A DNA stretch of 31,444 nt from Candidatus Heimdallarchaeota archaeon B3_Heim (GTDB lineage Archaea > Asgardarchaeota > Heimdallarchaeia > Hodarchaeales > Hodarchaeaceae). The position numbers were made by a program, and so were the translations under genes. The notes under the pieces are model-generated. The model was given only the letters and a program-made list of their open reading frames with translations, made no database searches and was not told the DNA's origin. This document shows positions 1 through 31,444 of the stretch, piece by piece (position 1 is the first letter of the stretch; every line of letters begins with the position of its first letter). The stretch covers positions 1 to 31,444 of the forward strand of contig NJBF01000042.1 in assembly GCA_003144275.1 (NCBI GenBank), written 5' to 3'.

Positions 1-2
1 TT

Positions 3-113
3 GTTGATTGGCTGGATTATGATCAAAAATTCGGTAGTACACTTTCAGATTTACTTACTGCCCTAACCAAGGTAGTTCCTTCAATGGAGGTTACGCGTTG
101 TAAGAATTATTAA
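3..113 (+). CDS. 3' end of an upstream gene (partial, product unknown)
   Basis: Frame is open from the window edge (VDWLDYDQKFGSTLSDLLTALTKVVPSMEVTRCKNY) to TAA at 111-113, convergent with aor. Confidence 0.5.
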   Translation, partial: VDWLDYDQKFGSTLSDLLTALTKVVPSMEVTRCKNY

Positions 114-120
114 AAAAAAA
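112..120 (-). terminator. Oligo-T tract, candidate archaeal terminator of aor
   Basis: A9 run on + (T9 on -) about 30 nt after the aor stop at 151. Confidence 0.5.
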
Positions 121-150
121 GTGGGAAAGGATGAAGATTAGAAAACTAAT

Positions 151-1929
151 TTAACTTTCAAACACTTTATCTAATTCTTCATCAGTCACTTCAAAAACAA
201 CATTGTGAGGTGGGAGGGGTTCGGTCTTGAAGAATTCGGGTAAGCGATCATCCAATTTGGTGAATCCTGCTTTCTTATTGAATTCTCTTTCCTTTTTCAA
301 GACTTCCATTCCATATGCTACGGCATCTATTGATGTATCTCCTAAAAAGCCATGAATAGATTGAATCATACCTTCAGAACCGGAAGCGATATCAAGAATG
401 GCAAACGCAATAAAGAGACAATACCCTGTTGAATCAATAAATGCGGTAGTAGCTTGAAAAGCTCTTGATAATTCGGCTTTATTGATATCCATTCGATCAG
501 GAGCTCCACCGACCTGAAGAATTTCAGGAGCTATCGTATACCCTTGTGTGTGATCGCCACCTTGTGTACCAGTTGCATAAGTGACACCAATACCTCTAAT
601 CGGACGAGGATCATAGGCAGGTAATGATTGGCCCTTTACATGAGCAACATGAGTTACACCAAAGGCCTGGCCCAAACCTAATGCACCTAAACCGATTAGA
701 TTCCCCATCGGAGAATCTGTGCCTACTTTCTTTAGAAAATCCACAGCACCAGGACCATCACCAAACTTGAGTATTCCAGCTTCCATAGCTACTCCGATTG
801 TATTTCCTGCTTCTATAGTATCAAGCCCTAAATCGTTACAAATCCGATTCAATTCTGAAACATGATAATGACTGTCAATACCACAATTGGTTCCTAAGGC
901 CCAAGCAGTCTCATATTCAAGGGGAGAAACTTGCAGTTCTCCTGTATCTTCATAGGGAACGACATTCGAGCATTTCATGATACAACCTGGATGACAGGCG
1001 TGGGCATACTGTGCAGGGCTATCGGGGAATTTAGCCTTCACCTTGTCCACAAGTTCATGTGTAGCTTCTCCAGATATCTTTGCTGCCCCTTCAAAGCGGC
1101 CTTCGCGCCAATTCCTGGTGGGAAGTGCCCCTGCTTCGTTGATAATATTCTGAAGAACATTCGTTCCAAAATTTTTTAATCCGCCATACGGTTTTCCATC
1201 TTTCTCTAGCACACCAGTAACGGCATGTTCATTGAGGGCTGCAACAAGTTTTTCCCGTCCTTCATCGAACATGTCTTTATTTACTGGAGGTGGACGTTCA
1301 CCATCGGTATCGTCTGTAATAATAGCAATAACTCTTTTTGAACCAATGACTGCACCAAGACCACCGCGACCTGCATATCTTCCAGGGTCATTATTTTCAA
1401 CATTATTACCAAACACACCAGCAGATCGCATTAATTTTTGACCTGCTATTCCACAGCCTATAATACCAGGTTTATTGGGGAATTTACCCCACACTTTACC
1501 AATAAGATCATATAATCCCATACCTGCAAATTCATTGGCTTCAACAATCTCAGCAGATCCTTTTTTTATGACCACATTAAACCATTTTTCTCTCGATATT
1601 GGTTGTCCTTCAAGAACAACCGCTTTGAGTCCTAGCTTAGCTAATTTCTGGGCGGTCAATCCACCTGCATTGGCTTCTTTTATTCCTCCAGTTAATGGAG
1701 ATTTTCCACCCACACTTAATCGCCCCGAACTGGGTGCATTTGTCCCCGTAACTATCCCAGGAGCAATTACTACCTTGTTAAATGATCCTAGGGGTTCACA
1801 AGTAGGAGGAACTTCATCAAAAACAATCGTGGAGGTTAAAGCTCGACCACCGAGTTTTTTATATTTTTCAGGAAATTCTTCATATTTAGTTGTCATGTCT
1901 GACATATTAATTCTTAATATTTGAGGCAT
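151..1929 (-). CDS. aor: Tungsten-containing aldehyde:ferredoxin oxidoreductase (AOR family)
   Basis: KSPLTGG-x3-ANAGG, GRGGLGA, EYET, DLGLDTI, YDPR motifs; [4Fe-4S] ligands CHPGCIMKC plus DSTGYC. Start moved from GTG 1938 to ATG 1929, which has GGTGG 5 nt upstream. Confidence 0.95.
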   Translation of the reverse strand: MPQILRINMSDMTTKYEEFPEKYKKLGGRALTSTIVFDEVPPTCEPLGSFNKVVIAPGIVTGTNAPSSGRLSVGGKSPLTGGIKEANAGGLTAQKLAKLGLKAVVLEGQPISREKWFNVVIKKGSAEIVEANEFAGMGLYDLIGKVWGKFPNKPGIIGCGIAGQKLMRSAGVFGNNVENNDPGRYAGRGGLGAVIGSKRVIAIITDDTDGERPPPVNKDMFDEGREKLVAALNEHAVTGVLEKDGKPYGGLKNFGTNVLQNIINEAGALPTRNWREGRFEGAAKISGEATHELVDKVKAKFPDSPAQYAHACHPGCIMKCSNVVPYEDTGELQVSPLEYETAWALGTNCGIDSHYHVSELNRICNDLGLDTIEAGNTIGVAMEAGILKFGDGPGAVDFLKKVGTDSPMGNLIGLGALGLGQAFGVTHVAHVKGQSLPAYDPRPIRGIGVTYATGTQGGDHTQGYTIAPEILQVGGAPDRMDINKAELSRAFQATTAFIDSTGYCLFIAFAILDIASGSEGMIQSIHGFLGDTSIDAVAYGMEVLKKEREFNKKAGFTKLDDRLPEFFKTEPLPPHNVVFEVTDEELDKVFES

Positions 1930-2012
1930 ACTTACCACCTACGGCTTTATTTAGAAAATTACAAAGAATAATCTCATTTCCAAAGCGTAACATTTCTGTT
2001 CTTTGGAAGTTG

Positions 2013-2049
2013 TTAAGGTTAGAGCGATCATCAACCTTAAACTTTTCGG
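2013..2049 (-). promoter_or_regulatory. BRE/TATA promoter of aor overlapped by an 8-bp inverted repeat
   Basis: Minus strand CCGAAAAG-TTTAAG (2049-2036); perfect IR TTAAGGTT (2013-2020) / AACCTTAA (2033-2040) with a 12-nt spacer. Confidence 0.55.
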
Positions 2050-2155
2050 TCTTTGTGGAAATAAAAATGCTCCAATATGACGTGAATCCCTACTATTCTA
2101 TGGTTAAAGGGCAGATTACAAGTAATGGTGAAGTTGCAAACGAAAAAAGTATTCC

Positions 2156-2404
2156 TCATCCTCCACCTATTGGAGGAAAAATAGCTATCTCATCATTTTC
2201 TTGTAAGAGTTCATTAAGTGATTTAATTGTTGTATGATTTCTCATAATGATCTTTGCTTCTTCGGTAGTAATCTTCAACTGCTCTAATAATTGGTTAAAG
2301 GTTGTATTCGCTGCTATTGTCAGAGGGAAAGACTCACCAATTGCTAACCCTTCAGGGCCCCTATCTCGAAGAGTAGCGAATAATTTTACAGAAATACGTA
2401 CCAA
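2156..2404 (-). CDS. moaD: MoaD/ThiS/SAMP-like ubiquitin-fold sulfur carrier with free C-terminal GG
   Basis: ISVKLFATLR N-terminal strand and C-terminal DEIAIFPPIGGG. Likely start TTG 2404, with GGTGA (2413-2409) 4 nt upstream containing the stop of the previous gene; the ORF track starts at 2437. Confidence 0.9.
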   Translation of the reverse strand: MVRISVKLFATLRDRGPEGLAIGESFPLTIAANTTFNQLLEQLKITTEEAKIIMRNHTTIKSLNELLQENDEIAIFPPIGGG

Positions 2405-2408
2405 ATAC

Positions 2409-2747
2409 TCACCTGTTTGATAAGTGAAAATAGTCATAATCTTTTGGAGCAGATCGAGTTATGAAACCATGACCTTTCAAATGTTGTCCACCGCATAGAA
2501 GGTACATTCCTTCTGAAAAGATTGCTACACGCGAGTGTTCTTTAATTACTGGATTTTGATCTCTTTTAACTACTTTTCCATCAATAAAACAATCTCCACA
2601 TTCCTCCTGAGAGAGTTTAAGATCCTCAAACAATTCTTGAAGAAGTAAACCATCTCGATGCTTCAATTTAATTATCAAATCGTCTCCAAGTGAAGCATTT
2701 GGATCAAATTTCTTTTTTAAAAAACCATAGATATGAACATCAATCAT
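2409..2747 (-). CDS. Beta-grasp (MoaD-like) protein with internal CGG and a 25-aa C-terminal extension
   Basis: IDVHIYGFLKKKF strand/helix, GDCFIDG, SRVAIFSEGMYLLCGG then QHLKGHGF...; clear paralog of 2782-3075. Confidence 0.7.
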   Translation of the reverse strand: MIDVHIYGFLKKKFDPNASLGDDLIIKLKHRDGLLLQELFEDLKLSQEECGDCFIDGKVVKRDQNPVIKEHSRVAIFSEGMYLLCGGQHLKGHGFITRSAPKDYDYFHLSNR

Positions 2748-2781
2748 AACTTGTCAATCCAAATTTTTAATGGTCATTTGA

Positions 2782-3075
2782 TTAATCCTTCCATTTCTTA
2801 AGATATAATCCTCCATCAATCAATAACATTCCTTGAGAAAAGACCGCTACTCTAGCATCTTTAGGGATAATATCATTATAATTCTTAACAATCGTATGAT
2901 TAACAAAACATTCTCCAAAATTCGATTTTGATAAATTTAATCTTATTAAAAGCTGTTTAACCGTTTCATTGATTAAGAATGGCATTTTTACAATTGTCTC
3001 CTCGGACAAACTCGCTACAGGATCGAACTGTTTTTTCAATGGACCAAATACATGGATATCCAGTATTCCAGTCAT
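2782..3075 (-). CDS. Beta-grasp (MoaD-like) protein with internal DGG and an 8-aa C-terminal extension
   Basis: LDIHVFGPLKKQFDP, GECFVNH, ARVAVFSQGMLLIDGG then LYLKKWKD; paralog of 2409-2747. Confidence 0.7.
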   Translation of the reverse strand: MTGILDIHVFGPLKKQFDPVASLSEETIVKMPFLINETVKQLLIRLNLSKSNFGECFVNHTIVKNYNDIIPKDARVAVFSQGMLLIDGGLYLKKWKD

Positions 3076-3275
3076 AGTTAATCACTTTCCATGGTTTTTA
3101 TGGATTGGGCTGAGTAAACCTAGAAATTAATTCACATTCTCGAATTAATATCTCTTCTTATAAGAATTAGTATGAAAAAATTTGAATGTTTGTGCCACAA
3201 AGTATTTGCTATAGGAAAACACCATCACACTTTTTAAGACGATGGAGAGTTATTACTTCTATTTGGTGATATTAC

Positions 3276-5321
3276 ATGGTCCTCGATTCAGTTAATCTTG
3301 TGAAACATAGAACTTATTGTTTTGTTATCCTCGTTTTAATTTCTCTGATTTTCGTAAATACAAACATTGAAAGTGATAAAACTTGGAATCGGAATTTGCG
3401 GTTTTCTCCCTATGAGAATGATATGGGATTATCTGTCTTCGAAGCCCACTCACGGTATAAAGTCCAAAGGACCAATTACATGGATCATGATCCAATAACT
3501 ATCATGGGGAACCTTGACTTTCTTGCACAAGCAACCTCGGAAGGGTGGCCTGGAGTAGGAAGTAAAGCAAATCCAATTATTATCAAGAATTTAGAAATAA
3601 TAAGTTCAGGAGGCTTTGAGACTGCAATATCGATTTGGGATACAAACTTGTTTTTTCAGCTTACTAATTGCATTTTAACTGAAGCATTTGAGATAATAAG
3701 TCTTCATAATGTTGAAAATGCAAATATTTCCCATAATGTGGTAAGAAATACTAATGGAGGGAATGTCCCTGAGCGTACTGGAATTGTATTATTTGGGGGA
3801 TCTTCTAATACTATTTTAAATAACACTGTGGATAATTGTGAGTGGGCAATAAGAGTTGAAGTTAATAGCAAGGATAATTTCATTTCTAATAATACGCTAT
3901 ATGACTGTAATTCAGGAATTTCATTGGATAGTTCCCATAATGTGACTATATCAAGAAATGTTGTTTATAATAATGGTCCTGATGGTGGGATAAATCTTAG
4001 GGGATCTACTAATTCCGTTATCAGTGATAATCAAATATATGATAATGAGGGGGATGGTTTAATTCTCTTTGGTTCTAGATCCAACCTAATACACAACAAT
4101 ACTGTTACAAATAATTCTGGCGCGATAGCGCTTGTTGAAACTTCCAATGATAATGAGGTTTCTGAAAATCTTCTGACTGGGAATGTAGGAGGACTTCAGG
4201 TTTGGGGGTCAGATAGAAACCTTCTCACCCATAATGAAATCGGTAATGGTTATCAAGATGGGCTCGTCCTATCATCGTCGACTTTCAATATAGTCTCCCA
4301 TAATTCTATTTACAATAATTTCGAAGGAATTGGCATTGTTGAAGGGTCGTCTAATAATCTAATTTACAATAATACTATATTTAATAATCCTGCTGTTGGG
4401 ATTTATTTGTCTCAGTCTAGTAATAAAAATAATATAACTGGAAATTATGTTTACAATAATAATAATGGGTTACGACTTCATACATCATGTAACAATTCAA
4501 TAGTTAATAATATTATCAACCACAACATCGGAAATGGGATTCTCCTTTTAAGCTCATCTGATAACAATATTATTTCTTACAATGAAATTTTAAACAACAC
4601 TCAGTATGGTATTCAATTAGAGGAAGCTAACTTCAACCTCATAAGCAATAATTACTTTATTGAGAATGGGATTGATAACTCTGAAGGTAGTTCGCAGGCT
4701 TCAATCATACTACCGTCTGAATACAATATATTCGCTTTTAATTTTTGGGATGATTGGCTAAGTTCTGATATTAATGGTGATGGATTCGCAGATAGTCCTT
4801 ATAAGATAGATGGTGGATTCCAAGATGATTTTCCACTAATTTCACAAGATATATCCTCTGTTGCAGATATTATTACCGATATGATGTTCATCTTTCCTTT
4901 GGGTGGAGAGACCGTACACGGCTTAGTGAAAATCCAATGGTTACCCTCGCTCGATGTATTTGGGCATACAGTCATGTATAGTCTTTATTATTCTGTTAAT
5001 AATGGAGAAAATTGGATATTAATCATAGCAAATATAGAAACAGTGTATTGGTTTTGGGATACTACTGCTGCTCCTGAAGATTCTTCCTGTATACTAAAAA
5101 TTTTTGCGATATGTTCAGAAGGGGTAGAGAAAGAATTGATAATAGGTGAACCGATTCTAATCGACAACCATGGCCCTCCTCCAAATTTATCAATACTAAT
5201 TGTCATAATCGCCATTGTTTTGGTTATCCCAGAATTATACATAGGAAGGAGATTTAGTAAATTTCTAACAAAATTACAAATGGAGCCAGCAAGAAATTCA
5301 GAAGGAGTCGAAAACCCATGA
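3276..5321 (+). CDS. Membrane-anchored surface protein with NosD/CASH-like parallel beta-helix repeats
   Basis: N-terminal hydrophobic segment, HDPI-x-I-x-GN..GWPG-x-GS lead-in, over a dozen ~22-aa Asn-rich repeats (N-x-I-x-x-N-x-I-x-x-N), NFWDDW..DINGDG motif, beta-rich domain, C-terminal TM and short tail. GGTGA 6 nt before the ATG. Confidence 0.85.
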   Translation: MVLDSVNLVKHRTYCFVILVLISLIFVNTNIESDKTWNRNLRFSPYENDMGLSVFEAHSRYKVQRTNYMDHDPITIMGNLDFLAQATSEGWPGVGSKANPIIIKNLEIISSGGFETAISIWDTNLFFQLTNCILTEAFEIISLHNVENANISHNVVRNTNGGNVPERTGIVLFGGSSNTILNNTVDNCEWAIRVEVNSKDNFISNNTLYDCNSGISLDSSHNVTISRNVVYNNGPDGGINLRGSTNSVISDNQIYDNEGDGLILFGSRSNLIHNNTVTNNSGAIALVETSNDNEVSENLLTGNVGGLQVWGSDRNLLTHNEIGNGYQDGLVLSSSTFNIVSHNSIYNNFEGIGIVEGSSNNLIYNNTIFNNPAVGIYLSQSSNKNNITGNYVYNNNNGLRLHTSCNNSIVNNIINHNIGNGILLLSSSDNNIISYNEILNNTQYGIQLEEANFNLISNNYFIENGIDNSEGSSQASIILPSEYNIFAFNFWDDWLSSDINGDGFADSPYKIDGGFQDDFPLISQDISSVADIITDMMFIFPLGGETVHGLVKIQWLPSLDVFGHTVMYSLYYSVNNGENWILIIANIETVYWFWDTTAAPEDSSCILKIFAICSEGVEKELIIGEPILIDNHGPPPNLSILIVIIAIVLVIPELYIGRRFSKFLTKLQMEPARNSEGVENP

Positions 5322-8300
5322 TTGAATCAGAAAGTAGTTTAATTGATAGCATCTCAATTAATGAATTCTCCCCACCAGATGTGAAGAATTGGGAAATCCA
5401 GATTCGTGTATTGGTTCGGATAGCCTCGATATCATTTTTTATTCTATTCATCCTAAAGATATTCGAAGCAAATTTACCAATATTTGCAGAGATATCAGTC
5501 GGAGTAGTTGTTTTTATATTAGGAATTTTCATAATAGGCTTAGTAGTAGGGTTCTTCCAATTACGATACATAAATGTCAGGCGGAATAAATTAACTAATT
5601 TTGGTGGATTAATCGGATTTGCAGGATTGTTCCTGACTGGAATTCCATGTAGTTGTGAATTAGTAGTAAAAGGTTTTTTTTCTTCGTCTCTTCTAGACAT
5701 TTTATTAGTTTCTGGCCTTTTTCTTACCTTTCTTGGTTTTTTTGCTGAAGTCACACAGCTAGACCAAATTTTTATTTATTTTATCCGAATTAGCTATCGG
5801 TTAATTATCCAATACACCTTATCAGGAATCGGAGCTTTCCTAGTAAATTTTGGGATGTTGTTTATCTATGTATGGCCCCGAGATTTAGTAGGTATTTGGG
5901 CAGTTTTAATAGGCCTGTTAATACTTTGGGGAACATGGTTTAATCAAATCAACCAATTAATATGGCAAAACAAAGTACACATTATGAGAACGAGCGAATT
6001 GTCCATCAGTGGAATTTTCCTCCTCTATATGTTATTTTCTCCCATTTTCTCCGTACTCGTATCCGATCCAGATATCAATATTGAAACTCTCTTTGTATCG
6101 GTTGTTTCAGGTATCATCTGTCTATCTATACTATACTTAGATCTTTACTTCTTTAGAGTACCAGACAATTATCAGAAAATGAGTGACAGATTTTTCCAAC
6201 GATTTTTATTCCTTTTCTGGATCAGTGCTGTCTCCTTGATATTAATTGGATCATTATATCCTCAATCTTTTTTACAAGCTTTAAGGGATTTAAGCAGTAT
6301 TTTTCGTATATCTTATCTAGGGGTTGGATTATTAGTTATCTATCGTGTTTGGTTTAAAGGAATCAATCAATTCCTAGTTAATACAGCTCGTACGTTTATA
6401 ACTGTGACTAAATACCTATGGAGTATCCGTATGGGTATCGTACGAGGTAGTATGACAGTTTCAGGCGTGGTACTAATAGTTCTTCCCCTGACCAGTCAAA
6501 TGCATTTTCTTGATCTTCCTATTCGGTATTTTCTAATCATTGTGGGAATAGGGATACTATACCTAGCTTGGCTCTCTCAAGTTAATGAAGCGATCATTCA
6601 CACTGTTCGTACAACTAAAAGGACACTAGTCGCCTTTGGACACTTTGTTTGGGATACGGGAGTGGCAATTAAACAAGCATTCATATCCTTCTTTCAGTAT
6701 CTGTGGTTTATTCGTATTAATCTTCTTAGGGGAACTATGACGCTATCTGGAGGCCTTCTTTCGGTATATGCGTTTGCATCTCCCTCCCTTGGCTCATTAC
6801 TCCAGCCTGTTCTCTTCATTCTTGGTTTAATAATCCTTTACACTGCATGGTTCGTTCAAGTCAATGATTTTCTCAAACGAGTTGCTTCTGCGATTTTTGC
6901 AGGATTGGTCTCATTTGGACACCGTATCTGGGATACAGGAGTTGCTATCAAAGAAGCCATTCTTTCATTTGCCCAATATCTGTGGTTAATTCGAATGAAA
7001 CTTCTTAGGGGAACCATGACGTTAACTGGAGGCTTTCTTACGGTATACGCATTTTTGTCTCCGTCTCTTGGCTCATTACTCCAGCCAGTTCTCTTCATTC
7101 TTGGTTTAATAATCCTTTACGCTGCGTGGTTCGTTCAGTTTAATGATTATCTTAGACGAACCGTTTCTGCTTTATATAAAGGATTAGTCTCACTTGGACA
7201 CCGTATCTGGGAAATAGGGGTTACTATCAAAGAAGCCATTGTTTCATTTGCCCAATATCTTTGGTTGATTCGCATAGAGGTCTTTCGCGCAGGAATGACT
7301 ATTGGTGGTCCGTTTGTGATGATGTTTTCCTTTTTTACCCCTTCTCTTGGACTGATTCTTCAAGGAGTCCTTTTTGTAAGTGGTTTAGCCATTTTCTACC
7401 TTGCTTGGTTTAGCCAGATCAATATGATTTTCATTCGAATGCTTCGTTCTTTCTATGACAGATTAAAAATGTTTAGTCACTTTGTTTGGGATTTAGGTAT
7501 CGCTCTGAAAGAAAGGGTTATTGCCCTGGCCCAATATATTTGGTTAATGCGAGTAGTAATTCTTCGAGTTATTCTAACTATTATTGGTCCAATCTTTATG
7601 CTATATGGACTGTTGACTCCATCCCTTGGTCTGTTTTTACAAGGATGTCTATTTATTGGAGGTTTGGCTTTATTTTACATCGCTTGGTTTAATCCAATCA
7701 ATTCATGGGTTATCAATTTGGCTCAATCACTCCGTGACGGCTTAATAAGGATTGGACATCTTATTAGGAAGACTGGGGTTTCGATTAAACATGCTCTCGT
7801 GAGTTTCTCAATATACCTTTGGAGTGTTCGAATGGGAGTGTCGAGGGGATTATTGACAATATTAGGAACTTTCTCATTGTCTTATCTCATTTTCACTCCC
7901 TCTCTTGAGTTCATCTACCAAATTTTGTTTTTATTCCTAGGAATTAGTCTTCTTTACCTGGCTTGGTTTGCTCAGGTAAATGCGTTTATCATTCAGACTG
8001 GTCGTATGTTCAAAAATGCACTTGTTTCGCTTGGAACCTTTATCTGGGATACTGGAGTTGCAATTAAACAAGCATTCATATCCTTCTTTCAGTATCTGTG
8101 GTTTATTCGTATCAATCTTCTTAGGGGGATTATGACACTATCTGGAGTTTTTCTTTCGATTTATGCGTTTGCATCTCCCTCCCTTGGTTCATTACTCCAG
8201 CCTGTTCTCTTCATTCTTGGTCTAATATTCCTTTACGCTGCGTGGTTCGTTCAAGTTAATGATTTCATAATTCAAACTGCTCGTGCTATAAAGGCCTCAT

Positions 8301-9049
8301 TTGTTTCAATTGGAATGTTTCTTTTGAGAACTGTACGCGCTATAAAACAGGGGATAATCGATTTCTCATACTATCTTTGGAGTTTAAGAATTAAGATTTT
8401 ACGCTTGGGGATGACAATATCGGGTGTAATTCTGGATTTTCTAGGGCTATCGATAATCTTAAATGATTTAGGATTGTCCGTATTATTAATTGTTTTGGGT
8501 ACCTCACTCCTTATTATTGCCTGGACGAAACAGATAATTAATATATTAGAATTAGCGGGCCAAGCATTAATTAATGCATTCAAAGCACTCTTAGATTTTG
8601 GTTCTCGCATTGTGGAACAAACACTAAAGTTAATAGGGACACTTCTTGATTCTATAATTTACATTGCTATTGTAACATTAGGAGTTACAGCTTTTGGATA
8701 TGGAGTGATATTGTTAGTATCTGGATTCCTAGGTGATCAAGGTGATTGGACAAAGACTGTAATCTCTCCGATACCTATATTTGGAGACATTTTATGGATC
8801 TTTGCTGCTATTCTACAAGGAAAAAGTGTCAACGATGTTGATAACCTTGTAGGAATTTTTGCAAACGATCCAACTTTCGTATTGTTGTTGTTAGGGCTAA
8901 TCTTTATTATCGTAGGCGCATTTATCCCTTTTATAACGTTCTTTTCAAGAGATTCCATCAAAATCTCGAATCTACAGAAAAGATTTGGTAGTTCGACAAC
9001 CGATAAAGAAGAAATGTTCTATGAAGGAAAAAAAGGTGGTAAAAAATGA
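5318..9049 (+). CDS. 1243-aa polytopic membrane protein with tandem 93-aa repeats, function unknown
   Basis: Long ORF, ATGA overlap with both neighbours, highly hydrophobic, seven full repeat registers at exact 279-bp spacing. Confidence 0.85.
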   Translation: MIESESSLIDSISINEFSPPDVKNWEIQIRVLVRIASISFFILFILKIFEANLPIFAEISVGVVVFILGIFIIGLVVGFFQLRYINVRRNKLTNFGGLIGFAGLFLTGIPCSCELVVKGFFSSSLLDILLVSGLFLTFLGFFAEVTQLDQIFIYFIRISYRLIIQYTLSGIGAFLVNFGMLFIYVWPRDLVGIWAVLIGLLILWGTWFNQINQLIWQNKVHIMRTSELSISGIFLLYMLFSPIFSVLVSDPDINIETLFVSVVSGIICLSILYLDLYFFRVPDNYQKMSDRFFQRFLFLFWISAVSLILIGSLYPQSFLQALRDLSSIFRISYLGVGLLVIYRVWFKGINQFLVNTARTFITVTKYLWSIRMGIVRGSMTVSGVVLIVLPLTSQMHFLDLPIRYFLIIVGIGILYLAWLSQVNEAIIHTVRTTKRTLVAFGHFVWDTGVAIKQAFISFFQYLWFIRINLLRGTMTLSGGLLSVYAFASPSLGSLLQPVLFILGLIILYTAWFVQVNDFLKRVASAIFAGLVSFGHRIWDTGVAIKEAILSFAQYLWLIRMKLLRGTMTLTGGFLTVYAFLSPSLGSLLQPVLFILGLIILYAAWFVQFNDYLRRTVSALYKGLVSLGHRIWEIGVTIKEAIVSFAQYLWLIRIEVFRAGMTIGGPFVMMFSFFTPSLGLILQGVLFVSGLAIFYLAWFSQINMIFIRMLRSFYDRLKMFSHFVWDLGIALKERVIALAQYIWLMRVVILRVILTIIGPIFMLYGLLTPSLGLFLQGCLFIGGLALFYIAWFNPINSWVINLAQSLRDGLIRIGHLIRKTGVSIKHALVSFSIYLWSVRMGVSRGLLTILGTFSLSYLIFTPSLEFIYQILFLFLGISLLYLAWFAQVNAFIIQTGRMFKNALVSLGTFIWDTGVAIKQAFISFFQYLWFIRINLLRGIMTLSGVFLSIYAFASPSLGSLLQPVLFILGLIFLYAAWFVQVNDFIIQTARAIKASFVSIGMFLLRTVRAIKQGIIDFSYYLWSLRIKILRLGMTISGVILDFLGLSIILNDLGLSVLLIVLGTSLLIIAWTKQIINILELAGQALINAFKALLDFGSRIVEQTLKLIGTLLDSIIYIAIVTLGVTAFGYGVILLVSGFLGDQGDWTKTVISPIPIFGDILWIFAAILQGKSVNDVDNLVGIFANDPTFVLLLLGLIFIIVGAFIPFITFFSRDSIKISNLQKRFGSSTTDKEEMFYEGKKGGKK
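6350..8540 (+). repeat. Intragenic tandem repeat, 279-bp/93-aa period, with an internal 54-bp/18-aa sub-repeat
   Basis: Equivalent codons at 6650, 6929, 7208, 7487, 7766, 8045, 8324; the [AT]W[FL]xQ[VI]N motif recurs; a shortened unit starts near 6350. Confidence 0.95.
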
Positions 9050-10659
9050 GTCAAAATGCAGAATTAAGAGATCTCTTGATCAGAGTTGGGTCGAAATTAG
9101 CAGAGACAGATAATGAGGTTCAAGATTGGCATGTATGGTTTCTTCGACATCTTGATTTTTACAACAATTCTAATTTATCAGAAAGTGCATTTGAAATTGT
9201 CTTAGAGCGACATAAGAATTTTCTAGAGAAAAAATTCGGTACCGATTTATCAAAAATCGAAGGAGAATTAGAGATTGATCAGCTTACTACAGGTGTAAAG
9301 TGTTCGTCTTGTGGTGGAGAAAATAGTGCACATACACAATATTGTATTCATTGTGGCAAACCTATTCAACAACAAGAGACATCTAAGATTTATATTAAAA
9401 AATCTGATGCTGAGGAGGAAAGTGAAGAGAAGGATTTTAACTTAACAGAGAAAATTATAGAAACAAGTGAATTGAAAGAAGAAATTGTAAATAAAGAGGA
9501 AAACAAGCTCGAACCAGTTATTAAAGTCGAGAAGAAATTAGATAAGAAACCCAAACCTTCCAATTCCTTCCAGAAAAAACTTATGGACGTTTCTCAAGTA
9601 AAGAAGCTAAAACCCTTTAAGCGAGAAGAGGAATCCAAGCGAAGATCGTTCAGAGATGTTCAGCTTGAATGGTCGGACATAATTTCATTTTCGAGAATTA
9701 CGATCATTGGTCTGGTCTTCTTTGTCCTTGTTCTAATAGCAATTGTTGCAAGAATGGCTACAGGAAGAACTGCCCTCGGATTAATTGCCCTAACCTTTTT
9801 TTTCCTTCTTTTTGGGTTTGTCCTTGATGTCTTGCGATGGAGAAATTATTCAGATTGGAGTGCCCTTGGAGCATTAATCGCCTATGCGGGAGTAGTATTG
9901 ATATTTGGCCCTTTGTTGATCTATGTATTTTTCGAGGAATTAGACTTGTCCACGATCATTCTCGCAGAAGGTCTAGGAGTGTTTTTTGTAATTATTGGGG
10001 TATCCTTGCGATGGAATGATTACGATACGAAACTTTTAGATTTAGGGACAATATTTGTTGCCTATCTTAGAAATTATCAGTATCGTGCTGCCTTTAGAGC
10101 GTTCTTGAGTTTAGCAAAGAATCTAATAGCAGGTCTTGTAAAAACCATTGGTAGTGGTCTCAGAAATTTCATACCACGTTTGATCGTATTTTCAAAAATA
10201 GTTGGAAGAGGCTTACAAACTTTTTTCAAAACAAGCCTAGGCTTATCATCTCTGTCTTTGAAAAGAAGTTTCACAGTTCTGTGGGAAAATGTTCATTGGG
10301 TAGGACTATTTGCTGCTTTTGGCTATCTTTTATTAGCAGGATTAACTTCCCAAGGTTTTTATCTCAATGTTGAACTAACTATTATTACTCTATTCTTTTT
10401 TGTTTTAGGAGTCCTATTTACCAATTCTGAAAGAGCAGTAAAGGCTGTAAAAAACACACGAAGGGTAGTCCTGAAAGGGATAATCAGTACATACTCCATG
10501 TTATCAGGAACCAAAATTAAAACTGAAGAAGCATTATTTTGTTCTCGCTGCATGAGAGGAGTACACGAAATTGAGTATGAAGAACTTAAACACGTTGAAC
10601 AAAAACAAATTCCCGAATGTCCATACTGTGGACACGAAAATTGGGTAACAGTTAACTAA
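9046..10659 (+). CDS. Membrane protein with N- and C-terminal zinc ribbons, function unknown
   Basis: CSSC-x10-CIHC near the N-terminus, K/E-rich linker, ~6-7 TM segments, long basic amphipathic stretch, C-terminal CSRC...CPYC. GGTGGT RBS and ATGA overlap. Confidence 0.8.
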   Translation: MSQNAELRDLLIRVGSKLAETDNEVQDWHVWFLRHLDFYNNSNLSESAFEIVLERHKNFLEKKFGTDLSKIEGELEIDQLTTGVKCSSCGGENSAHTQYCIHCGKPIQQQETSKIYIKKSDAEEESEEKDFNLTEKIIETSELKEEIVNKEENKLEPVIKVEKKLDKKPKPSNSFQKKLMDVSQVKKLKPFKREEESKRRSFRDVQLEWSDIISFSRITIIGLVFFVLVLIAIVARMATGRTALGLIALTFFFLLFGFVLDVLRWRNYSDWSALGALIAYAGVVLIFGPLLIYVFFEELDLSTIILAEGLGVFFVIIGVSLRWNDYDTKLLDLGTIFVAYLRNYQYRAAFRAFLSLAKNLIAGLVKTIGSGLRNFIPRLIVFSKIVGRGLQTFFKTSLGLSSLSLKRSFTVLWENVHWVGLFAAFGYLLLAGLTSQGFYLNVELTIITLFFFVLGVLFTNSERAVKAVKNTRRVVLKGIISTYSMLSGTKIKTEEALFCSRCMRGVHEIEYEELKHVEQKQIPECPYCGHENWVTVN

Positions 10660-10694
10660 TATGGTGAAAAATGATCAATTAGCAGTTTTTCTGG

Positions 10695-10719
10695 CGGTAT
10701 TAAGAAATTCTCAATACCG
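10695..10719 (+). terminator. Stem-loop after the membrane operon
   Basis: CGGTATT...AATACCG 7-bp stem with further pairing, 35 nt after the stop and preceded by T5. Confidence 0.35.
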
Positions 10720-10890
10720 AATGATTCATCCCTTCTAATTGGAGTATCTCCGTGTTCTAAGCATCTTTAGGATATTAACTTGTAGGAAAAATAACACTAG
10801 TGATCATTGACACTAAAAGTAGCAAACTTATTTTAAATGAAGAATGGGGAATATGTCCTGTCTCTAATAAATTGAGAATGGGGTCTTTAC

Positions 10891-11988
10891 ATGATCTTTA
10901 CACTTGATTTAATCATAACTGTGATAATTGCTGTTTTGTGTGTTTCAGCGGAAATCATAATTGCCGTTAGTCTATCAAGACGTTGGATAAAATATAATGC
11001 AAAAACCTTAACTATATTTCTCATGGCATTGGTCTCATTACTTCTCGCTGATGGCTCAGGCTTAATAGCAATGTTTATTACAGACGAATCATTGCTGATC
11101 CCAGTCTATAAGTTTTCATTAATAGGTTCAATGATATCTGTGTGTTTCCTCCTGTATTTTTTTGAGGCTTTTGAGTTTGATACGATTTTCACATGGAAAC
11201 AAATGGTTCATACATTAATTTTAGGAGGAACAGTGGTTGCCATCTTATTAGGGAACTTCCAAACTATCTTTCATTCAGATTTAGAAATATTAACTGTCAC
11301 TTTAGATCCTCTAAGTGAATTTCTCACCTTTTTCTTACCAGGATTGGGCAGTTTGCTAATTATATTAAGCCTATGGAAAGGATATAACGATGCATGGGCT
11401 GTACAAAAGAAACAACTACAATATATGATAATAGGGATAATTATCGCTTATATGGCTCCATTCATTCTCAAACCTGTTGCCTTATCATTATCTTCAATGG
11501 TTTTTACCATTTTCTTACGCGCCGATGTCGCTATTGGCTTCATCCTGTATTTTATTTCATTTGGAAGTCGAGAAAATTTTGCAGTATTTAATCGACATCA
11601 AGCAGAGCGAATTTTAGTGATTCATGAAACTGGTATCCCCTTATTCTCCTATGACTTCAAAGAAGATGATGAGTCGCTTGATGAAGCGTTATTCGCAGGG
11701 GGGATTGTTGCGATAACATCATTAATGCAAGAGGCGACACAGTCAACTGCAGATATATCAGAGGTGAAATTAGAAGGTAATAGACTTCTAATGGAACGAA
11801 AAAATCAAGTTTTAGCTCTGATTCTCACACCTCAAACAACTTTTTACCTGAGAGGGGCGCTTAAACGATTCGCAACAGGATTCATTAGAGAATTTTCACA
11901 ATCTCTCTCATCAATTAATTATATCGAGTCAAATACATATGCAAAAGGTGGAAAGCGCTTAGTTTATGAAAGCTTCGGTGTTGAATAG
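10891..11988 (+). CDS. 7TM membrane protein fused to a C-terminal longin-like domain
   Basis: Seven hydrophobic segments in aa 1-225, then ILVIHETGIPLFSYDF..DEALFAGGIVAITSLMQE..ISEVKL..ALKRFATGF, the longin pattern common in Asgard proteins. Confidence 0.75.
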   Translation: MIFTLDLIITVIIAVLCVSAEIIIAVSLSRRWIKYNAKTLTIFLMALVSLLLADGSGLIAMFITDESLLIPVYKFSLIGSMISVCFLLYFFEAFEFDTIFTWKQMVHTLILGGTVVAILLGNFQTIFHSDLEILTVTLDPLSEFLTFFLPGLGSLLIILSLWKGYNDAWAVQKKQLQYMIIGIIIAYMAPFILKPVALSLSSMVFTIFLRADVAIGFILYFISFGSRENFAVFNRHQAERILVIHETGIPLFSYDFKEDDESLDEALFAGGIVAITSLMQEATQSTADISEVKLEGNRLLMERKNQVLALILTPQTTFYLRGALKRFATGFIREFSQSLSSINYIESNTYAKGGKRLVYESFGVE

Positions 11989-12120
11989 GTCAACCGTTTT
12001 CTAACCTTAATTTTCAACCCTAATAACACTCACTTTATGTAAAAATTAATGAATTCCGTTAATCATACCAGATTTATGGTGGTGACCTAATTAGTTTTAC
12101 CAGGAATTACCCGTGCGCAA

Positions 12121-12861
12121 ATGATCCAAGTAGATCGATTGATGGAACAACGTGGCATTACTCTATTGTTAATGATGGAAAATGCTGGACATAATCTCGC
12201 ACGCCTATCATTTCTCATGGGCAAAGAAAAATCCTCTTACACCGTAATAGCTGGCTCTGGAGGGAATGCGGGAGGGGGAATGGTTGCAGCGAGAAGGTTA
12301 GCTGCGTGGGGACGTGAAGTGCAAATATTCCTTCCCAAAGGCCAAGACAAACTCAATAATGTACTTGAAAAACAATTAACAAGAGCAAAAATGGCGGGAG
12401 TTGACATCTACGATGGGTTACCAGCTAAAGACACTGAAAATTCTCTTATACTCGATTGTTATCTTGGATATAGTTTTGAATTTAGAGAGGACGAGCTGAC
12501 TGAACAGGTATTCTCCTTCTTTCGAAAGAATAACTCTATTATCTCGTTAGATTGTCCATCAGGAATTGACATTACAACAGGTGAGAATTTTAGTCATTTT
12601 CAACCATTAGCGACATTAACGATAGCTTTTGTTAAGACTGGATTATTACACTTACAACCCGAGTATTTAGGAGATTTCTATGTAATCGATATCGGAGTAC
12701 CAGTTGATATCTATCGTTCTGAAATTGGAATCGAGTGGCAACCACATTTTGATCCAAACGACTTGGAGAAACTATCAAAAGCATTTGTGCAAGATCCAAT
12801 TCAAAATGTTCGGATTTGGAGAGAATCTGAAACAAGTAAGGTAGGATGGGGAACCATCTAG
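12121..12861 (+). CDS. nnrE: NAD(P)H-hydrate epimerase (stand-alone YjeF_N)
   Basis: LMMENAG, GSGGNAGGG, ILDCYLG, SLDCPSG, TLTIAFVKTGL, DIGVP motifs. The true start may lie ~10 codons upstream (see findings). Confidence 0.85.
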   Translation: MIQVDRLMEQRGITLLLMMENAGHNLARLSFLMGKEKSSYTVIAGSGGNAGGGMVAARRLAAWGREVQIFLPKGQDKLNNVLEKQLTRAKMAGVDIYDGLPAKDTENSLILDCYLGYSFEFREDELTEQVFSFFRKNNSIISLDCPSGIDITTGENFSHFQPLATLTIAFVKTGLLHLQPEYLGDFYVIDIGVPVDIYRSEIGIEWQPHFDPNDLEKLSKAFVQDPIQNVRIWRESETSKVGWGTI

Positions 12862-12894
12862 CCAAATTTAGAGTCATTAATACTTTACTATAAC

Positions 12895-13446
12895 TTAGGC
12901 CTTAAGAATACCTTGTTTCTTTAACACTTCTTTCGTAATCACCGAAAATGCCTCATGAATGTTTTGATTAGCATAAGCGGACGTCTCTAAATACTTCACA
13001 GGTTGAAAATCAGGGATGACTGTATCTTCTAAAACACCATAATCAATTTGGATCATATCATCGAGATCGGCTTTATTTCCAAGGAGAACAGTAGGAATCC
13101 TATTTTTTCCTAATCTTTCGTCAATTTGACTCTTCCAGTCATATAAATCATCTAAGGAGTCTGGACGTGTTAAGTCGAATACAACCAATGCACCATTTGC
13201 TTTTCGAAAAAATATATCTCTCAGTGTTTGGAATCGTTCTTGTCCAGCAACGTCAAATAAAATTAAATTAACCAAAAATCCATTAACTTCGATTTTCCGA
13301 TTTGAAGGTTCCATACCTATGGTAAGTAAGTAATTAAATTCAAATTTGTTTTCAACAAATCTGCGCACGATACTTGTTTTCCCTACAGCTCCAGTACCGC
13401 ATACTATGATTTTCATATGATATTTGGCTTTCTCCGTGTAGTCCAT
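12895..13446 (-). CDS. Rab-like small GTPase (Ras superfamily)
   Basis: G1 GTGAVGKTS, G2 LTIG, G3 DVAGQERF, G4 NKAD, G5 ETSA; RabF-like segments FFRKA and LVVFDLT; no C-terminal Cys. Confidence 0.95.
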   Translation of the reverse strand: MDYTEKAKYHMKIIVCGTGAVGKTSIVRRFVENKFEFNYLLTIGMEPSNRKIEVNGFLVNLILFDVAGQERFQTLRDIFFRKANGALVVFDLTRPDSLDDLYDWKSQIDERLGKNRIPTVLLGNKADLDDMIQIDYGVLEDTVIPDFQPVKYLETSAYANQNIHEAFSVITKEVLKKQGILKA

Positions 13447-13594
13447 TACAGCTCATACTCCAATGTTTCCCTATATAACAAAGATCTATCTCACTAAAGA
13501 AGCAAGACATATAGCTTTACAAGTTTAATAAAATAAAAGGTTAATCATATAAAATCACAAAGGAGTTTTTCTTATCAATACATAGGATTGAAGA

Positions 13595-15472
13595 ATGATG
13601 TCCATAAAAGAAAAGGTTTCACGAATTCCATGGAAAGAGTACCTCTCAAAACAAATGGTAAAAATTATTGGGCTCCTCCTTATCACTTTTTTGCTGATAA
13701 TTGTCATGATTATCTCTGTAGGCATTGAGGATCTATCAACTGTTACATATGGCAATACAGAGTATGTAGTCGCCATTGTTTTATCAACATTGTGTTTTTT
13801 CCTTGTATTAATCGGGTTTTCGAAAATTGTGCTATTCGATATGGCTGATGAGTTCGGTTTGAGAGATGAATCTGGAAAAATGATGTATAATTCGCGTTTT
13901 TGGCTATTTACACTGTTAGCTTTATCGTTTTGCTCCGCTATATATCTTCTCTTGGATGTTTTCTTACAAGAAACCTATTTACAACTTCTTCCAGTAATTT
14001 TTATGCGTGGAATTTTGGATTACTTTGAACTCGACATAGAGAATTTATCTGATGTTGATGGAAGGAAATTTTACGAAACAGCAAGGAATCTCTATTTTGG
14101 TGGATTTTTTCTTCTAATAATTGCATTCTCAATTATTGTTTTTCTTATAATTTTGACAACTTTTGCAAGACGTAGAGTTGTTAGAAAATTCAAAAAAGAG
14201 GAAGAAGTCGAAGAAAAAGAAAAAGAAGGGATTAAAACTATATATAAACTATTTGCTTGGATTCTAATTCCGTTTTTGGCATTTTTTGTAATAGCTTTAC
14301 AAAATACATCTATCGGACCTATCGTTACAATTGGATATCTGCTTGCAGCAATATGGTGGATATATCAAGTCTTAAAGGTGATTTTCCAAATTGTGTGGGG
14401 AGGTGTAAAGATTACAGCTTTTATCACAAGTGTCAATTTACTTGTGATTATTCCCCTCATTGCTACTTTATGGCTACTCCCTACATTTCTTTGGGGGATT
14501 TGGGATACGGTTCAGGCAGTCACTGATTCATCCTTTACTATGCCTGAGCTTACGAATCTGTTTGTAGATTCAATAATTACTAGACTTGTTGATTTTAATA
14601 ATTTAATTCAACTCGATTTCATAATAATAACAATTATTGCTACTTTGGTAGTAGGATTTGCTGAAGGATTTGCTATTATCGCGATCTTTTCTGCTTTATC
14701 TAGAGGTATAGAAGTAGCGCGAAGTGGACAAGTTCTTGCACGATCTCCACCAAAGGTTATGGTATTTTCTAAATATCTTGTTATGCTTGGTGTGTGGGTT
14801 TCACTTCTATGGGATAGCTTTGGAGCAATAATTGAAATGTTAAAAAATCAAATTAATTTAAACATACAATTAACTGTGCCTAACTTCTTTCATCTGCTTT
14901 ATAATCAGGTAGTTTTACCTATTTCGGATTATTTAGCAAAAAATTGGTCTACACTAGAATATCTTCCTTACTTGATTCTTCCAATCATTTTCATTTTCTC
15001 AGGAGCGTTTAAATTCCTATCTGTTGCATTAGTCACCCCGAAAGTCAAAGATAGGGGTGAAGTATTCTTCCTCCTCGTGTCTACTTCCTTTGTCTTGATC
15101 ATCACAAATATCTTAGGTGACATTTACGAATTAGCCATACCAGATGCTCCTTTACGTTCTCTCTCGGGTTTAACAACCATTCTTTCTTCTGCTGTTGGCA
15201 CCTTTGAAAATGTAGAATCTGTTGCTTTTTATGGTGGATTCCTATTTGGAATTGTTTTCATGCTTTGGAAGGCTATCAAACGAGAAAGTACCCCAACAAG
15301 TACTTCTGCTCCAACTGATGATAGTACTCTCCCATCAATTGATACTCCAACTAAGGAATCTGTTATTAAGGAAACAACTATTTTGGTAGATATTGAAGAT
15401 GCTGAACCCGATGAGACTCTCGATTTGGAATTAAGCAGTGGAAAAGAAGAAGCTGAGAATGTTGAACAATAG
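13595..15472 (+). CDS. Polytopic membrane protein (~12 TM) with acidic S/T/P-rich C-terminal tail, function unknown
   Basis: 625-aa ORF with many hydrophobic segments, charged loop RRRVVRKFKKEEEVEEKEKE, tail STPTSTSAPTDD...EEAENVEQ. Confidence 0.8.
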   Translation: MMSIKEKVSRIPWKEYLSKQMVKIIGLLLITFLLIIVMIISVGIEDLSTVTYGNTEYVVAIVLSTLCFFLVLIGFSKIVLFDMADEFGLRDESGKMMYNSRFWLFTLLALSFCSAIYLLLDVFLQETYLQLLPVIFMRGILDYFELDIENLSDVDGRKFYETARNLYFGGFFLLIIAFSIIVFLIILTTFARRRVVRKFKKEEEVEEKEKEGIKTIYKLFAWILIPFLAFFVIALQNTSIGPIVTIGYLLAAIWWIYQVLKVIFQIVWGGVKITAFITSVNLLVIIPLIATLWLLPTFLWGIWDTVQAVTDSSFTMPELTNLFVDSIITRLVDFNNLIQLDFIIITIIATLVVGFAEGFAIIAIFSALSRGIEVARSGQVLARSPPKVMVFSKYLVMLGVWVSLLWDSFGAIIEMLKNQINLNIQLTVPNFFHLLYNQVVLPISDYLAKNWSTLEYLPYLILPIIFIFSGAFKFLSVALVTPKVKDRGEVFFLLVSTSFVLIITNILGDIYELAIPDAPLRSLSGLTTILSSAVGTFENVESVAFYGGFLFGIVFMLWKAIKRESTPTSTSAPTDDSTLPSIDTPTKESVIKETTILVDIEDAEPDETLDLELSSGKEEAENVEQ

Positions 15473-15606
15473 CTCTATAATCAGTAACGTAACAAATTTA
15501 TGGATCTTACTCGGAAAATGAATGTAAAATGGTAAGAATACATAATCGGAAGCTCTCCCAGAATCTTACTAGGAATCTTAAATCCTTTGCAATAAGACGT
15601 TCTGAT

Positions 15607-15813
15607 ACCTTCAAATTTTATGACTACCGTTCTGAAAGACTTACCCAAATAGGACAGTTAGGAATAATTATCCCAAACCATTTTTGGAGCTGTTCTTCCT
15701 GATTCATCGACACGCGCCTACTGGCTAGCAGGTCTTACCACCTCTCCACAGGCATTTAAGGTCTCCGCGGAACTCTCGGCGACCATCAAGTAAAATCAGG
15801 TGTTGATTTTACC
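15607..15813 (-). ncRNA. Putative IS607/TnpB-type omega-RNA (reRNA): ~187-nt scaffold plus ~20-nt guide
   Basis: GC-rich island in AT-rich DNA. The minus strand reads like a tnpB 3' tail (MVAESSAETLNACGEVVRP..., SMNQE) and carries GCCTGTGGAGAG...GTAAGACC...GTCGATGAATCAGGAA, then ATTTGGGTAAGTCTTTCAGAACGG. Hairpins: GTAAAATCA/TGATTTTAC, GGTC-G-CCG/CGG-A-GACC, CCTGCT/AGTAGG. Confidence 0.7.
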
Positions 15814-16078
15814 AATTGATTAGGAGCGTTTTCTTGTTATAAACCTTATACACTCCATGTTCTAAAATAATTTTTGTAATTACCCTTTATTTTAGGCTCA
15901 AGTGGTTACTTTTCTAAACATTTTAACCATATTGTAATGAGATCGATTAATCATCCTATTATGTTCCTATTTTCCCCTCCCCTATCTTTTCTTTCCTTGA
16001 GTTACTTCTTATTACTCCATCCGTTCCCCGGTTCATTTGTCCATATTTCTCTAAATTTGTCCATAAATCAGTTGACTG
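15627..16078 (-). mobile_element. Non-autonomous IS607-like element (MITE-like, no tnpA/tnpB)
   Basis: Right end ...CAGAACGG at 15627. Candidate left end CAGTCAAC at 16078 is followed by 10-bp-period repeats ATGGACAAAT/TTAGAGAAAT/ATGGACAAAT. End motifs were recognised from memory of IS607 ends; the left boundary is less certain. Confidence 0.55.
15837..15847 (-). promoter_or_regulatory. Candidate TATA box for the omega-RNA-like unit
   Basis: Minus strand AAGG-TTTATAA (TATA 15843-15837); a standard -26 spacing puts the TSS at ~15813, the first base of the 5' hairpin. Confidence 0.45.
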
Positions 16079-16198
16079 CTATCAACCCTTTTCACATACA
16101 GTTTCGAAGAAAAAGGAGATCTGTAAATTAATTTATTCTGAATATCATTGATTTTTTTAGCACACTTCATTAATGCATAATCAGTTGAGTAGACTATA

Positions 16199-16729
16199 AT
16201 GCGGTTATTAATCGGAATCACGGGAAATATGGGGTCAGGGAAGAGTCTTGCTGCTGATTATATCACTAGAAAATATCATTGTAAGAAGCTTCGTTTATCT
16301 GGTAAAATGAGAGAAATTGCTCTAGAGTTGGAGATAGAACCAACAAGGGATTTCCTTCAGGGGATTGGTAAATTTATGAGAGATTTTGATGATGATGTAT
16401 GGGTCCGCTATATCTTTAATAAAGTACAATCAAGTGAATCTCCAATAGTAATAGATGATATACGAAGAGAAAACGAAACTAAATACTTACAACCTCTAGG
16501 TTTTCAATATATCAGGATTGATACTAGATCTGATATCCGCAAAAGTCGAATTGAGAATCGAGTAGAAGGTAAAATAACTGATGCCGATTGGGATAGATGG
16601 ACTACCCATTTAACCGAAAACCAAGTTATGGAATTAGAAGTTGATTATCAAATAGAAAATAATGGGACGATTGGGGAGCTACAGGAACAACTTGATACAG
16701 TAATAATGGAAATTCAAAAGAAAAGGTAA
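16199..16729 (+). CDS. P-loop nucleoside monophosphate kinase-like protein (dephospho-CoA/dNMP kinase-like)
   Basis: IGITGNMGSGKS Walker A, VIDDIRRENE, R-x2-R lid segment; substrate not assignable. Confidence 0.75.
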   Translation: MRLLIGITGNMGSGKSLAADYITRKYHCKKLRLSGKMREIALELEIEPTRDFLQGIGKFMRDFDDDVWVRYIFNKVQSSESPIVIDDIRRENETKYLQPLGFQYIRIDTRSDIRKSRIENRVEGKITDADWDRWTTHLTENQVMELEVDYQIENNGTIGELQEQLDTVIMEIQKKR

Positions 16730-16735
16730 CTACGA

Positions 16736-17158
16736 TCATTCATAATCTTTTAAAAGATCCATTGAGCCTTTCATCTTCTTTTCGACCTTTTGTTTTTTTC
16801 GTGATGCGAGAGCACCTTTTAATTCGTCTACACTGAATTGATCAGATTCTGCAGCTGATGTGTCTTCAAATGTTCCTCCAGTGAGTACCGTTGCTTGCCC
16901 TCCAGGGGGAATACCAGTATTAGGTCTTTTTGCTTGTCTTAAGTATACTTGGAAGGAATCTATGAAATTACGAGCTATTTTCATAACTAATTCATCTATT
17001 GCCCCAGGATTGTTTAGACCATACTCCAGTCCGCGACGAATTTCTCCAATTTGAGTATTTACGGAATCAGGGTTCGTTTGAAATGCTTTATTCACAATAA
17101 GATCGATTAATTTTTTCATTTCCTGCCCCATCCATGAAGTGAATTCTTGACTAGTCAT
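16736..17158 (-). CDS. Hypothetical protein (140 aa)
   Basis: ORF with AGGTAGG RBS, co-oriented downstream of the solenoid gene; helical N-terminus, G/P/T-rich linker, charged C-terminus. Confidence 0.75.
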   Translation of the reverse strand: MTSQEFTSWMGQEMKKLIDLIVNKAFQTNPDSVNTQIGEIRRGLEYGLNNPGAIDELVMKIARNFIDSFQVYLRQAKRPNTGIPPGGQATVLTGGTFEDTSAAESDQFSVDELKGALASRKKQKVEKKMKGSMDLLKDYE

Positions 17159-17232
17159 GATTCCTACCTACATCTCAGATTAATCGGTGCTACTTTTTAT
17201 GCATTACTAAATTTGCTTATTTCTTAATGTGC

Positions 17233-20200
17233 TTATTTCTTATCTTTTTGACTTGTAAAGTCCATCATTTCGTCAAGAAGCTGCTCTGAATACTGTTCAT
17301 CAGCAGTAGATACTTTATTCTGCTCTCCGAGAAATTTTGTACTAATTAGTTGATATTTTTCTGTGAAAAGATCTAGCCATTTTTTCTTTTTGCGTCGTCC
17401 CAAATCAGGAAGGAGTTCATTTAATAGGTTAATGAAATTTATAGCAATCTCCTTTGAAGCTGTTTGATTTGAAAGATATGCAATTACCTTATCTAGAATT
17501 TCTAAAGACTTTATATAATCACTTGAGCTAAATTCACTTCTGAATTGAGATTCGAGAAGCTTAAATGTAGTTAATGCGCTACTTATACCTTGAGATACTT
17601 TTAATGCCTCTTCATGCGCAACTATTTTGATTTTTTTCTTTTTCTGGTGTGCATTTCCAATATTGAATAGAATTATGGCAGCTATATCCTTCTCTTCATC
17701 ATTCAATGATCCAGCGAGATTTCCTATCCATGGGATTACAGAAACTATTGTTTCTTCTGGGATATTTGTAGAAGTTATAAGTGGATTGAGCTGTTTGATA
17801 AATTCCAATTTAGCTCCTGGAAGAAGTGAACTAATGGCATCTTGATCCCGATCCAACAAATCTACTATATCTTTAAATAAAGATTGTTGAATAAATCTAT
17901 TAATTACATTTATTAGTAAGAAAATTGCCTGAGAACCCGCTTCTGGAATTTCTGAAATACTTTTGATAATTAAAGTTAATTGGGAGTAGAATAATTCCTT
18001 TTCATCCCGACTGAGAGTTTCAAACACTAAATTGATATACTTCTCAACAGTTTCTCGGACTAGTGAAGAATTTGGACTAGTAGAACCGATCAAAAGTTTA
18101 AAATAGAGTTTAAGGAGGTCCTTTGAATTCCCTGGGGCATATTGAAAAAAGTAAGGGAGAAAATCATGAATTAATATTGCTACTTCGTTAATCTTAAAAT
18201 CATCAATTCCAAGGTTTACAACATCATACACCTTGGAAATAGCTCCTTCATAATTCCCTCGTCCAATAAAAGCTTCTACCTTTTTCCGTTCGATTTCAAG
18301 GATTTTATCGGTACGATTAAAGTGTTTGTAAATACGTTCGAGAAGTTCTATGAAGCCTAAAGCTTCATCAAACCGTTTTTGAGAAAAGAGTTCATTAATA
18401 AAACCCATTGACACTTGAGTGATGGGTTGTATGGACAGAGTTACTTCAGTTGTGAAAACTCGTGATAATGGTTCCCAGGCACGTTCTAAAAAGATCATCG
18501 TGTAAGCGATATTATTAACACTCCATAATTTGCGTGCTTCTGCAAGTGCGATCGAAGATGCTTCTTGTAACATTTCTAAATCAGCGTAGATACTCAAAGC
18601 TTGATCTACTAACGTAAAATAAGTATCATAATCACTCTCAGCAAATCGATCTTTCGCATTGGTTAGATAGGTATCAGCAAGAGATAATGAATCGATTGAG
18701 GTTTTCTGTTCAGTGTCTGCTAAAAACTCTATACCTTGATCTGTTTTTCCATATTTTAATAGTGCAGATCCGAAGGATTTATCAAACTCAACTACTTCCT
18801 CAATTGTTCCTATTTGAGATATGATAGATCTAGCAGCTCTGAATTGTCGGAATGCTAGGCTTTCTGTTAATGGGATAAGCTGAATTGCCTTCTCCAGCAT
18901 TAAATTTGCCGCATCTGCATCTTGTTTTAACTGAATTAAACATGAAATCAAGAATTCGAGATAACGTCCAGCCATCGGATCGCTTGAATCTAGCTCAATA
19001 TGATGGTTTTTTCTATTTTCTACATAATCTAAGATTAGGCCGATTTTTTCCATGATTTGTTCGTTTAAGAAGATATTAAATGCCTTACCGAGATACTCAA
19101 AGCCTCGGTCATTTATTCCTTTTTCAAAGAAATGAACACTTATCTCAAAAGCTGAATCACCCTGAGCCTCTTTTATCCCAATAAAATCATACATATTTGT
19201 TATTAATGTATATACTGGATCAATAAAGGAGAATTCCTCATCATTTGCGAGAAATCGGTTAATTAATGCCTCTAACCGTTGTACAACAGGAATCACGTCT
19301 TCATGTTCTGCTTTCTCCTGAATCAGAAAATTCACTTGGTTATGTATCAAGGGGATCATATAGGTATATTGCCGTTTTTCCCTTAATCTTTCAATCATTG
19401 TATTTGACCGACTCATTGCTCTAGAAATATTCTTCATACGACGTAGATATTCAAAATTTTGGCTGTAAAGGGATAATGCTTCATCCACCTGATCGTTTTC
19501 CAATAAGAAGAGAGATTGCTGTGAGTAGAGCGAATCGTACTTATCCCCATCATCTAGTGCTAAATAGACGTTTCCAAGAATATTAATGAAATCACTCTGA
19601 AATATCGTTGATTTCAAGGGTTCAAATAATTCTTCCAAAGTCTTTGCATAAGCTTGCAACGAAGGAGGATCAACGTGTTGGAAAAGGGTACTTGTTTCTA
19701 GTAAATATTCTAGCTCTTTCTCGTAATTTCCCATCCTACTATAATATTTAGCAAATTTAATTTTTATCTGGCCAGCTGCCTCTTTTTCGGATATATCAAG
19801 AAAAGTTTTGACTAGAAATTTCTCTAATTTTTCCGCATCGAATACTTTGTTATTATCAAGAAGCTCATCAATTTTATTGTCGAGCTCATCCGTAATTTTG
19901 TGTATTCCAGCAAATCTTGAATGTGAGACTAAGATATCCACTGCTTTTTTAATATAAACAAAGTCATCAACGATTAAACCTTGGTTTATTAGCTGTTTTC
20001 CAATTTCACGTATGTAGATTGCCACACTCTCAATTTTTTGATCTCTAGCAGTTTCTTTACAGATATCACTAATTTTATTGAAATAACGCATGGGAAGAAG
20101 AGTGTTTGGATCCTCAAAGTTAGTTTTAGAAGAGTGATGAATGAGTTTAACCATCGCTCGTGTACCTTCTGAATAGAGATACTCAATAATTTCATTTGGT

Positions 20201-21156
20201 ACAGTTTCATCCCCAACTATACTTGAACTCTGAAGTGCATCATCAAAGGTTGTAAAAGCTGTTTCTAATTGATCATTATTTAGATAAATTCTTCCTACTT
20301 CAATTAATATCTTGGAAAAATCTTGCAATGACTGAGCTTGAAGATGAGCGGCTTTCGATCGGGTTATCAAAGTCTCTGCTAGTTCCCGTTTTTCTGGATC
20401 TGAAAAATTATTTTCGAGTAATTCGAGACCTAGGTCGGCATAAACTGTCTTTTCGATATTAATAACTTTGATATTGTGTTCTTGATCATCAAACAGATTA
20501 CGTGCTTCTTCAAACAGGTAAAATCCTTTGTCTAAGATATTTTTTCTAGTATTTAATTCTGCTTCGGCGAGTAAAGATTCAAAAGTTTCCTCTTGATTTT
20601 TCATAAGTGAGAAAATGATTCTTGATTTTTCGAATGCTTCCTCCGATTCATGTTCAGTCTTTTTGGAAGTTGCAAGTTTCTTTCCAACCTCTACAAATAC
20701 TTTTCCCGCAAGAAGAAACTCTTTGTTTCTCTGGGAAATTCCAGATACGGTTTCTCGACATTCCCCCAGAAAATATCTTGTCAAAGCTCCATTCTTTGTC
20801 ATATATTCTTCATTTTCCACTAATACCTTAATATATTCTTCAACAATCGGAATGGCTGATGCTGCGTAACGGAAGAGCTCCTTTTGTGTTTTATTCTTTC
20901 CTCGTCGAGCAACATTGATTATTCTTCTATATAAGACGATAACAGCTTCTGCACGTTTCTCTCTTTGTCGTGCAGAAATAGCACGCTCTAAGTATTTCAG
21001 GGCTTCTTGAAAATTTTTCTGTTCCTCAACGTAATAATCTGCTATTTCTACAGCTATTTTTGCGGCGTCATCCCACTTCTTCTTTTTCTCATATTTCTGT
21101 AGGTCTTTCGTTTGCTTTTCCAGATTCATATTATTCAACCACAATATATGAGACAA
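17233..21156 (-). CDS. Giant alpha-solenoid (TPR/SNAP-like) protein, 1307 aa
   Basis: All-helical pattern with recurrent A-x3-[YF]-x2-A motifs (EALKYLERA, AFTTFDDA, EALSLYSQ, AFRQFRAA), no TM segments. Start may be ATG 21129. Confidence 0.8.
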   Translation of the reverse strand: MSHILWLNNMNLEKQTKDLQKYEKKKKWDDAAKIAVEIADYYVEEQKNFQEALKYLERAISARQREKRAEAVIVLYRRIINVARRGKNKTQKELFRYAASAIPIVEEYIKVLVENEEYMTKNGALTRYFLGECRETVSGISQRNKEFLLAGKVFVEVGKKLATSKKTEHESEEAFEKSRIIFSLMKNQEETFESLLAEAELNTRKNILDKGFYLFEEARNLFDDQEHNIKVINIEKTVYADLGLELLENNFSDPEKRELAETLITRSKAAHLQAQSLQDFSKILIEVGRIYLNNDQLETAFTTFDDALQSSSIVGDETVPNEIIEYLYSEGTRAMVKLIHHSSKTNFEDPNTLLPMRYFNKISDICKETARDQKIESVAIYIREIGKQLINQGLIVDDFVYIKKAVDILVSHSRFAGIHKITDELDNKIDELLDNNKVFDAEKLEKFLVKTFLDISEKEAAGQIKIKFAKYYSRMGNYEKELEYLLETSTLFQHVDPPSLQAYAKTLEELFEPLKSTIFQSDFINILGNVYLALDDGDKYDSLYSQQSLFLLENDQVDEALSLYSQNFEYLRRMKNISRAMSRSNTMIERLREKRQYTYMIPLIHNQVNFLIQEKAEHEDVIPVVQRLEALINRFLANDEEFSFIDPVYTLITNMYDFIGIKEAQGDSAFEISVHFFEKGINDRGFEYLGKAFNIFLNEQIMEKIGLILDYVENRKNHHIELDSSDPMAGRYLEFLISCLIQLKQDADAANLMLEKAIQLIPLTESLAFRQFRAARSIISQIGTIEEVVEFDKSFGSALLKYGKTDQGIEFLADTEQKTSIDSLSLADTYLTNAKDRFAESDYDTYFTLVDQALSIYADLEMLQEASSIALAEARKLWSVNNIAYTMIFLERAWEPLSRVFTTEVTLSIQPITQVSMGFINELFSQKRFDEALGFIELLERIYKHFNRTDKILEIERKKVEAFIGRGNYEGAISKVYDVVNLGIDDFKINEVAILIHDFLPYFFQYAPGNSKDLLKLYFKLLIGSTSPNSSLVRETVEKYINLVFETLSRDEKELFYSQLTLIIKSISEIPEAGSQAIFLLINVINRFIQQSLFKDIVDLLDRDQDAISSLLPGAKLEFIKQLNPLITSTNIPEETIVSVIPWIGNLAGSLNDEEKDIAAIILFNIGNAHQKKKKIKIVAHEEALKVSQGISSALTTFKLLESQFRSEFSSSDYIKSLEILDKVIAYLSNQTASKEIAINFINLLNELLPDLGRRKKKKWLDLFTEKYQLISTKFLGEQNKVSTADEQYSEQLLDEMMDFTSQKDKK

Positions 21157-21189
21157 CTGGATGTTCTAAGTACAAAATAAAATTCTGTT

Positions 21190-21245
21190 GATATAAAACT
21201 TCCAGAACTAGTGTAACTAAATTACTTTCTGGTGAGCTTTATATA
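21190..21245. promoter_or_regulatory. Divergent TATA boxes for the solenoid gene and glgA
   Basis: TTTTATAT on - (~21198-21191) and TTTATATA on + (21238-21245). Confidence 0.45.
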
Positions 21246-21319
21246 CTAATTTTAATGAATAACTAGTACTTTTGACAGAAATTGGAGAGAATCGGAAAAT
21301 AACTTGGTGTCAAAGAACT

Positions 21320-22771
21320 ATGCGTGTAGCAATGTTTGCCAGCGAAATGGATCCTTATGTGAAAACAGGAGGTTTAGCTGATGTCATTAGTTCCCTTCCT
21401 AAAGAGTTACTCCCCTATGTAGATAATGTGGATGTGTTTATACCTTATTATCGTAATATAAAGAGAAGTAATATTCCAGTAGAACAAACAGACATTAATT
21501 TCAGTCAAAAAATAGGGTCTAAGCACTATAAAGGCAAGGTGTTTAGGATGGAGGATAGTGGTATCTCTGTTTACCTTATTGATAATTATCATCTATTTCG
21601 TAAACGTTCTGATGTATATGTCCGCCATGGGAAAGACTATCCTGATAATTTAGAAAGATTTGTCTTTTTCTGTAAAGGGGCGCTGAGGGTAGTCGAACAA
21701 TTATCAGTAAACCAAAATTATAATATTTTCCATTGTCACGACTGGCAAACGGCTTTAATCCCATTATATACGAAATTATCTGATTTTTTCCAGGCAGAGA
21801 AGCGCCCATTAACAGTTTATACTATTCATAATCTTGCCTATCAAGGAAAATTTCCACGATCAAAATTCCCTTTGCTTCAGATCCCTAGAACGTATTTAGA
21901 ACCAAAGTATTTAGAATCATGGGGGAAGATAAATCTAATGAAAGCTGGACTACTGTTCGCTGATGAGTTGACAACTGTAAGTCCAACTTATGCACAGGAA
22001 ATACAAACGAAAGAATTAGGAGTAGGCCTTCATGAAATTCTTGCATCTCGTCAAAAGAATCTAACAGGGATTCTAAACGGTGTAGACTATTCGATTTGGA
22101 ATCCTAAATTTTCATCACATTTATCTGCAAATTACTCTTCGGATGATTTAGCTGGGAAAAGAATTTGTAAAAAATTTCTGCAGAAATATTATCATCTCCC
22201 AGTCAAACCTGACGCATTACTTACGGGTATTGTTTCCAGACTGGCATGGCAGAAAGGAATGGATTTAGTTCTATCTGTACTCCCAGACTTTCTATCAACT
22301 GAGCAAATTCAATTCGTTTTACTTGGAACAGGAGACTCAAAGCTTGAGGAAGATTTTTTAGCCCTAGAGAGACAATATCCAAAGCAGGTAGGGATAAAAA
22401 TAGGTTTTGGTGAAGCTTTGGCCCACCAGATAGAGGCAGGCATTGACGTGTTCTTGATGCCTTCACGCTACGAACCATGTGGGCTTAATGATAAGTATAG
22501 TTTAAAGTATGGATCTGTTCCGATAGTTCATTGTACTGGTGGGCTTGCAGATAGCGTAATAGATTACCAAACTCACCCTAACGATGGAACGGGATTTGTT
22601 TTTGGTCAATTCAATCCAGACTCATTCAAGAAAGCAGTATTAAACGCTCTGAAGATTTTTCAAGTGAAGTCTGAGTGGGTGAAATTGATACAAAGAGGTA
22701 TGCAGCAAGATTTTTCTTGGTCAAAATCGGCTGAACAATACTTGCAGGTCTATAAACGGAAAAGCAACTAA
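21320..22771 (+). CDS. glgA: Glycogen/starch synthase (GT5, GlgA-type)
   Basis: KTGGLADV, HCHDWQT, TIHNLAYQG, GILNG, SRLAWQKG, PSRYEPCGL. Start set at ATG 21320 (MRVAMF); the ORF track starts at TTG 21272. Confidence 0.93.
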   Translation: MRVAMFASEMDPYVKTGGLADVISSLPKELLPYVDNVDVFIPYYRNIKRSNIPVEQTDINFSQKIGSKHYKGKVFRMEDSGISVYLIDNYHLFRKRSDVYVRHGKDYPDNLERFVFFCKGALRVVEQLSVNQNYNIFHCHDWQTALIPLYTKLSDFFQAEKRPLTVYTIHNLAYQGKFPRSKFPLLQIPRTYLEPKYLESWGKINLMKAGLLFADELTTVSPTYAQEIQTKELGVGLHEILASRQKNLTGILNGVDYSIWNPKFSSHLSANYSSDDLAGKRICKKFLQKYYHLPVKPDALLTGIVSRLAWQKGMDLVLSVLPDFLSTEQIQFVLLGTGDSKLEEDFLALERQYPKQVGIKIGFGEALAHQIEAGIDVFLMPSRYEPCGLNDKYSLKYGSVPIVHCTGGLADSVIDYQTHPNDGTGFVFGQFNPDSFKKAVLNALKIFQVKSEWVKLIQRGMQQDFSWSKSAEQYLQVYKRKSN

Positions 22772-22783
22772 TTGGTGAATGAA

Positions 22784-24091
22784 ATGGTAGAATTAGCAAT
22801 TTTAAAAGGGACTAATGATCGTCTTCCAGAGGAACAAGTGCTACGTGAAGAAATAATTGATATTTTAAAAGAATCGTTCCAATTGTATGGATTTCAACCA
22901 GCGACAACACCAATTCTTGAACTTTGGGAAGTTCTCGCCTCAAAATATTCTGGCGGGGAAGAAATCCTAAAAGAAGCCTACAAATTGACCGATCAAGGTC
23001 AACGAGAATTAGGGTTAAGGTATGATCTCTCTGTTCCTTTAGCTAGATTGATAGGAATGAATCCCCATTTGAGTAAACCATTCAAGCGATATGAAATTGG
23101 CCCTTGTTTCCGTGATGGACCAATTAAAAAAGGTAGATACCGTGAGTTTGTACAGTGTGATGCTGACACTGTGGGTGTAACATCGATGCTAGCTGATGCC
23201 GAGTGTTTAGCATTAGCTCACCACATATTTTCAAAACTAGGTTTGGATGTATATTTAGAGGTTAATAACCGAAAATTGCTCTCAGGTATCTTAATTGCTG
23301 CAGGAATTCCGTCAGAATTACTGAGTACAGCAATATTGTCAATAGATAAAATGAAAAAGATTGGGATTGAGGGTGTACGTGCAGAATTAGTCGATAAGGG
23401 TATTAGTTCAGATCTGACAGAGAGTATTTTTGAATATTTTAGCTTAGAAGCCCCATATTTAGAGATATTAGATCAATTAGAAAAGAAGATTGATAATACT
23501 ATAGGAAAACAAGGTATTCTGGAATTGAGGGAATTACACAGATATTTAACACTTTTTGACATAATAGATGATGTTAAACTGTTGTATAGCCTAGCTCGAG
23601 GGTTAGAAATATATACAGGAACAGTTTTTGAAGCGTTTACAAAAGATCCAACGATTTTGGAATCGTCGTTATGTGCTGGTGGGCGTTATGATCAGATTAT
23701 TGGGAAATTCCTTAATTCAGAACAAGTTATTCCAGCTGTTGGAATTTCTTTTGGATTAGAAACTATTTACGATGCATTGGCTACAAGACAAACACCTCCA
23801 GCAAGTAAAACCCAAGTATATCTTATTCCCATAAAAACACTCGACTTATGTGTTGAGATTACCACAATGTTACGACAGAAAGGAATTCCAACTGAAGTTG
23901 ATCTTTTAAAACGTAATATATCAAAAAATCTTGAACATGCAAATCGTCAGCAAATTCCATTTGTAATGATTGTCGGCAAACGAGATTTAGCCCAAAATAC
24001 GGCAACACTTAAGGATATGCGAAAGGGCACTGAAAGTTCAATCAAACGAGATAAAATATACTCCCATCTGAGTAAATTACTTGGAGAATGA
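22784..24091 (+). CDS. hisS: Histidyl-tRNA synthetase
   Basis: KGTND, LRYDLSVPLAR, FRD..GRYREFVQCD, ARGLEIYTG, GGRYD, C-terminal anticodon-binding domain. ATG 22784 has GGTGA 5 nt upstream. Confidence 0.95.
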   Translation: MVELAILKGTNDRLPEEQVLREEIIDILKESFQLYGFQPATTPILELWEVLASKYSGGEEILKEAYKLTDQGQRELGLRYDLSVPLARLIGMNPHLSKPFKRYEIGPCFRDGPIKKGRYREFVQCDADTVGVTSMLADAECLALAHHIFSKLGLDVYLEVNNRKLLSGILIAAGIPSELLSTAILSIDKMKKIGIEGVRAELVDKGISSDLTESIFEYFSLEAPYLEILDQLEKKIDNTIGKQGILELRELHRYLTLFDIIDDVKLLYSLARGLEIYTGTVFEAFTKDPTILESSLCAGGRYDQIIGKFLNSEQVIPAVGISFGLETIYDALATRQTPPASKTQVYLIPIKTLDLCVEITTMLRQKGIPTEVDLLKRNISKNLEHANRQQIPFVMIVGKRDLAQNTATLKDMRKGTESSIKRDKIYSHLSKLLGE

Positions 24092-24236
24092 TAATACTAA
24101 AGCAGAATGCTTTATTATTTCAAAGATTCGATCTATGTTCTTATCCACAAGAAAGAATTGTCGATAACTTGAAAAGCTCGCTTAGATTAGCAGGAGTATT
24201 CATTCAAGAACACCCAGTTTTGGAGTTATACCTAAT

Positions 24237-25633
24237 ATGGCAACAGAAAATCATACTAACGTACGAACGATGGCTTCCTATGGTGTTGGGAAGTTTAATG
24301 CGGAATTTTTAGCACAAGCATTTGGCGTGGTTGTCTTTAAATTTTATGAAACTGAAGTTCATTTAGCCAGTTGGTTAACAGCTATTGCATTGATAATATA
24401 TTCAATTTACAACGCAATTAATGATCCCCAATTGGTTACTTAACAGAGAAGCGGACAACTCGCTTTTCTAAAAGATTTGGCAGAAGATTCCCTTGGATCA
24501 TTGGTGGATCATTTATATGGGTTTTCACATTTATTCTAATATTTGCTATCCCTGATTTCGTTCAAAATGATCAAACCTTACTATTCATATGGATGATTCT
24601 GACTACATGTCTTTTTGACACCTTTTATAGTCTCTGGGATGTAAATTACCAATCTATATTCCCCGATAAATTCCGATCTGAATCTGTACGAAGTCGTGCT
24701 GCAAGTATTGCTACAGTGATTGGAATTTTCGGAATTGCTATTGGATTTATTTTACCATCAGAATTAACAACATTCGGAGTCCCGTCATCTTATGTCACCA
24801 TGGCTATTGTCGTTGCTGTAGTTGGATTCTTTTTAGTATTTTTGCTGATTCCAGGTGTTAAAGAATCCCCTGATATGATCGATCGCTTTTACAAGGATCG
24901 TGAATCCTCAGAGAGCAGTTCTTTCTTTGGTGAATTAGCTAGGGCATTTAGAGTTAGAAACTTTTTGGCCTGGATAATTATGTATTTCTTCTATCAGAGT
25001 GCTATAAACTCTCTGGTCGGATCAGTACAGTATATAGGTGATTATGTTCTTCCTCCTGATTCTTCCACTACTCTAATGTTTGTTGGCTTATTAGTGGGAG
25101 CAATTTTTGGAATTATAATTTGGCTACAATTTCGCAAACTGCTGGGAGATCGAATTACTAATCAACGCTTGATGATGATTACTGCATTGGTTATGGCATT
25201 TTTCGCCCTTCCAATGACCCTCCTCGAAATCAATTCTGTTAGTCTCTTTACTATCTTTCTATTTCTTGGGGGAATTGGTTTTGGAGGTTATTGGATGATT
25301 ATGACCCCTGCTTTAGCTGATGTAATTGATGAGATTGTAATAAAAACTGGCAAACGTAATGATGGAATATTCATGGGATTTAGGTCTTTCTTCGGGAGAC
25401 TAGCGTTTGCTGTTCAAGCAATATCTTTCTGGTTGATTCATGAACTTACCGACTTTAACCCAGTTGCTGGAGCAACACAAACCGAAACAGCAATATTTGG
25501 TATACATATTCACACAGCGTTGTTACCAGCTATCTTTTTAGTGATAGGTGTATTTGTGTTCTGGAGAATGAATACTTTAACACATACCAGTGTGCAAGAG
25601 AATAAAGAAAGATTAAAAGAGATGGGGCTTTAG
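24237..25633 (+). pseudogene. GPH/MelB-type MFS transporter interrupted by a 1-nt deletion at ~24429
   Basis: Frame 1 ends ...YNAINDP-Q-L-V-T-stop (24443). The -1 frame continues IGYLTEKRTTRFSKRFGRRFPW (the DP-x-x-G..D/E..RFGRRRPW motif) into the 24593-25633 ORF. Confidence 0.85.
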
Positions 25634-25668
25634 ATCAAATCCCCCTATCTCATTAATATATTTTTACT

Positions 25669-27294
25669 TCAAGTATTGAATGATGATGTTCGTTTAACAC
25701 ACGCTTCCACAAAGGACTGAAATATTTTCGACGGTTGTTCAAATCGTGACAAGTATTCAGGGTGGAACTGAGTACCTATAAAGAATGGGTGATCAATGAG
25801 CTCAATTATGTGAATAACATCTTCTTCAGGTGATATTCCTGAAAAAATCATCCCTTTTTCTCTTAAAATTTGTAGATATTTTGGAGTTACTTCAAAACGA
25901 TGTCGAAATCTTTCACGTACATATTCCTCTTGATATACCTGGTATGCTAAAGTATCAGCTAATATTTTTACTGGATATCCTCCAAGACGCATGGTTCCTC
26001 CCTTCCGATAGACTGATTGCTGTGAGGGAAGAAGAGAAACGACTGGATATTCTGTGTTAAGAGAAAATTCCGTAGAATTAGCATTCACCAAGTTACATAC
26101 ATTTCGGGCAAATTCGATGACTGCACATTGTAGACCTAAGCAAATTCCTAAGAAAGGTATTGATGATTCACGAATCTTTTGGATAAGTTTAATTTTTCCT
26201 TCGATCCCTCTATGACCAAACCCGCCAGGGATAATAAACCCGTCATAGTTTTGTATATGAATATCTATGCTTTTTTCATCTAGATCAGTGGTTTCAATAA
26301 ATGTGGATTCGACTTGTATTCCAAGATGGGCACTTACATGTTTCAAAGCTTTAGTGATCGAAACATACGCATCTCCCAAATCTGTATATTTTCCCCCAAT
26401 TCCAATCTTCAGTTTTCCTGTTGGCCGTTCTAAATTATCCACAAGTTCTCGCCATTTTTGTAAAGTAGGAACCTTTTTTGGTCCAATATGCAAGGTATTA
26501 AAGACACAGGTAAGAATTCCTTCTTCTAATAGTTGAAATGGATATTTATAGATTGTACTAACATTGTGACCAGAAATAACCGCGGATTTCTCAATATTAC
26601 AGAATAACGCAATTTTCGATCTAGTTTTTTCAATTAAAGGTTTTTTAGAACGACACAGGAGGATATTTGGTTGAATTCCCATTCCTTGAAGAACTTTGAC
26701 GCTTGCTTGAGAGGGTTTGGTTTTCTGCTCTCCCACCGCATCAAGGACAGGGATCAAGGTTACATGGCACCAACAAACGTTTTCTGGTTTAGCTTGTAAG
26801 CTGAGTTGGCGTAAAGCTTCGATGAAATAGGCATTTTCAATATCTCCCACCGTCCCACCTACTTCAATCAGGGTAATATCTGTAGATTCATCCTTTTGAC
26901 GAATCCAATCAATTATTTCATTCGTAACATGGGGAATAAACTGAATATCTTCACCTAGAAATTCTCCCTTTCTTTCCTTCTCAATGATGTTATGAAAAAT
27001 TCTTCCTCCTGTTAAGGAAGACCACGAATCCAATGAAATATTCAAAAAACGTTCATATTCTCCTAAATCCATATCTGTTTCTGTACCATCATCCAGTACA
27101 AATACTTCTCCATGTTTAAAAGGATTGATTGTACCTGCATCCATATTTAGATAGCCATCAAATTTTATTGGTGAGATTGTATAACCTGAGGCGTTTAAGA
27201 GTTTGGCGAGCGATGCTGCTAATAATCCTTTCCCTAACCCGCTCATAACTCCACCTGTTATTACTAAATACTTATGAACGATTTTTCTCACCAA
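25669..27294 (-). CDS. pyrG: CTP synthase
   Basis: ITGGVMSGLGKG, GEVFVLDDGTETDMDLGEYERF, IEVGGTVGDIE, KTKPSQ, GICLGLQ (catalytic Cys), RHRFEV, QFHPE. Confidence 0.97.
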   Translation of the reverse strand: MVRKIVHKYLVITGGVMSGLGKGLLAASLAKLLNASGYTISPIKFDGYLNMDAGTINPFKHGEVFVLDDGTETDMDLGEYERFLNISLDSWSSLTGGRIFHNIIEKERKGEFLGEDIQFIPHVTNEIIDWIRQKDESTDITLIEVGGTVGDIENAYFIEALRQLSLQAKPENVCWCHVTLIPVLDAVGEQKTKPSQASVKVLQGMGIQPNILLCRSKKPLIEKTRSKIALFCNIEKSAVISGHNVSTIYKYPFQLLEEGILTCVFNTLHIGPKKVPTLQKWRELVDNLERPTGKLKIGIGGKYTDLGDAYVSITKALKHVSAHLGIQVESTFIETTDLDEKSIDIHIQNYDGFIIPGGFGHRGIEGKIKLIQKIRESSIPFLGICLGLQCAVIEFARNVCNLVNANSTEFSLNTEYPVVSLLPSQQSVYRKGGTMRLGGYPVKILADTLAYQVYQEEYVRERFRHRFEVTPKYLQILREKGMIFSGISPEEDVIHIIELIDHPFFIGTQFHPEYLSRFEQPSKIFQSFVEACVKRTSSFNT

Positions 27295-27331
27295 AATAAG
27301 GATGAATAGAGGAGAGGATTCGTTGATTGTA

Positions 27332-27343
27332 TTATAAACTTTT
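27332..27343 (-). promoter_or_regulatory. BRE/TATA of pyrG
   Basis: Minus strand AAAAGTTTATAA about 40 nt upstream of the start. Confidence 0.5.
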
Positions 27344-27511
27344 GTCTATTCGAAGTCTAAGAATGAGAATGGTCAGAAGTATAAGTAAAATAATAAGTGA
27401 TTAATAACAATTTAATCCCTAAACCTCTTCATAACAATGGAATTGTTTTGGGAATATAATCACCCTGAAAACTTCTAAAAATAAAACTTTAAATTGGGAA
27501 GAATGAAGTGA

Positions 27512-28243
27512 ATGGATACGAAAAGACATCTAATAATGGAATTTGCAAATCCGATACGAATTGAAATTTTACAACAGTTGAATTACGCCTCTTTCTCGTT
27601 TACTTCTCTCTCAAAAAAGTTGAATATATCTAATTCGGAAGTTTCACGACATTTAAATAGACTAATCGAGCAGAGGCTTGTACAAAAAGAACGAGGATCA
27701 AAAAAATTAATTTTAACATCATTTGGAGAGCTCATGATAACTGCTTTTGCCCCCCTCGATTTCATCCTCCATCATGCAGAATATTTTCAAGAGCATGGTT
27801 TATTTAATCTCCCTACATCATTTATACGAGATTTAGATCAACTTTCAGACAGTGAACTGATACAGGGAACGGGAAATGTCATGTTGAAGCTACAGGAGAT
27901 CACCGAAGCACTAAAAGAAGAGGTTTGGGTCATGACTGATCAAGCATTTCCATTTGGTAAACAAATGATGGATACACGATATATTGTACCACCAGAAATG
28001 GCTAAATATCGACCTCATATTAAAGACTACAACCGGAGTACAGTCGCCCGAGTATTACCACATATTTCGACTGCGGTGTTGATTGCTGATGGAGAAACAG
28101 GTGTCTTATTTTTTCCAGACAATCATGGAAATCCTGAATTTAGTCAAGGATTTTATGTGAAAAAAGAGGACAAATTAGGATTAGAATACATTCTACGACT
28201 TTGGGGTCATTATTGGGAGAAAGGAGAAGTCGTTTCTGAATAA
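27512..28243 (+). CDS. Archaeal winged-helix (ArsR-like) transcriptional regulator with C-terminal domain
   Basis: ANPIRIEILQQL..SFTSLSKKLNISNSEVSRHLNRL..LV..LTSFG wHTH pattern; AAAACTTTAAAT promoter-like motif at 27483-27494. Confidence 0.85.
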   Translation: MDTKRHLIMEFANPIRIEILQQLNYASFSFTSLSKKLNISNSEVSRHLNRLIEQRLVQKERGSKKLILTSFGELMITAFAPLDFILHHAEYFQEHGLFNLPTSFIRDLDQLSDSELIQGTGNVMLKLQEITEALKEEVWVMTDQAFPFGKQMMDTRYIVPPEMAKYRPHIKDYNRSTVARVLPHISTAVLIADGETGVLFFPDNHGNPEFSQGFYVKKEDKLGLEYILRLWGHYWEKGEVVSE

Positions 28244-28265
28244 CAAAGTACTCACTTATTTTTGA

Positions 28266-29057
28266 AAGATCCAAATTAAGCCCTTAAAAGAATGGGTACC
28301 TCTATCTATTATTCTTAATAAACTAACAGAATCATTTAACAATTTATTTGGTTTTCAAGATAATGGATCTTATGGAATTAATTTTTCAGAGGTTAATTGG
28401 ACAGGATTTGGGTTAAAGCCCTTTATAGACAATTTACAGATTAAAAATGAACGGTATAAGCAGATATTCAAGCAGGATATTAATTCGAAAGAATCTTTGG
28501 TCTTCTGCCAACCCTTATATTGGACTTCCCTATTTACATTTTATGTATATGATTGGGTGGTCACAAGGAAAGAAACATCTAAGAGAGTATTACCATATTT
28601 AGATTTTTCATCCTTTTTCATCCTAGATAAAAATACTGATCTTTACAACGAATTCAAAGATAGAGTAAAAACAATGTGCTACTTAAGTGATTTTAGCTAT
28701 CATTCTCACCCTCGAACTATTTTCACTGCTCGAACGATTGGAATTGAGACAGACGTTATTATTACTAATAGCGAAGTCGAACAGGTAATTCAATCTGATC
28801 TAATAATTGGGGGGATTTTCTCTAATCCCTGTACGAATAATCCTGATTTCTATAAGGAAATAAAAAAGAAAGCACCCTTATTACTTAATCTAACTAATTG
28901 GATTGGTTTTTTACGACAGACGGCCCTATTCCCATATAATGGAAACTATAGAGTATTCAATATACAAATTTTCGAAATTGATTATCCAGTAGGTGCGTCA
29001 GGACATGTCTTTAAAATCACTTTAGTGAATGAAACGGATCGAACCTACAAACGATAA
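28266..29057 (+). pseudogene. 5'-truncated hypothetical gene (263 stop-free codons, first canonical start 77 codons in)
   Basis: The frame of the 28497-29057 ORF is open back to TGA 28263-28265 with no ATG/GTG/TTG before 28497. Confidence 0.5.
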
Positions 29058-29090
29058 ATGCTAGGATAGTTTTTCGTGAAATGAAATGGT

Positions 29091-29402
29091 ATGAAGACGA
29101 AAAACGGATCCGACAACTCCTCTTTACAAGGAAGAAGCAACGATTATAGCAAGAAACTACTAGTGCATGATAAGACTTTTGAACGCTGGTGTCATTTTGC
29201 AGGGAAAGACCTTGATTCTCGGAAATTTAAATCTCATATCATGCGCTATTCCTTTGCTACACACTACTATAACGAATCAAAGGATGTAAAGCTAGTAGGG
29301 GATCTGTTGGGACATTCTAATGTTGCTACTACTTCTGATTACTTACGATTGGGGCAGAAAGAGACAATAGGTAAGGTTAGATCACTATTTGAACAGTCTT
29401 AA
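29091..29402 (+). pseudogene. C-terminal fragment of a XerC/D-like tyrosine recombinase
   Basis: SHIMRYSFATH (H-x-x-R), LLGHSNVATTSDY (H and catalytic Y); lacks the core-binding domain and first catalytic Arg; in-frame TGA at 29082. Confidence 0.8.
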
Positions 29403-29463
29403 CCTAATTTTCACTCTTTTTCCTCCTCTTTCTCTCCATATTATTCTCTTTGTTCTCCTCATA

Positions 29464-29880
29464 TTATGGATCAAATCTAATTAATTGCATTTCTTCTCTT
29501 CTTATTAAGAAAATAGGAAAAAAATGATTATAGTTCACAGTAAAAACACAAGAATTGTCACCAACTAATAAACATATTAAAAAATCAGCCAAATTCCAAC
29601 ATGGTTTTGATCTAAATGATAAATTCATTGAGGCTTTTCCTTCAGATTGAAAAGTTTCAACAAGATCATTCAGTGATTTTATTAGACGATTATCTGGATC
29701 AATCTTACAATCTTTACAAATCGTATTAATATTCTGCAAATAGAAATGGATTATTGAATGACTAGTATTAAAGATGTCTTTTAGTATTTCTAACCGATTC
29801 AGTTATTTAGATTTCCCACAACTATCATCAAATATCAAAGAATTATGAGTTGACGAATTGGAATTGACAACCTTGAGTCG
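29464..29880 (-). pseudogene. Degraded PIN-like nuclease remnant
   Basis: CWNLADFLICLL..VFTVNYNHF resembles the C-terminal half of PIN folds; the frame continues upstream through one TAA (29803-29805) to a stop at 29881. Confidence 0.35.
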
Positions 29881-29886
29881 TTATTT

Positions 29887-30087
29887 ATGGATAAAGAAGA
29901 CCAACAAGAGACTAGAAAAAGATTAATGGAATTATTGAATTCTGTGAGGTTTCCTGACCCCAAAATTTTCAAGAATCTACTGGAAGATTCAAAGAAGCTT
30001 TCTTTTGAAGGCTTTAAACAATATGATTTAGATAATTACTCTTCTCATATTCTGGACTGGGCATTACCGAGACACAATGCAAATTAA
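29887..30087 (+). CDS. Small hypothetical protein or gene fragment (66 aa)
   Basis: ATG-initiated ORF with protein-like charged helical composition; no recognisable motif. Confidence 0.35.
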   Translation: MDKEDQQETRKRLMELLNSVRFPDPKIFKNLLEDSKKLSFEGFKQYDLDNYSSHILDWALPRHNAN

Positions 30088-30295
30088 AATCTAGTGAATT
30101 AAATTCGAGTTTTGTGATTTTATCATGCGTAGCGTAAGTGTAAAAGGCCTAGGAGAATACCTGAGAGGAAGGAGGGTAAGAATTTGTTCATTTCCCACCC
30201 TGTGATGTGGTTTTTAGTAAAAAATTGTATTACCAAGTGGAATTTTTTGTTTTATTCTCGAATATATAGTACTCGATTGATGAGTAACTTTAATT

Positions 30296-31444
30296 CACTG
30301 GCCTTTTTAAATCTAACGAATTAGTTCATCACATTTTTATCACCTGACCTTTAAGATAACCTTTCTGCTATCAAGTAACAATCAGGCCAAGGTTCCAAGT
30401 CTGAATAACGTAAATTCTCAAGTAATAATGTTAAATGGTCTTGCCAACGAGTAAAACCGAGAAGAAGGAGATAATAAAAGAGGATGATCTGTAATAAGGT
30501 CACTAACAAGCAATGGGTAACAAAACTCATCCAAGATTTCCCCAATGGACGTTTAATTGTGGTGTGTTGTTTAATCCATTGAAACAAAGTTTCGATCTCC
30601 CAGCGTTCCTTTTGGAGTTGAAGCACCGTTAAGGGAGGAAGGGACAAATCATTGGTAAGAACGTTCCAGAGACTGTCGCTAGATGAATTTAACTTACCAA
30701 TAATTCGACGCCAAGGTTGGTCAGTCTTTGATCCCCAGACTAGAATTTCCAGGGGGCTATCCTCGGCTTGAGGAAAACTTAAGAATTCTATTTGAACTCC
30801 AATTAGAGTTCGTTTCTTCCAAGGAATGCTCCATCCCCATCCGCGAGTATCTAAGTCTTGAAAACGAGCTAATTTCCAATATCCCCGATCGAAAATTATA
30901 AATGGTTGAGGGTGATCAGTGATAGAATTTATAGACAACCAGCTAGTGATTTCTTCGGTTTCATTAAGTAGTACCTCAGCTACGGGAGATTCATGCTCAT
31001 GGCCTCCCGATGGTCCATAATTAGCAATGAATCCGTGGATTCCTTCCTGAATTGTGTGTATTCGCGCACTAGGGAAAGTCTGTTTCTTACTGGCAACATA
31101 CCCCCATGTGGCATAGGGATACCGATCTGGAGACAACTTTAAACTGGTACAATCTATCCGAAATGGATAATAACCTTGTTGAAGGAGAGTAAATTGAGCG
31201 CTTGAAGGAGTATTGGGTAATTTCCCTTGTGTCAAAGGAATTAAGTGTTGATAGGTCTGAAACGTCCGTACTAACACCTCCTGAATCCTTTTATCAGGAA
31301 TTTTTCGGGAATACTGCCCTTGAGTGGGTACGTTTCCTTGATAACCACAAATAGCTTGCCAGGATCTATTTTGCTCTAGCTGTCGCACAAAGGGTCGTAC
31401 CGCTTCGAATTTCTGAATCTGCATCAAGGAAAGACCTTTAATCC
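30296..31444 (-). mobile_element. IS4-family insertion sequence (partial; left end outside window)
   Basis: DDE transposase plus candidate terminal IR CACTGGCCTTTTTAA at 30296-30310; the partner IR is not visible. Confidence 0.7.
30351..31444 (-). CDS. IS4-family DDE transposase (N-terminus beyond window)
   Basis: FRIDCT (D1), FDRGY (D2), RWEIETLFQWIKQH (R-x3-E-x6-K); the frame stays open to the window edge. Confidence 0.92.
   Translation of the reverse strand, partial: IKGLSLMQIQKFEAVRPFVRQLEQNRSWQAICGYQGNVPTQGQYSRKIPDKRIQEVLVRTFQTYQHLIPLTQGKLPNTPSSAQFTLLQQGYYPFRIDCTSLKLSPDRYPYATWGYVASKKQTFPSARIHTIQEGIHGFIANYGPSGGHEHESPVAEVLLNETEEITSWLSINSITDHPQPFIIFDRGYWKLARFQDLDTRGWGWSIPWKKRTLIGVQIEFLSFPQAEDSPLEILVWGSKTDQPWRRIIGKLNSSSDSLWNVLTNDLSLPPLTVLQLQKERWEIETLFQWIKQHTTIKRPLGKSWMSFVTHCLLVTLLQIILFYYLLLLGFTRWQDHLTLLLENLRYSDLEPWPDCYLIAERLS

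Follow-up and report, generated by a model that had tools for sequence, protein, structure and literature searches.

A lineage-specific Hodarchaeales membrane protein built from an exactly phased array of transmembrane hairpins and long amphipathic helices

What kind of protein is encoded by an exactly spaced repeat array in a Hodarchaeales genome, and what might it do to the membrane? The Hodarchaeales are usually regarded as the nearest archaeal lineage to eukaryotes, and a preliminary description of this locus, made from the DNA alone, had proposed a polymeric scaffold that curves, tubulates or measures membrane. The DNA analysed, hereafter the window, is a stretch of 31,444 nucleotides from Candidatus Heimdallarchaeota archaeon B3_Heim (contig NJBF01000042.1, assembly GCA_003144275.1). 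The array lies within a single gene, P0001, which is chromosomal and present once in the genome, and whose orthologues share 44-47% identity and have intact frames. Its features are as follows.

5318..9049, + strand: repeat gene P0001, 1243 aa, with about 28 predicted transmembrane (TM) helices as about 14 hairpins
5318..6307, + strand: N-terminal domain (aa 1-330), five TM hairpins with short cytoplasmic connectors, from hydrophobic segments and alignment
6308..6586, + strand: degenerate unit 0 (aa 331-423), unit HMM match at aa 351-423 (49 bits), 15-17% identity in register
6587..6865, + strand: unit 1 (aa 424-516), unit HMM 141 bits, 80-81% identical to unit 6
6866..7144, + strand: unit 2 (aa 517-609), from motif spacing, identity and unit HMM; first unit in the AlphaFold2 three-unit model
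7145..7423, + strand: unit 3 (aa 610-702), on the same three grounds; in the three-unit model
7424..7702, + strand: unit 4 (aa 703-795), on the same three grounds; in the three-unit model
7703..7981, + strand: unit 5 (aa 796-888), on the same three grounds
7982..8260, + strand: unit 6 (aa 889-981), recent copy of unit 1 (85% DNA identity)
8261..8539, + strand: unit 7 (aa 982-1074), the most divergent, hairpin tip without PSLG, unit HMM 111 bits
8540..9049, + strand: C-terminal domain (aa 1075-1243), most conserved part of the family, from alignment with invariant columns

The periodicity of P0001 was examined at the protein level. The motif AW[FLT] recurs at aa 417, 510, 603, 696, 789, 882, 975 and 1068, a step of exactly 93 aa (279 nt), and self-identity was 42% at an offset of 93 compared to about 10% at other offsets. 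The seven units at exact 279-bp spacing given in the preliminary description were thereby borne out, and the 18-mers, [ST]PSLG turn and AWFxQVN cap that it had quoted were all found in the units. Together the seven full in-frame units occupy aa 424-1074 (nt 6587-8539). They scored 111-141 bits with the unit HMM, and the degenerate unit scored 49. Between pairs of the seven, identity ranged from 29 to 81% for protein and from 44 to 85% for DNA; Tandem Repeats Finder picked up only the two most alike adjacent copies. The degenerate unit at nt 6308-6586 accounts for the earlier placing of the array start at 6350. In this unit the amphipathic connector is shortened, with a W-to-W distance of 23 aa, and in the N-terminal domain some connectors are capped by a degenerate WFxQIN-like motif with a W-to-W distance of 9 aa. 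The distances of 45, 23 and 9 aa noted previously were correct, corresponding to W418-W463, W345-W368 and W207-W216. Repeat number, proposed earlier as a property to compare among homologues, was found to vary from 2 to 9 units across relatives (unit HMM).

A family profile was built from 65 non-redundant units. The near-invariant columns were R48, T52, G55, G80, Y85, W88, Q91 and N93, and insertions were almost confined to the outer loop, columns 60-72. Columns 5-22 and 23-40 share the same family consensus at 9 of 18 positions; on this comparison, the two 18-mers in the unit are true sub-repeats. Gly was present at columns 18 and 25 at a frequency of 45% each.

To place P0001 among known proteins, it was compared with curated libraries and structure collections. 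No Pfam family was matched at E <= 0.01, and nothing credible came from NCBIfam, from PHROGs, from PDB sequences or from searches by fold. Among 1.84 billion representatives, the P0001 family comprised 23 clusters. Strong matches were present in 12 of the 21 genomes of one Hodarchaeales family, and no strong match was found outside that family among 400 Asgard genomes. Judged by these searches, P0001 is a lineage-specific integral membrane protein belonging to no known family.

The amphipathic part of the unit was then characterised. Both AlphaFold2 and hydrophobic-phase analysis gave one continuous helix of about 46 residues per unit. The earlier description of two 18-aa amphipathic helices was therefore retained for the sub-repeats and the strong amphipathicity, and replaced for the number of helices. 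The AlphaFold2 model of units 2-4 (pLDDT 87.5) contains, per unit, one 46-residue and two 22-residue helices with single-residue breaks between them; packing between units was not confidently predicted (pTM 0.35), and the full-length model was poor (pLDDT 59). In the VIA alignment, model residues 88-137 and 181-229 fitted straight single helices at 0.6-1.2 Å, and residues 44-88 fitted a transporter transmembrane hairpin at 0.8 Å.

Hydrophobic-moment and helical-wheel analyses, which the preliminary description had suggested, agreed with its amphipathic assignment. The moment spectrum over 53 residues showed a lone sharp peak of 0.39 at 100 degrees; away from the peak the moment was at most 0.20 at every other sampled angle, with 0.21 at 103 degrees. 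The phase of the hydrophobic face stayed within 306-358 degrees along the long helix, corresponding to one continuous face. On the wheel, aliphatic residues occupy the centre of this face, with an Ala stripe on one flank and W/Y/K on the other. W22, W40, Y11 and K29 lie at 60-140 degrees, i.e. at the polar/apolar boundary, and acidic residues are restricted to the centre of the polar face: by sector analysis of the 65 units, no acidic residues were present below 120 degrees (fraction 0), and at 150-180 degrees their fraction was 0.24. By its moment peak and continuous face, together with the boundary pattern of charged and aromatic residues, the long helix resembles a class-A helix, although with the Ala stripe on the second flank the boundary pattern is seen on one side only. 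The amphipathic part had an approximate insertion energy of +10 to +15 kcal/mol, compared with about +0.5 in TM2 and +1 to +4 in TM1. These values support the view, already implicit in the preliminary description, that the 36-aa amphipathic segment does not span the membrane, and it is not a soluble coiled coil either.

Among relatives, nine distinct W88-to-R48 connector lengths were found (35, 39, 46, 53, 57, 64, 68, 75 and 76), with 11- and 18-residue steps among them. All but one of these lengths lie no more than 60 degrees from a common helical phase (eight of nine; R = 0.80, P ~5e-5). Hairpin lengths showed no such phase clustering (R = 0.04), and the outer loop varies freely in length. 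Measured in this way, the length of the long helix shifts among relatives in whole-turn steps only, which upholds the earlier proposal that the helical face is preserved when the connector changes length. Two features may qualify this picture of a straight surface helix. The Gly residues at columns 18 and 25 could form a hinge, in which case the two 18-mers might fold back on each other, and the polar face is narrow and weakly polar, so that the long helix could instead be buried in protein-protein contacts.

The orientation of the units was deduced from charge. The tips (columns 63-72) of the seven units contain no K/R and only two D/E in total, and the amphipathic parts contain 39 K/R versus 15 D/E, a trend that holds family-wide. 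This distribution points to the long helices being on the cytoplasmic side. Since their ends pass via one-residue kinks into membrane-spanning helices, the geometry suggests that each long helix would lie flat in the cytoplasmic-leaflet interface. Long acidic insertions occur at the hairpin tip in homologues and would have to extend to the opposite side of the bilayer. Taken with the 22-residue arms, the acidic outer loops suggest a hairpin of full span rather than the shallow wedge of a reticulon, and in this respect the short reticulon/REEP-like hairpin of the preliminary description was not upheld. Within the hairpin helices the conserved polar residues are limited to one Thr, besides glycines (family profile).

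The C-terminal domain consists of an amphipathic helix, a TM helix with an invariant D and YG, an outside segment, the last TM helix and a basic tail. The outside segment (about 50 aa) is conserved and carries the motifs IPI..G, LQG and NLxG, and the invariant residues of the whole domain in the alignment are D, YG, P, QG and G. The shorter proteins matching this domain were fragments only.

The genes on either side of P0001 were also analysed, and three further features were defined.

3276..5321, + strand: P0006, upstream gene (681 aa), Pfam Beta_helix 2.7e-45, NosD 5.7e-42; NCBIfam para_beta_helix
5187..5246, + strand: P0006 membrane anchor (aa ~638-657), from the alignment of five orthologous anchors
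9046..10659, + strand: P0007, downstream gene (537 aa), start overlapping the P0001 stop

P0006 has the layout of a type-I surface protein: it combines a signal-anchor with a NosD-like ectodomain, a right-handed beta-helix, and its C-terminal membrane anchor is conserved. At the cytoplasmic end of the anchor a Pro-Glu pair is invariant and is followed by a basic tail. In the five aligned proteins the ectodomain ranges from almost none up to a total protein length of 975 aa, and it is exchanged under a constant anchor: beta-helix, beta-helix plus discoidin, C-type lectin or almost none. These anchor-bearing surface proteins sit 5' of the repeat gene in relatives too. P0007 starts with a zinc ribbon and a charged linker, continues with TM hairpins between which run about 85 aa of basic, amphipathic sequence, and ends in a CxxC..CxxC ribbon. 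The P0007 orthologue lies immediately 3' of the repeat gene in 5/5 further genomes. The P0006 stop overlaps the P0001 start (ATGA), and start/stop overlaps of 1, 4 or 8 nt were seen in the operon across five genomes. On this arrangement P0001 is translationally coupled to the upstream surface protein and the downstream zinc-ribbon membrane protein, and the gene order suggests that it may form a complex with both. Other conserved neighbours among close relatives encode an aldehyde ferredoxin oxidoreductase, YjeF_N and a Ras-like GTPase.

On the most likely reading, P0001 would be a membrane-integral structural platform, in which in-plane helices stapled by hairpins would hold and organise the surface protein and locally stiffen or bend the membrane; we consider this reading equally likely to be right or wrong. 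The chain would comprise about 14 two-helix TM hairpins, and in the central array successive hairpins would be linked by a single amphipathic helix, straight and about 46 residues (~7 nm) long. The seven 93-aa units would together give a belt or raft whose in-plane helices are stapled to the bilayer by the hairpins, and would load the inner leaflet only. One partner made with it would be the type-I surface protein, with its conserved anchor and exchangeable glycan-binding-type ectodomain; the other would be the zinc-ribbon membrane protein, on the same hairpin-plus-amphipathic-helix plan. The result would be a platform of large footprint and leaflet asymmetry with a structural role. What the analysis itself shows is the repeats and their secondary structure, the amphipathicity and the topology read from charge, the phase-quantised length of the helix, the distribution of the family and the conservation of the operon, whereas the in-plane position, complex formation and structural role are what we infer.

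The platform was weighed against a dedicated curvature generator, in which hairpin wedges and one-leaflet amphipathic helices would act as in reticulon, REEP and CURT1, the polymer tubulating or invaginating the membrane and the number of units setting the size of the curved domain. A conserved operon with a lectin/beta-helix surface protein points equally to an anchoring or organising platform and to a pure membrane shaper. TM hairpins combined with a cytoplasmic-leaflet amphipathic helix are the two ingredients of the reticulon/REEP proteins (DP1, Yop1; PMC7835363, PMC10162974), and hairpin tips almost without charge, as in P0001, are a trait noted for REEPs (PMC7835363). The amphipathic mass of P0001 is likewise all on one leaflet, and the 2 to 9 units of its relatives would suit such a role. 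However, a REEP is a small protein of two hairpins and a single short C-terminal helix that works as an oligomer, whereas P0001 is one chain of 1243 aa in which roughly 14 hairpins take turns with helices of 46 residues. The full-length arms and acidic tips described above favour a bilayer-spanning hairpin over a half-depth wedge, and no sequence or fold relationship was found: reticulon (PF02453) and TB2/DP1 (PF03134) were not among the Pfam matches of 24 family members, and Foldseek, VIA-wide and Atlas searches returned no reticulon/REEP chain, every match being a generic helix or hairpin (Z <= 7.4). Similar in size and content is CURT1, which curves thylakoid membranes (PMC12661324, PMC9950537), a module of about 100 aa with an amphipathic helix and two TM helices, to which one 93-aa unit approximately corresponds. 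CURT1 subunits are, however, separate, small and oligomerising, whereas the P0001 modules are covalently concatenated in a fixed helical phase; no homology to CURT1 was found, and the Asgard archaea are an unrelated host lineage. Furthermore, neither of the conserved partners, a surface protein of lectin type and a zinc-ribbon protein, is remodelling machinery, and helices inserted in the cytoplasmic leaflet would tend to bend the membrane inward rather than outward. We know of no description of inward membrane bending in these cells. As a candidate activity of the array, generation of curvature is plausible, but as the dedicated function of P0001 it is unlikely.

Three further explanations were considered less probable still. 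The array could be the force-collecting arm of a mechanosensor, channel or transporter, like a Piezo blade, with the C-terminal domain and its re-entrant-looking outside segment as active site or pore. A long linear array of repeated TM units, each with an in-plane helix at the cytoplasmic face, would be a design shared with Piezo blades; conservation is highest in the C-terminal domain, which holds the invariant residues, and the surface protein could pass on force or ligand binding. Piezo units, though, have four TM helices and are packed directly on one another, whereas those of P0001 have two and are set apart by helices of 7 nm, without a pore module and with no sign of oligomerisation. 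No channel or transporter was matched above background in Pfam or fold searches, and Piezo was not among the fold-search results, for which the full-length model was too poor to serve as query. The single Thr and the glycines conserved in the hairpin helices are typical of helix packing, and this explanation is quite improbable. An apolipoprotein-like belt that binds lipid or hydrophobic cargo, its helices wrapping lipid particles or a specialised patch of lipid while the hairpins tether it, is more doubtful again. It would fit the straight hydrophobic stripe, the basic and aromatic interface with acids in the middle of the polar face and the 11- and 18-residue periodicity, all of which resemble class-A helices. 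Exchangeable apolipoproteins, however, are soluble and have no membrane-spanning segments, whereas every helix here is flanked by genuine spanning hairpins between conserved, polytopic end domains, and the neighbourhood has no storage-lipid context. Apolipoprotein class-A helices are mentioned alongside REEPs, which can themselves form lipoprotein particles (PMC7835363). The phage or mobile-element tape-measure protein to which the repeats had been likened in the preliminary description was not supported and is effectively refuted by profiles, gene context and TM count. Tape-measure proteins do combine aromatic 11/18-residue periodicity with hydrophobic segments, and 1 of the 24 family members matched Tape_meas_lam_C (E = 0.0065), but this lone Pfam match is at noise level. 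PHROGs gave no match at E <= 0.01 and one of unknown function at E = 0.086; the single-copy chromosomal gene has cellular neighbours in synteny conserved across genomes, and about 28 TM helices are incompatible with a tail-tube ruler.

Returning to the structural platform, the Ala stripe suggests the hypothesis that the long helices pack in a sheet. Under this one possible packing P0001 would resemble the caveolin 8S disc (PMC12107156, PMC12330381), an in-plane amphipathic layer that sits in the cytoplasmic leaflet and displaces that leaflet alone. Caveolin forms an 11-mer spiral disc without membrane-spanning helices, whereas the in-plane helices of P0001 are stapled by spanning hairpins in one chain. 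Taken further, the array could be a single-chain polymer of antiparallel helices packed via the Ala stripe into a cytoplasmic-leaflet-displacing raft of about 7 x 8 nm, an effect that caveolin achieves in an unrelated way; with the lectin-type receptor outside and the zinc-ribbon adaptor inside, it would constitute a receptor-linked, inward-bending patch in Hodarchaeales. We regard this extension as a long shot.

Overall, the interpretation in the preliminary description was partly supported. P0001 bears on how wall-less Hodarchaeales cells organise and shape their membrane, and its family is missing from all curated libraries. To our knowledge, a design of spanning hairpins strung on rigid in-plane helices that change length by whole turns only has not been described previously. 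The units are small, modular and exactly phased, and lend themselves to direct testing. If P0001 is an anchor only, it would still explain how these cells hold exchangeable glycan-binding surface proteins. If it is a leaflet-asymmetric scaffold, prokaryotes would have in it a convergent counterpart to devices of the reticulon, CURT1 or caveolin type; and should the receptor-linked patch prove true, the archaea most closely related to eukaryotes would have independently evolved an endocytosis-like or membrane-domain device of their own.

The repeat gene product, P0001, carried an A-W-[FLT] motif at aa 417 + 93k (k = 0–7), and its self-identity was 42% at an offset of 93 aa compared with ~10% at other offsets. 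Cut in register, the array had the following features:

5318–9049, + strand: P0001 open reading frame, encoding a very hydrophobic protein of 1243 aa
6587–8539 (aa 424–1074), + strand: seven units, each of exactly 93 aa (279 nt)
aa 331–423, upstream of the seven units: a degenerate unit, scoring 49 bits with the unit HMM vs 111–141 bits for the seven units

Pairwise identity among the seven units was 29–81% at the protein level and 44–85% at the DNA level, and Tandem Repeats Finder detected just the two most similar adjacent copies. Every motif quoted in the preliminary description was present, and the W-to-W distances that it gave (45, 23 and 9 aa) were correct. The non-adjacent units 1 (6587–6865) and 6 (7982–8260) shared 80–81% protein and 85% DNA identity, far above the array average. 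The shared positions lie mainly in the 3' two-thirds of each unit, suggesting that one unit was recently copied in frame or that gene conversion took place. In the orthologue P0002, units 4 and 5 were 92% identical, similarly a recent in-frame duplication. Positional orthology of units between close species was partial, with for example 65% identity between P0001 unit 1 and the first unit of P0002.

P0001 units 2–4 were modelled with AlphaFold2 from an alignment of 33 three-unit segments from the family. The model (pLDDT 87.5, pTM 0.35) contained three helices per unit with single-residue breaks between them, positioned by unit column (1–93) as follows:

column 89 of the previous unit to column 41: long helix, 46 residues
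columns 43–64: first hairpin helix (TM1), 22 residues
columns 66–87: second hairpin helix (TM2), 22 residues

By structural alignment, model residues 88–137 and 181–229 fitted straight single helices (0.6–1.2 Å), and residues 44–88 fitted a transporter transmembrane hairpin (0.8 Å). The amphipathic segment had been described as two separate 18-residue helices. In the family consensus, 9 of the 18 residues in columns 5–22 recur in columns 23–40, which makes the two 18-mers real sub-repeats; however, because the model helices and the structural superpositions agree, they most likely form one continuous helix. The hydrophobic phase led to the same reading. Over 53 residues (column 89 to column 48) of a family profile built from 65 non-redundant units of 26 proteins, the hydrophobic-moment spectrum peaked sharply and only once, at exactly 100 degrees per residue (0.39, vs 0.21 at 103 degrees and ≤0.20 at all other sampled angles), and the direction of the hydrophobic face stayed within 306–358 degrees throughout. 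The proposed strong amphipathicity was thus borne out, with a single peak and a continuous face. On the helical wheel, an aliphatic centre was flanked on one side by an Ala stripe (columns 9, 16, 27 and 34) and on the other by W22, W40, Y11 and K29, with acidic residues confined to the centre of the polar face. Face and wheel support a single continuous long helix independently of the model, and the pattern is, as judged from sequence, that of an interfacial, lipid-seeking helix, one flank of which would suit tight helix–helix packing.

On an approximate biological hydrophobicity scale, the amphipathic part had an estimated insertion energy of +10 to +15 kcal/mol, compared with ~+0.5 kcal/mol for TM2 and +1 to +4 kcal/mol for TM1. 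On these approximate values, a membrane span formed by the 36-aa amphipathic segment was ruled out. Insertion of TM1 is marginal, and it presumably inserts as a hairpin together with TM2. The amphipathic parts of the seven units contained 39 K/R vs 15 D/E, while the hairpin tips contained no K/R; across the family, basic residues were nearly absent from columns 60–72, where acidic residues reached 42%. By the positive-inside rule, this charge distribution places the long helices on the cytoplasmic side and the tips outward. Insertions among relatives were almost confined to the hairpin tip, and some tips were long and acidic, which argues that the family hairpin is a true bilayer-spanning pair rather than a half-depth wedge. 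These tips, together with the 22-residue arms of the model, speak against the short, reticulon-like wedge originally envisaged. P0001 itself has a minimal, uncharged tip ([ST]PSLG). Residues that are near-invariant in the unit (R48, T52 and G55 in TM1; G80, Y85, W88, Q91 and N93 where TM2 ends) gather at the junction of hairpin and long helix, the hairpin's cytoplasmic end.

In family proteins and in orthologues taken from genomes, the connector (W88 to the following R48) took nine distinct lengths (35, 39, 46, 53, 57, 64, 68, 75 and 76), with steps of 4, 7, 11 and 18 residues. Eight of these lengths shared one helical phase to within 60 degrees (resultant R = 0.80). Among random sets of distinct lengths this value has P ~5e-5, which is indicative only, as the lengths share ancestry. 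In contrast, hairpin lengths (R48 to W88) covered the range 29–56 continuously and favoured no phase (R = 0.04). The contrast between a phase-locked connector and a freely varying hairpin loop is clear despite the shared ancestry, and the rotational register between the long helix and both joined hairpins is, on this comparison of lengths, kept by selection. The preserved helical face suggested earlier from the W-to-W distances is thereby confirmed and extended. In P0002 the units are 75 aa long and lack exactly one 18-mer.

A straight helix of 46 residues is ~7 nm long. Since both its ends run directly into helices that span the same membrane, the long helix should lie along the membrane surface, an in-plane position that we infer from geometry. 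Inter-unit geometry was of low confidence in the three-unit model (pTM 0.35), and the units may be arranged either as an extended belt or as a zigzag raft packed through the Ala stripe. A full-length AlphaFold2 model (pLDDT 59, pTM 0.26) was discarded as a source of shape. For the whole of P0001, hydrophobic segments suggest ~28 transmembrane helices, or ~14 hairpins, distributed as follows:

N-terminal domain: five hairpins with short connectors
degenerate unit: one hairpin
array: seven hairpins
C-terminal domain: one hairpin

Conservation across the family was highest in the C-terminal domain, where invariant D, YG, P, QG and G surround ~50 residues on the outside; a search for shorter proteins matching this domain returned two contig-end fragments only.

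Searches of P0001 against Pfam, NCBIfam and PHROGs gave nothing usable, a Pfam scan of all 24 family members yielded stray noise-level matches and no consistent family, and all matches to PDB sequences had E ≥ 0.3. The feature-based search of the ESM Atlas gave no usable match. With the three-unit model, Foldseek against the PDB reached a best E of 1.9 (TM < 0.25), the Atlas fold search gave TM ≤ 0.26, and the VIA-wide search (best Z = 7.4) matched single helices or hairpins only, within the background for helical models. None of these searches matched the protein to a known family. Searched exhaustively with HMMER, 1.84 billion cluster representatives yielded 23 proteins; the named members of the family were hypothetical proteins from MAGs of Hodarchaeales, Kariarchaeaceae or 'Promethearchaeota', with one labelled Odinarchaeota. 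Among 400 Asgard species genomes, strong matches were found in 12 of the 21 genomes (many incomplete) of the window's own family and in no other family. Weak, repeat-only matches occurred in four genomes of a second family of the same class and in one more distant genome; the remaining genomes of the 400 gave no match. The gene is present in one copy in its genome. A 'TGA inside match' in four orthologues was rejected as an internal stop, being the natural stop codon.

The number of repeats among homologues ranged from 2 to 9, with unit lengths of 75 to ~120 aa. A second repeat type of ~115–125 aa, absent from P0001, was interleaved with the 93-aa type or replaced it in four relatives (P0004, P0005, P0013 and P0026), with motifs YYRE..T and IW[HY].P.RH..FRG..TTLS, so at least two kinds of module make up the central array of the family. 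Neither the family nor a tandem, phase-locked design of long in-plane helix and hairpin was described in the literature searched. Hairpin plus amphipathic helix is a physical principle known from reticulon, REEP and CURT1 proteins; P0001 differs from CURT1 in being tandem and phase-locked.

The repeat gene lies between two partners, and the three genes (3276–5321, 5318–9049 and 9046–10659, all + strand) overlap consecutively by 4 nt. The same arrangement was found in four other genomes, with overlaps of 1, 4 or 8 nt. The downstream gene, encoding a zinc-ribbon membrane protein (P0007, 537 aa in the window), directly adjoins the repeat gene in all five further genomes, and a more distant pair of the two genes was adjacent by locus tag. 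In the upstream gene product the C-terminal membrane anchor (invariant Pro-Glu, basic tail) is always the same, whereas the ectodomain varies:

window, 3276–5321, + strand: 681 aa, NosD-like beta-helix ectodomain
genome G066: 975 aa, beta-helix and F5/8-type-C (discoidin) ectodomain
genome G071: 438 aa, C-type lectin ectodomain
three other genomes: 58–91 aa, almost no ectodomain

The ectodomains look like shuffled glycan-binding cassettes. Given the conserved gene arrangement and the variable ectodomains, three proteins make up the conserved module: an anchor whose glycan-binding-type head is exchangeable, the repeat protein, and a zinc-ribbon membrane protein of the cytoplasmic side. A region of ~130 aa between beta-helix and anchor in the window protein matched no Pfam model; the equivalent region in G066 had tissue-factor/FN3-like and discoidin matches. 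P0007 itself contains hairpins and ~85 residues of basic amphipathic sequence, and the unit HMM found no similarity in it. In its distant orthologues only aa ~165–537 were conserved, comprising the transmembrane hairpins, the ~85-aa stretch and a C-terminal CxxC..CxxC ribbon; the N-terminal zinc-ribbon part was absent or encoded elsewhere.

A Ras/Rab-like small GTPase gene (12895–13446, − strand; Pfam Ras, 4.1e-41), found 2.2 kb downstream, is syntenic in close relatives but does not belong to the module. A functional link of the GTPase and a neighbouring 365-aa gene to the module was rejected: of four further genomes of the family with a GTPase orthologue, three carried it (69–73% identical) away from the module, so its proximity reflects local synteny. 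The gene at 13595–15472 (+ strand), kept beside the GTPase in four genomes, encodes a 625-aa protein of no family, with a weak PIG-Y-like match (E = 4e-4) below the cut-off. At the other end of the window lie an aldehyde:ferredoxin oxidoreductase gene (151–1938, − strand) and small ORFs (2409–2747, − strand), whose place beside the oxidoreductase gene is occupied in relatives by a ThiS/MoaD-fold gene.

P0001 shares the hairpin and amphipathic-helix ingredients of REEPs and reticulons (PMC7835363), as would befit a pure curvature generator, but its hairpins differ in being full length, and it showed neither a reticulon/REEP profile match nor the reticulon/REEP architecture; we regard this reading as unlikely. 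A channel or mechanosensor, a lipid belt and a tape measure are each less likely than either curvature generation or a structural platform: the channel or mechanosensor is improbable, the lipid belt still more so, and a tape measure would be extremely surprising. The platform reading, for which we judge the balance to be about level, is that P0001 is a membrane-integral structure of in-plane cytoplasmic helices stapled by spanning hairpins and assembled with two co-translated partners. As the helices of such a platform would load the inner leaflet alone, some stiffening or bending of the membrane is likely, and the platform would hold and organise a lectin-type surface protein.

What the first reader, a model, noticed from the sequence alone, without database searches (positions are those of the whole stretch)
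15607..15847. Orphan TnpB-type guide RNA (omega-RNA) with its own promoter and no nuclease gene
Seen: in an apparently empty intergenic gap, the minus strand has a TATA box (15843-15837), a 9-bp hairpin starting at the predicted TSS, further hairpins, a tnpB-tail fossil (AESSAETLNACGEVVRP / SMNQE) and an end ATTTGGGTAAGTCTTTCAGAACGG at 15627. No tnpB or tnpA ORF lies nearby. Established: TnpB nucleases use an RNA from the tnpB 3' end and element right end, with flanking DNA as guide; IS607 TnpBs use RAGATH-18-like RNAs. Inference: a stand-alone ~187-nt scaffold plus guide UAGUCAUAAAAUUUGAAGGU that loads a TnpB, or a nuclease-dead regulatory TnpB, encoded elsewhere. It would be an RNA-only parasite or a domesticated programmable guide in an Asgard archaeon.
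Basis: partly seen in the sequence, partly recalled or inferred. Interest (0 to 1): 0.78.

Follow-up and report, generated by a model that had tools for sequence, protein, structure and literature searches.

The report
Nuclease-less mini-transposon carrying TnpB guide RNA
The flagged "orphan guide RNA" is the right half of a 459-bp gene-less miniature copy of a TnpB insertion sequence in an Asgard-type archaeon; it keeps the parent's promoter and guide-RNA scaffold and probably borrows the nuclease from full copies elsewhere, a kind of element already described.

Summary
The sequence features are real. They are not a lone RNA gene in an empty gap. Window 15627-16085 (minus strand) is a 459-bp internally deleted copy of a ~1.65-kb tnpB-only insertion sequence. 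That element has at least 8 copies with intact or contig-truncated tnpB in this genome. The mini copy keeps the whole left end, including the parent's own TATA promoter. This is fused near the predicted transcription start to the last ~125 nt of tnpB plus the right end, which is the omega-RNA (reRNA) scaffold.

- **Mobility:** a congeneric genome and environmental contigs carry the seamless empty site, AAGGG followed directly by the proposed guide. This fixes both ends and shows the element moved.
- **Family:** GG at both junctions, no target duplication, a G-rich flank motif and a sub-threshold RAGATH-18 match point to an IS607-like element. No transposase that could move it was found in the assembly.
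- **RNA fold:** the scaffold is as well preserved in the gene-less copies as in full copies.
- **Not tested:** expression and loading onto TnpB in trans remain inference.

Stand-alone, mobilised omega-RNAs are already published. Verdict: a new member of a known kind, of modest interest.

The parts
15627..16085 (-). Whole 459-bp gene-less miniature element (left end fused to right end; tnpB deleted)
   Evidence: Its left and right parts match the two ends of the 1.65-kb full element. The empty site in congener G013 joins 16086 directly to 15626. An environmental contig skips exactly 459 nt.
16086..16090 (-). Flanking target motif AAGGG, the predicted TAM, ending in the GG core
   Evidence: RGGG precedes the left end in essentially all full and mini copies. 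Published IS607 TnpB TAMs are GAGGG, AGGAG and TGGG.
15821..16085 (-). Left-end portion, with a subterminal palindrome near 16084-16069 and the promoter region
   Evidence: It aligns to the left ends of the full copies and of sister minis, at 68% identity to the C82 full copy.
15837..15846 (-). Archaeal TATA box (GGTTTATAAC), the native tnpB promoter of the element family
   Evidence: The block is conserved at the same place in full copies, upstream of the tnpB ATG, and in all minis. The start site near 15815 is inferred from spacing only.
15785..15820 (-). Copy-specific 5' hairpin (5 bp + 9 bp stems, loop ACACC) between promoter and scaffold
   Evidence: It is present in the sequence. No other copy in 22 genomes shares it; all others match only from 15784/15783 onward.
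15627..15783 (-). Omega-RNA / reRNA scaffold (157 nt): tnpB 3'-tail fossil 15783-15658 plus the right end
   Evidence: It is 82-87% identical to scaffolds behind intact tnpB genes. 29 of 30 consensus base pairs are intact. The family shows compensatory changes.
15696..15752 (-). RAGATH-18-like core (k-turn-type motif)
   Evidence: Rfam RF03064 scores 23.6 bits, E 0.087, below the gathering score of 44.9. The same place in a full copy scores 25.5 bits.
15607..15626 (-). Predicted 20-nt guide, taken from the flanking DNA
   Evidence: It lies directly 3' of the conserved end, and this position is unrelated among all copies. In G013 the same 20-mer, with one mismatch at position 18, sits right after AAGGG.

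Best explanation
Window 15627-16085 (minus strand) is a non-autonomous miniature derivative of an IS607-like insertion sequence that encodes only TnpB. It is PATE/MITE-like.

**Shown**
- An internal deletion removed tnpB.
- The left end, with the native TATA promoter, is fused to the omega-RNA scaffold (last ~125 nt of tnpB plus the right end).
- The element inserted without a target duplication, right after an AAGGG motif.
- Its RNA fold is intact.
- At least 6 complete intact tnpB genes (plus contig-cut copies) with 82-87% identical scaffolds lie elsewhere in the genome.

**Inferred**
1. The promoter drives a transcript of roughly 210 nt that reads through the right end into the flank.
2. 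A TnpB made by a full copy binds the scaffold in trans.
3. The complex recognises AAGGG plus the 20-nt guide, which is the empty donor joint left when the element excises.
4. Cutting that site makes the cell re-copy the element by recombination.

On this model the mini is a parasite of the full element: it borrows the nuclease for retention and an as yet unidentified transposase for movement. The right end reads AACGG where the target motif reads AAGGG. That one-base difference may spare the occupied site from cutting; this too is inferred.
For: **Architecture**
- The scaffold has about 20 homologues. Eight or more lie directly behind TNB-domain ORFs of 428-463 aa that end in the same peptide.
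- Mapping onto the full element gives its left end (about positions 1-290 of the element) plus its last ~175 nt (about 1480-1654) in this copy and in sister minis on contigs C54, C64 and C68.

**Mobility**
- G013 has a seamless empty site with flanks 95-96% identical.
- Environmental contigs from two studies bridge the element, one skipping exactly 459 nt.
- A full copy is nested in a mini, again without duplication.
- Type-A minis are 93-98% alike over their whole length at 10 different loci.

**IS607-like signs**
- GG at both junctions and RGGG at the flank fit the published GG core and G-rich TAMs.
- A congener carries a serine tnpA remnant next to a TnpB 60% identical, with a homologous scaffold and the same end.

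**RNA**
- Seven helices are 77-98% paired, against 21-74% when partners are slid. Compensatory changes occur in five of them.
- Minis have 1.36 broken pairs of 30, full copies 1.71, and unclassified copies with neither promoter nor long ORF 4.9.

**Precedent:** stand-alone omega-RNAs work in trans, and PATEs often encode omega-RNAs.
Against: - Transcription, processing and TnpB loading are untested here.
- The scaffold differs by 13-18% from every scaffold next to a tnpB, so compatibility is assumed.
- Neither an IS607-type serine TnpA nor a Y1 TnpA is in this 94%-complete assembly, so current mobility is unproven.
- The nearest sampled copy is only 87% identical in the scaffold and about 67% in the left end. 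This sits oddly with an insertion younger than the 4-5% flank divergence from G013.
- The uniform conservation of type-A minis reflects recent copying, not selection.
- The hand-drawn helices rest on related sequences and are partly derived from them.
- The TnpB protein is closer to ISDra2 TnpB, from a Y1-type element, than to the 384-aa 'Transposase' chain 8iaz, which I take to be the solved IS607 TnpB (ISFba1) though I did not confirm its identity.
Confidence: 0.85

Rival explanations
1. It is a mobile but functionally silent relic. The element is a deletion derivative that was carried along by a transposase, and its RNA is either not made or not used by TnpB. The scaffold looks intact only because the right end is needed as DNA for transposition, or because the copy is young.
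For: No expression data exist for this organism. The uniform 93-98% identity of type-A minis shows recency rather than selection. The window fold is no more stable than shuffled sequence (z -0.68). The RAGATH-18 match is below threshold.
Against: Three mini subtypes all keep the promoter and the full scaffold, and in each the scaffold begins within about 10 nt of the same point. Minis keep base pairs as well as full copies, while copies with neither promoter nor ORF decay. This copy has diverged 13% or more from every other yet retains 29 of 30 pairs. Published stand-alone omega-RNAs function in trans.
Confidence: 0.3
2. It is a domesticated, host-serving programmable guide RNA gene, for example one that loads a nuclease-dead TnpB-like regulator to control a host gene.
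For: The RNA part has a promoter and no nuclease gene nearby. TnpB-derived repressors that use omega-RNAs are known in bacteria (literature listed).
Against: It has both transposon ends and is absent from the orthologous site in a congener and in environmental contigs, so it is a recent insertion and not a fixed host gene. The guide is simply the flank and has no other motif-adjacent match in the genome or in viral contigs. In the TnpB translation of the family the RuvC-II (VTEDL) and RuvC-III (DRDQN) motifs are recognisable by eye; this was not formally tested.
Confidence: 0.04
3. The family is an IS200/IS605-type (Y1 transposase, single-strand 'peel and paste') PATE rather than IS607-like. 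The RNA story stays the same but the transposition chemistry differs.
For: The TnpB is nearest to ISDra2 TnpB (E 2e-47, against 1e-30 for chain 8iaz, presumed the IS607-type TnpB). A subterminal palindrome lies near the left end, and insertion is seamless and 3' of a fixed motif. Y1 remnants exist in two congeners.
Against: GG is shared by the left flank and the right terminus in all copies. The target motif is G-rich like IS607 TAMs. The core is RAGATH-18-like. The only transposase gene found linked to this TnpB/scaffold lineage is a serine recombinase. The Y1 genes in congeners sit beside an unrelated TnpB type.
Confidence: 0.15

Closest known systems
Stand-alone (effector-less) omega-RNAs and PATE-like minimal elements of OMEGA/TnpB transposons (Altae-Tran et al. 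2021 as summarised in PMC10691335; Meers et al. 2023, PMC10055086)
   Same: It is a gene-less element with both transposon ends that keeps the omega-RNA region. It is mobilised, sits in the same genome as effector-bearing copies, and is expected to use TnpB in trans.
   Different: The host is an archaeon (Asgard-type according to earlier scan notes). The ends are IS607-like with a GG core rather than Y1-type hairpin ends. The parent's TATA promoter is retained and fused close to the scaffold's 5' end. This copy also has a unique 5' hairpin.
IS607-family TnpB with RAGATH-18-derived reRNA (ISFba1, PMC11061315; CboIStron, doi 10.1101/2023.11.20.567912)
   Same: Both have a scaffold from the tnpB 3' end plus the right end, with a k-turn-type core and a 20-nt guide taken from the flank. 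Both have a G-rich TAM next to the left end, a GG core at both junctions, no target duplication and a precise donor joint.
   Different: No serine TnpA lies in the element or in this genome. The Rfam RAGATH-18 score is below threshold. The scaffold is 157-167 nt rather than 187. The TnpB (426-463 aa) is closer by sequence to ISDra2 TnpB.
Haloarchaeal PATEs and IS1341-type tnpB-only elements (Haloquadratum walsbyi, PMC3119063)
   Same: These are archaeal, lack a transposase, cause no target duplication and arise from tnpB elements by core deletion. Some retain part of the tnpB C-terminal coding region. They show strain-specific presence or absence even where no intact transposase is found.
   Different: Those elements are defined by near-terminal palindromes of IS605 type, and their RNA content was not analysed. 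Here the retained part is precisely promoter plus omega-RNA scaffold.

Membership tests
Stand-alone omega-RNA / PATE-like non-autonomous TnpB element | Both ends homologous to those of a tnpB-bearing element in the same genome | tested here: met
   The left and right parts map to the two ends of the 1.65-kb element.
Stand-alone omega-RNA / PATE-like non-autonomous TnpB element | No protein-coding gene inside | tested here: met
   Within or overlapping 15627-16085 the ORF list shows only frames of 55-64 aa that run across the element's ends into unrelated flank (15481-15648, 15529-15702, 15937-16131); none were searched against Pfam. The tnpB tail is cut by an in-frame TAG. No TNB match lies on the contig.
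Stand-alone omega-RNA / PATE-like non-autonomous TnpB element | Retains the omega-RNA scaffold with its fold | tested here: met
   The full 157-nt scaffold is present and 29 of 30 family base pairs are intact.
Stand-alone omega-RNA / PATE-like non-autonomous TnpB element | Evidence of mobilisation (empty site) | tested here: met
   A seamless empty site is in G013 and in environmental contigs, one with a joint skipping exactly 459 nt.
Stand-alone omega-RNA / PATE-like non-autonomous TnpB element | RNA is expressed and guides TnpB in trans | not testable with these tools
   No RNA run holds the stretch. A wet-lab assay is needed.
RAGATH-18 RNA (Rfam RF03064) | Covariance-model score at or above the gathering threshold (44.9 bits) | tested here: not met
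   The score is 23.6 bits here and 25.5 bits in a full copy, each over the whole model and at the homologous place.
IS607 family | Serine-recombinase TnpA (N-terminal HTH) in the element or genome | tested here: not met
   The only Resolvase-domain gene in the genome is Hin-like, with a C-terminal HTH. A pseudogenised serine tnpA lies next to a 60%-identical TnpB in congener G007.
IS607 family | GG core dinucleotide at both junctions, no target-site duplication, precise donor joint | tested here: met
   The left flank ends ...GGG and the right end ...CGG in nearly all copies; three degraded or diverged copies differ. The empty site is seamless.
IS607 family | G-rich TAM / target motif next to the left end | tested here: inconclusive
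   An RGGG flank consensus is seen. It resembles the published GAGGG and TGGG motifs. TAM activity itself was not assayed.
IS200/IS605 (Y1 transposase) family | Y1 HUH TnpA available; distinct left-flank and right-end cleavage motifs with subterminal hairpins | tested here: not met
   The genome has no PF01797 match. Only 2 of 22 congeners have remnants, and these sit beside an unrelated TnpB. Both junctions share GG.
TnpB (OMEGA effector) for the parent element | OrfB_IS605 RuvC domain, TNB zinc-ribbon domain and HTH | tested here: met
   Pfam PF01385, PF07282 and PF12323 all score above cut-off. The full-length match to ISDra2 TnpB has E 2e-47.

The most novel reading that the evidence does not exclude
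The gene-less minis may be a self-sustaining 'guide-only' lineage under selection to express omega-RNA. Three subtypes keep the parent promoter joined near the transcription start to the exact 5' edge of the scaffold, and they outnumber nuclease-coding copies 14 to 2-3 in a sister genome. That would be a natural case of many dispersed trans-acting guides served by a few nucleases in an Asgard archaeon. Functionally it would be a step toward the separation of guide and effector seen in CRISPR.
Probability: 0.12. Interest if true: 0.6.

Novelty: new member of a known kind. Interest (0 to 1): 0.3.

Why it matters
The finding gives a cleanly bounded archaeal example of a guide-RNA-only mini-transposon. 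Both ends, the target motif, the guide and the matching natural empty site are in hand. A TnpB, scaffold, TAM and target set could therefore be tested directly.

It also shows that in this archaeal genus the nuclease-less copies can outnumber the nuclease-coding ones, and that they move although no transposase is visible in the assemblies.

It does not reveal a new kind of system. Stand-alone mobilised omega-RNAs and PATEs that carry them are published. This scan had already flagged this stretch and characterised sister copies in the same genome.

Tried and rejected
- **Rfam at gathering thresholds:** nothing over the whole window. A pooled scan of 11 loci at E 1 or below lost the weak RAGATH-18 signal because of the larger search space.
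- **RNA evidence:** no RNA holder is listed for this stretch, so expression could not be examined.
- **Guide search in the genome:** no second site with a GGG-type motif and a near-perfect match.
- **Guide search in viral contigs:** no exact match to the 20-mer.
- **Metagenome scan with a 19-mer spanning GG plus guide:** 8 hits, all in unrelated contexts and therefore chance.
- **More distant congeners (G018, G020, G003):** the insertion point itself is not alignable, so they cannot tell insertion from excision.
- **Apparent 'solo left ends' on C1, C100 and C59:** these are contig ends, not real fragments.
- **The genome's one Resolvase-domain gene:** rejected as the mobilising enzyme. It has Hin-like domain order, sits on contig C2 with no tnpB-domain match, and only chance-level DNA matches to the element.
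- **Y1 TnpA remnants in two congeners:** they sit beside an unrelated TnpB type.
- **Single-sequence folding of the proposed RNA:** not informative (z -0.68).

Full report
**Observation**

- TTTATAA at 15843-15837.
- A 9-bp hairpin at 15812-15790, which extends by 5 more pairs to 15820-15785.
- A reading-frame fossil from 15783 that spells VAESSAETLNACGEVVRPASQ, followed by an in-frame TAG.
- A conserved terminus ending ...CAGAACGG at 15627.
- The 20 nt that follow (15626-15607).

One detail is wrong. 'SMNQE' is out of frame; the tnpB frame reads ARVDESGRT there. No ORF of note lies in the gap. No TnpB zinc-ribbon domain match lies on this contig.

**What the block is**

A whole-genome search found about 20 homologues of 15627-15783 at 74-87% identity. 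Eight or more of them lie directly behind ORFs of 428-463 aa. These ORFs carry the TNB domain and end with the same peptide...AESSAETLNACGEVVRPASEQARVDESGRTAP.... One such protein has the OrfB_IS605, TNB and HTH Pfam domains. It aligns end to end with ISDra2 TnpB at E 2e-47.

All 17 genomic copies lose similarity immediately after ...CAGAACGG. This fixes the right end at 15627 and makes the following bases a copy-specific guide.

**It is a miniature transposon, not a lone RNA gene**

Comparison of full copies with long flanks bounds the element at about 1654 bp with tnpB as its only gene. Mapped onto it, the window copy and sister copies on contigs C54, C64 and C68 contain the first ~290 nt (left end) joined to the last ~175 nt.

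It is therefore the parent's native promoter.

Three mini subtypes exist, with the TATA block 33, 53 or about 63 nt before the scaffold. In all of them the left-end side stops at the same ...AATCAATCAG region near the predicted transcription start. The right-end side starts within about 10 nt of GTCGCCGAGAG. The extra ~30 nt in the window copy is the hairpin. No other copy in 22 genomes shares it, so there is no evidence that it has a conserved role.

**Mobility and boundaries**

- The closest congener, G013, has flanks 95-96% identical but lacks window 15627-16085. In minus orientation it reads ...GTGAAAAGGG followed directly by the proposed guide, with one mismatch at position 18. There is no target duplication.
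- Public metagenome contigs laid on the window bridge the same interval. One cold-seep contig skips exactly 459 nt. A 5.3-kb marine-sediment contig joins 15608 to 16085 through a diverged copy of the guide region. The element-specific left end has no cover in four runs.
- A full copy on C96 is inserted inside another mini, right after ...TAGGG, again seamlessly.
- Ten type-A minis at different loci in G000 and G013 are 93-98% alike along their whole length, with sharp edges. Minis therefore transpose as minis.
- G013 holds 14 minis against 2-3 full copies. G000 holds about 8 against 8-11.

**Which transposon family**

- Nearly every left flank ends in RGGG and nearly every right end in ...CGG; the few exceptions are degraded or diverged copies.
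- Published work on IS607 elements reports a strict GG core dinucleotide at both junctions, no duplication, a precise donor joint and a TGGG target that equals the TAM.
- IS607 TnpBs use RAGATH-18-derived RNAs with G-rich TAMs, AGGAG or GAGGG.
- Rfam's RAGATH-18 model matches the homologous place in the window (23.6 bits) and in a full copy (25.5 bits) over its full length. Both scores are below the 44.9-bit gathering score, so membership in that Rfam family is not met.
- In congener G007 a decayed serine-recombinase tnpA sits just upstream of a TnpB 60% identical to this family's. That element has a homologous scaffold and a ...GGAACGG terminus.
- Against this, the TnpB protein is nearer to ISDra2 TnpB than to the 384-aa chain 8iaz, which I presume to be the solved IS607 TnpB.

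I therefore call the family IS607-like and keep a Y1-type alternative at about 15%.

The genome is 94% complete. It has no Y1 TnpA, and its only Resolvase-domain gene is Hin-like. The enzyme that moves these elements is not identified.

**RNA structure**

I aligned 47 distinct scaffolds from 8 genomes and scored seven helices, including the RAGATH-18-type P1. They are 77-98% canonically paired, against 21-74% when partners are slid by one or two columns. Compensatory double changes occur in P2, P3, P5, P6 and P7, and there are many strand-specific G-U pairs. RNAalifold on the 17 genomic copies also found compensated pairs.

| Copy class | Mean broken pairs (of 30) |
|---|---|
| Minis | 1.36 |
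| Full copies | 1.71 |
| Unclassified copies, neither promoter nor long ORF (incl. contig-edge copies) | 4.9 |
| Window copy | 1 |

The fold has been kept where coding constraint is gone. The same strand is also the transposed DNA strand, and the helices were partly derived from these sequences, so this is supportive rather than decisive.

**Mechanism**

Shown: the architecture, the boundaries, the empty site, the presence of tnpB genes with intact reading frames elsewhere (RuvC-II and RuvC-III motifs recognisable by eye), and preservation of the fold.

Inferred from published TnpB biology: the promoter makes an RNA consisting of the scaffold plus about 20 nt of flank. A TnpB from a full copy binds it in trans. 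The complex cuts AAGGG-plus-guide, which is exactly the donor joint seen in G013. Recombination then restores the element.

The guide has no other motif-adjacent target in the genome and none in viral contigs. This fits homing or retention, not host regulation or defence.

**Novelty**

Stand-alone, mobilised omega-RNAs that work in trans, and PATEs that often encode omega-RNAs, are published. Archaeal PATEs derived from tnpB elements have been known since 2011. This scan had already flagged this very stretch as a non-autonomous IS607-like element, and had followed up sister copies and the nested C96 locus in the same genome. My independent analysis agrees with those notes.

New here are the natural empty alleles for this copy, the copy-specific hairpin, the mini-to-full ratio in G013, and the comparison of pair preservation between copy classes. 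The finding is a well-documented new member of a known kind.

Noticed in passing
L005 (G000 contig C96) 1279-1668 and upstream; compare L017 (C82:8650-9094): A full tnpB element is inserted inside the left end of an older mini of a third subtype, right after ...TAGGG and without duplication. This leaves two scaffolds 26 nt apart. It is a nested insertion, not an array.
   Followed up: yes
G013 loci L077, L080, L082, L084-L090, L095, L096; G000 C54:20198-20668, C64:428-895: Type-A minis are 93-98% identical along their whole length at different loci, and they outnumber full copies 14 to 2-3 in G013. This points to a recent burst, yet no matching transposase was found.
   Followed up: partly
L047 and L048 (G007:C14:392346-393993, G007:C59:1-1832): An IS607-type unit lies at contig ends. 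It has a serine-recombinase tnpA remnant (with an in-frame TGA) followed by a TnpB 60% identical to this family's, a homologous scaffold and a ...GGAACGG terminus. It is the only transposase link found for the lineage.
   Followed up: partly
window 16085-16081 (minus strand) and the left ends of other copies: The left end begins TTGAT or TTGTT, the same pentamer as the ISDra2 TAM, although the empty site shows it belongs to the element. I cannot say whether this is coincidence or a vestige.
   Followed up: no
window 15627-15631 versus 16086-16090 (minus strand): The right end reads AACGG where the target motif reads AAGGG. This single-base difference at the position before the GG core could keep TnpB from cutting the occupied site.
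   Followed up: no
window 12895-13446 (minus strand): A 183-aa Ras-family small GTPase (Pfam Ras, E 4e-41; also Roc and Arf) lies here. Such proteins are typical of Asgard archaea, which fits the taxon given in earlier scan notes.
   Followed up: no
G000 C93:25271-25418 (L016): A solo right-end/scaffold copy sits here with no left end or promoter upstream and 7 of 30 pairs broken. It is a decaying fragment and serves as an internal contrast to the minis.
   Followed up: partly
window 15472-15626: A transcript reading out of the element on the minus strand would run antisense toward the 3' end of the convergent 625-aa gene (13595-15472, plus strand). Any effect on that gene is unknown.
   Followed up: no
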